DNA of 62,905 nucleotides, the filler included, from Nitrospinae bacterium RIFCSPLOWO2_12_FULL_45_22 (GTDB lineage Bacteria > 2-12-FULL-45-22), in the NCBI GenBank assembly GCA_001803565.1. It is 8 parts of 8 records of this genome, joined end to end, with 100 filler letters (N's around TTAATTAATTAA, not from the genome) between each part and the next. Parts side by side here need not be neighbours in the genome. Positions count along the whole stretch, not along the records: positions 40,528 to 47,448 come from MHDQ01000102.1; 7 more parts are not named here. One strand, written 5' to 3'. The notes beneath the pieces are model-generated. The model had not been told where the DNA came from and made no database searches. It saw only the letters and a program-made list of their open reading frames with translations. Numbering within the stretch: the first letter of the stretch is position 1; every line of letters starts with the position of its first letter. This document shows positions 1 to 62,905 of this stretch, in pieces. Made by a program: the position numbers and the translations under genes.

Positions 1-409
1 TCTTCAAGGCATGGTCCAGCATAGTTTCTTCTGGATTAGCACACACGGCAATAAGGGCGGCTTTTTTACCTTTAAGGGGGGTATTAAACTGCAAGTCCAT
101 CATACAATAACACCGATCAATCCAGGTCTTCATCTGGGCGGTTACATCCCCCCAGTAGACCGGGCTAGCCAGGATAAAGGCATCAGCCCCTTTCATCTTC
201 TCTGTAAGTCCAATCATATCGTCTTTTATAGCGCAACTGCCTTGCTGCTTACAGGTCATACAAGCCTTACAAGGAGCGATATTAAACTCGCTCAGATTAA
301 TAAGCTCTACCTCTGCCCACTGGCTCTTAGCCCCTTCTGCCACCTTATCTGTCAGGACGAAAGAATTGCTATCTTTTCTTGGACTGCCTATAATACCTAA
401 TATTTTCAT
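1..409 (-). CDS. Iron-sulfur flavoprotein / NADPH-dependent FMN reductase family, runs off the window edge (absent from ORF track)
   Basis: Manual minus-strand translation from ATG 409: MKILGIIGSPRKDSNS...PCKACMTCKQQGSCAIKDD...ADAFILASPVYWGDVTAQMKTWIDR. Has the GSPR FMN loop, CxxCxxCx5C and SPVY motifs. Confidence 0.85.
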   Translation of the reverse strand, partial: MKILGIIGSPRKDSNSFVLTDKVAEGAKSQWAEVELINLSEFNIAPCKACMTCKQQGSCAIKDDMIGLTEKMKGADAFILASPVYWGDVTAQMKTWIDRCYCMMDLQFNTPLKGKKAALIAVCANPEETMLDHALK

Positions 410-460
410 CTTCAGCCCTCCCCTATCTAAATTATATTTAGGATGTAGATTTTATTTGCC

Positions 461-562
461 ACTTTAGCCAAAAACTCCTTCTATGTCAATATTCTTTTCT
501 TGAATTGTTACGGGACACAAAATATAAAGATAGTTGACAAGCTAAGACCCGCATGATATGTA
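461..562. promoter_or_regulatory. Divergent sigma70-type promoters for the flavoprotein gene and the cob operon
   Basis: Minus: TTGACA(489-484)-17-TAAAGT(466-461). Plus: TTGACA(534-539)-17-TATGTA(557-562) with an upstream TG. Confidence 0.5.
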
Positions 563-633
563 GATTTGCATATTTTGTCTTCTGGGTTTCCTGACCCAGC
601 AAAAAAAGGAAATTCCTATACGTTCGAGCTAAA

Positions 634-1734
634 ATGGAAAGCGGTAGCAGCTTTAAAGACGGTCATGGTGGGAATGTCTGGCGACTAGCCCGGGAATCCG
701 GAAACAGTTGGCAGACGGTGTTAGATTTTAGCGCTAATATTAATCCTTTAGGGTTTCCTGCCGGACTAAAAGAGACAATATTGAATTATCTCCCCACTAT
801 CACTCACTACCCCGACCCTGAATGTCAAGCCCTGAGGGAGAAATTGGCTCAGCTACACCGGATAGGGCTGGAGAATATTATTGTAGGGAACGGTTCTACT
901 GAATTACTCCATCTATTACCCAGGGCTTTAAAGCTGCAGCAGGGCCTGATAATAGAACCGGCTTTTAGCGAGTATGAAAAGGGTCTCAGGTACAACGGCA
1001 CGAGGCCCCATTTTTTAGAATTATCCGAGGCCGATGGATTTCAGTTAGACCTGGCCGAGTTTGAAGAGAAGCTCAATGGGATGGAAATAGTCTTCCTGGC
1101 TAACCCGTCTAACCCAACGGGTCAAGTATGGGAGCGGAGTGTGCTAGAAGATCTCCTGCTGTTATGCTACCATAATGGGGCTTTTCTCTTGGTAGATGAG
1201 GCATTTATAGATTTTCTGGATCAACCGGAAAGGGTCTCTTTAACCCCACTACTCAACCAATGGGATAATCTATTAGTTTTAAGGTCTTTTACCAAGTTTT
1301 ATGCTATTCCGGGCCTACGTTTAGGTTATCTGGTAGGCAACCGCAGGATTATAAGGCGCATGAGAGAGAGGCAGGAACCCTGGAGCGTTAATCTGCTTGC
1401 CCAGGTGGTAGGCCAGGAATTATTAGTAGATCAAGATGACTTTATCCAACGCTCCCGGATATTGATAAAAGAAGAGCGGGCTTTTTTAGCTGCCGAGCTG
1501 GGCCGCCTTGATAGCATCAAAATCTACCCTTCTCAGGCCAATTTCCTCCTCCTTCGCTTAACCCAGAACGACTTGAATGCAACTACTCTAGCCCAGGAGT
1601 TAGTCCAGCGCAAGCTCTTAATTAGGGACTGTAGCAATTTCAGGGGACTGAATAATTTTTATTTTCGTATTGCGGTGAGAACCAGGCCAGAAAATGAGGT
1701 ATTAATCGCTGCCCTAAAAGAAATTTTAACTTAA
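634..1734 (+). CDS. cobD: L-threonine-O-3-phosphate decarboxylase (cobalamin synthesis)
   Basis: HGGN and DFSANINPLG motifs, PLP lysine in RSFTKFYAIPGLRLGY; upstream of cobQ and cbiB. Confidence 0.92.
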   Translation: MESGSSFKDGHGGNVWRLARESGNSWQTVLDFSANINPLGFPAGLKETILNYLPTITHYPDPECQALREKLAQLHRIGLENIIVGNGSTELLHLLPRALKLQQGLIIEPAFSEYEKGLRYNGTRPHFLELSEADGFQLDLAEFEEKLNGMEIVFLANPSNPTGQVWERSVLEDLLLLCYHNGAFLLVDEAFIDFLDQPERVSLTPLLNQWDNLLVLRSFTKFYAIPGLRLGYLVGNRRIIRRMRERQEPWSVNLLAQVVGQELLVDQDDFIQRSRILIKEERAFLAAELGRLDSIKIYPSQANFLLLRLTQNDLNATTLAQELVQRKLLIRDCSNFRGLNNFYFRIAVRTRPENEVLIAALKEILT

Positions 1735-1753
1735 TACCATTTAGGAATTCACA

Positions 1754-1888
1754 TTCTGGATACAGATTATACTGCTTAGGGAATACAGGAGTCAGGATTC
1801 AGAAGTCAGTATGAACGGAACAATCAGTTTCTCTTCTGACTACTGAATTCTAGTTATCTGCGTGAATCTGCGGAAATCTGCGTCCTAA
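1754..1888. repeat. Nested short-period palindromic repeats inside the cob operon
   Basis: Heptamer run CAGGAGT-CAGGATT-CAGAAGT-CAGTATG mirrored by TTCTGAC-TACTGAA-TTCT; followed by ATCTGCG x3. Confidence 0.6.
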
Positions 1889-1905
1889 ACATAATTTAAT
1901 CGCAA

Positions 1906-3435
1906 ATGAAGCCCACAGCTAGAAGCATAATGATCCAGGGCACCGGCTCTTATGTAGGTAAGAGCATATTGGTGGCGGGCCTGTGCCGCATATTCTATCA
2001 AGCCGGGTACCGGGTAGCCCCTTTTAAGGCCCAAAATATGTCTTTAAATTCCTATGCTACCTTGGAAGGGGGTGAGATAGGCCGGGCCCAGGTGGTCCAG
2101 GCAGAGGCTGCTGGTTTAGAACCCTCTGTCCATATGAACCCTATCCTGTTAAAACCTACGGGCGATATCGGTTCTCAGGTAATAGTCCAGGGAAGACCTT
2201 TTAAGAACCTTACTGCCCAGGAATATTACCAGCATAAACAGACCCTTTTCCAGCGCGTAAAAGAATCGTATGACTACTTAGCTCAGCAGTTTGAGATAAT
2301 GGTTCTGGAAGGGGCTGGCAGCCCCGCGGAAATAAACCTAAAAGAAAATGATATTGTCAATATGGCTATGGCCCGATATGCCCAGGCACCGGTATTGTTG
2401 GTAACGGACATTGACCGGGGTGGGGCCTTCGCCGCTGTAATAGGGACCCTGGAAATATTGGATCAGGAAGAAAGGAACCTGGTAAGGGGTATAATCTTTA
2501 ATAAATTTCGGGGCGATGTCTCCCTGTTAAAACCGGGCATAGATTATCTGGAGAGCCGGACGGGTATACCCGTGTTAGGAATCATTCCCTATTTTAATAA
2601 TCTGCTTATTGACCAGGAAGATTCTGTCTGGATGGAAGAGTACACCCAGGGGAAAAAGGATAGCCAGATACCGATCGCCGTGATTCAGCTCCCCCGAATA
2701 TCCAATTTTACTGATTTCGATCCCTTGGCCCGCGAGCCCGATGTGTCCCTTTATTATGTGAGAGATTTGAGGCAACTGAAAAAACCCACTATTATTATTA
2801 TCCCCGGCAGTAAGAACACTATTGCAGACCTGTTATTTCTCAAGGAATCAGGCCTGGCAGAGGAGATCCGCAAGCAGGCCCACCAGGGCTGCTTAGTAAT
2901 AGGGATATGTGGTGGCTACCAGATGCTGGGCCAGATAGTTAGAGATGATAGTGGTGTAGAATCAGACCTGAAAGAAGTGACAGGCTTGGGTTTGCTTAAC
3001 ACCACCACAGTCCTGGAGCCAGAAAAGATCACCCATCAGGTAGGATTTCATTCTATCGTCCCAGCCCCTTATCTCCAGTCCCTAGAGCCAATGAAAGGGT
3101 ATGAAATCCATATGGGCATAACTCAAATCCTGGGCTCTGAGAAACCCCTGTTCCAGATAATCTCCCGCTCCAACCAGCCCGTAACTATATTTGATGGGGC
3201 TATTAATAATGCCCGCAATGTCTTTGGCACTTATATCCATGGTATATTTGATAATGCTGAGCTACGTACCAATCTCCTTAATCAGTTCAGGAAAGAAAAA
3301 ATAACACCACCTGGTGAGAAGGTGAAAATGGCCCAGGAGTTCAAGGAGCAACAATATAATCTTTTGGCTCAGCAATTGCTCCAGTACTTAGACTTAGAGA
3401 GGATTTACGCCTTAATTGGTCTACCCAAAATTTGA
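1906..3435 (+). CDS. cobQ: Cobyric acid synthase (CobQ/CbiP)
   Basis: IMIQGTGSYVGKS, PFKAQNMSLNS, EGAGSPAEINL, GICGGYQMLG and GTYIHGIFDN motifs. Confidence 0.97.
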   Translation: MKPTARSIMIQGTGSYVGKSILVAGLCRIFYQAGYRVAPFKAQNMSLNSYATLEGGEIGRAQVVQAEAAGLEPSVHMNPILLKPTGDIGSQVIVQGRPFKNLTAQEYYQHKQTLFQRVKESYDYLAQQFEIMVLEGAGSPAEINLKENDIVNMAMARYAQAPVLLVTDIDRGGAFAAVIGTLEILDQEERNLVRGIIFNKFRGDVSLLKPGIDYLESRTGIPVLGIIPYFNNLLIDQEDSVWMEEYTQGKKDSQIPIAVIQLPRISNFTDFDPLAREPDVSLYYVRDLRQLKKPTIIIIPGSKNTIADLLFLKESGLAEEIRKQAHQGCLVIGICGGYQMLGQIVRDDSGVESDLKEVTGLGLLNTTTVLEPEKITHQVGFHSIVPAPYLQSLEPMKGYEIHMGITQILGSEKPLFQIISRSNQPVTIFDGAINNARNVFGTYIHGIFDNAELRTNLLNQFRKEKITPPGEKVKMAQEFKEQQYNLLAQQLLQYLDLERIYALIGLPKI

Positions 3436-3488
3436 CCGAAATGATTGGTAGGGCAAGGCCCTGCGGCTACAAAGGATCTATACCTTAA

Positions 3489-4433
3489 TTGATCTACCCA
3501 AACCTTGCGCTGACCCTGGCTTATTTATTAGACTTGATCTTAGGGGACCCCCGGGGCTGGCCCCATCCGGTAAAGATAATGGGCCGCGGGATAGGCCGTG
3601 CAGAAAAGCTATTGTGGCACGGAGGGAAAGGGGATCGGTGGTGGGGTTTGGTGTTATGGCTGTTGATTGTTTTGCCAGCTTATTTTATACCCTGGTGGTT
3701 AATTCAAATGGTCTATAATTATTCTTCCCTGGGTGCTATAATGGTGTCCATCATCCTGATCTATTGGTGTCTGTCGGTTAAGGGTCTAGCCGTAGAAGCC
3801 GGGAGAGTGAGGCAGGCCCTGGAAGGGGGTGATTTGGAAAAGGCTAAAGGATACCTGGCTTTAATCGTGGGTCGCGATCCAAAACGATTGGAGCAGGAAG
3901 AGATAATCAGGGCTACGGTGGAGACCGTGGCAGAAAATATTACTGACGGCATTATTTCCCCCCTCTTCTATGCCTTCATAGGCGGAGCACCATTGGCTAT
4001 GGCTTATAAAGCGGTAAATACTCTGGATTCTATGGTGGGTTATAAAAACGAAAAATACCGGTACTTTGGCTATTTTTCAGCAAAGGCCGATGACATCTTT
4101 AATTATATCCCTGCCAGGCTCTCAGTCTTCTTTATCTACTTAGCCTGTCTGGTATTAAGAAAAAACCCTTTATCAGCCCTAATCACCGCCATACAAGATG
4201 GTAAGAAGCACCCCAGCCCTAATGCTGGTTTACCGGAAGCTGCAGTAGCTGGGGCATTGGGCTTACGGCTAGGGGGCCCCAATTTCTATCAGGGGATACT
4301 GGTAGAAAAGCCCTACCTGGGCCGGCACAATAATACCCCTACGGTCAATAATATTCGAGAAGTAATCAAAATAATGCATACTGCGGCACTGCTGGCTGTA
4401 ATAGCTGCCTGTTTGATTAATCTTTGGTTATGA
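3489..4433 (+). CDS. cbiB: Adenosylcobinamide-phosphate synthase
   Basis: LDLILGDP..PHPV, IVGRD, ETVAENITDG, YKAVNTLDSMVGYK and HPSPNAG motifs. Confidence 0.95.
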   Translation: MIYPNLALTLAYLLDLILGDPRGWPHPVKIMGRGIGRAEKLLWHGGKGDRWWGLVLWLLIVLPAYFIPWWLIQMVYNYSSLGAIMVSIILIYWCLSVKGLAVEAGRVRQALEGGDLEKAKGYLALIVGRDPKRLEQEEIIRATVETVAENITDGIISPLFYAFIGGAPLAMAYKAVNTLDSMVGYKNEKYRYFGYFSAKADDIFNYIPARLSVFFIYLACLVLRKNPLSALITAIQDGKKHPSPNAGLPEAAVAGALGLRLGGPNFYQGILVEKPYLGRHNNTPTVNNIREVIKIMHTAALLAVIAACLINLWL

Positions 4434-4696
4434 AATATATTCAGATAGACCCACATACTAAAGAGAGGATGAAAAAACGCGGGGCCAACGAAGAGGAAGT
4501 TATAGACGCCATAAACAGCGGCATGGAATTCTAAGCTCGATATGGAAGAAAGGGCAAGTTTAAGGTTTATTCGTATCAAAAGTTGTGAGAAGGAAAGTAT
4601 TATCAAGAGAAAAAGGTGGAAGTTATCTATTATGAAGAAATAGATAAAGTAGTAACAGTGACGGTTTATGTCTACTATGGAAGGTGGTCGGAATGA
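4430..4696 (+). pseudogene. DUF4258-like (RelE-fold) toxin with two in-frame stops
   Basis: MKYIQIDPHTKERMKKRGANEEEVIDAINSGMEF*ARYGRKGKFKVYSYQKL*EGKYYQEKKVEVIY...VVTVTVYVYYGRWSE. TAA at 4532, TGA at 4586; ATGA overlaps with both neighbours. Confidence 0.8.
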
Positions 4697-4896
4697 AAGT
4701 TTATTACCATCAGAAACATGATTTACTTTATATTACTCTAAAAGAAGCTAATAAAGTCCGAAACGAACGGTTCAAAGAAGATATAGTATTTGATATTGAT
4801 AAAGATGATAAGATAGTAGGGATAGAGATCCTGGGGGCTTCAACCTATTTCGATGTCAAAAATATTTTTACTGTGACTATAGAACAAGAAAATTAG
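4693..4896 (+). CDS. DUF2283-like antitoxin
   Basis: MKVYYHQKHDLLYI...IVFDIDKDDKIVGIEILGAS; coupled to the DUF4258 pseudogene. Confidence 0.8.
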   Translation: MKVYYHQKHDLLYITLKEANKVRNERFKEDIVFDIDKDDKIVGIEILGASTYFDVKNIFTVTIEQEN

Positions 4897-4956
4897 AACC
4901 CGTTTATAGAATTTACTTTCTACCAGTAAACATTAACTAAAGAAGGAGGGGTGGCC

Positions 4957-7005
4957 ATGAGATTCCAGAAGCTATTTGAGCCTGGCAAGATTGGTACCAT
5001 GGAAGTAAAAAACCGTATATTGCTCCCAGCTCTAGGACTAAATTTCTGTACGGATAAGACGGTAAATGAGCGCTGGCTGAACTTTTATGAAGAACGTGCC
5101 CGGGGTGGTGTTGGGTTGATGATTGTCTCAGCGGGTATTGAATACACTGGCGAAAAGGGCTACGAGCTGCTGAATACGAGCGATAAGATGGGTTATATCC
5201 CCAGCCTGGGCCATGATAAGTATCTACCAGGCTGGCAAAAGCTGGTAGACGCTTCGCATAAACACGGGGCCAAGATAGGCGTTCAGATCGCTCACCTGGG
5301 CAAGTATGCCCACTCCAGCGTGTTGGGTGGTGAGCAACCAGTCTCTCCTTCAGCTATCCAGGCCAATATGACCGTGTGCGGCTTAGCCGGTGAGATGCCC
5401 CGGGAGCTTACTATTCCAGAAATGAAACTCATCCAGCGAAACATTGCCAATACGGTTAAACGGGCCAGGGAGGCCGGTATAGATATAGTCGAGCTAAATG
5501 TTTGCTCGGGCTATCTCATGCGGGAATTCCTTTCTCCTATCACCAATAAGCGGACAGATGAGTATGGTGGCAGCGTAGAGAACCGGATGCGCTTCCTCTT
5601 GGAACTCATTAGCAAGATCCAGGAGACCGTGGGAAAAGGTTATCCCCTGATGGTCAGGCTCTCGGCCAATGAGTTTCTACCTGGGGGCCATACCCTTAAT
5701 GAGACTACCATAGTGGCTCAGGCATTAGAAAAAGCTGGACTCCATGCCATTAGTGTGGTAGGTGGCGGTCATGAGACCATGGTTCCTTTATCGCCTATGG
5801 CAGTCCCCCGGGGCGCCTTCGTTTATCTGGCTCAGGGGATCAAGAATGTAGTGAGTATCCCGGTTGTTGCCTCAGCCCGGATCAATAACCCCATAATGGC
5901 TGATAATATCTTGCGGGACGGCCAGGCTGATTTTGTGGCTATTGCCCGCTCGATCATGGCGGACCCGGACTTTCCTAACAAGGCCAGAGATGGGAGGCTG
6001 GATGAGATCCGCCCTTGCATCGCCTGCAACCAGGGCTGCTTTGACTTAGTCTTCGAATGGGTACCAGTAACTTGTATGATGAACCCCCGGGTAGGCTGGG
6101 AGAAAGAACGTCAAGTAACTCCGGCCAGTAAAAAGAAAAAAGTTATGGTGATCGGGGGTGGACCGGCCGGTATGGAGACTGCCCAGGTGTTGGCCCTGCG
6201 AGGACATACGGTATCATTATACGAAAAAGGAGATCGGCTAGGGGGTCAGGTTAATCTCTCTGCTGTACCGCCTGGCAGGGAAGAGTTTGCTAATATACCG
6301 GTATATTTCGGTCATCAACTAAACAAACTGGGAGTTAAGGTAAACCTGGGCCGGGAAGTTAATGCTGAGCTGATTAACCAGGAAAAACCCGATGCCGTTG
6401 TAGTGGCTACGGGTGCTGCACCATTAGTCCCTGATATCCCCGGTATAAAAAGGGATAATGTTATTACTGCCTGGGATGCCTTACAGGATAAAGAGCCGAT
6501 TGGTAGGCGGGTAGTGGTGCTGGGTGGTGGTTCTGTGGGTTGTGAAACCGCCATATATCTGGCTAAGAAAGGCGCTATAGATGCTGAAACCTTTATCTTT
6601 TTAACCTCTTATGCCGCCTGTGATCCACAAACGGCCTTTGGTTTGACCATGAAGGGAAATAAGGATGTTACTATTATAGAGATGCTGCCCCGGATCGGTC
6701 AGGATTTCGGCAAAGGGAACCGGTGGGTATTTGTGGGTGATATAAAGCGGCTGGGTATCAAGGTTATAACTAAGGCTGAAGTCACAGCAATAACCGACGA
6801 AGGGGTAAAGATAAAGGTGGGTGAGCAGGAACAAGTCATCCCTGCCGATACGGTAGTATTAGCCGTGGGCTCTCAACCAAATAACCGCCTCTATGAGAAG
6901 ATAAAAGATAAGGTAGCGGAGGTTCATCTGATCGGTGATGCCCAGAAGCCCCGAAAGACCCTGGATGCTATCCATGAAGGGTTTGAGGTGGCCTGCCGTA
7001 TCTAG
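4957..7005 (+). CDS. NADH:flavin oxidoreductase (OYE barrel + 4Fe-4S + FAD domain; FadH/BaiH-like)
   Basis: FLSPITNKRTDEYGGS, CIACNQGC..C, two GxGxxG motifs; AGGAGG 7 nt before ATG 4957. Confidence 0.9.
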   Translation: MRFQKLFEPGKIGTMEVKNRILLPALGLNFCTDKTVNERWLNFYEERARGGVGLMIVSAGIEYTGEKGYELLNTSDKMGYIPSLGHDKYLPGWQKLVDASHKHGAKIGVQIAHLGKYAHSSVLGGEQPVSPSAIQANMTVCGLAGEMPRELTIPEMKLIQRNIANTVKRAREAGIDIVELNVCSGYLMREFLSPITNKRTDEYGGSVENRMRFLLELISKIQETVGKGYPLMVRLSANEFLPGGHTLNETTIVAQALEKAGLHAISVVGGGHETMVPLSPMAVPRGAFVYLAQGIKNVVSIPVVASARINNPIMADNILRDGQADFVAIARSIMADPDFPNKARDGRLDEIRPCIACNQGCFDLVFEWVPVTCMMNPRVGWEKERQVTPASKKKKVMVIGGGPAGMETAQVLALRGHTVSLYEKGDRLGGQVNLSAVPPGREEFANIPVYFGHQLNKLGVKVNLGREVNAELINQEKPDAVVVATGAAPLVPDIPGIKRDNVITAWDALQDKEPIGRRVVVLGGGSVGCETAIYLAKKGAIDAETFIFLTSYAACDPQTAFGLTMKGNKDVTIIEMLPRIGQDFGKGNRWVFVGDIKRLGIKVITKAEVTAITDEGVKIKVGEQEQVIPADTVVLAVGSQPNNRLYEKIKDKVAEVHLIGDAQKPRKTLDAIHEGFEVACRI

Positions 7006-7007
7006 AC

Positions 7008-7901
7008 TTAAAAATTATCGGCCATACTCCTGGCTACTTCCAGGAATGTCAGAGCTGCTTTACATAATCGTTTATCTTTGTGAGAGACAATAGATAGAGG
7101 ACGTTGAAAGGAGATATCTTTCACCTTTACTATAACCAGGCGCTGATCAGCGATTTCATTTAAGACCGAATATATGGAGACAAAGGATAGCCCTAGCCCG
7201 GCTGCTACAGCCTGCTTGACTGCTTCTGGGCTGCCTAGCTCCATAGCTATTTTAATTTTAAAGCCCTGTTTCTCTAGGGCTCTCTGAATCACCTCGCGGG
7301 TAGCAGACCCCTTTTCCCGCAGGATAAAGCTCTGGCCTTCTAGTTCTTTTAAACTAGTAGCCTTCCCCTTTATTTGCCGAGGGCCTTTTCTGGCTGAGAT
7401 CAATACCAGCTTATCCATTAGATAAGGCTCGCTCTTGATCTCATCTGCGATTATCTGCCCACCGATAAAACCCAGCTCGAGCTCATTGCGTAAAATCCTA
7501 TTCTGGATTTCTCTGCTGTTAGCTATTTCTAGGGCAACATCTATTTGGGGATAGCGGGCTTTAAATTCTCCTAAAATCCTGGGTAACAGATAGGTACCCG
7601 GGGTAGTGCTGGCACCAATATGGATAGCACCCCGCTCTAATCCTTTTAACTCATCAAGGGCTTGCTGGGATTCATCTATCAGGGCAAATATCTTTCGGGC
7701 ATATTGTTCCAGGAGCTGCCCGGCCTCGGTAAGGAAGATCCGTTTACCCATCTGTTCTACTAGTTTGCAGCCTAAAGTCCCTTCCAGTTGATGCAATTGT
7801 ACTGAGACAGAAGACTGGCTCAGATGGAGCTCTTGGGCCGCCCGAGTAAAGCTCCTTAGCCGGGCAAGAGTAAAGAATATCTTAAGCTGGTGCAAAGTCA
7901 T
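7008..7901 (-). CDS. LysR-family regulator (CysL/CbbR-like)
   Basis: N-terminal HTH SFTRAAQELHLSQSSVS; GASTTPG and REKGSATR motifs. Confidence 0.92.
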   Translation of the reverse strand: MTLHQLKIFFTLARLRSFTRAAQELHLSQSSVSVQLHQLEGTLGCKLVEQMGKRIFLTEAGQLLEQYARKIFALIDESQQALDELKGLERGAIHIGASTTPGTYLLPRILGEFKARYPQIDVALEIANSREIQNRILRNELELGFIGGQIIADEIKSEPYLMDKLVLISARKGPRQIKGKATSLKELEGQSFILREKGSATREVIQRALEKQGFKIKIAMELGSPEAVKQAVAAGLGLSFVSIYSVLNEIADQRLVIVKVKDISFQRPLSIVSHKDKRLCKAALTFLEVARSMADNF

Positions 7902-8019
7902 ACTGGCCTCAATAGCATCTTTATCCTATGAAAAATAAGCGGTTACTCTGTTTGGTACAAGCCTACCTGGTTCTAGAATGGAAGTTTATTATAAGTAGTA
8001 TATATTATTCAAGAAAAAA

Positions 8020-8093
8020 TCCTGGCATGGAAAGAGAGCCAGAAAAAGATAACCCTGGCCCTGTGGTCTAAGAACCTCTTTCCCATGCCAGGA
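8020..8093. repeat. Intergenic inverted repeat / stem-loop
   Basis: TCCTGGCATGG-AAAGAG (8020-8036) pairs with CTCTTT-C-CCATGCCAGGA (8076-8093); inner GCCAG/CTGGC stem. Confidence 0.6.
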
Positions 8094-8110
8094 GCAAATA
8101 TCAAATATCG

Positions 8111-8170
8111 TTGACATAAATAATCTTCACAGGTATTATATTATCGGTTACGGATAACGAATATCGATAG
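8111..8170 (+). promoter_or_regulatory. padR promoter with possible autoregulatory operator
   Basis: TTGACA(8111)-17-TATTAT(8134), followed by TATCG/CGATA-type half-sites. Confidence 0.5.
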
Positions 8171-8177
8171 CAAGGAG

Positions 8178-8495
8178 ATGGCTATTATGAAGGATAAAGA
8201 CCTCTATTCTGGGTTCATACGACTCCATATCCTTTATCATGCCTCTAAGGGGACAATTTTTGGTTTGGGTTTGATAGAGGAATTGGGACGACACGGTTAT
8301 AGGATCAGCCCGGGAACTCTTTACCCCATCCTTCACAGCCTGGAAAATAGAGGTTATCTTCGATCTGCAGGGGAACAAATTGGGGGGCGAATCAGGCGAG
8401 TTTATAAGATAACATATGAGGGCCGCCGGGCGTTAAATGCGGCTAAGGATAAGGTTAGAGAACTCTTTGGTGAGCTTTTTGAAGATGGGTCATGA
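8178..8495 (+). CDS. PadR-family transcriptional regulator
   Basis: GFIRLHILYHA, ISPGTLYPILHSLE, RRVYKIT. Confidence 0.9.
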   Translation: MAIMKDKDLYSGFIRLHILYHASKGTIFGLGLIEELGRHGYRISPGTLYPILHSLENRGYLRSAGEQIGGRIRRVYKITYEGRRALNAAKDKVRELFGELFEDGS

Positions 8496-8863
8496 GGGAT
8501 AAACTTATCAGTCAGGATGTCCAAGCTTATGGGGTATGTAATACGTGTACTATTATGCTAGTACGATTGGCCTATGAGAGGGCCTGGTGGTTCCGCCTGA
8601 TCCGAGAACCCTTGCGCCTGGGAATGATATTGTTAGGGTGGTTGCACCGGATTAATCCCAAGGATTATCAGGTACGGACATTGGATTGTCATGGATGTAT
8701 CCGCTTTACCAAGACTGCTCTGAAGGAAAAGTCGGATTTATTTTGCTGGCTGAATGATCGCGTGAATCCAGTCTTTAACCTAATCCTGGAGACCCTGGTG
8801 ACCCAAGAAGAAATTCAGGAGGCAAAGCGTTATGCCCGGGAGGCTACACATGCAAGGAAATAA
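8492..8863 (+). CDS. Hypothetical protein with two CxxC motifs
   Basis: VCNTC and DCHGC; ATGA-coupled to padR. Confidence 0.65.
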   Translation: MRDKLISQDVQAYGVCNTCTIMLVRLAYERAWWFRLIREPLRLGMILLGWLHRINPKDYQVRTLDCHGCIRFTKTALKEKSDLFCWLNDRVNPVFNLILETLVTQEEIQEAKRYAREATHARK

Positions 8864-8866
8864 ATA

Positions 8867-8930
8867 ATGGAATATTTTATAGTCTGTTTGGCAGCGTTAA
8901 TAGTTGCAGGGCTTACCCTTTTTTCTGGGT
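8867..8930 (+). CDS. 5' fragment of a TSUP (TauE/SafE-like) permease, cut by the contig end
   Basis: MEYFIVCLAALIVAGLTLFSG resembles the TSUP N-terminus. Confidence 0.55.
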
Positions 8931-9030
8931 NNNNNNNNNNNNNNNNNNNNNNNNNNNNNNNNNNNNNNNNNNNNTTAATTAATTAANNNNNNNNNNNNNN
9001 NNNNNNNNNNNNNNNNNNNNNNNNNNNNNN
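8931..9030. other. Artificial contig linker
   Basis: N44-TTAATTAATTAA-N44, with stops in all six frames. Confidence 0.98.
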
Positions 9031-9032
9031 AA

Positions 9033-9443
9033 GGCTTTTTCCCCTCCATCGGTACTGCTATAGATGCCTTCTCTACCCGGGCCCCGGTAGAAAAGGCATC
9101 CCTATTGGTTATGCTCTTACAAGTCCAATGGGCGGAAGGGCTGACGCGGGAGGGGTTGCGTGAGATATTCAAAAAGGCTGCGGCTAGCCCCAGATGGCAA
9201 GGTATAGTGAATTATGATGCCGATCATGATGGCTCCAAGGTTTACCAGAAAAGCCCTGCTGCAGCGGATATTTTTGGCCGACTGATTAATGTGTGGCCTA
9301 ATCCATGGCTGACCGAGAAACAGAACGGGAAAAAGAACAGCTCAGGCATCTCTACCCTCATTATTCCGGCTGCTTATGCCAATGTCTATGGCTATGGCTG
9401 TCAGGCCAAACGCCTCATGCAATATATGGGTCATTCTCTATAA
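9033..9443 (+). CDS. Hypothetical protein, 5'-truncated
   Basis: Frame open from the contig start to TAA 9443; no recognisable motif. Confidence 0.45.
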   Translation, partial: GFFPSIGTAIDAFSTRAPVEKASLLVMLLQVQWAEGLTREGLREIFKKAAASPRWQGIVNYDADHDGSKVYQKSPAAADIFGRLINVWPNPWLTEKQNGKKNSSGISTLIIPAAYANVYGYGCQAKRLMQYMGHSL

Positions 9444-9634
9444 ATTCAGGCTTGGGCGACATAGTATTTTATTGGAATCAATGGAATAGATATTGGCAAA
9501 AATGAAAATTCCTATACAATCAAGTCATTTTCCAGTAAAATTTCCTTCTTCTAAAACTCCCCCCGAGTAAAATTAGGTAATGTTATTACCGCTGTATTTT
9601 CCCTCTCTCTTCTTTAACTACAAAGGGAAAGGTG

Positions 9635-9680
9635 ATAAAATATATTCCAAGGGAGGCAACTAAGCATAAAAATATTGGGG
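9635..9680. promoter_or_regulatory. Possible tandem NrdR boxes
   Basis: ATAAAATATATTCCAA (9635) and CATAAAAATATTGGGG (9665) partly match acaCwAtATaTwGtgt, upstream of nrdJ. Confidence 0.3.
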
Positions 9681-9767
9681 TACGGGTTTATCTGTGCCCT
9701 AAATAAATCCAATCAAACGCTATTTTCTTAGCAACGCGAGAGGGGGTTAGAAGAAAATAATTGGGCT

Positions 9768-11588
9768 ATGCAGGTTGAAGAAAAGTTGGAATTAACCTAT
9801 AATGCCCTGAGGGTTTTAGAAAAAAGGTATTTATTGAAGGACGAGTATGGCAATCCTATCGAGACACCGGAGGAGATGTTCAGGCGGGTAGCCAGGGCAG
9901 TAGCGGCTGGTGATGAGAATGAGCAAGAAAGATGCGAGGAAGAATTTTACCAGATGATGTCCCGGCTGGAGTTTTTGCCTAATTCCCCTACTTTGATGAA
10001 TGCGGGTACCGAGAATGGGCAACTAGCCGCCTGTTTTATCCTGCCTGTACCTGACTCGATAGATGGTATATTTACTGCGATAAGGCAAATGGCCTTAATC
10101 CATCAAACCGGTGGGGGTACCGGTTTCTCTTTTTCCCGGCTGCGGCCCCGCGATGACATGGTCAAATATAAGGGCTTAGTAGCTTCAGGCCCCTTATCCT
10201 TCATGCGAGTATTTGATGGGGCAACCGATGTAGTGAAGCAGGGTGGCCGGCGGCGGGGGGCCAATATGGGCATCCTACGGATGGATCATCCTGATATCCT
10301 GGACTTTATCACAGCCAAGGAGAAAGAAGGTTTCTTAAATAATTTTAATATATCCGTAGCAGTCACCGACGAATTTATGGAGGCGGTAAAGAACCGGAGC
10401 TATTACTACCTGATAAATCCTAGAACCAACCAGAAAGTTAAACGGCTCTGGGCCCCAAAGGTATTTGATCTTATGGCCCAGATGGCCTGGAAGACCGGTG
10501 ACCCTGGCATTATCTTTCTGGACGGGATCAACCGCCATAACCCTACCCCACAAATAGGGGAGATAGAGAGTACGAATCCCTGTGGTGAACAACCTCTCTT
10601 ACCCTTTGAGTCTTGCAACCTCGGTTCTATTAACCTGGCCAGGGTAGTGAAGGATGGCCAGATTGACTGGGAGAAACTAAGATATCTGGTTAGAATTGGA
10701 GGACATTTTCTGGATAATGTTATTAATGTAACTAAATTCCCTCTACCAGAAATCGCCGGGGTTACGCTGGCTAATAGAAAGATAGGGCTAGGTATAATGG
10801 GGTTTGCAGAACTCCTTATCCAGCTTGGCATCCCCTATAATTCTTCCCAGGCTTTGACTACTGCGGAATCACTAATGAAATTCATAAGCGAAGAGGCCAA
10901 AAAAAAATCTATCGAATTAGCTCAAACCAGGGGTGCCTTTCCTAATTATCCCGGCAGCTTATGGGATAGATTGGGCTATCCCCCCATGCGTAATGCCACT
11001 ACTACCACCATCGCCCCTACCGGTACCATCAGCCTTATAGCCGGGACTAGCAGCGGTATTGAGCCCTTGTTTGCCATCGCCTTTGTCCGACATATTATGG
11101 AGGGGACAGAATTATTAGAGATTAATTCTTTATTCGAAAAAATAGCTAGAGAGAAGGGTTTTTATCAGCAAGAGATGATAGAGCAGATCGCCCAGGAAGG
11201 TACTATAAGAAAGGTATCTGGAATTCCCACCGACTTAAAACAACTCTTTGTCACCGCCTTTGATATATCGCCTGAGTGGCATGTAAGGATTCAAGCGGCT
11301 TTCCAAAAATATACCGATAATGCCGTATCTAAGACAATAAACCTCCCCCCTCATTCTACACCGGACGAAGTAAAGAAGGCCTTCTTGCTGGCCTATGATT
11401 CCAAATGTAAAGGAGTAACCGTATATCGTTACGATAGCAAAAAAGTGCAAGTCTTATACGTGGGGTCTGGGGAGCAAGGAAAGAAAAAAAGAGGGCCATC
11501 AAAGAACCTTGAGTTTCGTAACGAAAAAGAGCGTTGTTTGAAGGTAGATTCAGAGTTTGCAGGGGATTGCAAAATTTGTTTCGTCTAG
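9768..11588 (+). CDS. nrdJ: Class II (adenosylcobalamin-dependent) ribonucleotide reductase
   Basis: FLPNSPTLMNAG, LAACF, QGGRRRGANM, TNPCGEQPL, TIAPTGT, DNAVSKTIN; C-terminal CKIC. Confidence 0.95.
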   Translation: MQVEEKLELTYNALRVLEKRYLLKDEYGNPIETPEEMFRRVARAVAAGDENEQERCEEEFYQMMSRLEFLPNSPTLMNAGTENGQLAACFILPVPDSIDGIFTAIRQMALIHQTGGGTGFSFSRLRPRDDMVKYKGLVASGPLSFMRVFDGATDVVKQGGRRRGANMGILRMDHPDILDFITAKEKEGFLNNFNISVAVTDEFMEAVKNRSYYYLINPRTNQKVKRLWAPKVFDLMAQMAWKTGDPGIIFLDGINRHNPTPQIGEIESTNPCGEQPLLPFESCNLGSINLARVVKDGQIDWEKLRYLVRIGGHFLDNVINVTKFPLPEIAGVTLANRKIGLGIMGFAELLIQLGIPYNSSQALTTAESLMKFISEEAKKKSIELAQTRGAFPNYPGSLWDRLGYPPMRNATTTTIAPTGTISLIAGTSSGIEPLFAIAFVRHIMEGTELLEINSLFEKIAREKGFYQQEMIEQIAQEGTIRKVSGIPTDLKQLFVTAFDISPEWHVRIQAAFQKYTDNAVSKTINLPPHSTPDEVKKAFLLAYDSKCKGVTVYRYDSKKVQVLYVGSGEQGKKKRGPSKNLEFRNEKERCLKVDSEFAGDCKICFV

Positions 11589-11601
11589 AGGAGAACCGGC
11601 T

Positions 11602-14049
11602 ATGGATTTTAACTCCAGAAAAGTACCGATAGATAAATTACGCTGGGTATGTGATCCGAACAAGTTTGACTTTCAGAGTACCGAGACCGTCCCCCCCTTA
11701 AGTGGCTTCATTGGACAGAAGCGGGCTATTAAGGCTATAGAGTTTGGGTTAGGCATGGAGTGTCCGGGATATAACATTTATGTTGCGGGCCTTACTGGTA
11801 CTGGAAAGACTACTATAATAAAATCCTTCCTGGAAAAAATAGTAAAAGAAAAGCAGATGAAAAACCAGTGTCCTATGCCGGATGATTGGTGTTTTGTTAA
11901 TAATTTTGCTGACCCTGACCACCCCATGATCTTACAACTCCCCAGGGGACAGGGCAAGATATTAAAAGCTGAAACGGAAGAGTTGGTCAAGCAGATCCAA
12001 AACGAAATCAGCCGGGGCTTTGAGAGTGAGCAATACACCTCGCAAAAAAAACGGATCATCGAAGACAGCCAGCGCCGTCAGCACCAACTCTTTCAGGAAT
12101 TGGAGAAGAGGGCCAATGACCAGGGTTTCACCATCCAAAGCTCCCCTATGGGTCTTATGGTCATCCCCATAAAGGAAGGTAAACCCATTACCCCCGAAGA
12201 ATATCTAGCCCTGGAACAGACCGAGCGCGAAGAATTAGAACGACGCAGGATGGATTTGATGTCCAGGCTCAGTGACTCCATGAAAAATATCCAGGCCTTT
12301 GAGAAAGAAGCCCGTAAAAATGTAAAGGAATTGGATCAAAAAGTAGCCCGGTTTGCTATCGAACCCCTATTTCTGGTCCTGGAGAGACAATATCAACCCT
12401 TTCCTGAGGTCATTAACTATCTACATGCGGTACAAGAAAACGTCCTTAAAAATATTGATAGCTTTATCGGGGGGGAACCTCAAGGCCCTATCCCGGGAAT
12501 GAAGATGCCTTCTTCAGACCAGTCCTTTACCGAATATCAGGTAAATGTCTTGGTAGACAATACTGACACCCAGGGACCACCCATTATTACAGAGACCAAT
12601 CCTACCTTTGCCAATATGTTTGGTAGGATAGAAAAAAAATCGGTCTTCGGGACTTATGTTACTGATTTTACTATGATTAAACCCGGGGCAGTGAGCCTCG
12701 CTAATGGGGGCTATTTAGTAGTAAATGCCCTGGATATCTTCATTAACCCAGGGGTATGGGAGGGATTAAAAAGGGTCCTCAAAAACAAAGAAGTGAGGAT
12801 AGAAGACCTGGCTGAGCAGCTAGGCTTTTTCACTACCTCGGGCCTGAAACCCCAGCCTATCCCTACCGATGTGAAGGTCATAATGATCGGCAATACCTAT
12901 ATTTATCAGGTCCTTTATAATGTAGATGAAGATTTTAAGCGGATTTTTAAGGTAAAGGCCGATTTCGATTACCAGATTCCGCGCGATGAACAGATCATGG
13001 CCGATTATGCTGCCTTCATCTCTTCCTGCTGTAACCGTGAAAAACTAAAACATTTTGACCGTACCGGTGTAGCCAAGGTGATCGAGTATGGCGCCCGGAT
13101 CGTAGAGGATCAGAACCGCCTCTCGGCCCGTTTTAGTGATATAGTAGATATTATTCGGGAGGCTCATTACTGGGCCAGCCAGGATGATAGCAGCAATGTC
13201 CGGGCCGAGCATATAGAAAAAGCGGTAGAGGAAAAAGTGTATCGCTCTAACCTTATCCAGGAACGTATACAGGAGCTTATTACAGAAGAGACTCTATTAG
13301 TGGATGTCAGTGGCAGTAAAGTAGGACAGTTGAACGGCTTGGCAGTATATGACTTAGGAGATTTCTCCTTTGGAAAACCCTCTCGCATTACTGCCCAAAC
13401 CTTTATGGGCCGGGCCGGGGTGATCAATATTGAGAGAGAATCGAAGCTGAGTGGTAAAATCCATGACAAAGGGGTGCTTATCCTGAGTGGTTATTTAGGG
13501 GAAAAATATGCCCAGGATAAACCGTTAACCCTCTCCACCAGTATCTGTTTTGAACAATCTTACGAGGGTGTGGAGGGAGATAGCGCCTCTTTTGCTGAGC
13601 TGGCCGCCATCCTCTCCAGCTTATCGAGAGTCCCTATTAAACAGGGGATTGCAGTAACGGGCTCCATTAATCAGAAAGGAGAGATCCAACCCATTGGTGG
13701 CGTTAATCAGAAGATAGAAGGATTCTTTGATGTCTGTAAAGCAAAGGGCCTGACCGGAGATCAAGGGGTTACTATACCCCGGCAAAATGTTAAGCACCTG
13801 ATGCTAAAAAGAGAAGTTATAGAAGCGGTTAAGGGAGGAAAGTTCCATATCTATGCCATTGATAATGCAGATCAAGGTATGGAGATACTGACAGGGGTAG
13901 AGGGTGGCCAGAGGCTGGCTGATGAAGGTTCATATCCTGAAGATACTATAAATTATCTAGTAGATAAGCGGCTCAAGGAACTGGCTAAGGGGCTTAAAGA
14001 ATATCCCGCCGAAGAAAAACCTAAAGGGAAAAACACCGAAGAGGAATGA
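11602..14049 (+). CDS. Lon-like ATP-dependent protease (AAA + S16 protease domain)
   Basis: GLTGTGKT Walker A, VEGDSAS catalytic Ser, GGVNQK Lys; GAGGAG RBS before ATG 11602. Confidence 0.9.
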   Translation: MDFNSRKVPIDKLRWVCDPNKFDFQSTETVPPLSGFIGQKRAIKAIEFGLGMECPGYNIYVAGLTGTGKTTIIKSFLEKIVKEKQMKNQCPMPDDWCFVNNFADPDHPMILQLPRGQGKILKAETEELVKQIQNEISRGFESEQYTSQKKRIIEDSQRRQHQLFQELEKRANDQGFTIQSSPMGLMVIPIKEGKPITPEEYLALEQTEREELERRRMDLMSRLSDSMKNIQAFEKEARKNVKELDQKVARFAIEPLFLVLERQYQPFPEVINYLHAVQENVLKNIDSFIGGEPQGPIPGMKMPSSDQSFTEYQVNVLVDNTDTQGPPIITETNPTFANMFGRIEKKSVFGTYVTDFTMIKPGAVSLANGGYLVVNALDIFINPGVWEGLKRVLKNKEVRIEDLAEQLGFFTTSGLKPQPIPTDVKVIMIGNTYIYQVLYNVDEDFKRIFKVKADFDYQIPRDEQIMADYAAFISSCCNREKLKHFDRTGVAKVIEYGARIVEDQNRLSARFSDIVDIIREAHYWASQDDSSNVRAEHIEKAVEEKVYRSNLIQERIQELITEETLLVDVSGSKVGQLNGLAVYDLGDFSFGKPSRITAQTFMGRAGVINIERESKLSGKIHDKGVLILSGYLGEKYAQDKPLTLSTSICFEQSYEGVEGDSASFAELAAILSSLSRVPIKQGIAVTGSINQKGEIQPIGGVNQKIEGFFDVCKAKGLTGDQGVTIPRQNVKHLMLKREVIEAVKGGKFHIYAIDNADQGMEILTGVEGGQRLADEGSYPEDTINYLVDKRLKELAKGLKEYPAEEKPKGKNTEEE

Positions 14050-14120
14050 TCCTGGGGGCCGGTTCAGGATAGGGGAAAGAGTCGGATTAGCTCATCCTGG
14101 CCAGCTTTCCTCTTATCTGG

Positions 14121-14507
14121 GTGAAGGAGGAGTTAGAGGAAAAACAGACTAGATTAGAGGAAGGACAAAGAGAGTTAACTACCAGAATAACCAAATTGGA
14201 AGAGGGACAAAAAAATCTAGTAGAGGGACAAAGGGGGTTAAGAGAAGGACAAATAAAGATAGAGGAAGGGCAAAAGGCCTTAGTCCAACGGATAGATGCT
14301 CTGAAGGACCTGACCTATGTGCTTCTCGGTGGTATCCTTGCCCTGGTTGGTTTCGTGCTATGGGATAGGAGAAGTACTATATCACCAGTAATACAGAAGA
14401 CCAAAGAATTAGAAAAAAGTGCCGACTTAACTATGAAGATACTCGAAGAATATGCCCGGAAGGAACCCAAGATGGCCGAGGTACTTAAATCCCTGGGAAT
14501 TCGATGA
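14121..14507 (+). CDS. Coiled-coil protein with heptad repeats and one transmembrane helix
   Basis: Repeated EGQ heptads, then LTYVLLGGILALVGFVLWDRR. Confidence 0.65.
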   Translation: MKEELEEKQTRLEEGQRELTTRITKLEEGQKNLVEGQRGLREGQIKIEEGQKALVQRIDALKDLTYVLLGGILALVGFVLWDRRSTISPVIQKTKELEKSADLTMKILEEYARKEPKMAEVLKSLGIR

Positions 14508-14520
14508 GGACTAGGAAGTT

Positions 14521-14660
14521 GTAACCGTTCACTAGAGCTGTCACCCTGAGCGGAGCGACCTGTCTGTGTGCAACGCACAGACAGAAGGGTCTTGAAAGAG
14601 AAAGATTCTTCACTATTGCTCAGAATGACAATACTATGGGATAAATGGGTGAACGGTCAC
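14521..14660. mobile_element. MITE-like element (12-bp terminal inverted repeats) carrying a REP-like palindrome
   Basis: GTAACCGTTCAC...GTGAACGGTCAC; flanks AGGAAGTT/GGTAAGTT match 6/8; internal TGTCACCCTGAGC...GCTCAGAATGACA. Confidence 0.65.
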
Positions 14661-14704
14661 GGTAAGTTTATGACTGTGGCAAAGGGAACGGGAGTTGGGT
14701 CTGG

Positions 14705-14733
14705 TTGACAGGGAAAGCCCCCTGTGTTATAAA
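14705..14733 (+). promoter_or_regulatory. sigma70-type promoter of the APC permease
   Basis: TTGACA-17-TATAAA with TG extension. Confidence 0.6.
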
Positions 14734-14773
14734 CTCCAAACTTCAAGCAAGGAACTGGACAGAAGGGGTTTAA

Positions 14774-16006
14774 GTGCCAAATAATCTAGAGAATCCAGGA
14801 GAACAACCTGAACTGCGCCGCGACGTTACTGTCTGGGGCTCCTTTATGTGGGGCTTTGCCGATGTGGGCGCTAATTGCTTTCTTGCTCTGGGACTGGTTT
14901 TGGGTGCTGCCCAAGGAGCAGGAACATTAGCTTTTGCCCTGGCAGGCATAGTGTATATCATGATAGGCCTGGCTTACACTGAGCTGGCCTCTGCCTATCC
15001 CGTGGCCGGTGGTGGGCCCTATTTTGCTCTACGGGGGTTAGGGGACTTCTGGGGATTTGTTGCTGGATCTGCTTTATTATTAGACTATACTATAGACATA
15101 GCCTTGTTTGCTACCGCCTCCGCTGGCTATCTTAACTATTTTTTCCCTTTCTTTACTGGACATGGAATCGAAGAGTTTGCCCTAAATTTGGGCCCATTGA
15201 AACAGGTAAACCCCCTTTGGTGCCTGGAAGCCTTAACCATTATAGCTATTCTCATCTGGATCAATATCCGGGGTGTTAAGGAATCCTCCTCCTTAAACGG
15301 AATTATTGGGGCTATAGTAATCCTTACCGAGGGTGCCTTAGTGGTTATGGGGCTGGTACTGGCCTGGCGGCCAGAATTGGTGGCCCATCAATGGAAGGCA
15401 GAATTTCCTACCCTGAACCAGTTTATGTATGGGTCTTCGTTAGCCATTATCTCCTTTATAGGCTTAGAATCTATTTCCCAGGCCGCCCAGGAGACCCGCC
15501 GTCCGGCATCTATTATCCCCCGCACCTCCATCGCCTTGATCTTTAGTGTGTTTGTCTTTTCTATTGCTTTCTCCACCCTGGGCTTGGGGGTATTGGACTG
15601 GCGTATCTTTGCTGAGAATGAAGGGAATCCGGTGGCAGTCCTGGCAAAGGCTATCCCTTATATTGGTATTATTGCTGGACCTTTCACAGCCGGCGTGGGT
15701 GCGTTGATCCTATTTATTTCTGCTAATACCGGTGTAATGGGGGCCTCACGCCTCACTTATTCCATGAGTGAATTTAAGATAATCAGTCCCTGGTTCCATG
15801 CTGTCCATCCCAAATATCATACCCCGATCAGAACCATATGGGTATTCTCCCTTATAGCTATCATTCAAACTCTCCTCTCCTTTTTAACACCCAGTGCTAT
15901 GGATACCCTGGCTAATATGTACGCTTTTGGGGCTACTCTGGGTTATACGTTGGTGTTTATCGCCCTGATTAAGCTACGTTTCTCTGATCCATATACTCCA
16001 AGACCT
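14774..16006 (+). CDS. APC-family amino acid permease, 3'-truncated
   Basis: ELRRDVT, YTELASAYPVAGG, FIGLESISQAAQE; many transmembrane helices. Confidence 0.9.
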
Positions 16007-16106
16007 NNNNNNNNNNNNNNNNNNNNNNNNNNNNNNNNNNNNNNNNNNNNTTAATTAATTAANNNNNNNNNNNNNNNNNNNNNNNNNNNNNNNNNNNNNN
16101 NNNNNN
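16007..16106. other. Artificial contig linker
   Basis: N44-TTAATTAATTAA-N44. Confidence 0.98.
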
Positions 16107-16550
16107 AAGCTCCTGATAATAGGCAATGGGGGTAGTGCGGCTGATGCCCAGCATATGGCCGGGGAGCTGATAGGAAGATTCAAAGGAGAACGAGCACCCC
16201 TGGCGGCTATTGCCCTTACGACTGATACCTCGGTCATGACTTGCTTGGGGAATGATTATGGATTTGATAAGATATTTTTGCGGCAGATAGAGGCATTGGC
16301 CAACCCAGGCGATGCTGTGCTGGCAATAACTACCAGTGGCCAGTCAGAAAATATTATCCAGGGAGTCATCATGGCAAAGAAAAAAGGGGCTCTGACCCTG
16401 GGATTGTTAGGTAAAGATGGGGGCAAGGTGCAGGAATTGCTCGATCGGGCCGTTGTAGTGCCATCCGACGATACTCAACGGATTCAGGAGGCCCACCTGG
16501 TTATTGAACATATCCTTTGTGAACTAATTGATAATCATTTTAGCATATGA
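16107..16550 (+). CDS. gmhA: Sedoheptulose-7-phosphate isomerase, 5'-truncated
   Basis: KLLIIGNGGSAADAQHM, GNDYGFD, TTSGQSEN, RIQEAH. Confidence 0.93.
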   Translation, partial: KLLIIGNGGSAADAQHMAGELIGRFKGERAPLAAIALTTDTSVMTCLGNDYGFDKIFLRQIEALANPGDAVLAITTSGQSENIIQGVIMAKKKGALTLGLLGKDGGKVQELLDRAVVVPSDDTQRIQEAHLVIEHILCELIDNHFSI

Positions 16551-16667
16551 TCCCAAATTATGCTCCGCCAAGACGGATAAGCTCGTGCCTATGTCCGTAT
16601 TTAATACCGGTCACGGACACGGAAAACGGTCACGGTTTTTGCGTCCCCGCAAAAAGGGTTTTCTGAT

Positions 16668-18137
16668 ATGAAGCAGATATTGCAACAGATACTGACAGGG
16701 ATCTCCAGCGGTAAGATTAAGATATTGGTTTTAGGTGATATTATTTATGACGAGTATATCTGGGGAAATATAGAGCGGATATCGCCTGAAGCCCCCATAC
16801 CCGTTTTGGAATGGGTAGGAGATAACTCTGCTTTAGGTGGTGCGGCCAATGTTGCGCATAACCTTTGCCAGCTTGGGGCCAAAGTGTATCTAGTAGGGGT
16901 GGTGGGGGCTGATGAACATGGTTATAAGCTAAAAGAGCGGTTAAAGGAATCAGGGATAGAGACGGGGGGGATTTTTACTGACCCGCATAGGCCCACTACC
17001 TGCAAGACCCGGATCCTGGCCCATAACCAGCAGATCATCAGGATTGATAAAGAAATCACCCAACCGATCCCTGACCCAATAGAAGTACATATCCTGGAAT
17101 ATATAAGGCTCATTGGCCCCGAAATGGTGGGGATAATATGCTCCGATTATCTTAAAGGTCTCCTGAAGGAATCTCTCCTGAAGCAACTAATCCGTATGGC
17201 GAAAGAATGGGATAAGCTCCTATTGGTTGATCCGAAAGGGAGGGATTTTTCTAAATATCAGGGTGCCTACGCCCTGACTCCTAATCTTAAAGAAACAGAG
17301 ATAGCCTCTGGGATAAGGATCACTACAGAAGCGGACCTAGAGAGGGCAGCCAGTAGCCTATCCCAACTGGTCAATTGCCATACGCTCCTGGTTACCCGCG
17401 GGAAAGATGGCCTGTCGCTGTTCCAGAAAGGGCACTCCCCTACCCATATACCTACCGTAGCCAAAGAGGTTTATGATGTTACCGGTGCGGGGGATACCGT
17501 TATAAGTCTCTTTGGCCTATCTCTGTTTTTGGGTTATGATCCTATTGATGCTGCCCGGTTAGCCAATGTAGGCGCGGGCATAGTCGTAGGGAAGCTGGGT
17601 ACTGCCCCTCTCAGCCGCCGGGAACTAGCAGAATATCTTACTGATCAATCCCTTTACCAGAGCAAAAAAGCCCTTACTTTGACCGAGCTGCTACCCATTG
17701 TTAATCTCGCCCGCACCCAGGGGAAAACCATTGTATTTACTAATGGGTGCTTCGATCTGCTCCACGTGGGCCATATCCAGTACCTCCAGAAGGCTAAGGC
17801 CCTGGGTAATATCCTCATTATAGGATTGAACGATGATAACTCTGTGAGGACATTGAAAGGCCATCCCCGTCCCCTCATCAGCCAGGAAGAACGTGCCAAT
17901 ATATTAGCTGCCCTGGGATGTATAGACTATATTGTCATCTTTAGTGAGCTTACTCCAGAGGCCCTTATCCGGACTATAAAACCCCATATCCTGGTCAAAG
18001 GGGGAGATTATGCCCTGGATCAGGTGGTAGGCCGGGATATAGTAGAGAGTTATGGTGGTCGAACGGAGATAATACCCTATATGGCTGGTTATTCTACAAC
18101 TGGATTGATAGAAAAGATCGTACAAAACTATGTCTAA
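16668..18137 (+). CDS. hldE: Bifunctional heptose-7-phosphate kinase / heptose-1-phosphate adenylyltransferase
   Basis: RISPEAP, GGAANVA, VYDVTGAGDT; VFTNGCFDLLHVGH, LVKGGDY. Confidence 0.96.
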   Translation: MKQILQQILTGISSGKIKILVLGDIIYDEYIWGNIERISPEAPIPVLEWVGDNSALGGAANVAHNLCQLGAKVYLVGVVGADEHGYKLKERLKESGIETGGIFTDPHRPTTCKTRILAHNQQIIRIDKEITQPIPDPIEVHILEYIRLIGPEMVGIICSDYLKGLLKESLLKQLIRMAKEWDKLLLVDPKGRDFSKYQGAYALTPNLKETEIASGIRITTEADLERAASSLSQLVNCHTLLVTRGKDGLSLFQKGHSPTHIPTVAKEVYDVTGAGDTVISLFGLSLFLGYDPIDAARLANVGAGIVVGKLGTAPLSRRELAEYLTDQSLYQSKKALTLTELLPIVNLARTQGKTIVFTNGCFDLLHVGHIQYLQKAKALGNILIIGLNDDNSVRTLKGHPRPLISQEERANILAALGCIDYIVIFSELTPEALIRTIKPHILVKGGDYALDQVVGRDIVESYGGRTEIIPYMAGYSTTGLIEKIVQNYV

Positions 18138-18142
18138 TAAAT

Positions 18143-18227
18143 TGTTCAAAGTGCAAAGTTCAAGGTTAACCCAATCTATAGCTTTGCCCTTTGAACTTCC
18201 CAGAACCTTGCACCTTGAACCTTGAAC
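18143..18227. repeat. Heptamer-repeat palindrome
   Basis: GTTCAAA-GTGCAAA-GTTCAAG mirrored by CTTGCAC-CTTGAAC-CTTGAAC. Confidence 0.65.
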
Positions 18228-18236
18228 AAAATTAAT

Positions 18237-19214
18237 ATGGCTTGGAAATATCCTTTCCCAGAACTTCCTTTCCATAAAGTAAATACCTATCCCCTGTCCC
18301 AGAGGAAAAACCTGGTCGGGCAAGAAAACCTGGTGGATTTAAGCCGCTGGCAGGCCAGTGGTGAAGTCTGGGACCTTATCCCTGACATCCTGAAAGGGAG
18401 AGAGCTAAAGGCCCTGGTAGAAGCGATTATTGCTGCCCGTGAAAAAGGAAAGCCAGTAATCTTTGGTCTCGGGGCCCATGTTATCAAATGCGGCCTGAGC
18501 CCTATAATAGTAGATATGATGAAAAGGGGACTCTTGCAAGGTATAGCTATGACTGGTGCGGGTGCCATACATGATTATGAGTTGAGCTTAATAGGCGCGA
18601 CCTCAGAAGATGTAGCTCAAGTCCTGGCTGAAGGTGAGTTTGGTTTTGCAGAAGAGACTGGCAGACTGATGAATGAGGCACTGAAGAAACATACCCAGGA
18701 CAAGGTGGGTATAGGAGAAGCCTTGGGCAAAGATATATCCCAGCAAAATTTTAAATACAAAAATCTCAGCGTCCTGGCAACCGGTTTTGAACTTGATTTA
18801 CCGGTCACTGTCCATCTGGCTATTGGCACGGACATCATCAACCTCCATCCTTCCACTGATCCTGGTCTTTTGGGGCAAGGTACTTACAGCGATTTCCAGC
18901 TATTTTGTTCGCTGGTAGCCCAATTAGATGGTGGGGGTTGCTATCTGAATGTAGGTTCTGCCGTAATCCTTCCCGAGGTCTTCCTTAAGGCCGTTAGTAT
19001 CAGTAAAAATCTGGGCTATCTTAAAAATGGCTTCACTACAGCTAACCTGGATATGATCCAGCACTACCGGCCTATAACGAACGTGGTTAACCGCCCTACC
19101 AGGCCATATGGACAGGGCTATGGGATAACCGGACACCACGAAATTCTTATCCCTCTACTTTACTACTTAATCTTATCCCGGATAAGAGCTAATGCTGGGG
19201 AGGGGCCCGCGTAA
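18237..19214 (+). CDS. Deoxyhypusine-synthase-like conserved protein
   Basis: GAHVIKCGL, GAIHDYE, TSEDV, GSAVILPEVFLKA, GHHEI motifs. Confidence 0.7.
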   Translation: MAWKYPFPELPFHKVNTYPLSQRKNLVGQENLVDLSRWQASGEVWDLIPDILKGRELKALVEAIIAAREKGKPVIFGLGAHVIKCGLSPIIVDMMKRGLLQGIAMTGAGAIHDYELSLIGATSEDVAQVLAEGEFGFAEETGRLMNEALKKHTQDKVGIGEALGKDISQQNFKYKNLSVLATGFELDLPVTVHLAIGTDIINLHPSTDPGLLGQGTYSDFQLFCSLVAQLDGGGCYLNVGSAVILPEVFLKAVSISKNLGYLKNGFTTANLDMIQHYRPITNVVNRPTRPYGQGYGITGHHEILIPLLYYLILSRIRANAGEGPA

Positions 19215-19282
19215 CTGGTTAGCCAAATAAAGGATCCGCAATATGTGTTCTTAGCTAGACAAATTAGCTCAGGAGGAAAGAG

Positions 19283-21862
19283 ATGGAAGAAAATCCGGTA
19301 AAAGGAGATATCTGGATACCTTCGGCCTGTAGCCTCTGTATGAACACCTGTAGCATAATAATAAAGCGCCAGAATGGGGTAGTTACCAAGATTGAAGGTA
19401 ACCCTAACAGCCCAATAAGTGCTGGTACCTTATGCCCCCGGGGGGCAGCAGGTATAATGTTCCTTTATGACCCTTACCGGGTGAAGGCCCCCCTCAAACG
19501 TACCAATCCGGAGAAGGGTATCGGGATAGACCCGGGCTGGGAAGAGATAAGTTGGGATGAAGCCCTGGATATTATTGCCCAAAGACTAAAAAAGATAAGG
19601 GAAGAAGACCCAAGGAAACTGATGATGGCTGGGACCGCGGCCTCGATGATAGCCTCTATGTATACCTTCCTCTTTATGACCGCTTTTGGTAGCCCTAATG
19701 GTTGGTTTGCTGGGGCAGGCATCCACTGTGGTAATGGCTGGCACCTGACCAGTAATATCCTCTACCAATCCATTGGTCGGAACCCCGATTCCGACCATTG
19801 CAACTATGTCATCCTGTTCGGCTCCAATTGGGGTACTGCGGCAGGTTATGGGTTCAATATGCAGGCTAAAAAAGTAGCCGAAGCCCGGTTAAGGGGGATG
19901 AGGCTGGTAGTAGTAGACCCCTACCTGAGTGGCTCAGCCGAGAAGGCCGATGAGTGGATACCGATAAGGCCCGGTACTGATGCTGCCCTGGCTTTAGGCA
20001 TGGCTCATGTATTAGTCCATGAGCTGGGGGTCTATGATAAAGAATATATAAAGAAATTTACTAATGGCCCATACCTGATCGGCCCCGAGGGTTATTATGT
20101 TCGCGAACCGGCCTCAGGCAAACCCCTTATCTGGGATAGCGGAACGGGCGAAACCAAGCCCTATGATGCCGCGGGCATAAAAAATTTTGCTATTGAAGGG
20201 AGCTATACCGCTCAAGGGGTGGCGTGCCAACCAGCCTTTCAAGTAGTCAAAGACCATCTGAGAAACTATCCCCCAGAAAGGGCCTCCGAGATAACCACTG
20301 TGCCGGCTGATACCATCCGCCGGCTAGCCAAGGAATTCGGCCTGGCAGCCAGGATTGGTAGCACTATAACCCTTGGTGGTAAGGAGCTTCCCTACCGGCC
20401 AGCAGCCGCCCATGCCTTCAAAGGGGCTAATGCCCATAAGCATCAGTTGCTAATAGCCATGGCCATAGACCTGCTAAACTTGCTGGTGGGTGCTCAGGAT
20501 GTCCCGGGGGGTATGTTGGGTCAAAGCCCCCGTTGCGATGGTTATCCTGAGACCGGCCGGCCCCACTGGATACCTACAGAAGGGCCGGATGGCTTAGCAG
20601 TAGCTGGGGCGTGGCTCTTAGGGGCACCTCATTACCCACCTCATGAGGTTACTCAACCGCAATCCTTATTGCTGAGCGAGATCATGCCCCTGGGCCTCAC
20701 CAGTCCCTTGCTTCCCTTGACCGTTCTTGAGCCAGAGAAATATGGACTGGACTATTCCCCTGAGATACTGATCAATTACGGCACCAATACCCTGATGTCC
20801 TATGCTAATCCGGAAATAATGGCCCGGTGGTACAAAAAAATACCATTTATCGTAGGAGTTAACCTCTTCTTGAACGAGTCAACCGACTTTTTTGATATTG
20901 TCCTGCCAGATGCCTGCTATTTAGAAAGACTTGATCCTATGCCTAACCTGCCTATCCCTATGCATCATACCTGCAGTAATCTATCCGACCAGTGGGCTTT
21001 TGCTATAAGGCAACCCGCCATAGCTCCCCGCTTCCAGGAGAGGAGTTACATAGACATATTGTTGGATTTAGCGGAGAGGGCAGGTTGCCGTGAAGAATTT
21101 AATTTAATTATTGGGTCGTATTTTGGCATAGAGGGAGATTACCGCTTAGATGTAGAGAAGAGATATAACTGGGAGGAGATAGTAGATCGGGCCTATAAGT
21201 CGAACTTCGGTCCGGGGCATGGCCTGGAATGGTTCAGAGAACATGGGGTCTTAACCTGGCCCAGGAAGGTGGAAGAGGCTTACTGGCGTCCCTTTATAAA
21301 GGCCCGGGTACCCATCTATTTCGAATATTTTAAGAAACTAGGCGAGGAGGTAAAGGCGATAACTACTAAAATGGGTATCGAATGGGACATTTCTGATTAT
21401 CAACCCGTACCCGATTGGAAGCCCTGCAAATCCCATGAGCTAAATCTACCCCAGTATGACCTCTATGCCTTTTACTACCGGGTGGCGTGGCATACCTTCT
21501 CTTTTACCGCAGAGAATCCCTGGTTAGATGAATTATCCCAACAAGACCCTTATACTTACCTGATCTGCCTTAGTAGCGAAACTGCCCGGAATAAAGGAAT
21601 AGGCGATGGTGAACTGATCTGGCTGGAATCCGCAGAGAGCCGCCGGATAAAAGGGATAGTTAGGCTCACCGAAGGCATCCATCCAGAAGCAGTGGCAATA
21701 GCCAATTGTTTCGGCCATTGGGCACCGGGTTTACCTATTGCTAAAGATAAAGGGGTCTGTATTAATCATCTCCAGCCCATAAGTCACGACTATATAGACT
21801 TTACCGTTGGGGGCTTAGACCTATGCCATAAGGTGCGCCTCTATAAAGCCACGGATTCATAA
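19283..21862 (+). CDS. Mo/W-bisPGD oxidoreductase catalytic subunit (DMSO reductase family, PadB-like), no Tat signal
   Basis: CSLCMNTC...LCPRG Fe-S motif, PLKRTNP, IRPGTDAALA, DIVLPDACYLER, FGHW. Confidence 0.88.
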   Translation: MEENPVKGDIWIPSACSLCMNTCSIIIKRQNGVVTKIEGNPNSPISAGTLCPRGAAGIMFLYDPYRVKAPLKRTNPEKGIGIDPGWEEISWDEALDIIAQRLKKIREEDPRKLMMAGTAASMIASMYTFLFMTAFGSPNGWFAGAGIHCGNGWHLTSNILYQSIGRNPDSDHCNYVILFGSNWGTAAGYGFNMQAKKVAEARLRGMRLVVVDPYLSGSAEKADEWIPIRPGTDAALALGMAHVLVHELGVYDKEYIKKFTNGPYLIGPEGYYVREPASGKPLIWDSGTGETKPYDAAGIKNFAIEGSYTAQGVACQPAFQVVKDHLRNYPPERASEITTVPADTIRRLAKEFGLAARIGSTITLGGKELPYRPAAAHAFKGANAHKHQLLIAMAIDLLNLLVGAQDVPGGMLGQSPRCDGYPETGRPHWIPTEGPDGLAVAGAWLLGAPHYPPHEVTQPQSLLLSEIMPLGLTSPLLPLTVLEPEKYGLDYSPEILINYGTNTLMSYANPEIMARWYKKIPFIVGVNLFLNESTDFFDIVLPDACYLERLDPMPNLPIPMHHTCSNLSDQWAFAIRQPAIAPRFQERSYIDILLDLAERAGCREEFNLIIGSYFGIEGDYRLDVEKRYNWEEIVDRAYKSNFGPGHGLEWFREHGVLTWPRKVEEAYWRPFIKARVPIYFEYFKKLGEEVKAITTKMGIEWDISDYQPVPDWKPCKSHELNLPQYDLYAFYYRVAWHTFSFTAENPWLDELSQQDPYTYLICLSSETARNKGIGDGELIWLESAESRRIKGIVRLTEGIHPEAVAIANCFGHWAPGLPIAKDKGVCINHLQPISHDYIDFTVGGLDLCHKVRLYKATDS

Positions 21863-21917
21863 CGAGAAGTCTTCAGGCTCGCCTGGAAGGGCGGTCGGCT
21901 TCCGCGCCTTATTAGCT
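21857..21917 (-). mobile_element. Degenerate attC-like site
   Basis: Minus: AGCTAAT AAGGC GCGGAAGCCGACCGCC...GGCGAGCCTGAAG ACTTCTC GTTATGA. The R' box overlaps the oxidoreductase stop codon. Confidence 0.4.
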
Positions 21918-22159
21918 GATTCTTTTTGTTCATACAACGTTTGCATATCCCCTAACTTCTTAATTATTCGCTGTGCTGCCCGAATGAAAGAGTTAGAACG
22001 GAGCAGCAATCGCTTCAAGACAATATCTCCTTCAACGCAGTCCCTCTTCCCGTATATGTGCTGAGCGTTGGGCTGCCCTAGCTGCATACCCCCCTGAACG
22101 AGAGTTCGAGCAATGACTTCTGTACAGAGACGAATCCACACAGGTAGGCTTCGGCTCAT
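21857..22159 (-). CDS. Hypothetical cassette ORF, possibly a remnant
   Basis: MSRSLPVW... lies between two attC-like sites and reads through the downstream one. Confidence 0.35.
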   Translation of the reverse strand: MSRSLPVWIRLCTEVIARTLVQGGMQLGQPNAQHIYGKRDCVEGDIVLKRLLLRSNSFIRAAQRIIKKLGDMQTLYEQKESANKARKPTALPGEPEDFSL

Positions 22160-22211
22160 AAGAGCCTCACCGTTTATACAACTTAGACTTAGCACACTAA
22201 CCTGCGTCTCG

Positions 22212-22311
22212 CGCTAAGGCCCGCGATCACCGGCCACGGCCAGAACGCAGCCTTTCGGGTTCATTCCAAACCGCCACAAGGCCGGGGTCCAGTGCAACGC
22301 GTTTGTTAGCC
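22212..22311 (-). mobile_element. Integron attC-like site
   Basis: Minus: GGCTAAC AAA CGCGTTGCACTGG...CCGGTGATCGCG GGC CTTAGCG. L boxes pair with one extrahelical G; R' box has G>C. Confidence 0.65.
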
Positions 22312-22332
22312 AACACTCCAATGGGAGGAATC

Positions 22333-22557
22333 TTACTTCCTCACAGGTCCTTTCGACTGTGCGCCGAATACGCGGTCAAAGAACTCTTCTTGTTGTAACT
22401 GCGCTTGCCATTGTCGATGGCGTTTCACCGATTCCACGCGCTTCTTTCTCGGTAGGGCTAAGAACCGGCTTGCTTCAACCGGTCCGAGTTCCTTTACCAA
22501 GACATCTACCGCTTTCGTAATCAGTTGCTCCTCGTCCGTAAATACGCTGGCTTTCAC
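22333..22557 (-). CDS. Antitoxin downstream of the PIN toxin
   Basis: GTG start overlapping the toxin TGA, GGAGG RBS; KAVDVLVKELGPVEASRFL. Confidence 0.75.
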   Translation of the reverse strand: MKASVFTDEEQLITKAVDVLVKELGPVEASRFLALPRKKRVESVKRHRQWQAQLQQEEFFDRVFGAQSKGPVRK

Positions 22558-23012
22558 TTCAGGTCCTCCACGATGGTAAATTCGACCGGGTTCATTGTTG
22601 TCACTGCAACCTTTTCCCTTCGGCACTTCTTCACCAAGCGATCATCGCACGAGATGAAAACGTCCGTTGTAGCCTCAGCAAACGCCACATGCGCGGCGTC
22701 GGCAAGGCCAAATTTTCTGGCGCGGAGCCCTTCTGATCTTGCCCTTGCTGCTGCTACATCGCATTCCGCTGCTGTCCCAAGTCTCTCCAGTACCGCTATG
22801 ATTTCCCGCCTTTCTTCCACGTCACTTATCGCAGTGGCTTCTTCAAAATGCACGGGAGAGACAACCATCGTATAGCGTGCATCCTGAAGGGCTTGGAGGA
22901 TCAAGTAATAGGCATTGGTCTCAAGGCGGATGCGCATCTGGCTTTGGTCATCGAAGGGACGGCAGAGGGTGCAAATGTCAAGGTAGAGTCTTTTCAGATT
23001 TTGACGATCCAT
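22554..23012 (-). CDS. PIN-domain (VapC-like) toxin
   Basis: LYLDICTLCRPFDDQ, DAAHVAFA, FISCDDRL. Confidence 0.85.
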   Translation of the reverse strand: MDRQNLKRLYLDICTLCRPFDDQSQMRIRLETNAYYLILQALQDARYTMVVSPVHFEEATAISDVEERREIIAVLERLGTAAECDVAAARARSEGLRARKFGLADAAHVAFAEATTDVFISCDDRLVKKCRREKVAVTTMNPVEFTIVEDLK

Positions 23013-23046
23013 GCCAGCCTTTATAGATTGACTTCCTGTGCTTTTC

Positions 23047-23146
23047 NNNNNNNNNNNNNNNNNNNNNNNNNNNNNNNNNNNNNNNNNNNNTTAATTAATT
23101 AANNNNNNNNNNNNNNNNNNNNNNNNNNNNNNNNNNNNNNNNNNNN
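23047..23146. other. Artificial contig linker
   Basis: N44-TTAATTAATTAA-N44. Confidence 0.98.
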
Positions 23147-23230
23147 CGTAGTATTGTCATTATTGGAAACTCTACTACCTTTCGCTACCAAGATTGGCTT
23201 ATAACCCCCAGGGGCTACCGCCTGATTTAA
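23147..23230 (+). CDS. cbiH: C-terminal tail of precorrin-3B C17-methyltransferase (absent from ORF track)
   Basis: RSIVIIGNSTTFRYQDWLITPRGYRLI* matches the CbiH/CobJ IIGNS..ITPRGY end; precedes cbiJ. Confidence 0.8.
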   Translation, partial: RSIVIIGNSTTFRYQDWLITPRGYRLI

Positions 23231-23276
23231 CCCCAGAGTTATACTCAATTGATTGGAAAATCTGAAAAATATTTCA

Positions 23277-23354
23277 GTAGGGACAACCCTTGTGGTTGTC
23301 CGGTGTCTGCCGCCAGGCAGGGGTGTTATGGACAGGGACAAGCCCCGTCCCTAC
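23277..23354. repeat. Inverted pair of GTAG-type REP elements
   Basis: GTAG-GGACAACC/GGTTGTCC and AGGGAC/GTCCCT-AC, with TGTCTGCCGCCAGGCAGG between them. Confidence 0.7.
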
Positions 23355-23389
23355 ATTTTATCAGAAATTAGAATCAGTTTGGTATAAAT

Positions 23390-24187
23390 ATGGCAGAAAG
23401 AAAAACCATCCTGGTAATGGCGGGTACTAAAGAAGGTAGGGAAATTGCTCAGAACCTTTCTGCCCAAGGCCATATGGTATATGAAAGTAGTACCAGCCAT
23501 TATGATCATAGGGGACTCAAGGAAAAAGTAGCTATCCTGAGCGGAGCGGAGGATCAGGGAGTAATCAGAATAACCGAGAGCCTCTCTCAGGAGAAGATAA
23601 TGGAGCTGGCTAAAGAGAAAGGGATAGAGCTAGTGGTTGATGCTACTCATCCCTATGCGGTAAATGCCTCCCTGAACGCTATCGCTGCCTGCCAGGAACT
23701 GGGCATTAAATATATCCGCTATGAAAGAGAAAAAACCGACCTGCCTATATCTTCCCTTATCCTTCCGGTTAAGAACTACGACGAAGCTGCTGCCCGGGCC
23801 TTTTCTTTAGGGAAGAGGATATTCCTTACTATCGGTAGCCGACAGTTAAAACCCTTTGTAGAATTAGCCCGGCATTTTCATGCCTTCCTTATAGTGAGAG
23901 TATTACCGTGGGAAGAAAGTATTCGAACATGCCATTCCTACGGGCTATCCCCAGACCAGATATTGGCCATGCAAGGGCCTTTTTCTAAAGAGTTAAATAT
24001 GGCCCTGTTTAAAGAGTATAAGGCAGAGGTGATAGTGAGTAAGAACACCGGCCTGGAGGGTGGTTTTAAAGCCAAGCTGGATGCCGCTTTAGCACTAAAT
24101 ATCCCTATAGTGGTTATCGAGCGGCCCAAGATTGATTATCCTGTCTTGGCCTACCACTATTCCCAAATCCTCAATCAGATACGCTAG
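23390..24187 (+). CDS. cbiJ: Cobalt-precorrin-6A reductase (CbiJ/CobK)
   Basis: LVMAGTKEG, VVDATHPYA, FLTIGSR, QGPFSKELN, KNTG, VIERP. Confidence 0.93.
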   Translation: MAERKTILVMAGTKEGREIAQNLSAQGHMVYESSTSHYDHRGLKEKVAILSGAEDQGVIRITESLSQEKIMELAKEKGIELVVDATHPYAVNASLNAIAACQELGIKYIRYEREKTDLPISSLILPVKNYDEAAARAFSLGKRIFLTIGSRQLKPFVELARHFHAFLIVRVLPWEESIRTCHSYGLSPDQILAMQGPFSKELNMALFKEYKAEVIVSKNTGLEGGFKAKLDAALALNIPIVVIERPKIDYPVLAYHYSQILNQIR

Positions 24188-24219
24188 GGTCGGTTACTTC
24201 CCCCTGGTGAAGGGGTTCC

Positions 24220-24447
24220 TTAGTGCCTAGCCGTCATATAGGAACGCTGGATAAAATTAACTGCAGCCGCACGATTAATATATGCTAACGCGTTACCAAT
24301 TTCTATTATGATTCCATCATGAAGCCATACCTCCTGAGCCGAACGTACCTGCAGTAATAGGGTTTTTGCCAGGCTATGTAAAAGATCCTTTCTGTTCAAT
24401 ATAGCTAGGACAAAGGCTGTGTCTAGGAAAAATCGTTTACCATCCAT
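24220..24447 (-). pseudogene. VapC PIN toxin truncated after 75 aa
   Basis: FFLDTAFVLAILNRKDLLH..EIGNAL, then an early stop; the DC/D acidic residues are missing. Confidence 0.75.
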
Positions 24448-24452
24448 AACAT

Positions 24453-24692
24453 TTATTTATTGCTTTGCTTGGGGGTGCCATAAAGATAATGGTCATGTTC
24501 CAGCGACCAATCTGATGGGCCTTCAATAGTACCTGCCACCTCCTCCAGCAGATCCCAAAGGTCAGGGAGGCTAGGGGATGGGATAATTTTTTTGCCGATG
24601 GTGATTTCATAATAGGCATTAGGTTCCAAATCAATTGGCTTCTCTGGTACCAGCACTTTACCATCGAAAATGGCATGTAAGGTCTTGATCAT
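24453..24692 (-). CDS. VapB-like antitoxin
   Basis: TLHAIFDGKVLVPEKP...DWSLEHDHYLYG; GGAGG RBS. Confidence 0.8.
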   Translation of the reverse strand: MIKTLHAIFDGKVLVPEKPIDLEPNAYYEITIGKKIIPSPSLPDLWDLLEEVAGTIEGPSDWSLEHDHYLYGTPKQSNK

Positions 24693-25083
24693 TGTTTCCA
24701 CCTCCAAATATCGAGTGGTGATCCCCTGTCAATGCCTCTTTTATCCCCTTCTCCTGCATTACAACAAAGGAGATACAATCAGTTAGACTCCAGTCCTTGT
24801 CTCGCCGGGACTCAAAGAGAGTTAGTCCACGCTGGAGCAGTTCCCGGGTTATCTCCACCACTTCGACTTCAGAAGAAACCCATAACTGCCTGATAAATCG
24901 GCCGATCTCTTCACGGTCGTCAGGTTCACAAAAGGCATCTGCTAACTCCAGCAAGATCACATCAGTTGTGACTATAGTCCCTTCTAGCTGCTGAGCCATG
25001 TGAACAACTTGCTGGTGGTGGCGATCTCGGATATTGAAGAAGGCGAGATAGAAGAATGAATCCGCGAAATACCGGGATTTCAT
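24658..25083 (-). CDS. VapC PIN toxin with an aberrant C-terminus
   Basis: FADSFFYLA, DKDWSLTDCISF, ALTGDHH, then reads into the next antitoxin instead of the usual F.QAGF end. Confidence 0.8.
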   Translation of the reverse strand: MKSRYFADSFFYLAFFNIRDRHHQQVVHMAQQLEGTIVTTDVILLELADAFCEPDDREEIGRFIRQLWVSSEVEVVEITRELLQRGLTLFESRRDKDWSLTDCISFVVMQEKGIKEALTGDHHSIFGGGNNDQDLTCHFRW

Positions 25084-25325
25084 CGCTTTGGCCTGCCATG
25101 TAGGTAATGATCATGATTTTCTGCAAGATCTTCGGGATAAGCACCTTTTATTTTTTTCGATATCTCTATCATCTCTTCCAGCAATGGTAAACCAATGGTG
25201 GATTCTTCCGACTCTATGGGCTTCTCCTCAAAGATGATGGTTACATCCCTGGGTACGTGACCCTTTAGTTCGTCGGGCACCAAGATTTGTTTCCCATCAA
25301 AATAAGTTTTTACCGAAACTGCCAT
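25080..25325 (-). CDS. VapB-like antitoxin
   Basis: FDGKQILVPD...PEDLAENHDHYLHG; ATGA-coupled to the toxin. Confidence 0.8.
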   Translation of the reverse strand: MAVSVKTYFDGKQILVPDELKGHVPRDVTIIFEEKPIESEESTIGLPLLEEMIEISKKIKGAYPEDLAENHDHYLHGRPKR

Positions 25326-25420
25326 CCTTTTATACCTCCATTCAGTTATTTTATTCCCTGGCCTCCATAAGATATCCTCTTATGCTAGGTCTGCCAATAG
25401 TTGGCAACTTAATGTTTAGT

Positions 25421-28400
25421 TTAGCGGGTAAATGAGAAAGGGGCAAGGCTGATATTGCCTATTATCTTAGGAGAGCCGGCCTGGACCGAGCCGGGCTCAG
25501 CTAGGGCAGCTAAGGCCTGATAAGTACCCTCTGGTAACCCTGTAGGTAAGGATATAGAAAAGAACGGAGTCAAGGGGAAATCGTATCCTGGGCTGAGTTC
25601 CAGAGAAGTGCTGGCTGGGGTAAAGGTTCTGGGATCATCGGCCCTGGCTGGTACCAGCTTGGGTAGAAAGGGTGAGGAGTCAAAAAAGTAGATGCTGCCA
25701 TCGGGGGCAATAATGCCAAGAAAGACATCCGCTATCTGTGTAGTAGCTGTAGGATTGCTGAGGCTAAATGAAAGGCTAAGGGTATCGCCTGGGGAGTAGC
25801 TGCTCTTGTTAGTGCTTATGGTAATGCTAGGCTTGCCACCTACCACTACCTTTATCTCTTCCGATAAACTACTCTCCTGACCCGCACTATTAACTGCACT
25901 CAGGGCCAGGTAATAGGTCCCTTCCGGAACATCCGGGGCAGTAAGGGAGGTAACCTTGCCTAGATTAAAGGGGATCCCTTGCATGTCATAGTTTTTGGAT
26001 GCATACCCTGCATAGAGGTTGTAATGATCCAGGTTGGACTCGCTATTTGCCTGCCATTGGATATGCAAGGTCTTACCTTTTACCATCACCTTCAAGTCAG
26101 TAGGGGTACTGGGAATAAGGGGAGGCTGGGTAGTAAAACTCCAGACCGAACCACCGGCCTCCGCTCCATGATTGTCTTTAGCCACTACCCGCCAGTAATA
26201 AGTAGTGTCATATGCCAAAGTACCAGGGTTATAATTGGTCTCAGACAAACCACTCTTAACTAGCGGAGGGCTGCTACTGGTACCGAAATAGAGATTATAA
26301 CTAACAGTATCGCCGGAATCAGGGTCGCTCCCATTCCAGGTTAAGCTGGTAGTGACTGGGATCGTTGCGGCTCCATCTGCCGGTGAAGGGTTGCTGGGGG
26401 TATTGGGAGGGTTATTAGAAAAGGTAGCGGCAGTAGTAAATTTCCATATTGGGCTGGTAGCAATTACACCATGATTGTCCCTGGCCACTACCTTCCAGTA
26501 ATAGGCCGTAGAGGTTTTCTGGAGAGGACTTACATCAACGGTAGTATCAGTCTGGTTGGCTGCCCACAGAGGCGGATCGGGATTATTGCCGGTACCATCC
26601 CAATATACATCATAGACGACCGTATCTCCCGTGTCGGGATCACCACCACTCCAACTCAAGGTTTGAGTCTTACCTATGCCAGTAGCACCATCGGCTGGAG
26701 ATGGGCTACTAGGGGTATTTGGAGGATTGTTAGGTTTAGTGCCAGTAGTAAAGCTCCAGACAGGGCTTGTGCTGGTAGCTCCATGATTGTCCTTGGCCAC
26801 TACCTTCCAATAGTAGGTAGTAGAATAGCTCAAGGTTCCAGGGTTATAGCTGGTGGTAGTTAGGTTGCTAGCAGTTAAAAAAGAAGGTGTGGAACTGGTA
26901 CCAAAATATACATCATAAGTAACGGTATCTCCTGTATCGGAATCACCTCCCTGCCAAGTCAAGGTGGTATTGATAGATTGGTTAGTAGCACCATCTGCCG
27001 GAGTGGGATTATTAGGAGTATTGGGTTTGCTATTTGGTTGAAATAATGGCCCGGTAGTAGGCTCCAATTCATAGGAGTGAGTGCTTTCATTATTCTGATT
27101 ATCATAAGTGGTTAAGGCGATATAGTAGGTGGTATTGTTAGAGAGGCCGGTTAGCTGATAGCTGGTGTTGTTACCTATATCTATGGGTGAGTTATAAGAT
27201 CCAGAGGATTGGCCATAGTAAAGGTAATAGCCTGCTGCCCCTTCACTGGCGGTCCAGGATAGGCCTATGGTAGTATCTCCTGGGGTAGACATGATACCGG
27301 TGGGTGGTAGAAGGATAAGGTTGTCTAACCATTGAGAGTAATCTACCCTGCCATAGCTAATATCGTCAAAAAAGTCATAGATAGTGCTGATATCTTTGGG
27401 ATTACCGCCAGCATTCATCTCGGCCGTGGCTGCTGGTCCCCAGTAGTTGTATTTGGCATCAACCGTATCATACCGAGGGCCATAAAAGTCATAAGAACCA
27501 CTGCCATAGATGTTATTATAGTTAATGTGGTCTGGGAAAAATAGTCCACCTTCATCGTAGATACCATAATATAGATTTTCAATGATGCTATTATTTAGAA
27601 TCTCCTTCCTTGCTTTATTATTCTTCACAACATAAATCCCGGCGTTATCATTATCAGTTATATAGTTATACTTTATAGATACATCATAACGCGTGTGACC
27701 ACCGGCTTCGGCAAATGCAATTCCATTCTTATTCCCTACTATGGTATTATACTCTAGCCAACAATCTGCCTCCCAATTATAGTATACTTCAATGCCGGAG
27801 CCTTTATTATCGGTAATAAGATTATTTCTTATGTAGTATGGACCCCAACCTTCACCATCAAGAATGATGCCAGAGCCATTATTGTGAGCTATAACATTAT
27901 TGATAATCATATATTCTGGATGTTCCTCAAATTGGAATAAAACCATCCCATGGCTGTGTGAATAAGATATGGTACAATTATCCGCCGAAACTGGTGTGTA
28001 GTGCCCATAAGCATAGATACCTATCTGGGCATATTTTATATCGCAATATCGGAGTTCTATTCTGCCATCTAATCCTGTTCCTATACCTCCCCAGTCGCCG
28101 GGGGCTGGGGACATGGCACTGGAGGTAAATATGATCCGGTTGGCTGGGTTACCAATAGCCTTTAATTTACCTTCAATAATAAGTTCTGAGAGGGAGCTAT
28201 CTCGACCACTCTTCGCATCATCCACCCCAGCCATAAACCGTACCTCTACACCCGGTTCTATGGTCAAGGTGCTTTTGTATACCACGACATCGCCAGTGAC
28301 AAAATAAGGACTCATATCTTTAGTCCAGGTAGTATCGGTAGAAATATTACCAGATACTTGGGTACCAAAATAGGCCGTCTTGGTAGTGGTGATACTATTA

Positions 28401-28828
28401 CCCCAGTCATCGGTCAAGTCTTTATAGGCAACGGTTATCTTATCCCCAGTAGTAATCTGGAGTTTGCCATCTGCTCCTGTACTTCCCTTATCATCCAAGG
28501 CTATGGAACCCCGGAGTATCCCAGTACTGACATCGGTCTCGGTGAGGGTAACTGTCTCTGCAGTGGTTTCAGTAGCACTTACCACCGAGACACTCAGGGT
28601 ATCCTTGACGGTGCTACTCTTGTTCTCATCTGCATCGGTTACCTGGATATACAAAGTCTCCCCTGGCCGATAGGCGGTCTTCTCCTGCCAGCTAGCATCG
28701 GTGAGTTCCAAGCTACCGGTTACATTGGCCAAGGTACTATTAGGGATGAGGAAGATGAGATAGAATATTATTACTATTACCAGGCAAGGTTTCAGGGATA
28801 ATTTAGGTAGGGAAAATGCCCTGTCCAT
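25421..28828 (-). CDS. Large secreted protein: signal peptide, right-handed beta-helix, FnIII domains, three tandem ~100-aa repeats
   Basis: Hydrophobic N-terminus; NN.I..N..GI repeats; PNTP..P.PADGA...GDTV.Y..YYWKVVAKDNHG x3. Confidence 0.85.
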   Translation of the reverse strand: MDRAFSLPKLSLKPCLVIVIIFYLIFLIPNSTLANVTGSLELTDASWQEKTAYRPGETLYIQVTDADENKSSTVKDTLSVSVVSATETTAETVTLTETDVSTGILRGSIALDDKGSTGADGKLQITTGDKITVAYKDLTDDWGNSITTTKTAYFGTQVSGNISTDTTWTKDMSPYFVTGDVVVYKSTLTIEPGVEVRFMAGVDDAKSGRDSSLSELIIEGKLKAIGNPANRIIFTSSAMSPAPGDWGGIGTGLDGRIELRYCDIKYAQIGIYAYGHYTPVSADNCTISYSHSHGMVLFQFEEHPEYMIINNVIAHNNGSGIILDGEGWGPYYIRNNLITDNKGSGIEVYYNWEADCWLEYNTIVGNKNGIAFAEAGGHTRYDVSIKYNYITDNDNAGIYVVKNNKARKEILNNSIIENLYYGIYDEGGLFFPDHINYNNIYGSGSYDFYGPRYDTVDAKYNYWGPAATAEMNAGGNPKDISTIYDFFDDISYGRVDYSQWLDNLILLPPTGIMSTPGDTTIGLSWTASEGAAGYYLYYGQSSGSYNSPIDIGNNTSYQLTGLSNNTTYYIALTTYDNQNNESTHSYELEPTTGPLFQPNSKPNTPNNPTPADGATNQSINTTLTWQGGDSDTGDTVTYDVYFGTSSTPSFLTASNLTTTSYNPGTLSYSTTYYWKVVAKDNHGATSTSPVWSFTTGTKPNNPPNTPSSPSPADGATGIGKTQTLSWSGGDPDTGDTVVYDVYWDGTGNNPDPPLWAANQTDTTVDVSPLQKTSTAYYWKVVARDNHGVIATSPIWKFTTAATFSNNPPNTPSNPSPADGAATIPVTTSLTWNGSDPDSGDTVSYNLYFGTSSSPPLVKSGLSETNYNPGTLAYDTTYYWRVVAKDNHGAEAGGSVWSFTTQPPLIPSTPTDLKVMVKGKTLHIQWQANSESNLDHYNLYAGYASKNYDMQGIPFNLGKVTSLTAPDVPEGTYYLALSAVNSAGQESSLSEEIKVVVGGKPSITISTNKSSYSPGDTLSLSFSLSNPTATTQIADVFLGIIAPDGSIYFFDSSPFLPKLVPARADDPRTFTPASTSLELSPGYDFPLTPFFSISLPTGLPEGTYQALAALAEPGSVQAGSPKIIGNISLAPFSFTR

Positions 28829-29004
28829 CTTGCCCTCCTATAGGAATATCGGGAGAGAGGATTCCTGAGCGAGACTTTATACTGAGATCAATTAAATCAA
28901 AGAAACGATTGGCCGTCAATAGGAATTTTTTAGCCAGCCTAAGCTCTGCCACAGTATATTTATGTCCTATCCTATAGGCAATGGCTGGAATGGCTTGATT
29001 TTAT

Positions 29005-29080
29005 TGGCGTCCCCACGGGGAGTCGAACCCCGGTTTTCGCCGTGAAAGGGCGATGTCCTAGGCCACTAGACGATGGGGAC
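29005..29080 (-). tRNA. tRNA-Glu(TTC)
   Basis: GTCCCCATCGTCTAGTGGCCTAGGACATCGCCCTTTCACGGCGAAAACCGGGGTTCGACTCCCCGTGGGGACGCCA. Confidence 0.97.
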
Positions 29081-29085
29081 TTTTT

Positions 29086-29161
29086 TGGTGAGCCGCCCAG
29101 GACTCGAACCTGGCACCCACGCCTTAAAAGGGCGTTGCTCTACCGGATGAGCTAGCGGCCC
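29086..29161 (-). tRNA. tRNA-Lys(TTT)
   Basis: GGGCCGCTAGCTCATCCGGTAGAGCAACGCCCTTTTAAGGCGTGGGTGCCAGGTTCGAGTCCTGGGCGGCTCACCA. Confidence 0.97.
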
Positions 29162-29206
29162 AAAAAAATGTAGAGTCATAATTTTTAGCAGCAAATATCC
29201 ATTTTG

Positions 29207-30107
29207 TCAATGGCCCTGGAGAATATCCTCAATAATTTTCTCGACTTCTTTGCCTAGTTTTTTCTTTAACTGCTCTTCGTTCTTGCCTTTAAAGAGTTCT
29301 TTATAGGCCTTAAGGCTGCGGCGGGAGAGGGATAGCAGATCGGGGGTAACTAGAGGTTCTTTTATTGTACCCAGGATGGTGAAGGGTATTTCTAACCTAC
29401 CCTGTTGATCAGCCAAATAGGGCCGATACTTCTCTTCTATCAGTTGATTAGTTTTTTCAGGTGATAAAAGACCAGTACCCCGGAGGTTAAGAGATTGATC
29501 TAAACCCACCATGCCCCTGGTGGATATGGATAGGTCAGGGCTCTGCATAAGCAGATCAGCGAAAAATATCTTGGCCTGCGCTAGATTCCATTTGCCGGAT
29601 AGTGTATCAAAGTCAGTATATTGTGGGATAGAGGTAGTAGCCTTCTTTGCTAAACCCTTCTTCCAGCGCGACAGTATCTCTAGGACACCTTTCGGCATAA
29701 GATTTTTCAGGATGTTTAGCTGGGCTATTCTTCCCTGGACAATATGGAAATCGCCTGTGCCGGTGAGTTCCTGATGGATGGAGTCTTTGGTGAATCCTTT
29801 TCCTGCTAGCTTGAAATCAGACGATAGTTTACCGGATAATGCCTTGCTCGGGCTGGTAAAGCTATCCAGTAGAGGGATCAGGTTGAGCTGGGAAAGACTG
29901 ACAGTGACCTGGTATTCAGCTCTATCTTTGTTAAAATCTATCGCCCCTACGCTGCGTATATCGCCATCAAATCCCCGGGCAGAAAACTCAGACCAGGCCA
30001 ACTTACCTCCTTCCAGGGTAATATTAGTAGCTAAATCTTTTAGGTATATCCCGCGGACTTTTACTTTGTCCTCCCGGATTTTTCCCTTCACGTTATACTG
30101 ATAAAGA
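29207..30107 (-). CDS. AsmA-family protein, C-terminal part (5'-truncated)
   Basis: LTGTGDFHIVQGRI, TDFDTLSG, GMVGLDQSLNL, EIPFTILGT..P. Confidence 0.75.
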
Positions 30108-30207
30108 NNNNNNNNNNNNNNNNNNNNNNNNNNNNNNNNNNNNNNNNNNNNTTAATTAATTAANNNNNNNNNNNNNNNNNNNNNNNNNNNNNNNNNNNNN
30201 NNNNNNN
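30108..30207. other. Artificial contig linker
   Basis: N44-TTAATTAATTAA-N44. Confidence 0.98.
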
Positions 30208-30264
30208 CTATTTTGGTAAAAATAGGACATTTCTATTTTGGCTTGACATCTGAGCAAAAAATGC

Positions 30265-30341
30265 TTGACAAAATAAGACGGATCGAGTAATTTGATACAC
30301 AGTTTGTTGGTAGGATAGAAGGAGGGTAGTTTTCTATCCTA
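30265..30341 (+). promoter_or_regulatory. csp promoter and 5'-UTR hairpin
   Basis: TTGACA(30265)-17-TAATTT; TAGGATAGAA(30311-30320) pairs with TTCTATCCTA(30332-30341). Confidence 0.55.
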
Positions 30342-30377
30342 TAGTACAGTTTTATTTTAGGAGGAGGGTTTGTAGTA

Positions 30378-30578
30378 ATGTTAAGAGGTAAGGTTAAGTG
30401 GTTCAATGATTCTAAGGGTTATGGTTTTATTGAGCAGGAGTCAGGTGAAGACGTCTTTGTCCATTATACTGCTGTTCAAGGTGATGGATTTAAATCCTTA
30501 ACCCAGGGCCAGGATGTACAGTTTGAAGTTGTTCAAGGCCCCAAAGGTCTCCAGGCTGCTAACGTCGTTAGGGCCTAA
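30378..30578 (+). CDS. Cold-shock protein (CspA family)
   Basis: [31 protein letters not shown]. Confidence 0.97.
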
Positions 30579-30596
30579 GCAGGAGGTGCGGCCCAC

Positions 30597-30639
30597 AAAA
30601 GAACCCTAATGAGGATCAACTTCATTAGGGTTCTTTTTT
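30597..30639 (+). terminator. Rho-independent terminator
   Basis: AAAAGAACCCTAATGA...TCATTAGGGTTCTTTTTT. Confidence 0.85.
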
Positions 30640-30687
30640 CTACATTACTGCACTGGTAGCGAAGGGATATAATAAGGAGACTTTCCC

Positions 30688-30930
30688 ATGGAAATAGCTT
30701 TGAAAGACCTGGTTGGTTATATGGCAAAGGCTATAGTTGACAATCCTGAAAAGGTAGAAGTCAATGGGGTAGAGGGTGAAAACTCTATAGTAATAGAGCT
30801 AAAGGTTGCCAGGGACGATATTGGTAAAGTAATCGGAAAGCAAGGTAAGACTATCACTGCTATACGGACTATCTTGAATGCTGCCAGAGCCCAAAAAAAG
30901 AAAAGACATATCCTGGAATTGATCGAATAA
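30688..30930 (+). CDS. khpA: KH-domain RNA-binding protein
   Basis: AIVDNPEKV, DIGKVIGKQGKTITAIRT. Confidence 0.9.
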   Translation: MEIALKDLVGYMAKAIVDNPEKVEVNGVEGENSIVIELKVARDDIGKVIGKQGKTITAIRTILNAARAQKKKRHILELIE

Positions 30931-30965
30931 CCAGCGGCACTACCCGGGATTTCTATGTAAGCAAA

Positions 30966-32828
30966 TTGTGGCGCAAAAATCTCTTTTTAATATTATCTTT
31001 TATCCTGATTGTCTCGTTTCTTTCGCATTGCCTCCCACCACGATATTTCCCTAAGGCAGATCAAAAGGCTCTTCAGAATGCCCTGGAATTGTACCACCAG
31101 GGAAAACAAGAACCGGCTTTAGCAGCCTTCAAATCCTTTACCGCCAGGTTCCCGCAAAGTACTTACCTTAGCGAGGCCCTCTTTTATATCGGTATTATAT
31201 ATCGCCAGAAGAAAGAGCCTGGAAAGGCCCTAGAATATTTTAACCAGAGCCTTCGCTACTCTCCTCCTGTCCAACTCCAGGGCCAGATTTATAAACAAGC
31301 CGGCCTAAGTTATTCTCAACTCAAAGCCTACCAGGGTGCTATTAAATATTATAAAAAGGCATTGCATATGAGTAGCAGACCGGAGGAAAAGGGAGAGATT
31401 AGCCTCCTATTGGGCCGGTCGTATCAAAAGATGGGTAATTCATCCCAGGCATTGAAAGAATACCTCCGTGCCTTAAAATATAAGCCAGGTGTAGAACTTA
31501 TGACCAGGGCCAAAGACGGCCTGATCAACTTAATTCTCGAAATAAGCAATACCAATGAATTAGTCCCTTTGAAAGAAGAGAAAGACTTAGCTGAGGAGAC
31601 CCGGGGTTATGTATACTATAGGTTAGCAGAGCTATATTTTTCCCACCATGAGCATGAAGCGGCCCGCAAAGCATTACAGGAATATAATAGGCTTTTCCCA
31701 ACCCATCCCTACCAGGAAAAAGCCACTACCCTGTTAAGAAAGATTGACGAGTTAATACTCTCTATTTCTCAATCCTATACGGACCGGATAGGCTGTATCC
31801 TGCCTCTATCAGGGAAGTATGGCCCTATTGGGCAGAAAATCCTAAATGGGATAAAATTGGCTTTTTTGACCGCATCTATCCCCGCCGGTAAGGGAGAGTA
31901 CCGATTGGTGGTAAAAGATTCCGGCACTATCCCACAGAAGGTCATGTCAGCCTTGGAAGCCTTAGCCACCCAAGAAAAGGTGTTAGCAGTAATCGGCCCT
32001 GTTTTAGATGAGGAATTAAAAAGTGTCACCCCTATAGCCGCTAAATACCATATTGCCTTAGTCTCTCCTTCGGCCGCTGATGGGGCCCGGCTCCAGCCAA
32101 ACCCATATATATTCAGGACCATTCCCAATATCCGGCAATGGGGACGCCAGATGGCCGACTTTGCTATCAAAAAGTTATATTTAACCACCCTTGCTATCCT
32201 GTATCCCTATACCCCTTACGGCACTCAGCTCAAGGACTCATTTAGCGAAAGGGTAGTAGAGTTAGGGGGCAATATCAGCAAGATAGTATCATATAAAGCA
32301 GCCAGTAGTGACTTAGCTACTGAGCTAAGAGACCTTGTAGGGTATGGAAGTAGCGGGTTGTCCCCCCAGAGTATCTTCTTACCAGAAGATTATTATGGGC
32401 TGAGGCTCATTGCCCCCCAATTAGCCTATTATTTAGCGAATCAGGTGGTTCTGCTAAGCTGCTGCTATAAGGAACCTCCACCATTAGGCGATATAAAGCG
32501 GGGTGGGTTAGAGGGGGCCATATTTATGGTAGAATTCTTTCTCTCCTCAACTGATCCTAAGATAAAGGTCTTTGTAGATAGTTTTAAAAAGACTTTTGGT
32601 ATAGAGCCCGACTATTGGGCAGCCCTGGGCTATGATGCAGCCAATATTATCTTCCATATCCTCCAGCAATACACGGTACAAAATAGGGAGAGCGTCAAAG
32701 ACCTCCTCTTAGGAATAAAATACTTCTCGGGGGTAACGGGCAGAATAACTTTCTTACCTGACGGGACGGCAGAAAAAACACCTTTTATACTTAAGATTGA
32801 AGGGGGACGATTTGTCCAATTAAATTAG
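30966..32828 (+). CDS. TPR + periplasmic-binding-fold lipoprotein (LpoA/LppC-like)
   Basis: Lipobox-like LSHC, TPR repeats, IGCILPLSG, ALGYDAA, FSGVTG. Confidence 0.8.
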   Translation: MWRKNLFLILSFILIVSFLSHCLPPRYFPKADQKALQNALELYHQGKQEPALAAFKSFTARFPQSTYLSEALFYIGIIYRQKKEPGKALEYFNQSLRYSPPVQLQGQIYKQAGLSYSQLKAYQGAIKYYKKALHMSSRPEEKGEISLLLGRSYQKMGNSSQALKEYLRALKYKPGVELMTRAKDGLINLILEISNTNELVPLKEEKDLAEETRGYVYYRLAELYFSHHEHEAARKALQEYNRLFPTHPYQEKATTLLRKIDELILSISQSYTDRIGCILPLSGKYGPIGQKILNGIKLAFLTASIPAGKGEYRLVVKDSGTIPQKVMSALEALATQEKVLAVIGPVLDEELKSVTPIAAKYHIALVSPSAADGARLQPNPYIFRTIPNIRQWGRQMADFAIKKLYLTTLAILYPYTPYGTQLKDSFSERVVELGGNISKIVSYKAASSDLATELRDLVGYGSSGLSPQSIFLPEDYYGLRLIAPQLAYYLANQVVLLSCCYKEPPPLGDIKRGGLEGAIFMVEFFLSSTDPKIKVFVDSFKKTFGIEPDYWAALGYDAANIIFHILQQYTVQNRESVKDLLLGIKYFSGVTGRITFLPDGTAEKTPFILKIEGGRFVQLN

Positions 32829-32894
32829 CGCAGGCTAAAGCCTGCGACTACCCCAAAACCGCATTATTAAAATGAAAATTCCTATACTATTAAA

Positions 32895-34361
32895 TTAATC
32901 CCGGACTGCTTCTATACTGCGATAGACCAGTTGTTTGGCGAAGGGGTGTTCCAGTATCTTATCTCCTACCATATCTCCCAGGCCCAGGGCAGCCGCTAAT
33001 GCTAACCGGGCTTCTTCCTGGCGCTCAGTAGCCCATAAAAAGTAGGCCATCTCTTCCAGCCTTCCTCGATAAATGGCCCTTTTTTCGGGGCTAAAAAACT
33101 CCCTGACTATTTCCTGATAAACTTCTTCAACCCTCTCCCTCTGTAAATATTCAGAGACAATAATAAGACTTTGCTCGATCTCCCTTAGCTTTAATAGGTA
33201 TCTCTCTAGTTCCGCTGCTGGAATGAGCCAGGAACCGAATTCTTTCAGTTCCAAAAGTGAGCTAGACCTATGAAGGAAATACGGGCTTTCACTCACAGAT
33301 TCTACCGGTATCTCCTGATAGATAAGGGCCCCTTGCTTATCCTCAGCTTTCCTGGTTAATATATAACCAAGGGTAGCCAGAAATTCCCTGGGGAGTTCCT
33401 GGCCGGCTTTTTTATTGATCTCCTGGCACTCAGCTATCAGGGCCATAGCATACGCTGGTGGTATCTCGATAACCTCCGTGCTTTTTATAACCTTATCTAT
33501 CGCCAGGGTCACAACCTTCTTCGGGCCATCACCAGCTTGACAATCCATAATCCCCTGGGTATCACTCAGCAAGAGGGTTATAAACTGCATCTGGGCCATA
33601 GGCAAAGACTTTAATAGATGGATAAGCCGATTTCCTTGCCCATCAATAAAGCTGACCCAGGCCTGCTTAATGATATTATGATCCGGGGCAGTAAGGACAG
33701 ACTTAGGGGGCATCTTGATCCCCTGGCCAGTAATCTCTGCAGGAAAAGCCACTCCTCTTAAGCGATAGAGTAGTTTTTTGGCAAATTTTTGTACTAGTTT
33801 ATTCTGTTCTGTGGCAGCTACCTCTTGCAAGACATCCTTCGATTCGGGGATTTCAATAGTGGCCAGGACCTCCAGGGCCATTAGGGCATAATTATCCGCA
33901 GACTTCTGATAAACCATCTTTAGGAAAGGCAATACTGCCTCTCCCTTTTCTTTTACTAAGTCTTGTATAATAGCTTTAGCTAAGGGTTCCGGGAGTCTCA
34001 CCAGACGATTAATTATACCACCCAGATAAGTATTCTCCTCTAAACCCTTATCGGCAGGGCGATTAAATAGGGCATGGCGGATGCCTTGCTCCTCCTCTAA
34101 AAGTCTCTCTTCCTCAGGAGCTACCCTGTCACCCAACCTCTTCCTTATTTCCAGGGCAGTAGTTCTAAAATCCCTGGGCAGACTGAAGTCCTTATCTATA
34201 GCCACTAATAACGGCAAGCAACTTGTCTGCGTCATAAATTCCATAAGGGTAGAAAAATCCTGCGGGGTGAGGGCCTTTAATCTTTTTAGTAGCCATCCTT
34301 TAGGAATAGTCGCTGGGGATTTTAACTTTTCCAGGATATCAGAAAGGAGAGGGGTACTCAT
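32895..34361 (-). CDS. Hypothetical protein with HEAT-like helices
   Basis: 488-aa ORF; KFAKKLLYRLR, FIDGQGNR, RLEEMAY, EHPF. Confidence 0.75.
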   Translation of the reverse strand: MSTPLLSDILEKLKSPATIPKGWLLKRLKALTPQDFSTLMEFMTQTSCLPLLVAIDKDFSLPRDFRTTALEIRKRLGDRVAPEEERLLEEEQGIRHALFNRPADKGLEENTYLGGIINRLVRLPEPLAKAIIQDLVKEKGEAVLPFLKMVYQKSADNYALMALEVLATIEIPESKDVLQEVAATEQNKLVQKFAKKLLYRLRGVAFPAEITGQGIKMPPKSVLTAPDHNIIKQAWVSFIDGQGNRLIHLLKSLPMAQMQFITLLLSDTQGIMDCQAGDGPKKVVTLAIDKVIKSTEVIEIPPAYAMALIAECQEINKKAGQELPREFLATLGYILTRKAEDKQGALIYQEIPVESVSESPYFLHRSSSLLELKEFGSWLIPAAELERYLLKLREIEQSLIIVSEYLQRERVEEVYQEIVREFFSPEKRAIYRGRLEEMAYFLWATERQEEARLALAAALGLGDMVGDKILEHPFAKQLVYRSIEAVRD

Positions 34362-34670
34362 CTATCTTATATTCTTCCTGGCCTCGCGGGTTATCGCTTC
34401 TACCTCCTTGGGGCTTATTCGCCACTTTTCCCCCAGTAGTTTTAAGACAGATTGTTCATCGGGGTCTATGTGGCCGTCATTATAGAGGTAAAATTTTACC
34501 AGTCTCTGATATTCATATTTAACGGTAGCTTTGTCATTAGCGGATTTATTAGTTGTCACATCTTGTCTCCCAACCATATCACCTTTATCTCCGGCTGATA
34601 CGAATAAAGGAAAAAGGAGCACAAAGCCAAGGATAGGGATTAGTAAGCAAGGCATCTTTTTACCTGACAT
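34362..34670 (-). CDS. Small secreted hypothetical protein
   Basis: GGAGG RBS before ATG 34670, then a signal peptide. The longer track ORF starts inside a REP. Confidence 0.7.
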   Translation of the reverse strand: MSGKKMPCLLIPILGFVLLFPLFVSAGDKGDMVGRQDVTTNKSANDKATVKYEYQRLVKFYLYNDGHIDPDEQSVLKLLGEKWRISPKEVEAITREARKNIR

Positions 34671-34720
34671 TTTTTCCTCCCAGTTTCTTCGAACCAGCAA
34701 TTCTCGGTGAAAATCTTCCG

Positions 34721-34821
34721 GGGATTGCTTCGTCCCCCCCCACCTTTTCGGGTGGATGCCCGCTACTCGCAATGACATTACGAAACCCTTTCTGTCATTG
34801 CGAGCAAAGCGAAGCAATCTC
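34721..34821. repeat. REP-like palindrome pair
   Basis: GATTGCTTCG...CTCGCAATGACA and TGTCATTGCGAG...CGAAGCAATC. Confidence 0.8.
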
Positions 34822-34875
34822 AAAGATTTACAAGCTCACCGAAGAATTGCGCTTTCGGAGCAGATGCATGGTTTA

Positions 34876-35442
34876 TCAGAATTTCTCCAGCTCATTCTCC
34901 AGGATAACCTCATAGTCTGTCCAGCTTTCTCCATCTTTATGCGATGCTAGAATCTTTCTTAATTCATCTTCCGTTAAATCTCCTGGTACATACTTTTCAT
35001 AACAAGGGTATTCTTTCCCCCTCCTTAAATCAGCCGTATCTAACTCGGCTACAAACCTGCCCAGATAAAACACTTTGCCCGGCCTAATAATAAAGAGTTT
35101 AATAAGAGGCTCGTGATCTACCGTTACATCTTGATAGCCAAACCGGATAAACTTAAGGGTATAAATCCCGGGAGGGACATTAGGGATAGCATAAAACCCC
35201 TCACTGTCAGTATGGGTCTGGTAAACTGCTCCAGAAATAACTTCCTCCAGAGTAACCTCCAGCTTATCTTTTCTCTCCCCACCCCCCCGGCGCCAGTGAA
35301 AGGCACAGTTTCCTATGATCAGGGATTTTCCACTTTCGGGAGGTAGGGAAGAAGATTGAGGGAGGAGGGAACAGGCGGGCCAGGTTAAAAGAATAATGAT
35401 TACTAGTATTAATATATTTTTGGTTCTTATCCTCTCGATCAT
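34876..35442 (-). CDS. Lipoprotein with a carboxypeptidase-regulatory-like domain
   Basis: WPAC lipobox; TDSEGFYAIPNVPPGIYTL. Confidence 0.7.
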   Translation of the reverse strand: MIERIRTKNILILVIIILLTWPACSLLPQSSSLPPESGKSLIIGNCAFHWRRGGGERKDKLEVTLEEVISGAVYQTHTDSEGFYAIPNVPPGIYTLKFIRFGYQDVTVDHEPLIKLFIIRPGKVFYLGRFVAELDTADLRRGKEYPCYEKYVPGDLTEDELRKILASHKDGESWTDYEVILENELEKF

Positions 35443-35496
35443 CTAAACTCTTTTCTCCTTCTTTTTGTCATTTGTTATTTCACCATTAATCAATGA

Positions 35497-36960
35497 CTAA
35501 TGACCCAAAGCGGTAGCTGCCTCATGCCCTTCGATATACTCCAGGGCCTTCTGGAGTCGTCCAAGGACCTTTTCTTTTCCCATTATAGATATAACCTCAT
35601 AGATACCTGGGCTTACTGTCCCACCAGTAAGAGAAACCCGTACTGGCTGGGCAATATTTACCAGCTTGATCGTATGCTGAGACAATATATAAGAAAATAC
35701 CTCCTGGATAGCTGCCTCACTAAAATCTGTCAGTTGCCCCAGCCGCCTCAGTAGCTCTTCTAGCAAAGGAGCAATGTCTGGCCGAAGGAATTTCCTGGCC
35801 GCCTGGGCATCGTAAGAAATCTCTTCTTTAAAGAAATATTCCGCTGCTTCTGCCATTTCTTCTAAGGTCTTACACCTCTCCTGCAACGACTTTACTACTC
35901 TAGGGAAGGTATCCAGAGAAATCTGGTTATCTTGATTCAAGCTACCTTTCCTCTTCAACTGGTCTTCTAATAACTCAGCCATGCGATTAATATTACCGGT
36001 TTTTATATAGTGATTGTTTAGCCAGAGTAATTTTTCCTGATTAAATACCGCCGGTGCTTTATTTACCTTTTCTAACTCAAATAGCTCTATCAATTCCTCT
36101 TTACTAAAGATCTCTTGATCACCATAGGCCCAGCCGAGCCTTACCAGATAATTTATTAACGCCTCGGGCAAATATCCCTTCTCTCGATAAGTTAGAATTG
36201 ACTCGGCACCATGGCGTTTGCTCAGGCGGGCTTTATCTGGTCCTAAAATCATGGGTAGATGGGCGAAGGCTGGCATAGGGGCCCCTAAAGCCATATAAAG
36301 ATTTATCTGGCGGGAGGTATTAGTTAAATGGTCATCTCCCCTAATTACATGGGTAATCGCCATTGTTATATCATCCACCACATTCACAAAATTATAAGTA
36401 GGAGTGGAGTCAGAACGGACTAGAATCAGGTCATCTAGTTGGGAATTAGCTACCGTAACCTGGCCCCGAATGATATCCTGAAAGCTAACCTCTCCTTCCT
36501 GGGGTGTCTTAAAGCGAATAACCGGGACCCTATCAGGAATAGGGGTATTACGCTCCCGACAAGTCCCATCATATTTAGGTGGTTGGCCCCTCTTCTGGGC
36601 CGCTATCCTTTTCTGTTCCAGCTCTTCGGCTGAACAGTAGCAATAATAAGCCTTCCCCTCAGCTAATAACTGCTCAGCATAAGTCCGGTAGATACCAGAC
36701 CGCTCAGTCTGACGGTACGGCCCTTCATCCCAATCTAACCCCAACCAGGAAAGGCCCTCCAGGATACTATGGATATACTCTTCCGTTGACCTGGAGCGAT
36801 CAGTATCCTCTATCCGCAAGATAAATTTAGCCCCCTGATGCCGGGCAAATAGCCAATTAAAAAGGGCGGTCCGTACCCCACCCAGGTGCAAATGTCCCGT
36901 AGGACTGGGGGCAAACCGTACCCTTATATCTGCATCCATTCGCTGCTTTCCTTCTGCCAT
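35497..36960 (-). CDS. gltX: Glutamate--tRNA ligase
   Basis: [36 protein letters not shown]. Confidence 0.97.
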
Positions 36961-37089
36961 ATTTTCTTAATTATATCCCTGACCGGGTAAAAAAACCAGT
37001 GCTATCCAGGATTATCGGGATTCTCTTTCCAACCCTGACATTAAAGCCACCCAACCTGTCTCTTTGTGGTAACAAGTTTAACTTGCTGG

Positions 37090-37212
37090 GTAACAGTTCA
37101 GGTTCTTTGTCATTTCGAGCGCAGCGAGAAATCTTTCCGAGACCGGAGCTAAATAAAGATTCCTCCCTTCGGTCGGAATGACATTCATTTTCGATAGGGG
37201 CTGAACTGTTAA
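37090..37212. mobile_element. MITE-like element with an exact 8-bp target-site duplication
   Basis: CTTGCTGG | GTAACAGTTCAG...CTGAACTGTTAA | CTTGCTGG; internal TGTCATTTCGAGC...GGTCGGAATGACA. Confidence 0.8.
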
Positions 37213-37233
37213 CTTGCTGGTATAGGAATTTTC

Positions 37234-37475
37234 TTTTTTGACAGGATTTACAGGATAAACCCTTATGCCCCAGGGGGCGTCACCAAACATGAAAATATCC
37301 ATATTCACCGCAGACGCAGAGGCGCTGAGTCTTCTTACGGATCGTAAGGGGTAAGGCGTGAGGGGGTATCTCCTTACGCCTAATGCTCTCACGCCTTACG
37401 GGTCTTCTCTGCGTCTCCGCTCCTCTGCGGTGAAGGCTTACAAAAAATTTGCAAATCCTCTTAATCCTGCCTAAA
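37234..37475. repeat. Concentric nest of palindromic repeat families
   Basis: TTTTGACAGGATT/AATCCTGCCTAAAA encloses TTCACCGCAGA/TCTGCGGTGAA, which encloses CGTAAGG/CCTTACG heptamers. Confidence 0.7.
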
Positions 37476-37513
37476 AAGCGCCGCCGAAGGCGGTTAATTT
37501 GAGGCCGGTATTG

Positions 37514-38701
37514 TCAAATAGTAAATATGGATACAGTGCCGGCTGCGGTATCATTACCAATCCAGCCCCCGGCATTCTGAGTTAATCCTACTTTAGCCCC
37601 TTTAACCTGTCTTTGTCCAGCATGTCCCCGCAATTGCCAAACGACTTCGGCTATCTGGGCCAGGCCCGAAGCCCCTACTGGATGTCCTTTAGCACAAAGC
37701 CCCCCACTGGTATTTACCGGGATAGATCCCCCTAACCACGTCTTGCCTTCATCAATTAACCAGCCACCTTCCCCCTTAGGGCAAAGGTCCAGATCTTCGT
37801 AAGCAAAGAGCTCTGCCGGTGTAGTTGCATCATGCACTTCGGCAATATTCACATCTTCAGCTCCTAAACCGGCTATCTCGTAAGCCTGCCTAGCAGCCCT
37901 CTCAATTAAACTCGGTGTGGTGATGTCTCGCTCCATACCGGATTTTAGTATAGTAGCAGCTACATTAATGGGCTTACTAGAGGCTCTTTTAGCAAATTGG
38001 GGACTGCATAAGATAGCAGCCGCTGCTCCATCTCCTAAAGGGGAGCACATAAGGAGGGTTAAGGGATAAACTATTAATGGAGAATTCAAAACCTCTTCCA
38101 CAGTGCATTCTTTTTGATATTGAGCATGGGGATTCAGGCAACCATTATAGTGATTTTTTACTGCTACCTTGGCAAATTGTTCTCTAGTGGTTCCATATTT
38201 TTCCATATGCTTGATGGCCAGACCAGCATAAAGGTCCATAAACATACTCCGGCTAGGTAGCCCTCCCTCCTGGGCCTTGGACCCTTGCGCATGTTCCTCT
38301 ACGTCTACCGCAGCGGCTAATGCATTAAATGATTTAGCTTTATCCTGATGATAGAGTTTTTCTATGCCTAAGGCCAGGACTACATCATAGAGCCCCGAGG
38401 CAATAGCCATCCAGGCCTGATGGAAAGCGGTGGAGGCACTAGCGCAGGCATTCTCCAAATTTATCACCGGAATATCGCCTATACCCATATGGCGCAAAAT
38501 GACCTGCCCTCTGATACATTCCTGCCCGGTTATAAGGCCCATTACGGCACTGCCTACAAAGGCTGCCTGGAGATCCTCTTTTTTTAAACCAGCATCAGCA
38601 AGGGCCGCCTGGACTGCTTCAACGCCTAAATCCTTGATACTTCGATCCAAAAATTTCCCAAATTTAGTCATCCCAACACCTACCACCTTTACTTGCTGCA
38701 T
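37514..38701 (-). CDS. Thiolase-family protein (SCP2/lipid-transfer type)
   Basis: VGVGMTKFGK, ENACASASTA, AEVHDA, VNTSGGLCAKGHPVGASG. Confidence 0.92.
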   Translation of the reverse strand: MQQVKVVGVGMTKFGKFLDRSIKDLGVEAVQAALADAGLKKEDLQAAFVGSAVMGLITGQECIRGQVILRHMGIGDIPVINLENACASASTAFHQAWMAIASGLYDVVLALGIEKLYHQDKAKSFNALAAAVDVEEHAQGSKAQEGGLPSRSMFMDLYAGLAIKHMEKYGTTREQFAKVAVKNHYNGCLNPHAQYQKECTVEEVLNSPLIVYPLTLLMCSPLGDGAAAAILCSPQFAKRASSKPINVAATILKSGMERDITTPSLIERAARQAYEIAGLGAEDVNIAEVHDATTPAELFAYEDLDLCPKGEGGWLIDEGKTWLGGSIPVNTSGGLCAKGHPVGASGLAQIAEVVWQLRGHAGQRQVKGAKVGLTQNAGGWIGNDTAAGTVSIFTI

Positions 38702-38734
38702 TTCATTTCCCCCAGTAAAGTTGCGGGCACTGGG

Positions 38735-38944
38735 CTATTCCTTCCAGTGCTCTCTTGCCCTTTCAAATATTTCGTCTATTGTCTGTCCTTCGTAAAGCCG
38801 CCGAGAGATTTCCACATAGTCGGTAGGCTCACGGTGAAGCAAAGTAAGGAATTTGAGTGCGGTAGCAGGGCCAAGAGCCTTGTTTAAGGCTTCTATCCCT
38901 CTAATCCTGATCTCTGTGTCATCCATCATTCCTGCCTTTTCCAT
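38735..38944 (-). CDS. Antitoxin downstream of the PIN toxin
   Basis: RGIEALNKALGPATALKFL...DYVE; similar to 22333-22557. Confidence 0.75.
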   Translation of the reverse strand: MEKAGMMDDTEIRIRGIEALNKALGPATALKFLTLLHREPTDYVEISRRLYEGQTIDEIFERAREHWKE

Positions 38945-39211
38945 CAGCTCACCTCCTGCCTAATATAATCTACCGGATTCATAACCACCGTCTCAAGTTT
39001 TAATCGTTTAGCTTGCCTAATTACTCTATCATCACATGTCAGGAAAACGTTGGCGCCATCATATGAAGCACACGCCAAATGAATGGCATCTTTAGCTGAA
39101 AGCCTTTCTTTCTTCTGGAATGATTTAGCAAGCTTATAGATTTCTTCCTCTGGGCCTGCCCGTGCTTTGCAAAGAGCAGCAAGACGAAAGATCTCGTATT
39201 TCCGCTTTCTT
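38944..39211 (-). pseudogene. PIN toxin remnant lacking the N-terminus
   Basis: DAIHLACA, FLTCDDRV, VMNPVDY present; the first YLD acidic motif is absent. Confidence 0.7.
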
Positions 39212-39784
39212 TTACTCTGGTAACTGCAATTCTTCAGCACCTCTTAAAATAGTCTCAAGAAGGGCCTCTACTCCCAACTCCCTAGCCCACTTCCGCAAAT
39301 ACTCTCTGTCTAACCTCTCCCATTGAACTACTGCTACTCCCAATGCATCTCGAAATTGAAGCTCTGACCCACTTTCTCTAGACCATTCTAATTTACTCAA
39401 TATTGCATCCTCTGGAGAAAGAACATAAACCTCAATCCCCAAAATGTTTGCGCTTAACCGTCTCATGAATTCCTCATGGCTAAATGCACGGTCCTTGCAA
39501 ATTATTAAATCTGCTTTCCAACCTGTTTGATGGTCAATCACATTGAACATAGATCGATTTTGAAATGCTTCCTGGGCAACCTCTGGACTGATATAATATC
39601 CTTCCCCTAAAGATTGGGTAAAAGCATTCAACTGCTCTAATGTGGGAGCGATTATCAAGTCTATATCATTTGTCGCTCGTGGTTCTCCGTGCAGACTACT
39701 TCCCAGTGATCCCGAAATCATATAGGGTATCCCCACTTCATCCAACTTTGCCAAAAGCCTCCCTAAGAAGTCCTTTTGACTCAT
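39212..39784 (-). CDS. Nucleotidyltransferase-fold putative toxin
   Basis: PYMISGSLGSSLHGEPRATNDIDL (GS..DxD), SPEDAILSKLEW, QFRD. Confidence 0.75.
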   Translation of the reverse strand: MSQKDFLGRLLAKLDEVGIPYMISGSLGSSLHGEPRATNDIDLIIAPTLEQLNAFTQSLGEGYYISPEVAQEAFQNRSMFNVIDHQTGWKADLIICKDRAFSHEEFMRRLSANILGIEVYVLSPEDAILSKLEWSRESGSELQFRDALGVAVVQWERLDREYLRKWARELGVEALLETILRGAEELQLPE

Positions 39785-40044
39785 TAACCCTTTACCTCAA
39801 TATCAGGATAAGATTGATTGAATAATTCTTCCCCAATAGCGATCCGAAGAGTTGCCAAACGTATCATTTTGTCATCGTAGTCAGGGTGCCTCTGTCGAAC
39901 CCCAGACTCAATAATTGCACGAAGTCCATCACTAAGTTCAATAGCCATGCTGGCTCGACCTGTAATGCCTATTTTACGAAGAATAGAGAATCGTATACGA
40001 GCAGCCTCTAGGGTTGTATCTCCTGAGACTATGCTTAAATCCAT
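39784..40044 (-). CDS. Small putative antitoxin (Rv0078B/MenA-like)
   Basis: DTTLEAA...GVRQRHPDY; TAATG-coupled to the nucleotidyltransferase. Confidence 0.65.
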   Translation of the reverse strand: MDLSIVSGDTTLEAARIRFSILRKIGITGRASMAIELSDGLRAIIESGVRQRHPDYDDKMIRLATLRIAIGEELFNQSYPDIEVKG

Positions 40045-40085
40045 TGTTTTCCTCTATAATATCTACTTACACATTTTGTGATGGC

Positions 40086-40177
40086 AGATAACGTTCCCAG
40101 CATTAAGGAAGTCCTGAGCCTTAGCGAAGGATTTGGGTGAGTGCCATCAGGCACGAACCTTTTATGCTGTGTTAGGA
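40086..40177 (-). mobile_element. attC-like site
   Basis: Minus: TCCTAAC A CAGCATAAAAGG...CCTTAATGCTG GGAAC GTTATCT; arms pair with one extra base. Confidence 0.55.
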
Positions 40178-40427
40178 GACCGTTTTGCTTGGTATCCTCT
40201 ATATAAATCTTATTATACGTAATTCCCGACGAATCTCAATTGCATAACTCAACTACTGCATCATCATCCTATTTTAGGATAGATTCTGTAACAAGGATTT
40301 TATGGGAAATTGAGAGAAATTCAGAAAAATGCTTATGATAATAAGCGTCAGTAGATGTATAATCTAACATTCCATCTTGTCCCTCTTTTTTGAATTGCTT
40401 CTCTAATATGCGAAAAGCTAATGCTTC

Positions 40428-40527
40428 NNNNNNNNNNNNNNNNNNNNNNNNNNNNNNNNNNNNNNNNNNNNTTAATTAATTAANNNNNNNNNNNNNNNNN
40501 NNNNNNNNNNNNNNNNNNNNNNNNNNN
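40428..40527. other. Artificial contig linker
   Basis: N44-TTAATTAATTAA-N44. Confidence 0.98.
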
Positions 40528-40607
40528 TGAACCGAGGCTATACTGCCTTGCGAGGGGTTGTTTGTACCCTAGACAATAAAGTTAGCAAGTGGTATATTAT
40601 GCCATTA

Positions 40608-40898
40608 ATGAAGAGAGCTAAACTGGTACGGTATATTAAGGTTAAAGAAGACAATGGCAGTATCATGGAGGCTAAGATGTGGCAGGTAGAGCCTTCTCCC
40701 GATAAACCTCATGGCTATAAATATTCTCTGGTCTATATTGTAAAAGGCAAACGGGTTATCGGCTATGACAATAGTGAGGGTAAAGGAGACCATAGACATT
40801 ACGGGGATAAGATAGAGGCATATCAGTTTAAGGATTTGAGGGGCCTTACAGAAGACTTTTACCAGGACATAGAAAGATACAAGGAGGGTAAGCTATGA
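40608..40898 (+). CDS. DUF6516/TumE-like toxin
   Basis: KPHGYKYSLVY...IGYDNSEGKGDHRH; promoter TAGACA(40570)-17-TATATT just upstream. Confidence 0.8.
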   Translation: MKRAKLVRYIKVKEDNGSIMEAKMWQVEPSPDKPHGYKYSLVYIVKGKRVIGYDNSEGKGDHRHYGDKIEAYQFKDLRGLTEDFYQDIERYKEGKL

Positions 40899-41269
40899 GG
40901 GTAAAAAGGGTCAAGATAGGGATAAAAAGCGTAAAGGATGTTTTAGAGGATTTTGTAACGACAGGTGAGGCGATAGAGCGGGGGGAACGGGTAAAGAAAG
41001 AAAAGGGAGTTTACTTTGATAGTATAGAGGGGTTTAGAAAAGCCCTTACTCCAAAGAGGCTAGCGCTACTGACCCTGATTAAAGAGAAACATCCTATGAG
41101 TCTTCAAGAACTAGCAAGACTGGCTGGCAGGGATATGAAAAGCATAGTAACGGATATTGAGATACTGGAAGGTCTTGACCTGGTTGTTATGAATCGAAAG
41201 AAGAAAGGGCGGAGAGAATCTATCCCAACGGTTGAATATGATAGGATAGAGATGGAAATAGCGGTTTAG
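40895..41269 (+). CDS. HTH antitoxin / regulator
   Basis: KALTPKRLALL...SLQELARLAGRDMKSIVTDI...PTVEYD; ATGA-coupled. Confidence 0.8.
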   Translation: MRVKRVKIGIKSVKDVLEDFVTTGEAIERGERVKKEKGVYFDSIEGFRKALTPKRLALLTLIKEKHPMSLQELARLAGRDMKSIVTDIEILEGLDLVVMNRKKKGRRESIPTVEYDRIEMEIAV

Positions 41270-41276
41270 GCAAGAG

Positions 41277-41341
41277 TGGGAGGCCCCTAGGGTCGCCACC
41301 GAAGAGCGGGCAATCTCCACCCGCGTGGGGCCTCAATCCCA
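41277..41341 (+). ncRNA. Candidate structured RNA leader
   Basis: GAGGCCCC/GGGGCCTC outer stem and GCGGG/CCCGC inner stem in an otherwise AT-rich element. Confidence 0.35.
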
Positions 41342-41364
41342 GGATGGTAGTATGAGGAGACAGT

Positions 41365-42840
41365 ATGATAGACTTTATCGAAATAAAACGCTACTTCCCT
41401 GTAGAAAGGGAGTATGAAGCTTTTGAAGAAGTAAAAGGGTTTTTCATAGAGGAGTGGAAAAATGCTGTGGATTTATTTAACATCTGGTCATTAATTAATA
41501 ATTTGATAGTACAGGATTTAAAAGACCAGGAGATCAAATTAACTCCGTTAAATGTGGAATCGAGGGATAAAGAACTTGTCGAATTAATCAGTAAAAGTTT
41601 CTCTGAGTTAATCTATTTGGAGCCGGTGCTATTCCGAGTTTACCTTCATAACTCTACCCCTCCCAAAGACTCTCTTCTTAGAAAGTGGTTGTGGGATAAT
41701 TATCTACCAGAAAAGGTTTTGACCAGGTATTGCGAAGTCCTTCCTGGTATCTTTGACTTACTAAAAGGTAGTGAGTTAGCAAAAAACATCATCCTGGTCG
41801 ATGGTGAACCCGCCGAGAGTATACCCCTCAGATTTTTTGTGGTAGGTCAAATACTTGGTAATCTCCTTTTGGAGTTTAAGCATTACAACCTAATAGACCT
41901 GGTTAAAGGAGCGGGGGCAAAAGAAGAAATCGCAGAATTAAGGAAAAACAGGATTTACAAATCCGATGAGGGGAAGGTCTATGATTATTCCCCCTTATTC
42001 AAAAAGATACATGGTAAAGATAAGCTAATATTGGAAGTATTCACGGAAGAAGATTTTTTGAATCTAGCTGAAGGCGGGCAATCCCAAGCGCAAGCGGCTG
42101 ATGATATCCTCTGCCAGTTCATTCAAAACACCCGGGGTGATGCTAGGGCGGACGAATTATTTGGGCAAGATGATACCTTGAGATATAAACATATTGTCCG
42201 TTACGGGTCGCAAGAAAGAGAGATCCCGATGCAACTATTGCCCAAATACAAAAACCGCATAAAAAAGAAAGTGAGAAGACTAGCATTTACCGATTTGAAA
42301 ACGAAAGACGGTGATAATGGGCCTTATATACGGTATAAGGAAGAGGAAATTTCCGCAGGAATAGAAGGGCTTTATCTTGGTGCTTTAAGCTGGGACAAAG
42401 ATAAAGGGCCAGCTACCCCCCATCTTGTTAAGGCCATTGAATACCATTTGGGGCATACCTTTGAAGAGTTCTCAACCAAAAGCCTGGCCAAAGAAAGATG
42501 TGAAAAAGAAAGTTATGAATATGGAACAGATAAATTCTTTCAGGAGAGGATACTTAAGGAGAAGTTTGAATCATCCGGCGGCAATCTTGATGAACCGATA
42601 AATAACGATACCGAGGATAGTGAAACCTTTAAAGACACCATTCCAGAGAAAGACATCCGTAGCCCGGAAGAAGTGTTATTACAAAAGGAAAAAGATACTG
42701 AATTAGACAAATTTTTTACACAATATCCGGAGATGATAAGCATTATCGAGAAGGAACAAAAGGGAGAGCCCCTATCGCCAAGAGAGCGAAAAATTAAAGA
42801 AAGAAGTTTGAAGAAATACCGCAAGAAAGATAAAGATTAA
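41365..42840 (+). CDS. Hypothetical protein with a divergent sigma70-like C-terminal half
   Basis: Region 2-like EEEISAGIEGLYLGALSWDKDKG; region 3.2-like NLDEPINNDTEDSETFKDTIPEKDIRSPEE; truncated region 4-like LSPRERKIKERSLKK. Confidence 0.6.
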   Translation: MIDFIEIKRYFPVEREYEAFEEVKGFFIEEWKNAVDLFNIWSLINNLIVQDLKDQEIKLTPLNVESRDKELVELISKSFSELIYLEPVLFRVYLHNSTPPKDSLLRKWLWDNYLPEKVLTRYCEVLPGIFDLLKGSELAKNIILVDGEPAESIPLRFFVVGQILGNLLLEFKHYNLIDLVKGAGAKEEIAELRKNRIYKSDEGKVYDYSPLFKKIHGKDKLILEVFTEEDFLNLAEGGQSQAQAADDILCQFIQNTRGDARADELFGQDDTLRYKHIVRYGSQEREIPMQLLPKYKNRIKKKVRRLAFTDLKTKDGDNGPYIRYKEEEISAGIEGLYLGALSWDKDKGPATPHLVKAIEYHLGHTFEEFSTKSLAKERCEKESYEYGTDKFFQERILKEKFESSGGNLDEPINNDTEDSETFKDTIPEKDIRSPEEVLLQKEKDTELDKFFTQYPEMISIIEKEQKGEPLSPRERKIKERSLKKYRKKDKD

Positions 42841-42948
42841 TCATCCCCTAATTTTTCGCCCCCCTGTCACAAATTACCTCTCATTTCGTACTTCTATACC
42901 TAGGAGACTTTAACACCTAGTATAAAACAGTATGAAAAGGGAGGCACC

Positions 42949-43215
42949 ATGATATCCCACTCCAAAAAGGACAACACCTATCAAACCGCTGATCTCGGGA
43001 TTGCCGTCTACCTTTTTACACATGACCACCAGTTGGTCGAGACCACACTCCTAAGCCCAAAGCGGCTTATCTTCCATTTCAAAAAGCAAAAAAATACTGA
43101 GACCCTTGTTGGGTTATATCTGAACGGGACAGGACAAGCCCCTGCGAAACGGCTTTTTGACAATTACCGAGCCCTGCGGGCTTTAGCTTTCCAAGGGACA
43201 GGCAATCTGAGATAA
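42949..43215 (+). CDS. DUF5659-like small DNA-binding protein
   Basis: YQTADLGIAVYL...RLIFHF...FDNYRALR; directly upstream of the primase. Confidence 0.65.
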   Translation: MISHSKKDNTYQTADLGIAVYLFTHDHQLVETTLLSPKRLIFHFKKQKNTETLVGLYLNGTGQAPAKRLFDNYRALRALAFQGTGNLR

Positions 43216-43229
43216 AGGGGGATGCAAGT

Positions 43230-44924
43230 ATGAAAGAGATTAAACCGACATTGAGCCCAGAGCATTTGGCCGATCTGCACAAGAGCGGATTGCTTGATGA
43301 AACGATTGAGCAGGCGGGCCTTTACAGCGTTTGCCCCAGCGAGATTCAGCGGGTACTCGGCTTTGATTCCCCTGAGCTTGAATCCCTTCTTGCCTTTCCC
43401 TATCCCGGCTGTAATGGCTTTACACGATTTAAGTTGTTCCCATCTTTGGAAACGAAAGGTGGGGGCACGATGCGATATTTTCAGGAAAAAGGGTCTGGGC
43501 TTCATATTTATTTTCCCCCTGGGTTTGACCATAGCGCTGAGGTTATCAGGATCTCGGAAGGAGAGAAGAAGTCGTTGGAAGGGACCCAGGAGGGTCTTAA
43601 TGTCTGTGGCTTGGGTGGAATCTGGAACTTTGCCCTAAGAGATAATAATGGGAATCCCCAATTAATAGAGGATTTCCAGCGCTTAGATTTTAGGAGCGTG
43701 AGGAGTATTGAAATTATTCCAGACGGAGACTTTAAGCAGAAAGAGGGGGTTCGGCATGCAGTCTATAGGCTGGCTTATCTGTTAGGAGGGGAGTTCTACA
43801 ATAAGAAAGGATATGAGTCTCTCTCGGAAGCTGTTGATTGCATACGGGTGGTAGAACTGCCTCTCTATTTTAAGCTGGATGATTTTCTTTGTGAATACGG
43901 GGTTCGGGCATTTGAAGGGCTACCCAGGATTACCGTTGCAGACCGGATTTTTGACGACATCAGGGAAAAAGAGCGGAAGGAGGTAACTCGCATTGACTTA
44001 CAGGATTCCCTCATTGGCTTGAAAACCTTACTGACCATGGATATTCCTGGACGACCCCGGTTATTCCTTTGGCTGCCCCAAGGTGGTCTTGCGATGGTTT
44101 ATGGCCCAAGGGGTATAGGGAAGACATACTTCTCCCTTTCTCTGGCCGTGTCTCTTGCTACTGGCAAGTCCTTTTTGCGGTGGGCTGCTCCACCAGAGAC
44201 GGGGGTTCTTTTAGTTGATGGAGAGATGCTGATATCGGACTTGAGAGAGCGGCTCGTAAACCTACTACCGCATGAACCCGCAAAGCCAATTAGCCTCTTA
44301 TCCGGGGAACAGGTATTTATGAAGATTGACCGGGACTTAAACTTAGCGGATCTGGAATTTCAGGCAGCCGTTATAGGATTATTGGAGGCTAATCCAGAGC
44401 TTCGAGTTGTGGTCGTTGACAATATTTCATGTCTCTTCATGGGGTTAAAGGAATCTGATAAGAACGATTGGGAGAAGGTTATACCCTGGCTCCTAACACT
44501 TCGGCGACGGGGAATTAGCGTTGTATTGATACACCATTCCGGAAAGAGCGGCGACCAACGTGGCACCAGTGGCCGGGAAGATATGCTTGATAGCGTCATC
44601 CGGCTTGAATCAGTCCCGGGCAATCAAAATGAGGGCGCACGGTTTATTGTCAGATTTACAAAATGTAGGGGAGCCTATGGCAAGGACATTGAGCCTTTTG
44701 AAACAGTGTTAGACCTTAACAATCCCGAAGCTTGGACCTGGAAACCGCTTGAGGAGTCGAATTTTGAGCGGATGATTGAGTTGGCAAAAGATGGGGTTGA
44801 CACTGTGAATGATATGGCTAACGAATTGGGGATTTCAAAAGGAATGGTAAGTAGATTAAAAAAGCAAGGAGTTAAGAAAGGAATGTTGAAAGATGGCCGG
44901 AAAATCATCCCAATTGAAGGCTAA
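43230..44924 (+). CDS. Primase-helicase fusion (DUF3854/TOPRIM + AAA_25 RecA-like helicase + C-terminal HTH)
   Basis: ISEGEKK, IIPDGD; YGPRGIGKT, VVVDN, IHHSGKSGDQRGTS. Confidence 0.88.
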   Translation: MKEIKPTLSPEHLADLHKSGLLDETIEQAGLYSVCPSEIQRVLGFDSPELESLLAFPYPGCNGFTRFKLFPSLETKGGGTMRYFQEKGSGLHIYFPPGFDHSAEVIRISEGEKKSLEGTQEGLNVCGLGGIWNFALRDNNGNPQLIEDFQRLDFRSVRSIEIIPDGDFKQKEGVRHAVYRLAYLLGGEFYNKKGYESLSEAVDCIRVVELPLYFKLDDFLCEYGVRAFEGLPRITVADRIFDDIREKERKEVTRIDLQDSLIGLKTLLTMDIPGRPRLFLWLPQGGLAMVYGPRGIGKTYFSLSLAVSLATGKSFLRWAAPPETGVLLVDGEMLISDLRERLVNLLPHEPAKPISLLSGEQVFMKIDRDLNLADLEFQAAVIGLLEANPELRVVVVDNISCLFMGLKESDKNDWEKVIPWLLTLRRRGISVVLIHHSGKSGDQRGTSGREDMLDSVIRLESVPGNQNEGARFIVRFTKCRGAYGKDIEPFETVLDLNNPEAWTWKPLEESNFERMIELAKDGVDTVNDMANELGISKGMVSRLKKQGVKKGMLKDGRKIIPIEG

Positions 44925-45145
44925 AAGTTTATCAAAGTTTACCGAAAGTTTACTGGTAAACTCGAAAAGTTTACCAAATTGGATAGGTAAACTTTACCCT
45001 TTTATTTTAGTAAACTTTTTGCTGAGATGCTTTGCTGATGCCAATAAAAAAGTTTACCAGAGGGGTAAACAAACAAAAAGTTTACAAGGGTAGTAAACTT
45101 TTTGTTTACCGAAAGTTTACTGGTAACGATTAGCTAGTAAACTTT
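44924..45145. repeat. Iteron array / replication origin
   Basis: About 14 copies of AAAGTTTAC/GTAAACTTT-type units in both orientations, directly after the helicase stop. Confidence 0.85.
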
Positions 45146-45160
45146 ATCAGGATAAAGAAA

Positions 45161-45700
45161 ATGGCTAAATGTGGCAATTGTAATGCAGTCATCAATCCAA
45201 GATGGGAAAGTTGCCTAGTATGTGATTCCCCAGTAAATGCCACTATTACGGTAGAGCCTGAAAAGGAGCAGAAGGCAGAGAAATTAGACAGGGAGCTAGA
45301 ACAAGATGCTATCCCTATCAAGGATAAAGGAGAACAGATAATATCCCTCCATACTAAGATAGACCAGATGTTACCCCTATCTCCTGAAGCTGATTGCTTT
45401 GACCCGGATGGCGCTTTAGTCAGTTTGCTAGCCTGGGCTAGAAAGAATGGCAAGAGCGATGCTGAAGTAGCTAAAGCCATAGATACGGTTATTTCCTCTG
45501 GGACCTTAAAAGCACCCTGGGGTGTCCAGATCAAAAATAGCCCCGTCCTGGGCGATTACTGGGTTGTAAACAATGATGAAGCCAAGAAGCTTATACCGGG
45601 GGATGAAGTTGTCTTTACCCAGCAAGATATTCGGCTCCTGGCTGATATTAGGGAGATATTTGGGGCCAGGGTAGTGGAGGTTAAAAAGCATGAACAATAG
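45161..45700 (+). CDS. Zn-ribbon hypothetical protein
   Basis: CGNC...CLVC N-terminus; C-terminal SPVLGDYWVV...REIFGARV. Confidence 0.7.
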   Translation: MAKCGNCNAVINPRWESCLVCDSPVNATITVEPEKEQKAEKLDRELEQDAIPIKDKGEQIISLHTKIDQMLPLSPEADCFDPDGALVSLLAWARKNGKSDAEVAKAIDTVISSGTLKAPWGVQIKNSPVLGDYWVVNNDEAKKLIPGDEVVFTQQDIRLLADIREIFGARVVEVKKHEQ

Positions 45701-45845
45701 CCCAGGCATGATCCATATCCTGATCCCTAAGGCCCTGCTTATCTTGACACGGGATGAATATATCAGGGCCATAAAGCGAGGCAAGGCATACAAGCGCAGA
45801 GAGGCCCTAGAACAGCGGATAGCAAATAATGGCACAGGAAAATAA
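45690..45845 (+). CDS. Small basic protein, 51 aa (absent from ORF track)
   Basis: GGAGG RBS; MNNSPGMIHILIPKALLILTRDEYIRAIKRGKAYKRREALEQRIANNGTGK*. Confidence 0.6.
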   Translation: MNNSPGMIHILIPKALLILTRDEYIRAIKRGKAYKRREALEQRIANNGTGK

Positions 45846-46053
45846 GCTGGTAGCTGAATTCCAGAAAAGCGATATTGAGATAGTCAGGGTATCCCTAACG
45901 CAGTATCGGAACAAGGACTATTTTGATATTCGGCTCTACTACCAGGAAGAGGGGGAATGGAGGCCCACTAAGAAAGGGCTATGCCTATCCCAGGGCTTAT
46001 TCCTTGAATTTAAGAAAGCTGTCAGGGCGCTAGAAAAGGCCCTGGCTAAGTAG
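45829..46053 (+). CDS. PC4/YdbC-family ssDNA-binding protein
   Basis: VRVSLTQYRNKDYFDIRLYY...WRPTKKGLCL. Confidence 0.85.
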   Translation: MAQENKLVAEFQKSDIEIVRVSLTQYRNKDYFDIRLYYQEEGEWRPTKKGLCLSQGLFLEFKKAVRALEKALAK

Positions 46054-46071
46054 CAAGGAGGCAAATAATAG

Positions 46072-46842
46072 ATGGATCAAGAAAAAATTTTGACCCTGTT
46101 TAGGCAAGGCAAAGGCATAAAGGCTATCGCTAGAGAATTAAACACTTATCCCAACGCTATAAAGCGGGCCCTGGTTAAAATGGGGGTCTATAATGTCCCC
46201 CTTGAGGATAGGGTGACAACAACTAGCAATCAGGTGACAAACGATAACCAGTTTAGTAAACCATCTGATAATCAAACTGCTCTGAAACAATACAAGAAAG
46301 CCTTATGCAAAAATTCCGATACTTGCTCTGTATGCGCCCTTGAACCAGATAAACTCAAGCTGCTTGAGGAGTTATATGTTGCAGGTACTCCTGGCCCAGT
46401 GCTGCATAATTACTTTAACATACCCTCTAAAGACCTTGGCGGTCATGCTTTCCAAAAAAACTGGCATAAGCAAAGGGCCGGGATTGAAAACCCCGAACGT
46501 AAACGGATTATAAGGCAAATGATAGAGGACGAAACCTGGAAAGTTGTTATGAAATCTAAGTCCGAGGGACAGGCAAAGGATAAATTAGGTGGTTTGAAGT
46601 TATTGGGTGAGATGGAAGGGTTAGGGATGGGGACTAAAGAGAAAGACCAGCAGCCGGTTAACATTGGAAGGATCATTAATCTAAGATTCAGCTTGAACGA
46701 TTTATCAGAGCAGCAGAGGGGGCGGGCGCAGGCGATGATGGATCAGATCAGGAAAAACTTGGGTTTGCCTGAGGTCGAGGCCGAGCCTGAGACTGGCTTT
46801 TTGGAGTTGATCCCAGATCAGCATTCAGAAGAGCAAGAGTAA
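46072..46842 (+). CDS. HTH + CxxC protein, possibly terminase-small-subunit-like
   Basis: N-terminal HTH GKGIKAIARELN, CSVC, helical KLGGLKLLGEMEG; late position in the element. Confidence 0.55.
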   Translation: MDQEKILTLFRQGKGIKAIARELNTYPNAIKRALVKMGVYNVPLEDRVTTTSNQVTNDNQFSKPSDNQTALKQYKKALCKNSDTCSVCALEPDKLKLLEELYVAGTPGPVLHNYFNIPSKDLGGHAFQKNWHKQRAGIENPERKRIIRQMIEDETWKVVMKSKSEGQAKDKLGGLKLLGEMEGLGMGTKEKDQQPVNIGRIINLRFSLNDLSEQQRGRAQAMMDQIRKNLGLPEVEAEPETGFLELIPDQHSEEQE

Positions 46843-47046
46843 TGGTGGACGCCATTTTTAAGGCTTTACCAGGAAGGGCTGGGGTTAAAGCGCATAAGTA
46901 AATCGGTGGGCCTGACCCCTACGGCTGTAAAGAAACGGTTAATCAAAGCAGGGGTATACCGGGTTACTTCAAAAGGTACACCTGATAGCCTAGGAGAGAT
47001 AATCAGGTTAATAGATAGAGCAATAGCCCGGATTGATGACATTTAA
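46842..47046 (+). pseudogene. Frameshifted paralogue of the upstream N-terminal HTH
   Basis: ATG GTG GAC GCC ATT TTT A then, in +1 frame, LRLYQEGLGLKRISKSVGLTPTAVKKRLIKAGVYRV. Confidence 0.65.
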
Positions 47047-47058
47047 GGTAGGGCAATT

Positions 47059-47346
47059 ATGTGTGACACTAAAACGATAGACCCTAACTATCCTATAACC
47101 TTTGAGGAACTGAGGGAGTATCTGAGAGTGAGCAAGTACACCTTACAGGATTATCTAGCAGAGGGATTAGGCAGGCAAGCGGGCTTTAAGGTAGGTAAAG
47201 AATGGCGGTTTATGCCCCTGGACGTGATCGAGTGGCTAAAGGATCGGCATAAGAGAAACTTTAAGACCTCCAAAAATATCCTCACTAAAAATGAACTCCA
47301 ATTGATAGCCTCAAGGGCCATAAAAGCCGAAATATCAAGGCATTAG
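47059..47346 (+). CDS. HTH_17 excisionase-like protein
   Basis: ITFEELREYLRVSKYTL...GFKVGKEWRF...VIEWL. Confidence 0.85.
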   Translation: MCDTKTIDPNYPITFEELREYLRVSKYTLQDYLAEGLGRQAGFKVGKEWRFMPLDVIEWLKDRHKRNFKTSKNILTKNELQLIASRAIKAEISRH

Positions 47347-47357
47347 CCCTAAAATTT

Positions 47358-47420
47358 TATGGCGTCCCTATGGCGTGAACATGTCCGAAATGACCCCAAA
47401 ATGACCCCAAAATAAGGCCA
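47358..47420. repeat. 11-bp-period direct repeats, candidate integrase arm sites
   Basis: TATGGCGTCCC TATGGCGTGAA; AAATGACCCCA AAATGACCCCA AAATAAGGCCA. Confidence 0.55.
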
Positions 47421-47448
47421 ATGATACTTTTCACTGTCCTGAAAACCC

Positions 47449-47548
47449 NNNNNNNNNNNNNNNNNNNNNNNNNNNNNNNNNNNNNNNNNNNNTTAATTAA
47501 TTAANNNNNNNNNNNNNNNNNNNNNNNNNNNNNNNNNNNNNNNNNNNN
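47449..47548. other. Artificial contig linker
   Basis: N44-TTAATTAATTAA-N44. Confidence 0.98.
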
Positions 47549-47568
47549 TTGTGCGCAAATGGCCATTG

Positions 47569-48306
47569 TTATAAGGGGGGGGGTAATTGTTTAAGTTCCT
47601 CAGCATAACTTCTGCCATATATATCAAGGAAAATATCATATCCAAGAAAATCAAAATGAGCTCTCAACTCATCACGATTAATGAAAGTACAATGTATATC
47701 ACCAGCGTAGCTGCCTTTAAGCGGTCCATATGACATCGTAACAGATTGGATGGTGGTAAAAGTCGGCATCGGTCCAGTCAACAAACGCAATAACACAAAG
47801 AATTCCGGATCGCAGCCGGTTAATCGCTCGACAAGTTGTTTCCAATTACGTGAGTATTGCAAGGTACTGCTGGACATAACAATATCGTAAGTTGGCTGCG
47901 GTAGTTGAAAATCAAGATCATCATCAGGATTTGCAGCAATAAAATACAAACTCGAATCACCAAGGAACAATTTCCTGCCAAGTTCACAGTTGGAAGGCGT
48001 ATCAACAATATGATATATTTGATTATTTAAAGGGATTTTTCCTACAACACTGGCATAGTTCGTTGCAGGGCCTCCACCAAAATCAAGTACACTAACATAA
48101 TCCTTGCTGTATGATTCATAAGCTAAAATTGCCAGAAACTCTCTTTCATACCACTCACAGGGATGATCTGGATTATGCATATTATTTTTTATATTGACCG
48201 TCGCACTCTTTACGGTTTCAATCCATATCGACTCGTCAAATAAATTCACAGACGTGTCCAGATACGGTCTTGCGGCATCACAATTTCCAAATACACCGGT
48301 AAACAC
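47569..48306 (-). CDS. SAM-dependent methyltransferase (TIGR04325-like), ending at a C9 tract
   Basis: SVLDFGGG, SSSTLQY. Confidence 0.75.
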   Translation of the reverse strand: MFTGVFGNCDAARPYLDTSVNLFDESIWIETVKSATVNIKNNMHNPDHPCEWYEREFLAILAYESYSKDYVSVLDFGGGPATNYASVVGKIPLNNQIYHIVDTPSNCELGRKLFLGDSSLYFIAANPDDDLDFQLPQPTYDIVMSSSTLQYSRNWKQLVERLTGCDPEFFVLLRLLTGPMPTFTTIQSVTMSYGPLKGSYAGDIHCTFINRDELRAHFDFLGYDIFLDIYGRSYAEELKQLPPPL

Positions 48307-48324
48307 TTTTTTGCAATTCCTCTT

Positions 48325-49188
48325 CTAATTAGTTAAAGTATAAGCCTCTGAAAAAGGTTTGTGTTCAAAATCTGCACCTGTAGGGACACCCCAAAAGTGA
48401 CAATGTGAACATAACGGCACAGAGTCTCTTTTGCCCTGCTTGTGATATTCAAGCCATTCCATCCTTTTTTTGCCGTTCCAAATTTGTGCCAGAGAGTCCT
48501 CTTTGGCATTACCGATAACGCCAATTCTTTCGGGATCAAATCTTACACAGACGGAGACTTTCCCCTCTGTGTTGATCGCCATGTGATGGAGGAAATCAAG
48601 ACAAATGCCTATCTCCGGGACTGTCGGCTGTTTTTTCTTATAATCATAGCTCCCCATGGGAGCGTGAAGCACCCTTCTTGCAATGGTGATGTCAAGTTTT
48701 TCATATCTGTAAGAATCAACATTTCCATTAAGTCGCACTATTACCTGTGGTTTTGAGTCGGCCTTAATTTCGAGAAATTTGTTAATAATTTCGTACTGTT
48801 CGTCACTTTCCGGGTCGTTTTCAATTACCGAAATTGCCATAGTATCAAGCTTGCCGATAATCTGGTCTGCTTTTTCAAGAAGCAGTTTCCCATTAGTATC
48901 AAAAGAAGTTATCTGATCCTTAAACAACGCTATCGCTTCAGAAAGACGAGGATAAAGAAGCGGTTCGCCATTGTTATGCAGTTGAACTACTATATTGGGA
49001 GGCAGTTGTTGTGCAATCCTTTCGAGAAGACAAAACTCCATGTCCCCATAATTCAGGGTCAGATGGGGGAGATCTCTTTCGACCTTCCGTCGTCCACACA
49101 TCCAGCATTCTTTATTACACCTGTTGGTTAGTTCAACATGTATTGTTGATAAACCATGTAGTCCGTATTTATTCATCTTCCTTTCCAC
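48325..49188 (-). CDS. Radical SAM / SPASM-twitch protein
   Basis: CNKECWMC, GEPLL, C-terminal C..C...IGN...W...CSHC. Confidence 0.9.
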   Translation of the reverse strand: MERKMNKYGLHGLSTIHVELTNRCNKECWMCGRRKVERDLPHLTLNYGDMEFCLLERIAQQLPPNIVVQLHNNGEPLLYPRLSEAIALFKDQITSFDTNGKLLLEKADQIIGKLDTMAISVIENDPESDEQYEIINKFLEIKADSKPQVIVRLNGNVDSYRYEKLDITIARRVLHAPMGSYDYKKKQPTVPEIGICLDFLHHMAINTEGKVSVCVRFDPERIGVIGNAKEDSLAQIWNGKKRMEWLEYHKQGKRDSVPLCSHCHFWGVPTGADFEHKPFSEAYTLTN

Positions 49189-49212
49189 ACTATTATTCGT
49201 CTTATACTGATC

Positions 49213-50196
49213 TTACGAAGGTTGTGTATAAGTTTTTCTGCCTTGAAATATAAGGCAGTCGCCCAACGCATATTCGTTGATCATACGTTCGTACTCTAAA
49301 GCTGTTCTTTTGTAAAATTCGTTAACAGTATTCCCTGTGGGTGTATTATTAGCCGGTTTTGGGGTTGAGAGCGCAGAGACAGCACAATCCTGAGGAGTGT
49401 GATTTTGTGACCACCAGACGTGATTGAAAAACGGATACATCAGAAAACTTGAGACATGACCATCAAAACCGCATTCTTTACAAATTTCCAGAAGCGAATC
49501 CTTCGTGAAATAATGGATGTGTGCCTTGTGATAATAAAACTTTTCATAACCGTTTTCTTTATACGTGCTGAGCAGAATATCGTTATGATTAGGGACCTCA
49601 AGGTGCAGTATCCCGCCAGGCTTTAAGACAGAAAAACACTTTACCAAAAAATCGCGTGGCGAAAATGTATGTTCGAGAACTTCAATACTGACAGCAATAT
49701 CGTAAAAACTTTTTTGTAACTCGGCTTTCTCAAATGATGTATTAAATATCTTTGCCTTTCTATTCTGCTGACACAAAAATGCCGCATCTTCTTTATTGGT
49801 TTCTACTCCATGACACACTTCAACTACCCTGGCGACTCTGTTCAGTATCCCGCCAAAAGAACAACCAATCTCCAGATATTTTGTTTTTCTGTTCAGGTGT
49901 TGAGAAAAGCAGCCAAATTGTTTTTCATTTAACTCATTATATATTTTCAGGTGTTCGGCAGGAGGCGTCTTTGTTCCTGTTCTGGCGCTGAATTCCTCCC
50001 TGTATTGACCCTCGTAGAAATCCTCTGACTGCCAGAACTCCGGATCAAGAATTCCGTGACCGGCCCGATTGTGTACCCAGACAATAGCATTTCTACCGTC
50101 TCTCAGAGTCACCGGTTTTGGGAAATAATCATCCTGACGGGTATGGTCAAAGCCAACCAGTGCCAATATATTTGTGTCGAGGACATCCATGTTCAT
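49213..50196 (-). CDS. Class I SAM-dependent methyltransferase
   Basis: YLEIGCSFG, EVLEH, LKPGG, EVPN; probable start at ATG 50196. Confidence 0.88.
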   Translation of the reverse strand: MNMDVLDTNILALVGFDHTRQDDYFPKPVTLRDGRNAIVWVHNRAGHGILDPEFWQSEDFYEGQYREEFSARTGTKTPPAEHLKIYNELNEKQFGCFSQHLNRKTKYLEIGCSFGGILNRVARVVEVCHGVETNKEDAAFLCQQNRKAKIFNTSFEKAELQKSFYDIAVSIEVLEHTFSPRDFLVKCFSVLKPGGILHLEVPNHNDILLSTYKENGYEKFYYHKAHIHYFTKDSLLEICKECGFDGHVSSFLMYPFFNHVWWSQNHTPQDCAVSALSTPKPANNTPTGNTVNEFYKRTALEYERMINEYALGDCLIFQGRKTYTQPS

Positions 50197-50222
50197 TGAA
50201 TGCAATTTCCCTATAATATGCT

Positions 50223-50654
50223 CTATTGAATGACTTCCACGAGTTCGACAAAAGTCCCCTCCGGTGCCCGGCAAAATGCAACTTTTGCATAACCATCAGG
50301 TGATAACACCGGGTTACTTATAAATACAACGGCCTCTTTTCTTAATCTTTCGTACTCACAATCAATATCTTTAACGGCAAGGGCAATGTGCGACAAACCA
50401 ATGTCGTTAATCTTTCTTTCCTGTTTTACTTCTGATGGCCTGGTGTAGCTTAGCAGTTCTAACATCTGTCCGTCCTGAGAAGTCATTTTAACCGTCGTTA
50501 CAGATGCATTGTCTAATGCTAGTATTCTTTCGATATACGAACTGTTTTCTTCCGCTCGCTTTACAACCTCAAAACCCAGCAAATCTCTGTAAAAAAACAA
50601 TGACTCCTGAAGGTTGTCTACAACTATTCCTGTATGACGTATTTTATTAACCAT
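50223..50654 (-). CDS. VOC/glyoxalase-family protein
   Basis: RHTGIVV, LELL, HIAL, APEGTFVELVE. Confidence 0.88.
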   Translation of the reverse strand: MVNKIRHTGIVVDNLQESLFFYRDLLGFEVVKRAEENSSYIERILALDNASVTTVKMTSQDGQMLELLSYTRPSEVKQERKINDIGLSHIALAVKDIDCEYERLRKEAVVFISNPVLSPDGYAKVAFCRAPEGTFVELVEVIQ

Positions 50655-50659
50655 AGGTC

Positions 50660-52039
50660 TTAATCTACTATTTCACTAAGTGCTTCATCCATAATTGACA
50701 GCCCTTCCAATAATGCCTCATCGGGTATTGTAAGTGGCGGAGCGATTTTGATTGATTCACGTCCTGTATGAACTACAAGCAAGCCTTTTTGCATGCACCT
50801 TTCTGACAGCATGCTCGGCAATATTGAATCTGGCTTGCCTGATTGAGAGTCACAAAATAGTAAAGCTGCGACAAGCCCCTTTCCAGAGACATATGATATA
50901 TGCCCCGGAAATTTATCTTTTATGTGAGTAAGCTTCTCATGCAGCAGATTACCCTTTCTGTTCGCCTCTTTGACAAGACCTCTTTCTTCAATTTCCTTTA
51001 AGGTAGCAAGACCGGCTGAACATACGAGCGGATTGGCTGAGTGTGTACTGCTCATGCTCCCTACATCAGGTAAGTCCATTATTTCGGCGCTGCCCATTAC
51101 ACAGGAAAGGGGGACTCCTGAACCCATGCCTTTACCACAACAAATCAAATCAGGGCTGACTTGATAATGCTCATATCCGAAACGTTTCCCCGTTCGCGCG
51201 AAACCAGCCTGCATCTCATCAAAAACAAGCAATATGTCATTTCTTCGGCATATCTGTTCTATGGCCTGTACAAAGTCCTGTGGATAAAACACAGCGCCCC
51301 AACCCTGGAAAGTCTCAAGCATGAATGCACAAACATCCTTCTTTAGATCCAAGCCACCAGAGACAAGACGATCAATCCCGGCTTGTAAGAAGTCTGCGCT
51401 GCTTCTGGTATTTAAAGACCATGGATAGGGAAACGGTATATGGTAGATATTGGGGTCGTAATAACCTATCCATTCTTTTTGAACGGAATTGCTGCTCATC
51501 AGCTGGGCGCCCATAGTCCTGCCATGCCAGTTGCCTTCAATACAAATAACGCCCGGCCTTCGCTTGCATTTTTTCTGTCCATACATACGGGCAAGCTTCA
51601 TCCCCGCCTCGGTTGCTTCTGTACCGGCAGAAAGTAAAAATGCTTTTTCAAACTGTCCGTTAGTAAACCCAATAAGTTCTCTTAAATACTCCAATCGTAA
51701 TTCATGAGTATAGGCATAGCAATGCAGCAGAGGTTTATCCAACGTCGCTCTTATTGCGTCTAAAACTCTAGGATTTGCGTGTCCGACATTCGATACAAAT
51801 ATCGTCGAAGTAAAATCGATCCATTTATTCCCGCTCTTGTCGAAGACATTAAAATCTTCAGCCCGATCCCAGACAATGGGCAATTGACCTTGCATCGACC
51901 TGGATTCATATTTCTCGAGTTCTAAAAGTATCGATTCTGTTCCATGCGCCGGGATTGCAGTTTTTATTCTCCTATGCTTTGTCTCGACGGAAGGAACCTC
52001 AACCGGTGTTCTCGAAAATGTGTATTTCGTCTTCTTCAT
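50660..52039 (-). CDS. Class III PLP aminotransferase
   Basis: SAGTEATE, WHGRT, FDEMQAGFARTG, CCGKG, STHSANP. Confidence 0.9.
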   Translation of the reverse strand: MKKTKYTFSRTPVEVPSVETKHRRIKTAIPAHGTESILLELEKYESRSMQGQLPIVWDRAEDFNVFDKSGNKWIDFTSTIFVSNVGHANPRVLDAIRATLDKPLLHCYAYTHELRLEYLRELIGFTNGQFEKAFLLSAGTEATEAGMKLARMYGQKKCKRRPGVICIEGNWHGRTMGAQLMSSNSVQKEWIGYYDPNIYHIPFPYPWSLNTRSSADFLQAGIDRLVSGGLDLKKDVCAFMLETFQGWGAVFYPQDFVQAIEQICRRNDILLVFDEMQAGFARTGKRFGYEHYQVSPDLICCGKGMGSGVPLSCVMGSAEIMDLPDVGSMSSTHSANPLVCSAGLATLKEIEERGLVKEANRKGNLLHEKLTHIKDKFPGHISYVSGKGLVAALLFCDSQSGKPDSILPSMLSERCMQKGLLVVHTGRESIKIAPPLTIPDEALLEGLSIMDEALSEIVD

Positions 52040-52761
52040 TTAAATAGCCTGTTTACCAATGAAGGGTCTGATGCGACTTTATACTCGAGATAGGCAAAAT
52101 CATTTATTGTGTCAACTTCTACAGCAGATTCTGAAATATAGGCCATGACACGGTTGCCGTGCAACTTCAGATTTTCTCTAACAAACGAACTTCTTATTAC
52201 ATCAACGTAGCCATTAGGATGGTACGTTTTACTGAATCGCTGGCGGTTATCATTTGCAGCGTCCAGATCAAACGATCCGCAGAATACACGCTTGAGAAAA
52301 CCGGTTTCTATCTCCATGGTTTTATAGGCAGATTCCGACATCTCGTGGACAGAACGCAATGCAGTAGCCACCTCTGTGTTCCTTAGTAATTCAATCGCAT
52401 CTTCTATGCAGCGGGAATCTCTCAGCGGAGTTGTCGGCCTGAGATGGACGAGATATTCCGGCTGGCTACCTTCTTGATCCTGAAGCCAGTCAAGAGTGTG
52501 TTTTATGCACAGGTAATCAGTGGAGGTATCTCCGGAAATCTCCGCAGGCCTTAAGAAAGGGACTTCAGCTCCATATTGGGCAGCAATGTCTGCATACTTC
52601 TGAGAATCAGTTGAAACAATAACGCGATCTATATTCTTTGCCAATCGTGCTGCTGCAATACTGTAAGCAATCAATGGTTTGCCTGCCAAGTGCTTGATAT
52701 TCTTATCGGGGATACTTTTAGAACCCGATCTTGCCGGAATTATGGCAACTACCTGAGACAT
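52036..52761 (-). CDS. neuA: CMP-nonulosonate synthetase (NeuA family)
   Basis: IIPARSGSKSIPDKN, VSTDS, EVPFLRP, LRPTTPLR. Confidence 0.9.
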   Translation of the reverse strand: MSQVVAIIPARSGSKSIPDKNIKHLAGKPLIAYSIAAARLAKNIDRVIVSTDSQKYADIAAQYGAEVPFLRPAEISGDTSTDYLCIKHTLDWLQDQEGSQPEYLVHLRPTTPLRDSRCIEDAIELLRNTEVATALRSVHEMSESAYKTMEIETGFLKRVFCGSFDLDAANDNRQRFSKTYHPNGYVDVIRSSFVRENLKLHGNRVMAYISESAVEVDTINDFAYLEYKVASDPSLVNRLFK

Positions 52762-53618
52762 GCTTTCTCCAGACGGTTTGAATGCCGGGGAATATGTGCT
52801 CTCAACTTCTTCGCAATGGGTATTTCCTCTTCTCTTATACCAAGTACTCCATTACCCATGGCCTTTTCGATCTTTCTTACTGCCCCGACAAGATATCGGA
52901 ATCCAGCAGGCTCAATAGAAGCTGCCTGATCTGAGCCATACATGGCGCGATCAAGTGTGATATGGCGTTCTAACGAAGAGATACCCATGGCTGCAGCTGC
53001 ATACGACACCGCAAGTCCAGTTTCATGGCCACTATACCCCACGTTGCATTTGTATAGCTGTCGTAAAGTCTCAATACAGTTTAGATTGGCTTTCTCATCT
53101 AACATTGGATAAGTCGATATACAATGCATAAGCTCAAATGGGCAACCGGCACTGCGGAAAATATCCACTGCCTTGCCAATGTCTTCAGTAGTGCTCATTC
53201 CAGTTGATATAAAAGTATGTTTTCCTTCCGAGGCAACCTCTCTGAGGAAATCCTCATATACGATCATGGCAGAAGCTATCTTGTTGTACTTCAAATTAAA
53301 CTGTCTGAGAAAATAGAGGCTTTCCATATCCCATGCCGAAGCAAACCACTCTATGTTTTTCTGCCAGCAATAATTGTCAATTTCCCGATATTCATCCAGG
53401 CCAAACTCAAGGCCTTCCTTCTGATCGCGCTGGGTACTTCCCCATGGACTTTCGCGAGGTGAATCGAGAAGTTCCTTAGAATATACAATATCTATAGTTC
53501 TTTTCTGGAATTTGACCGCATCGGCTCCGGCATTCCTGGCAACATCTATCAGTTGTTTTGCAATATTTATATTTCCATTATGGTTGATGCCAATTTCAGC
53601 AATAATAAAGATATTCAT
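52749..53618 (-). CDS. neuB: Nonulosonate synthase (NeuB family, no C-terminal SAF domain)
   Basis: IIAEIGINHNG, DAVKFQ, STGMS, HCISTYP, GYSGHE, ERHITLDR. Confidence 0.9.
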   Translation of the reverse strand: MNIFIIAEIGINHNGNINIAKQLIDVARNAGADAVKFQKRTIDIVYSKELLDSPRESPWGSTQRDQKEGLEFGLDEYREIDNYCWQKNIEWFASAWDMESLYFLRQFNLKYNKIASAMIVYEDFLREVASEGKHTFISTGMSTTEDIGKAVDIFRSAGCPFELMHCISTYPMLDEKANLNCIETLRQLYKCNVGYSGHETGLAVSYAAAAMGISSLERHITLDRAMYGSDQAASIEPAGFRYLVGAVRKIEKAMGNGVLGIREEEIPIAKKLRAHIPRHSNRLEKACLR

Positions 53619-54131
53619 GTTTTACCTTTTTATACCTCACCATATAATTGTTTTCATGGTAATAATTGTAACCATCTTGCACTGAGGCATCCTTAAAAAT
53701 CGCAACATTTGTACCAAATTAAAAACTTTATCTGTTGTTTATCTTAACAAATGGACAGGGTTTTAGAAGTAACCCTGATTTTAGAAGTATTCAGCTATCA
53801 TTGGTTAGCCGGCAGCTTATGCCCAATTGCCGATGGCTGACGGTTGACAACTTATGATTTTATTTAGTTGTGAAATCTGTGAATGCCAATTCTTTTATCG
53901 TTCTGAGGCCTCGCCTCGCTAGTCCATGTTTTATTATCTTTATGATGGATGGTAATTGTGGAGAAATCAGATTCAAGTGTCGAAATATTAAACATACCGG
54001 TTGTCGAACGGATTTCCGTTTTTTAAGCTAGCCGCGCCACCCCTGTTTTGGAAATAAAGATATAGATATTTTTTCTTCTTTTTGAGCAAATAGGGGGATG
54101 TCTTAACTTAGAAATAAAATTAAAACTATAA

Positions 54132-54392
54132 TTAATCAATGACAAGACTCACCCTTTTATGCACACGAGACGGTTGTGGTAGACTTTCCAGGGCAGCTAT
54201 AATATCCTGTTGTTGTGGGTCTATGGCTAAGGACTTATTCCAAACGCTCCTCGCCCTGATTGGATTTTCTGCCATTTTGTAGCAATGTCCTAAAAGGTTA
54301 TAGAGAGGAATTATTTCATCTGTGTTCGTTGTCTCTGACAATATGGAGTTAATACTATGGCTTGTCTCATGGGTTTCGATAGATTTTTCTAT
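54132..54392 (-). CDS. C-terminal TPR fragment of a larger protein
   Basis: Frame open from the contig end; LYNLLGHCY...ARSVWNKSLAIDPQQ. Confidence 0.65.
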   Translation of the reverse strand: MEKSIETHETSHSINSILSETTNTDEIIPLYNLLGHCYKMAENPIRARSVWNKSLAIDPQQQDIIAALESLPQPSRVHKRVSLVID

Positions 54393-54492
54393 NNNNNNNN
54401 NNNNNNNNNNNNNNNNNNNNNNNNNNNNNNNNNNNNTTAATTAATTAANNNNNNNNNNNNNNNNNNNNNNNNNNNNNNNNNNNNNNNNNNNN
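54393..54492. other. Artificial contig linker
   Basis: N44-TTAATTAATTAA-N44. Confidence 0.98.
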
Positions 54493-54509
54493 TACGGCTT
54501 AAAAAGAAA

Positions 54510-54710
54510 TTGGCCGAAGAGTTTCGGTACCAGTTGACCATAGGCATTCCAACCAACGAAGATGAGGCCGGCTTCTTATATTGGCTTGCCAGATTCATGA
54601 ATGACATTACTACCCTGGCCTCGGGCAATCCGAAAAGGATCGCTAGAAGGGCAAAGAATAAGCTGCTGGGGAGGACACTGGTAAAGAAGATATGGCGATG
54701 GCTTTTCTAA
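54510..54710 (+). CDS. Small basic hypothetical protein, start uncertain
   Basis: [34 protein letters not shown]. Confidence 0.5.
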
Positions 54711-54797
54711 TCGCCCCAATCTCTTGGCTTTTAACGATAATAGGGTGGGTCAGTTTTCAATTAGAATCTACAAAATTTAGCAATAAGGAGAAATGCA

Positions 54798-56159
54798 ATG
54801 AGAACGTGCGACTCTTGTGGTGCAGAAATACTTGATATTAGCCGATTTTGCCATATATGCGGGCATCCAACTCCGTTGTCTACGGGCCCGGAAGTCCTCA
54901 GCGTCCGCCCCGAGTGGTTTTTCGCAAAAGAAGACCTTTTGTTACAGAAGTTTCTGACTAGTCCAGGACTTCCGAAGCTTAAAAAGCTGTTACCATCCTA
55001 TTGGGAAGGTGTTGCAAATGGGGACAAGGGTGCAATTGGCAGCTTTCGGAAATTGGCTGTGCGCGTCACCGGCTCGTCTATGTTTCCCTCATTACTCGAA
55101 TCATTCCATGAGGCGTTTACTTTATTTGGGCAACCCGGCCAGTGCTTTGAGGTCTTTGTGGGACTGGACCCAGAGTTTGGCCAGGAAAACGCGGTCTGTA
55201 CGTTTGATGGCGAGACCCCGGTTTTTTACTTTGTTAACAAGATTCTGCCGCTCATGAGCGAGCAAGAGCTAAAGTGCATAGTTGGCCACGAAGTTGGTCA
55301 TTGCATTTTGAGACACCCCTTGCATATAGACCACCGAGTAACCCAGGGATTGGCGGAACGTCCACTGGAGGAAGACATAGTAGAAGCCATTTCGAGAGAT
55401 GCCGATATATATGCCAGTTTTGCGTTGAGTAGTGCACTATCCTGGTGTCAAGAGCTCAATGCGGATCGCTTTGCGCTGCTTCTAACAAGGGATTTGTCCG
55501 TAGCAATGGGAGCTTTTGTAAAGCTAGTGCTTGGTTTTTCACCGCCGACACCCCTCGACGCCGAGGCATTTCTTCGGCAGTTCACCCCTTCGACTCCGGA
55601 TGACCTTATAGAGTCACCTTCACACCCGGACTTCCCAAAATGCTGCCATGCGCTGAAACTGTTCTCAGATTCTAACGTCTACCAGAGTCTCGTAGGTGGT
55701 TCAGGCGGGAGACCGATCAATGAGATTGATTCCTTGGTTAGTGAGATAGTACCTGAGGCCAAGTCTCCGACAAACCAGATGATCGAAGTGTGGTTAATGG
55801 AATTTGTTCTAATGGCTACCGTCGCGGCCATTGATGGTAAGGTCACGCCCAAGGAGGATGAGGTACTGAGAAAGTCAATCCCACCGCCAATGCGCAAGCA
55901 ATACGAAGAACTATGGACCTTTTGTGAGGAGAGTTACAATCGGCATGAAAATTACCAAGAATTAATGGAACGCGCATCGTTATTACCTGACAAATGGAAA
56001 ACAAGGATCCTCAAACGGATGGTCACCATTGCCAGATCAGATCGGAAACTCGATCATAAGGAACTCTCCGAGATCTGCCATTTGGCGGTCGATATCAAGG
56101 CCCAAAGACAGTGTGATAAGGTCTTCCTGAACGAACTGGGTTTAGAGATCCAATGGTAG
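54798..56159 (+). CDS. Zn-ribbon + M48 metallopeptidase + TerB-like fusion
   Basis: CDSC..CHIC; HEVGH, ELNADR, SHP; AAIDGKVTPKE...ARSDRKLDHKE. Confidence 0.75.
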   Translation: MRTCDSCGAEILDISRFCHICGHPTPLSTGPEVLSVRPEWFFAKEDLLLQKFLTSPGLPKLKKLLPSYWEGVANGDKGAIGSFRKLAVRVTGSSMFPSLLESFHEAFTLFGQPGQCFEVFVGLDPEFGQENAVCTFDGETPVFYFVNKILPLMSEQELKCIVGHEVGHCILRHPLHIDHRVTQGLAERPLEEDIVEAISRDADIYASFALSSALSWCQELNADRFALLLTRDLSVAMGAFVKLVLGFSPPTPLDAEAFLRQFTPSTPDDLIESPSHPDFPKCCHALKLFSDSNVYQSLVGGSGGRPINEIDSLVSEIVPEAKSPTNQMIEVWLMEFVLMATVAAIDGKVTPKEDEVLRKSIPPPMRKQYEELWTFCEESYNRHENYQELMERASLLPDKWKTRILKRMVTIARSDRKLDHKELSEICHLAVDIKAQRQCDKVFLNELGLEIQW

Positions 56160-56480
56160 GATGATGAACGGAAGTCTCGGTGGAGATAACGAATAATCAA
56201 GTCCGAAGGATCAGGAGTTGTTCACTGATTGGACATGCATTGCCCATTCACGATTGCTTCTTTCGGGCTAAAAAATCGAGAACTCGCGTGGGCCATTCCA
56301 GGTGCGAAGCGCATTCTTAGCGGCATAATATCACGGGATGATTGTAAAGGCCGACTAGAACTTAACGGTGTATATAGAACCCGAGAGAACAAAATTTACG
56401 GAGCAAACAAGATTCATTTTATAAAACTGGTAGGGCTTCTTGTGTGCCAAGAAGGTTGTATGCAATCGGTTGTTTAAAAA

Positions 56481-57266
56481 ATGCATCAGGACTTATGCAC
56501 AGACGAGGCATTCTTTGAGGATGATCGGAATGACCAGGTGGTACTTGACCTTTATAATGAGAAGGCAAATATTTTGGATGGTGATGTTGATACCGAGGTA
56601 GATTTGGCTTCTTATGCCTATCAGATTTGGAAAAATGCCATTACTGCCGACCCCGGTCTGCAAAAGATTATCCCTGAACTACCTCCGGTTGTCTATTCCA
56701 CACGCCCACACAGACCCAATGAACAAAATCCCGAAGGCGTGCTCCTCTATCTTCGAACGGCGGAAGGGAACGATGCCTTAGCCCGGATTGATAAGAATGG
56801 TGACAGTGTCACCGAGTCTCAGTTTGAAATCCTGAAGGCAGCGGAGTGCTTGCCTGATACACCGGCATTGCCACGCCAGGAAAATCACCATGAACTGGTT
56901 AAGAGAGGTGTTGAGCTTATTTTGGAAGAGGAGAAATCTGTCGGTGGGCAGTTGGGGAGACCATCAAGCGCACGGTTCCGTACTTATGAGAGGTTAAAAC
57001 ATTATGCCCAAGAAATAAAAGGCACGCTCTTCGAGTCAAAAGAACTATTAAAAGCTATTGATGACATTTACCGCTGTCCATTGCGCCAATCGGCCATTGA
57101 CACGCTTAACCGTCAACTGCGTAGCGGTATCTCTGACCAGGCCCTCGCAGAACTCGTCATTGCCCTGCGGGATGAAGATCGCCTCTGTATTACCCATGAA
57201 GAAGAACAGACCCAGGAACCTAAAATTATCTGTTCAATGGGATTAGTCGATCAAGGGAAAGGATGA
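56481..57266 (+). pseudogene. C-terminal remnant of the SNF2-type helicase usually paired with type IIG methyltransferases
   Basis: TDEAFFED...EVDLASYAYQIWKNA...GGQLG...IICSMGL; no helicase motifs or upstream frame. Family assignment from memory. Confidence 0.6.
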
Positions 57267-57267
57267 T

Positions 57268-57861
57268 TTGAAGAACAAAACCCAAAACCCCAGACTCTAT
57301 ATCATTGCTGGCTCAAATGGTGCAGGGAAGACAATCTTTGCCCGTGAATTTCTTCCGCATTATGCTGAGTGTCCTGAATTTGTGAACGCTGATCTGATCG
57401 CCGGAGGTTTATCACCATTCGCCCCAGAAAGAGCTGCCATTCATGCAGGCAGACTTATGCTGGAACAAATTCATTTTCTGAGTAATCGGGGCCTGGATTT
57501 CGGTTTCGAGACTACCCTCTCAGGAAGATCATATGTGAAACTCCTGCATCACTTGAAAAAAAAAGGATACCATATTCATCTGTTTTTCCTTTGGATTAAC
57601 AGTATTAAGCTTGCCCTGGAACGTATTAAAATCCGTGTTCAAAGTGGAGGACATAATATTCCAGAATCTATTGTTCGCCGTCGTTTTAGCAGAGGACTTT
57701 ACAATTTTTTCAATTTTTATCAAATGATAGTGGATTCATGGGTAATCTTTGACAATTCAGCGGATACCCCTAAAATGATTGCTTACGCGGAATCAGGAAA
57801 GCTTGAAATCCTTGATCCGGGGCTATTTAGTATGTTATTAAAATACAAGGAGAAACGATGA
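57268..57861 (+). CDS. Zeta-toxin-like P-loop ATPase (COG4185-like)
   Basis: IIAGSNGAGKT, FVNADLIA, FETTLSG, RVQSGGHNIP, FDNS. Confidence 0.85.
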   Translation: MKNKTQNPRLYIIAGSNGAGKTIFAREFLPHYAECPEFVNADLIAGGLSPFAPERAAIHAGRLMLEQIHFLSNRGLDFGFETTLSGRSYVKLLHHLKKKGYHIHLFFLWINSIKLALERIKIRVQSGGHNIPESIVRRRFSRGLYNFFNFYQMIVDSWVIFDNSADTPKMIAYAESGKLEILDPGLFSMLLKYKEKR

Positions 57862-58073
57862 AAAAAAAGAAAAAGTCACCTCATAGTCTACTGGCATACC
57901 GAGCCGAGGAAGCTCTTAAAAGGGCCGTTGCGAAAGCTATTGCGGAACATCAACGCCAGGGTATTCCGATTGCCATCTGGCGCGATGGAAAAGTAGTTCG
58001 TGTTCCTCCTGATCAGATTACTGTCCGAGATGTTGAGGCTAATTATCTAATCTCAAATAAAAAGAGAAAATAG
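57858..58073 (+). CDS. Small partner protein of the ATPase
   Basis: ALKRAVAKAIAEH...IPIAIWRDGKVV; ATGA-coupled. Confidence 0.75.
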   Translation: MKKKKKSPHSLLAYRAEEALKRAVAKAIAEHQRQGIPIAIWRDGKVVRVPPDQITVRDVEANYLISNKKRK

Positions 58074-58076
58074 GCA

Positions 58077-61000
58077 ATGCCTCTCGATGTCACACGAGCA
58101 CGACAGTATTTAAGAGATTTGAATTTCAAGGCCCTCTTCATTGAAGAACTAGGATGGGACCAACATCCTTATCTTCTCGACGTCTATGTTGATGGAAACA
58201 CCTACAGTCTGACTTCTATCTCCCAGAAGCGCGGTATGGTGGCTTTTGTCTGTGCTCCAATGGATGATGGTCGTATCCCTGATTACCCCACACGACGGAA
58301 AATCGAGAGACAGGTGGCAAGATCTGTCCACGAGCATCTCATCATTTATACCGACCAGGATAAAAAAATCCAGATTTGGCAGTGGGTCAAGCGTGGCGAA
58401 GCGGGCAAGCCCACCCAATGTCGTGAGCATACCTATTATTGCCATCAGCCAGGCGATTCCCTCATTCAAAAATTGAACGCCATCGCCTTCAGCCTTGATG
58501 AGGAAGAAGGGCTTACCATTGTTGATGTGACCGGTCGCGTCCGTGCTGGTTTCGATCTTGATCGGGTCACCAGGAGATTCTATGACCGTTTCAAATCCGA
58601 GCACGATATGTTTTTAAAATTTCTGAAATGCATACCCGATGAAGAGATGCAGCGGTGGTATGCATCGGTGATGCTTAACCGCCTGATGTTTATCTATTTT
58701 ATTCAGAAAAAAGGCTTCCTTGACAGTAACATCAACTATTTAGGTGACAAACTCACAGAAAGCAAACAACGGGGGAAGGACTGTTTCTATAAGGATTTCC
58801 TCTGCCCCCTCTTCTTCGAAGGGTTTGCCAAAAGGGAGAATGAGCGCAAAGCCGCTATTAACCAACTACTTGGGAAAGTACCTTTCCTTAATGGAGGGAT
58901 TTTTCAGCCCCACCAGCTTGAGGAGCTTTACGGCAAGGGCATCCAGATTGCTGATCTTGCCTTTGAAAAATTATTCGACTTTTTCGACCAGTACCACTGG
59001 CATTTAGACGAGCGTCCCCTGCGGGCCGATAATGAAATTAACCCGGACGTACTCGGCTATATCTTTGAGAAGTATGTCAACCAGAAGCAGATGGGCGCCT
59101 ATTACACCAAGGAAGACATCACTGAATATATCAGCAAAAGCACCGTAATCCCATACCTATTCGATGCGGCAAGGCAGAAATGTAAAATTGCCTTTGATGT
59201 AAGGGCGCATGGCAATGCGCCCGATACATCGGTATGGCGTTTGCTCCAGGCTGATCCTGACCGTTATATCTACGATGCCGTGAAAAAAGGGGTTGACTTA
59301 CCCCTGCCTCATGAGATTGCTATGGGTTTAGATGATGTCGCGAAACGCACTGAATGGAACAAACCCGCTCCTGGAGAATATGCCTTACCGACTGAAATCT
59401 GGCGTGAAGTAGTAGCAAGGCGCAAACGGTACGAGGAGATTCGTACCAAACTGGCAAATGGCGAAATCCGGGATATTAATGATCTCATCACTTACAATCT
59501 AAACATCCGTCAGTTTGCCCAAGATGTGATCGAGAATTGCGAAGGCCCGGAATTGTTGCGTGCCTTCTGGCATGCTATTGTGGGAAGGATACCGGAGAAG
59601 GCCAACGAAAAATTTGAAAGTGGCATTACCATTCTTGATCCCACCTGTGGTTCCGGGGCCTTTCTTTTTGCCGCGTTAAACATTCTTGATCCCCTGTATG
59701 AGGCATGCCTGGACCGCATGGAGGTCTTTCTGGACGAATTGGAACGTTCGGGGGAGAAACATCGTCCGGAAAAGTTAAGTGACTTTCGTAAGGTGTTGGA
59801 ACGTATCGGACAGCACCCCAACCGTCGCTACTTCATCCTCAAATCTATTATTGTGAACAACCTTTACGGCGTAGATATTATGGAAGAGGCCATAGAAATC
59901 TGCAAACTCCGCCTCTTCCTCAAGCTGGTAGCACAGATAGAGCGGGCGGAAGATGTTGAGCCACTCCCTGATATTGATTTCAATATCCGCGCAGGTAACA
60001 CCCTGGTAGGCTATGCTACTTATGATGAAGTCAAGGGAGCAGTAACCAGATCATCCACAGGCCAGCTCAAGATGCAATTTGATGATACCATGAAACGGAT
60101 TGACGAGAAGGCCCAGGATGTTGACCGCCTTTTCGGACGTTTCCGACAGCAACAAACCGAGATTGGTGGAGAAGTCACTCTCACCGACAAGCAAAAACTT
60201 CGTAACAGCCTGAAGGCATTGGAAGACGAACTCAACCGCTACCTAGTAAAGGAATACGGTGTTGACCCAAACAAAAAGGCTGCCTACGATAAATGGCTCG
60301 CCTCCCATAAACCATTCCATTGGTTTATTGAGTTCTATGGCATTGTTTACAACAGGGGCGGTTTTGATGTAATTATTGGCAATCCACCCTATGTGGAGTA
60401 CAGCAAGATTCGCGATGATTATACGATAATAAGGGGTCAATACAAAACTGAAGCTACAAGCAATCTGTATTCGTTTATATTGGAGCGATCTAAATCTCTT
60501 CTCCTTTCGGGTGGTAGTTTAGGCATAATTCTACCGTTGAGTGCATTTTGTACGCAAAGGATGGTGCCTTTGATTAAATTGGTTAAGGGGAAAAGTGGCG
60601 CCAAGTGGATCGCTCATTTCGGATGGCGTCCTGCTAAACTTTTCGAAGGAGTTAATATTCCTCTTTCGATTTTGCTATTCAAGCCAGGACAACCTCGTAT
60701 TTACACTACTACATTTGTGAAATGGTACAGAGATTATCGACCCGCTGTATTCCCAACCTTACAGTATGTCGATTCCAATGAGTTTCTGCGATTTGATTAT
60801 GTTATCCCAAAAATTGGAGACCCTATTGAACGGGATATTCTGTCTAAAGTATTTACAAAACAGACACCCCTTGGTCACTATCAAGCCCATTTTGAAAGTA
60901 GGGGAGGAACACTATTTTATAGAAATACAGGAGGTCTCTACTGGCGTATTTTCACCGATTTCCAACCTTTTTTTTCTCAAAATGGACATCGGATGAGTTC

Positions 61001-61427
61001 CAGTACTGAGTCAACCATAGAATTTGTAGATAAGGAAATTCTCTCCCTGGTAACTGGAATATTGAACAGCAATCTTTATTGGTTTTTTTATGTAGTGTTT
61101 TCATCTTTTCATCACGTTAATCCGCCAGATATCCTTGAATTCCCCATAGATTTTGATCAAATGGAGATAACAACAAGAAGACAACTGCTTCTTTCTTCAA
61201 AGAAACTAATGGATGATATGAAGCGTAAAAGTGAAATAAGGCAAAGAATCCATAAAGGTGGAGGTATTAGTAGAATGCAAACATTCTTCCCCTCTCTTTC
61301 CAAGTCATTGAATGATGAAATAGATTTTATTCTTAAAAAATATTATGGATTTAATTCTCATGAGATAGATTTCATTATCAACTATGATATTAAGTACAGA
61401 ATGGCTGAAGATAGGGAAGGAGATTAA
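58077..61427 (+). CDS. Type IIG/Eco57I-like N6-adenine DNA methyltransferase with a target-recognition domain (TRD)
   Basis: GAYYT, ILDPTCGSGAFL, LYGVDI, FHWFIEF, IIGNPPY. Confidence 0.9.
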   Translation: MPLDVTRARQYLRDLNFKALFIEELGWDQHPYLLDVYVDGNTYSLTSISQKRGMVAFVCAPMDDGRIPDYPTRRKIERQVARSVHEHLIIYTDQDKKIQIWQWVKRGEAGKPTQCREHTYYCHQPGDSLIQKLNAIAFSLDEEEGLTIVDVTGRVRAGFDLDRVTRRFYDRFKSEHDMFLKFLKCIPDEEMQRWYASVMLNRLMFIYFIQKKGFLDSNINYLGDKLTESKQRGKDCFYKDFLCPLFFEGFAKRENERKAAINQLLGKVPFLNGGIFQPHQLEELYGKGIQIADLAFEKLFDFFDQYHWHLDERPLRADNEINPDVLGYIFEKYVNQKQMGAYYTKEDITEYISKSTVIPYLFDAARQKCKIAFDVRAHGNAPDTSVWRLLQADPDRYIYDAVKKGVDLPLPHEIAMGLDDVAKRTEWNKPAPGEYALPTEIWREVVARRKRYEEIRTKLANGEIRDINDLITYNLNIRQFAQDVIENCEGPELLRAFWHAIVGRIPEKANEKFESGITILDPTCGSGAFLFAALNILDPLYEACLDRMEVFLDELERSGEKHRPEKLSDFRKVLERIGQHPNRRYFILKSIIVNNLYGVDIMEEAIEICKLRLFLKLVAQIERAEDVEPLPDIDFNIRAGNTLVGYATYDEVKGAVTRSSTGQLKMQFDDTMKRIDEKAQDVDRLFGRFRQQQTEIGGEVTLTDKQKLRNSLKALEDELNRYLVKEYGVDPNKKAAYDKWLASHKPFHWFIEFYGIVYNRGGFDVIIGNPPYVEYSKIRDDYTIIRGQYKTEATSNLYSFILERSKSLLLSGGSLGIILPLSAFCTQRMVPLIKLVKGKSGAKWIAHFGWRPAKLFEGVNIPLSILLFKPGQPRIYTTTFVKWYRDYRPAVFPTLQYVDSNEFLRFDYVIPKIGDPIERDILSKVFTKQTPLGHYQAHFESRGGTLFYRNTGGLYWRIFTDFQPFFSQNGHRMSSSTESTIEFVDKEILSLVTGILNSNLYWFFYVVFSSFHHVNPPDILEFPIDFDQMEITTRRQLLLSSKKLMDDMKRKSEIRQRIHKGGGISRMQTFFPSLSKSLNDEIDFILKKYYGFNSHEIDFIINYDIKYRMAEDREGD
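59199..59228. repeat. REP-like palindrome inside the methyltransferase coding sequence
   Basis: GTAA-GGGCGCAT-GGCA-ATGCGCCC-GATACA, encoding VRAHGNAPDT. Confidence 0.6.
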
Positions 61428-61430
61428 TGT

Positions 61431-62213
61431 ATGGGCGATTATAAGAATATCAATCGGAAAGCTATTTTTGATTTATTACGGAAAGGTACTCATGGTGTAT
61501 ACAGTGAGTCACAGTTAATAATTCCAGCATTAATATTACTCTCTGAGAATAGATCGGGACTTAGAACAAGCAAATTAATACAGAAACTTGAGAAATTGTT
61601 AAAACCAAAAGGTCATAATGCAGAGCTTATTTCTGGAAGAAAAGATACTTATTTTAGTCAGAAGGTTAGGAATTTGAAATCTCATAATACTCTTACAAGT
61701 AGAGGTCTCGCTACATATAGAAATGGTCTATGGAAAATTACAGATAGAGGTTCTTCATTTTTAGAAGAGAATGAGCATATACGCCCATTACTCCACGATC
61801 AGGGTTTCACCCCTGAAAAAATAGAAAAGGAAACCGATGGGGATTATTCAAAAATTGTTATCGAGGAGGGGATATTAGGGTTAAAAACCTCCAAACAAAG
61901 GAAACGATCTCAAAAATTGAGACAAATAGCGATTAAGGAGTTTAAAGAAAGACATGAAAATAAACTAATTTGCGTGGTATGTAATTTTGATTTTTCGGAA
62001 TGCTATGGAGATTATGGAAAGGATTATATTGAAATCCACCATACCGAACCCGTCCATTTAAATGACATACGAGGAGTTAAAAGTATGTTAATTAAAGCCC
62101 TAAAGAAAGTTGTACCTATTTGCTCAAATTGCCACCGAATGGTTCATCGAAAAGTAGGGAAGATGGTGTCTATAGACCAGCTAAGGGATATCGTAAACAA
62201 GCTTAAAATTTAA
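61431..62213 (+). CDS. Winged-helix + HNH endonuclease (McrA-like)
   Basis: FSQKVRNLKSH..W.IT; CVVCNFDF, IEIHH, CSNCHRMVH. Confidence 0.85.
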   Translation: MGDYKNINRKAIFDLLRKGTHGVYSESQLIIPALILLSENRSGLRTSKLIQKLEKLLKPKGHNAELISGRKDTYFSQKVRNLKSHNTLTSRGLATYRNGLWKITDRGSSFLEENEHIRPLLHDQGFTPEKIEKETDGDYSKIVIEEGILGLKTSKQRKRSQKLRQIAIKEFKERHENKLICVVCNFDFSECYGDYGKDYIEIHHTEPVHLNDIRGVKSMLIKALKKVVPICSNCHRMVHRKVGKMVSIDQLRDIVNKLKI

Positions 62214-62331
62214 TTTTGCCTTTGGGCAACCGTGGCAGGGCAATGTTTACGCTATCAAACAAGTCGCACCCATCATCAAGGAAGAACCCAACGAAATAGT
62301 GGTGATTACTGTCTATACGTTTTACTTATGA
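62212..62331 (+). pseudogene. C-terminal fragment of a DUF4258-like toxin
   Basis: NFAFGQPWQGNVYAIKQVAPIIKEEPNEIVVITVYTFYL*. Confidence 0.65.
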
Positions 62332-62343
62332 AAGGAGACCAAG

Positions 62344-62616
62344 ATGAAAATCAGTTACGATCCTGAGGTTGATGCCCTCTATATCCGCTTGATTGAAGGA
62401 CATCACGAATGCCGCNNNNNNNNNGCCCTCTATATCCGCTTGATTGAAGGACATCACGAATGCCGCACGGTAAGGTTGAACGAAGAGATTGCATTGAACA
62501 TCGGTCCAGGCGAAATACTTGTGGGTATTGAGATACTCGATGCCAAGCAAGTTCTTGGAGGGGGCCAGTTGCCGTCCGTTGCCCTAGAAAACGTACCTTT
62601 GGCCACGAATTCCTAA
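62344..62616 (+). CDS. DUF2283-like antitoxin spanning a 9-N gap with duplicated sequence
   Basis: MKISYDPEVDALYIRL...LVGIEILDA. Confidence 0.8.
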   Translation: MKISYDPEVDALYIRLIEGHHECRXXXALYIRLIEGHHECRTVRLNEEIALNIGPGEILVGIEILDAKQVLGGGQLPSVALENVPLATNS

Positions 62617-62620
62617 ATAT

Positions 62621-62731
62621 AAACCCAGCATCGATGAGATCAACTGCGTCCTGATGCAGTACTACGGTTTTACAGATAAGGAGTTGGACTTTATCATCAA
62701 TTACGACATCAAGTACCGGAGGGGGTTGGAC
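62621..62731 (+). pseudogene. Orphan second copy of the methyltransferase C-terminus
   Basis: KPSIDEINCVLMQYYGFTDKELDFIINYDIKYR versus KSLNDEIDFILKKYYGFNSHEIDFIINYDIKYR at 61302-61400; 21/33 identical by manual alignment. Confidence 0.85.
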
Positions 62732-62771
62732 AAAAAGGGTGAATTATTAGAGATAAAAGCCTGGAGGAAAG

Positions 62772-62905
62772 GTGAATTTCAAACTCTCCCGTCATGCGAA
62801 GAAAGAAATGCAACGACGGGCGATACCGTTAGCCTTGCTTGAGTCCGTTCTGCAACATCCCCAGCAGGTTATTCCGGAACGGGGCGGCAAGAATGCCTAT
62901 CAATC
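62772..62905 (+). CDS. DUF4258-like toxin, 5' part (absent from ORF track)
   Basis: GGAGG RBS, GTG start: MNFKLSRHAKKEMQRRAIPLALLESVLQHPQQV. Confidence 0.75.
   Translation, partial: MNFKLSRHAKKEMQRRAIPLALLESVLQHPQQVIPERGGKNAYQ

What the first reader, a model, noticed from the sequence alone, without database searches (positions are those of the whole stretch)
41365..42840. Satellite-encoded sigma70-like protein apparently lacking the -35 HTH
Seen: the C-terminal ~200 aa show sigma-like segments in the right order: region 2 (LLPKYKNRIKKKVRRL...EEEISAGIEGLYLGALSWDKDKG), sigma finger (NLDEPINNDTEDSETFKDTI...SPEE) and LSPRERKIKERSLKKYR, which looks like region 4 with its HTH removed. The N-terminal ~280 aa are unrecognised. 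The gene sits just upstream of the replication operon. Inference: a dedicated -10-only sigma factor or an RNA-polymerase-binding decoy that drives the element or interferes with helper phage transcription.
Basis: partly seen in the sequence, partly recalled or inferred. Interest (0 to 1): 0.8.

Follow-up and report, generated by a model that had tools for sequence, protein, structure and literature searches.

The report
Mobile-element sigma factor with a stripped-down promoter-reading domain
This gene encodes a very divergent relative of bacterial sigma factors that has lost part of its usual -35 DNA-reading motif, and it sits next to a conserved promoter-like box in front of the replication genes of a small integrating mobile element, so it probably switches on that element's replication.

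Summary
The window protein matches no Pfam or PHROG model. A 45-sequence family profile hits solved sigma factors (FliA E=1.1e-4, SigA1 2.5e-4; 9 of 10 listed chains). Six of 27 relatives hit Pfam Sigma70_r2. A pLDDT-91 model of residues 268-491 matches sigma domain 2 (3ugo_A, Z 8.1).

Sigma homology runs from about residue 237 through region 2 and the 3.2 finger to a three-helix region-4 remnant. Relatives that keep a full HTH (6 of 45) show the window type lacks about 7 residues, the first HTH helix. Its last basic helix aligns to the recognition helix. Residues 1-235 are unassigned.

The family is rare: 57 representatives among 1.84 billion. It lies in small elements with integrases, one of them a tRNA-Pro island flanked by att repeats.

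A bipartite box, TGTCAC-N16/17-C(G/C)TA(C/T)TT, occurs once per locus, upstream of the replication operon, in all 10 loci that hold that junction. I read the protein as an element-encoded sigma that fires this promoter. "-10-only" is not supported and a decoy is less likely. RNAP binding has only weak in-silico support.

The parts
40548..40898 (+). TumE-like toxin gene (116 aa), first gene on the contig
   Evidence: Pfam PF20126 TumE, E=1.5e-13; phrog_16135, E=6.6e-20
40895..41269 (+). HVO_A0114-type winged-helix protein (124 aa). It is the putative antitoxin or regulator and overlaps the toxin gene's stop.
   Evidence: Pfam PF25212, E=1.1e-21, plus weak HTH_20/MarR hits
41280..41347 (+). Structured RNA motif int-alpA (Rfam RF02996), ending 17 nt upstream of the sigma-like start codon
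   Evidence: Full-length match, 37.6 bits against a gathering score of 35.8, E=3.9e-5 over the contig. Not found at E<=0.1 in 8 related loci.
41365..42840 (+). Sigma-like ORF, 491 aa (the finding)
41365..42069 (+). N-terminal domain, residues 1-235. It is helical with a 4-strand beta-meander (197-225). Unassigned. It holds the family's most conserved block (H173...VYDYSP210).
   Evidence: Invariant columns; AF2 secondary structure; no match
42073..42234 (+). Residues 237-290: region-1.2-like helix plus a conserved beta-hairpin insertion
   Evidence: VIA alignment to an RpoS region 1.2+2 fragment (5h6x_B, model 235-369) and to gp55 (model 241-404); strands in the pLDDT-91 model
42235..42522 (+). 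Residues 291-386: sigma domain 2 (regions 2.1-2.4)
   Evidence: Profile hits to FliA, SigA1, WhiG, SigH and SigB; 3ugo_A Z 8.1, rmsd 2.2 A over 66 residues; column analysis
42544..42663 (+). Residues 394-433: region 3.2 finger-like linker (RILKE..ESSGGxLDxPI...PEE)
   Evidence: HMM alignment to SigA1 ...SLETPIGKEEDSRLGDFIEADGETPEDEV; weak NCBIfam SigH/RpoE hits over residues 407-464
42664..42837 (+). Residues 434-491: three-helix region-4 remnant without the first HTH helix. The last, basic helix carries a nearly invariant Arg (R480).
   Evidence: Alignment with HTH-bearing relatives; near-invariant column R213 of A3; helices
42865..42893 (+). Conserved promoter-like box TGTCAC-N16-CGTACTT. 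The -35-like box is 42865-42870 and the -10-like box is 42887-42893. An A/T-rich tract lies upstream.
   Evidence: One copy per locus in 10 of 10 loci that hold the junction. 12 invariant positions lie in or between the boxes, of 15 invariant in the whole A4 alignment. Chance expectation is 0.13 per window.
42949..43215 (+). DUF5659 protein (88 aa), first gene of the downstream operon
   Evidence: Pfam PF18903, 24.0 bits against a 23.6 cutoff. The same family follows the box in L007, L011 and L012. The L005 ORF is 59% identical.
43230..44924 (+). Replication protein (564 aa): DUF3854 + AAA_25 (primase/helicase-like) with a C-terminal HTH
   Evidence: Pfam AAA_25, E=1.2e-24; DUF3854, E=1.7e-5; PHROG primase/helicase families
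45161..45700 (+). 179-aa protein, function unknown; only a chance-level zinc-ribbon hit at its N-terminus
   Evidence: Only a weak DZR hit, E=0.14
45829..46053 (+). PC4-type protein (74 aa)
   Evidence: Pfam PF02229, E=2.4e-14
46072..46842 (+). 256-aa protein with an N-terminal HTH
   Evidence: HTH_38, E=1.6e-4, below the cutoff
47059..47346 (+). HTH_17 protein (95 aa) at the contig's end. I recall HTH_17 as the excisionase/AlpA-type fold.
   Evidence: Pfam PF12728, E=5e-8

Best explanation
[quoted passage not shown] From residue ~237 it has a region-1.2-like helix, a complete sigma domain 2, a region 3.2 finger and a compacted three-helix region-4 remnant. That remnant has lost the first helix of the helix-turn-helix. 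The sigma-like part is fused to an unassigned ~235-aa N-terminal domain.

It belongs to a rare family carried by small integrating mobile elements. One is shown to sit in a tRNA gene; integrases or a resolvase are seen in five loci.

The most likely mechanism has four steps:
1. Domain 2 docks on the beta-prime clamp helices of the host RNA polymerase core.
2. The finger enters the active-site cleft.
3. The holoenzyme initiates at a single element promoter, TGTCAC-N16-CGTACTT at 42865-42893.
4. That promoter drives the DUF5659 + primase/helicase operon, so the protein acts as the switch for element replication.

Shown here: sigma homology and fold, absence of a canonical HTH, the conserved gene order, and the conserved box. 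Inferred: RNA polymerase binding, that this protein (not a host sigma or another regulator) reads the box, and which part contacts the -35-like TGTCAC.
For: Homology:
- The family profile A3 hits solved sigma factors: FliA E=1.1e-4 over profile 272-433, SigA1 2.5e-4, WhiG 3.2e-3, SigH 7.2e-3, SigB 8.5e-3. Nine of the 10 listed chains are sigma factors.
- Pfam Sigma70_r2 hits 6 of 27 members. P0002 scores 25.5 bits against a 24-bit cutoff.
- The HTH-bearing member P0025 passes Sigma70_ECF, 22.1 against 21.1 bits.
- All 5 weak NCBIfam hits of the window protein are sigma models.

Fold:
- The model of residues 268-491 has pLDDT 91.0.
- All 50 Foldseek rows listed are sigma chains, though none reaches E<=0.001. 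The best is 5x22_F, E=2.2e-3, prob 0.99.
- VIA-wide gives 3ugo_A (sigma-A domain 2) Z 8.1, rmsd 2.2 A over 66 residues, and 17 of the top 18 rows are sigma factors.

Functional hallmarks conserved in the family:
- D-E-x-Q-E-A-x-x-G-L in region 2.2.
- An aromatic or His residue in 42 of 45 sequences at the column that aligns to the second Trp of ATWWI in SigA1.
- GGxLDxPI in the finger.

Target:
- The pattern TGTC-N18/19-CSTAYTT occurs once, on the + strand, in each of the 10 loci that contain the junction. Three loci lack the junction and have no match.
- L006 and L008 were not used to derive the pattern.
- The box stays with the start of the DUF5659/replication operon even when it is 1,626 nt from the sigma-like stop codon in L012.
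- The replication modules differ across loci: DUF3854+AAA_25; SF2 helicase + NrS-1-type domain/AAA_25; CHC2 + DUF3987 or DUF927; Prim-Pol.
- The -35-box variant (TGTCAC or TGTCCG) goes with the class of C-terminal helix, in 6 and 2 loci.
- The geometry resembles ECF promoters: AAC at -35, CGT at -10, spacers of 14-17 bp (PMC5758882, passages read).

Complex prediction of the domain-2 core with a Brocadiales beta-prime segment (residues 250-345):
- Verdict: weak support. Median score 0.37, best of 3 controls 0.04.
- The mark was reached by 58 of 80 solved complexes and 2 of 110 mismatched pairs. A score of 0.60 or under was seen in only 7 of those 80 and in both mismatches that passed.
- The runs agree in at least 44% of contacts, and the partner pLDDT is at least 55.
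- Sigma/beta-prime complexes are solved, so the pass may come from memory.
Against: - The window protein itself hits no Pfam or PHROG family at E<=1.
- It carries S330/A331 where 33 of 45 and 27 of 45 relatives have the Q-E of region 2.2. I recall these as core-binding residues of sigma-70.
- No Foldseek match reaches E<=0.001. VIA Z values of 7-8 are in the range the tool calls common for helical models.
- No canonical DNA-reading HTH is present, yet the box has a conserved -35-like half. Another factor may read it.
- The box is not upstream of the sigma-like gene, so there is no autoregulation signature.
- The -35/tail co-variation rests on only two lineages.
- The degenerate pattern also matched twice elsewhere in the window (30220 on the - strand, 50615 on the + strand), in host-like contexts.
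- The window's own host RNA polymerase is unknown, because no genome is held.
Confidence: 0.6

Rival explanations
1. RNA-polymerase-binding decoy. The protein occupies the sigma-binding surface of core polymerase through domain 2 and the finger but cannot direct initiation, because region 4 is crippled. It thereby damps host or helper-phage transcription.
For: - No canonical HTH in the window protein.
- Non-consensus S330/A331 in region 2.2.
- Phage proteins that displace host initiation factors are in the literature (bioRxiv 10.64898/2026.10.05.756390; seen only as a search listing and abstract start).
Against: - The C-terminal helix is conserved across the 39 HTH-less sequences of A3, with a nearly invariant Arg.
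- An aromatic or His residue is conserved at the W-dyad-equivalent column, and the finger motif is conserved.
- A conserved bipartite promoter-like box accompanies the gene in every locus that holds the junction.
Confidence: 0.15
2. The protein is a working sigma, but the TGTCAC...CGTACTT box is read by something else. Candidates are a host ECF-type sigma or an element regulator such as the HTH proteins on the contig. The sigma-like protein would then act on other promoters, for example those of a helper phage or the host.
For: - The box looks like an ordinary ECF-type promoter with a -35 half, which a sigma without an HTH would not be expected to read.
- A semi-conserved TATA lies just downstream of the box.
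- Several HTH proteins are encoded on the contig.
Against: - Two family loci lie in MAGs labelled Ca. Brocadiales and Thermodesulfobacteriota and one protein comes from Ca. Wunengus. The hosts of the box-bearing metagenome loci are not known, and whether different hosts would share an ECF sigma specificity is untested.
- The other element regulators are not conserved across loci. Only the sigma-like gene and, in most loci, DUF5659 are.
- Looser copies of the box in the window number 13, below the chance expectation of 16.7.
Confidence: 0.15
3. The main function lies in the conserved N-terminal domain, for example origin binding or replication initiation. The sigma-like part would only tether RNA polymerase or act as a structural relic, so the protein would not be a promoter-specificity factor.
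For: - The most conserved block of the main group lies in the N-domain, residues 173-213.
- The gene is always next to replication genes.
Against: - Several members keep the sigma-like core with unrelated N-termini: P0034, P0041, P0045, P0048, P0050, P0056, P0057. The shared element of the family is therefore the sigma part.
- No standalone N-domain was found among shorter proteins.
Confidence: 0.07
4. A decaying sigma gene whose HTH loss marks a pseudogene in progress.
For: A deletion lies inside the HTH relative to 6 relatives.
Against: - 39 of 45 sequences in A3 share the HTH-less form and a conserved tail.
- The full-length frames are open at only 26-43% identity across loci.
- The model has high confidence.
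Confidence: 0.03

Closest known systems
Bacteriophage T4 gp55 (late sigma; PDB 7d7d chain F)
   Same: [quoted passage not shown]
- It uses host RNA polymerase and has no canonical -35-reading HTH.
- Structural match: Z 7.5 over 125 residues (model 241-404), and Z 5.3.
- Its biology is tied to replication: T4 late transcription is activated by the sliding clamp (PMC7892883, Introduction read).
   Different: - T4 late promoters have only a -10-like element and no conservation at -35. gp55 also needs the co-activator gp33 on the beta flap plus the gp45 clamp (PMC7892883).
- Here a region-4 remnant and a 3.2 finger are kept, and the candidate promoter is bipartite.
- Here there is a ~235-aa N-terminal domain.
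- No sequence-level match to gp55 was seen.
Group 3 and group 4 (ECF) alternative sigma factors (FliA/WhiG, SigH, RpoE/SigW)
   Same: - They give the best sequence-profile matches.
- The HTH-bearing relative P0025 passes Pfam Sigma70_ECF.
- The candidate promoter has ECF-like geometry. I recall sigma-W as TGAAAC...CGTA; PMC5758882 confirms the AAC/CGT motifs and spacers of 14-17 bp.
   Different: - The window protein lacks the first helix of the region 4.2 HTH.
- It has a large N-terminal extension and a beta-hairpin inserted before region 2.1.
- It has no region 3.0-3.1 domain of group-3 size.
- It is not next to an anti-sigma gene.
- It fails every curated sigma cutoff on its own.
Sigma-like subunits of giant-phage non-virion RNA polymerases (AR9 gp226, phiKZ gp68)
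   Same: They are a precedent for a sigma-derived specificity subunit whose C-terminal domain sits at the region-4 position and touches upstream DNA without an HTH (PMC7618050, passages read).
   Different: - Those proteins are stably embedded subunits of phage-encoded polymerases.
- They have no detectable sequence similarity to sigma.
- The present protein keeps recognisable sigma sequence motifs, and no polymerase genes are seen in these elements.
Phage-inducible chromosomal islands and P4-like satellites (int - alpA - pri architecture)
   Same: - The elements are small, with a tyrosine integrase and their own primase/helicase, and one sits in a tRNA gene.
- The window's contig encodes an HTH_17 protein.
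- The int-alpA-pri layout of classical PICIs is described in a table legend of PMC13612085.
   Different: - No helper-interference, capsid-redirection or packaging genes were seen.
- No relatives were found in phage, plasmid or viral-contig collections.
- I know of no described satellite that uses its own sigma factor, and none turned up in my searches.

Membership tests
Sigma-70 family | Domain 2 (regions 2.1-2.4), by sequence and fold | tested here: met
   - Family profile against PDB sigma factors, E down to 1.1e-4.
- Sigma70_r2 in 6 of 27 members, one above the cutoff.
- 3ugo_A Z 8.1, rmsd 2.2 A over 66 residues.
- The window protein alone is below all curated cutoffs.
Sigma-70 family | Region 2.2 core-binding signature (D-x-x-Q-E-G-x-x-G-L; signature recalled) | tested here: inconclusive
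   The family consensus is D-E-x-Q-E-A-x-x-G-L. The window protein has E-E-I-S-A-G-I-E-G-L: S where 33 of 45 have Q, and A where 27 of 45 have E.
Sigma-70 family | Region 3.2 finger/linker | tested here: met
   GGNLDEPINND...SPEE aligns to SLETPIGKEEDS...TPEDEV of SigA1. GGxLDxPI is conserved: G in 41 of 45, L in 39 of 45, D in 36 of 45.
Sigma-70 family | Region 4.2 helix-turn-helix that reads the -35 element | tested here: not met
   - No HTH or Sigma70_r4 hit at E<=1 in the window protein.
- There is a ~7-residue gap at the first HTH helix relative to P0010, P0025, P0054, P0059 and P0061.
- Only the helix equivalent to the recognition helix remains.
Sigma-70 family | Binds RNA polymerase core (beta-prime clamp helices) | tested here: inconclusive
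   The complex prediction gave weak support only: median 0.37 against a best control of 0.04. The pass may reflect solved sigma/beta-prime complexes.
Sigma-70 family | Confers promoter-specific initiation | not testable with these tools
   There is only a candidate cognate box, conserved across loci.
ECF (group 4) sigma factors | Two-domain sigma2-sigma4 architecture that passes an ECF profile | tested here: inconclusive
   P0025 passes Sigma70_ECF (22.1 against 21.1 bits), but only over its C-terminus. The window protein has weak RpoE/SigH hits far below the cutoffs. The conserved finger motif aligned to a group 1 sigma.
T4 gp55-type late sigma | Domain-2-only protein with no region-4 equivalent, acting on promoters with only a -10-like element | tested here: not met
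   A three-helix region-4 remnant is present and the conserved box is bipartite. Only the domain-2 fold is shared.
Phage satellite (PICI / P4-like) | Integrase + regulator + own replication module, flanked by att sites | tested here: met
   - Met in relatives. L007 has an integrase, a tRNA-Pro and a 56-nt direct repeat, 95% identical. L011, L012 and L001 have integrases.
- The window's contig shows the replication module and HTH_17 but ends before any integrase.
Phage satellite (PICI / P4-like) | Dependence on, or interference with, a helper phage (packaging or capsid-redirection genes) | tested here: inconclusive
   None was recognised among the neighbours scanned. Several ORFs have no family, so absence is not shown.
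Rfam RF02996 int-alpA RNA | Covariance-model score at or above the gathering threshold | tested here: met
   37.6 bits against 35.8, full model 1-71, at window 41280-41347 on the + strand.

The most novel reading that the evidence does not exclude
This would be a new class of sigma factor in which -35 recognition no longer uses a helix-turn-helix. A three-helix region-4 stub with one basic helix, possibly helped by the novel ~235-aa N-terminal domain, would read an invariant TGTC box. The whole protein would serve as a one-promoter switch that licenses replication of integrating elements in Brocadiales, Thermodesulfobacteriota and other uncultured bacteria. In the window's element the switch may itself be controlled by the int-alpA RNA immediately upstream.
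Probability: 0.3. Interest if true: 0.8.

Novelty: new variant of a known kind. Interest (0 to 1): 0.62.

Why it matters
Sigma factors are the textbook case of modular promoter recognition: domain 2 reads -10 and the domain 4 HTH reads -35. The known exceptions are few, such as T4 gp55 and the giant-phage sigma-like subunits.

This family offers a natural series within one lineage. Six of the 45 aligned sequences keep a full HTH and 39 lack its first helix. Each of the eight loci examined, all of the HTH-less type, pairs the gene with a single conserved, bipartite candidate promoter. That makes a direct question testable: can a sigma still use a -35-like element after losing half of its HTH, or does another domain take over?

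It also points to a regulatory logic not described for small integrating elements or satellites, in which an element-encoded sigma gates the replication operon. The short, orthogonal sigma/promoter pair could also be useful as a genetic part. Finally, automatic annotation leaves the HTH-less members I looked up either unnamed or called 'hypothetical', so the family is currently invisible.

Tried and rejected
- **Direct scans of the window protein.** Pfam and PHROGs gave 0 families at E<=1. NCBIfam gave only sub-threshold sigma hits.
- **Small-alignment profile (A1, 8 sequences) against PDB.** Only FliA at E=2.1. It needed the 45-sequence alignment.
- **Full-length AF2 model.** Mediocre, pLDDT 69.4. 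Its Foldseek search had no E<=0.001 hit.
- **N-terminal domain (residues 1-235).** ESM Atlas features and structure gave nothing above chance. The search for shorter standalone proteins gave none. VIA-wide on the full model matched only residues 235-491. BFVD had no E<=0.001 match.
- **The search for related loci.** A2 failed as too diverse, so I repeated it with A1. Viral contigs gave none for A1 or P0054. tblastn against phages and plasmids gave no match.
- **Own genome.** None is held, so the host's own beta-prime could not be used.
- **RNA evidence.** No RNA holder was listed.
- **MFE folding of the leader upstream of the sigma-like gene.** No better than shuffles: z = +0.82 for the window, and between -1.03 and +1.03 for five other loci. 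The Rfam hit rests on the covariance model.
- **Tree of the core.** The run did not finish its careful search, so only a quick, weakly supported tree was obtained. HTH-bearing members fall in three places, but a single origin is not excluded. No polarity is claimed.
- **DUF5659 against PDB.** Nothing meaningful; the best hit was E=0.59.
- **DUF5659 as an obligate partner of the sigma-like protein.** Considered but not tested. In L009 an HTH_31-type ORF takes its place.
- **Looser copies of the box in the window.** 13 found against 16.7 expected. The two extra exact-pattern matches lie in host-like contexts.
- **Literature.** Searches returned no paper describing this family. 'DUF5659' is in 0 papers. 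Supplementary files were not consulted.
Full report
**1. The observation**

The ORF exists exactly as given: 41365-42840, + strand, ATG start, 491 aa.

The window is not one piece of DNA. It is eight contigs joined by 44 N + TTAATTAATTAA + 44 N linkers. The gene's true contig is window 40528-47448, 6,921 bp, and was recovered as an identical public metagenome contig, L003. Genes left of 40528 and right of 47448 are not neighbours.

**2. Is it sigma-like?**

By itself the protein matches nothing in Pfam or PHROGs at E<=1. NCBIfam gives five hits far below the cutoffs, all to SigH/RpoE-type sigma models over residues 407-464.

The family is rare. An exhaustive search of 1.84 billion representatives found 57 at E<=1e-3 and 25 at E<=1e-30. 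The word-indexed search found 8, including the query itself.

Sequence evidence at family level:
- Pfam Sigma70_r2 hits 2 of 8 members and 6 of 27. P0002 is above the gathering score, 25.5 against 24 bits.
- A profile of 45 sequences (A3) hits solved sigma factors: FliA 1.1e-4 (profile 272-433 to FliA 17-183), SigA1 2.5e-4, WhiG 3.2e-3, SigH 7.2e-3 and SigB 8.5e-3. Nine of the ten chains listed are sigma factors; the tenth is a glucokinase at E=0.98.
- The printed alignments place LLPKY..I.K on region 2.1 and DE.QEA..GL..GA..WD..KG on region 2.2. They place the following W/L/W helix on 2.3-2.4 and GG.LD.PI....PE on the region 3.2 finger.

Structural evidence:
- The full-length model was mediocre, pLDDT 69.4.
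- A model of residues 268-491 built on the 45-sequence alignment reached pLDDT 91.0.
- Foldseek found no hit at E<=0.001, but all 50 rows listed are sigma chains. The best is 5x22_F, E=2.2e-3, prob 0.99.
- The Foldseek-independent VIA search of 48,161 chains put sigma-A domain 2 bound to -10 DNA first (3ugo_A, Z 8.1, rmsd 2.2 A over 66 residues).
- In that search 17 of the first 18 rows are sigma factors. The other row is 3les, titled '2F5 Epitope scaffold ES2'.
- The tool warns that Z of 7-8 is common for helical models. The structural evidence therefore counts because it agrees with the sequence evidence, not on its own.
- On the full model, every sigma match falls within residues ~235-491. 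T4 gp55 scores Z 7.5 over 125 residues, and an RpoS region 1.2+2 fragment aligns from residue 235.

**3. Anatomy**

- Residues 1-235: an unassigned domain of helices plus a four-strand meander. It carries the most conserved block of the main group, H173 to P210.
- Residues 237-290: a region-1.2-like helix and a conserved beta-hairpin.
- Residues 291-386: domain 2.
- Residues 394-433: the finger.
- Residues 434-491: three helices.

Members P0034, P0041, P0045, P0048, P0050, P0056 and P0057 share only the C-terminal ~250 residues and have other N-termini. The sigma-like core is therefore what defines the family.

In region 2.2 the window protein is atypical. It has S330 and A331 where 33 of 45 relatives have Q and 27 of 45 have E. 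This probably explains why Pfam misses it, and it leaves its core-binding strength open.

The column that aligns to the second Trp of ATWWI in SigA1 holds W, Y, H or F in 42 of 45 sequences. The window protein has H.

**4. Region 4**

Six of the 45 sequences end in a full HTH: P0010, P0025, P0054, P0057, P0059 and P0061.
- P0025 passes Pfam Sigma70_ECF over residues 441-506.
- P0025 and P0054 are already named sigma factors by their source. The HTH-less members I looked up are unnamed or 'hypothetical'.

Aligned to five of these six relatives, the HTH-less majority differs by a gap of about seven residues that removes the first HTH helix (..KEQ---DIA..). The window's last helix, RERKIKERSLKKYRKK, lines up with the recognition helix (..PSAINQRIKN..). 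One Arg in it, R480, is nearly invariant across both kinds (column R213 of A3).

But region 4 is compacted, not cut off.

A quick, weakly supported tree places the HTH-bearing members in three spots. A single origin is not excluded, so I claim no polarity.

**5. Context**

On the window's contig the gene order is as follows:
- a TumE-like toxin;
- an HVO_A0114 winged-helix protein;
- an int-alpA RNA (Rfam RF02996, above the gathering score);
- the sigma-like gene;
- a 108-nt spacer;
- DUF5659;
- a DUF3854+AAA_25 replication protein;
- a 179-aa protein of unknown function;
- a PC4-type protein;
- an HTH protein;
- an HTH_17 protein.

Related loci repeat the core order of sigma-like gene, spacer, small gene, replication genes, but with different replication modules:
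- L007: SF2 helicase plus an NrS-1-type domain/AAA_25 protein.
- L011 and L012: CHC2 zinc finger plus DUF3987.
- L005: CHC2 plus DUF927.
- L009: Prim-Pol/PriCT_1/DUF3987.
- L006: Prim-Pol.

Recombinases at the edges are tyrosine integrases in L007, L011, L012 and L001, and a serine resolvase in L009.

In L007 the integrase abuts a tRNA-Pro. A 56-nt repeat of the tRNA's 3' part (95% identical) lies 15.2 kb away, which delimits an integrated island.

Two family loci lie in MAGs labelled Candidatus Brocadiales and Thermodesulfobacteriota, and one protein comes from Candidatus Wunengus.

No relative was found in 50,697 phage records, 72,556 plasmids or the viral contig set. 'Satellite' therefore remains a guess. 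'Small integrating element with its own replication module' is what is shown.

**6. A candidate cognate promoter**

The spacers share a bipartite box, TGTCAC-N16/17-C(G/C)TA(C/T)TT. L011 and L012 have the variant TGTCCG...CCTATTT.

How specific the box is:
- The pattern TGTC-N18/19-CSTAYTT occurs once, on the + strand, in each of the 10 loci that contain the junction. The three loci without a match lack that junction.
- L003 and L004 repeat the window. L010 and L011 look like the same element: identical BLAST statistics to the query and the same gene layout with a constant offset.
- That leaves eight distinct loci, the window included. L006 and L008 played no part in deriving the pattern.
- In the window the chance expectation is 0.13 and three matches were found. 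One is at 42865-42893. The two others are on other contigs in host-like settings, one beside a cold-shock-type gene and one inside a glyoxalase-family ORF.
- Looser copies (13) are below the chance expectation of 16.7.

Evidence that the box is a promoter:
- Twelve invariant positions lie in or between the two boxes, out of 15 invariant positions in the whole alignment. An A/T-rich tract precedes the box, and a leader of roughly 35-55 nt with a GGAG-type ribosome site follows.
- In L005, L011 and L012 a hairpin followed by a T-run lies between the sigma-like stop codon and the box. I saw this by eye.
- The box follows the replication operon, not the sigma-like gene. In L012 it is 1,626 nt past the stop codon but directly before DUF5659.
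- The two -35 variants go with two classes of C-terminal helix, in six and two loci. That is only two lineages, so it is a hint and no more.

The geometry resembles ECF-type promoters, which have 'AAC' at -35, 'CGT' at -10 and spacers of 14-17 bp. Sigma-W uses CGTA (PMC5758882, passages read).

**7. Mechanism**

My reading (confidence 0.6) is that the protein is an element-encoded sigma. It binds host core polymerase through domain 2 and directs it to this single promoter, switching on replication.

- Shown: homology, fold, missing HTH helix, conserved synteny, conserved box.
- Inferred: core binding, recognition of the box by this protein, and which part reads TGTC.

I tested docking of the domain-2 core on the beta-prime clamp-helix segment (residues 250-345) of a Brocadiales genome that carries a related element.
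- The verdict was weak support: median 0.37 against a best control of 0.04.
- The mark was reached by 58 of 80 solved complexes and 2 of 110 mismatched pairs. Scores of 0.60 or under came from only 7 of those 80 and from both mismatches that passed.
- The runs agree in at least 44% of contacts, and the partner pLDDT is at least 55.
- Such complexes are solved, so the pass may reflect memory.

The rivals are:
- an RNA-polymerase decoy (0.15);
- a working sigma whose targets lie elsewhere, with the box read by a host ECF sigma or another regulator (0.15);
- an N-domain-centred replication function (0.07);
- a decaying gene (0.03).

**8. Comparison and novelty**

The protein works most like T4 gp55, a diverged, mobile-element sigma without an HTH, tied to replication (PMC7892883, Introduction read). 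It is not of that type, because it keeps a finger and a region-4 stub and its box is bipartite.

By sequence it is nearest to group 3/ECF sigmas, but it fails the region 4.2 HTH criterion.

Giant-phage sigma-like subunits show that upstream DNA can be touched from the region-4 position without an HTH (PMC7618050, passages read).

My eight answered literature searches found no description of this family, and 'DUF5659' appears in no paper held.

I rate it a new variant of a known kind, with interest 0.62.

Noticed in passing
window 8931-9030, 16007-16106, 23047-23146, 30108-30207, 40428-40527, 47449-47548, 54393-54492: The window is eight contigs concatenated with 44 N + TTAATTAATTAA + 44 N linkers. 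Synteny across these points is artificial. A further run of 9 N lies at 62416-62424.
   Followed up: yes
window 41280-41347 (+): A full-length match to Rfam RF02996 (int-alpA RNA), above the gathering score, ends 17 nt before the sigma-like start codon. It is absent at E<=0.1 from 8 related loci, so it is not a family feature. It may be a cis-regulatory leader of this particular copy. Its function is unknown; I recall the motif from a comparative-genomics survey and did not read that paper.
   Followed up: partly
window 40548-41269 (+): A TumE-like toxin gene overlaps an HVO_A0114 winged-helix gene, forming a likely toxin-antitoxin or regulator pair at the contig's start. In L005 and L001, HicB-like (and MerR) proteins occupy the position upstream of the sigma-like gene. 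Antitoxin-type regulators may therefore control its expression.
   Followed up: partly
L007 2457-2512, 3187-3242, 18355-18410: Besides the 95%-identical att pair, a third, 63%-identical copy of the tRNA-Pro 3' part lies 730 nt upstream. It may be a relic of an earlier or tandem integration.
   Followed up: no
window 45829-46053 (+): A 74-aa protein with a PC4 (transcriptional coactivator p15) domain, E=2.4e-14, is encoded inside the element. I recall this fold as binding single-stranded DNA.
   Followed up: no
window 41881-42003 (protein residues 173-213): The most conserved block of the main group, H-Y-x-x-I-D-x-V-K-x-x-G-...-L-R-x-x-R-...-V-x-D-Y-x-P, lies in the unassigned N-terminal domain at a helix followed by a beta-hairpin. 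No family or fold was found for it.
   Followed up: partly
L005 about 2150-2190; L011 about 4220-4255; L012 about 3610-3650: GC-rich hairpins followed by T-runs (terminator-like) lie between the upstream gene and the conserved box. I saw them by eye in the printed spacers and did not scan them.
   Followed up: no
cluster of P0001: The 90%-identity cluster of the window protein includes a 52-aa fragment on a 240-bp contig labelled Klebsiella pneumoniae, and two ~37-aa fragments named '7-cyano-7-deazaguanine reductase'. These are probably mislabelled or contaminant fragments.
   Followed up: no
L009 4918-5148 (+): In this locus the small gene after the box is an HTH_31-type ORF (E=1.7e-4, below the cutoff), not DUF5659. 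DUF5659 is therefore not an invariable partner of the sigma-like gene.
   Followed up: partly
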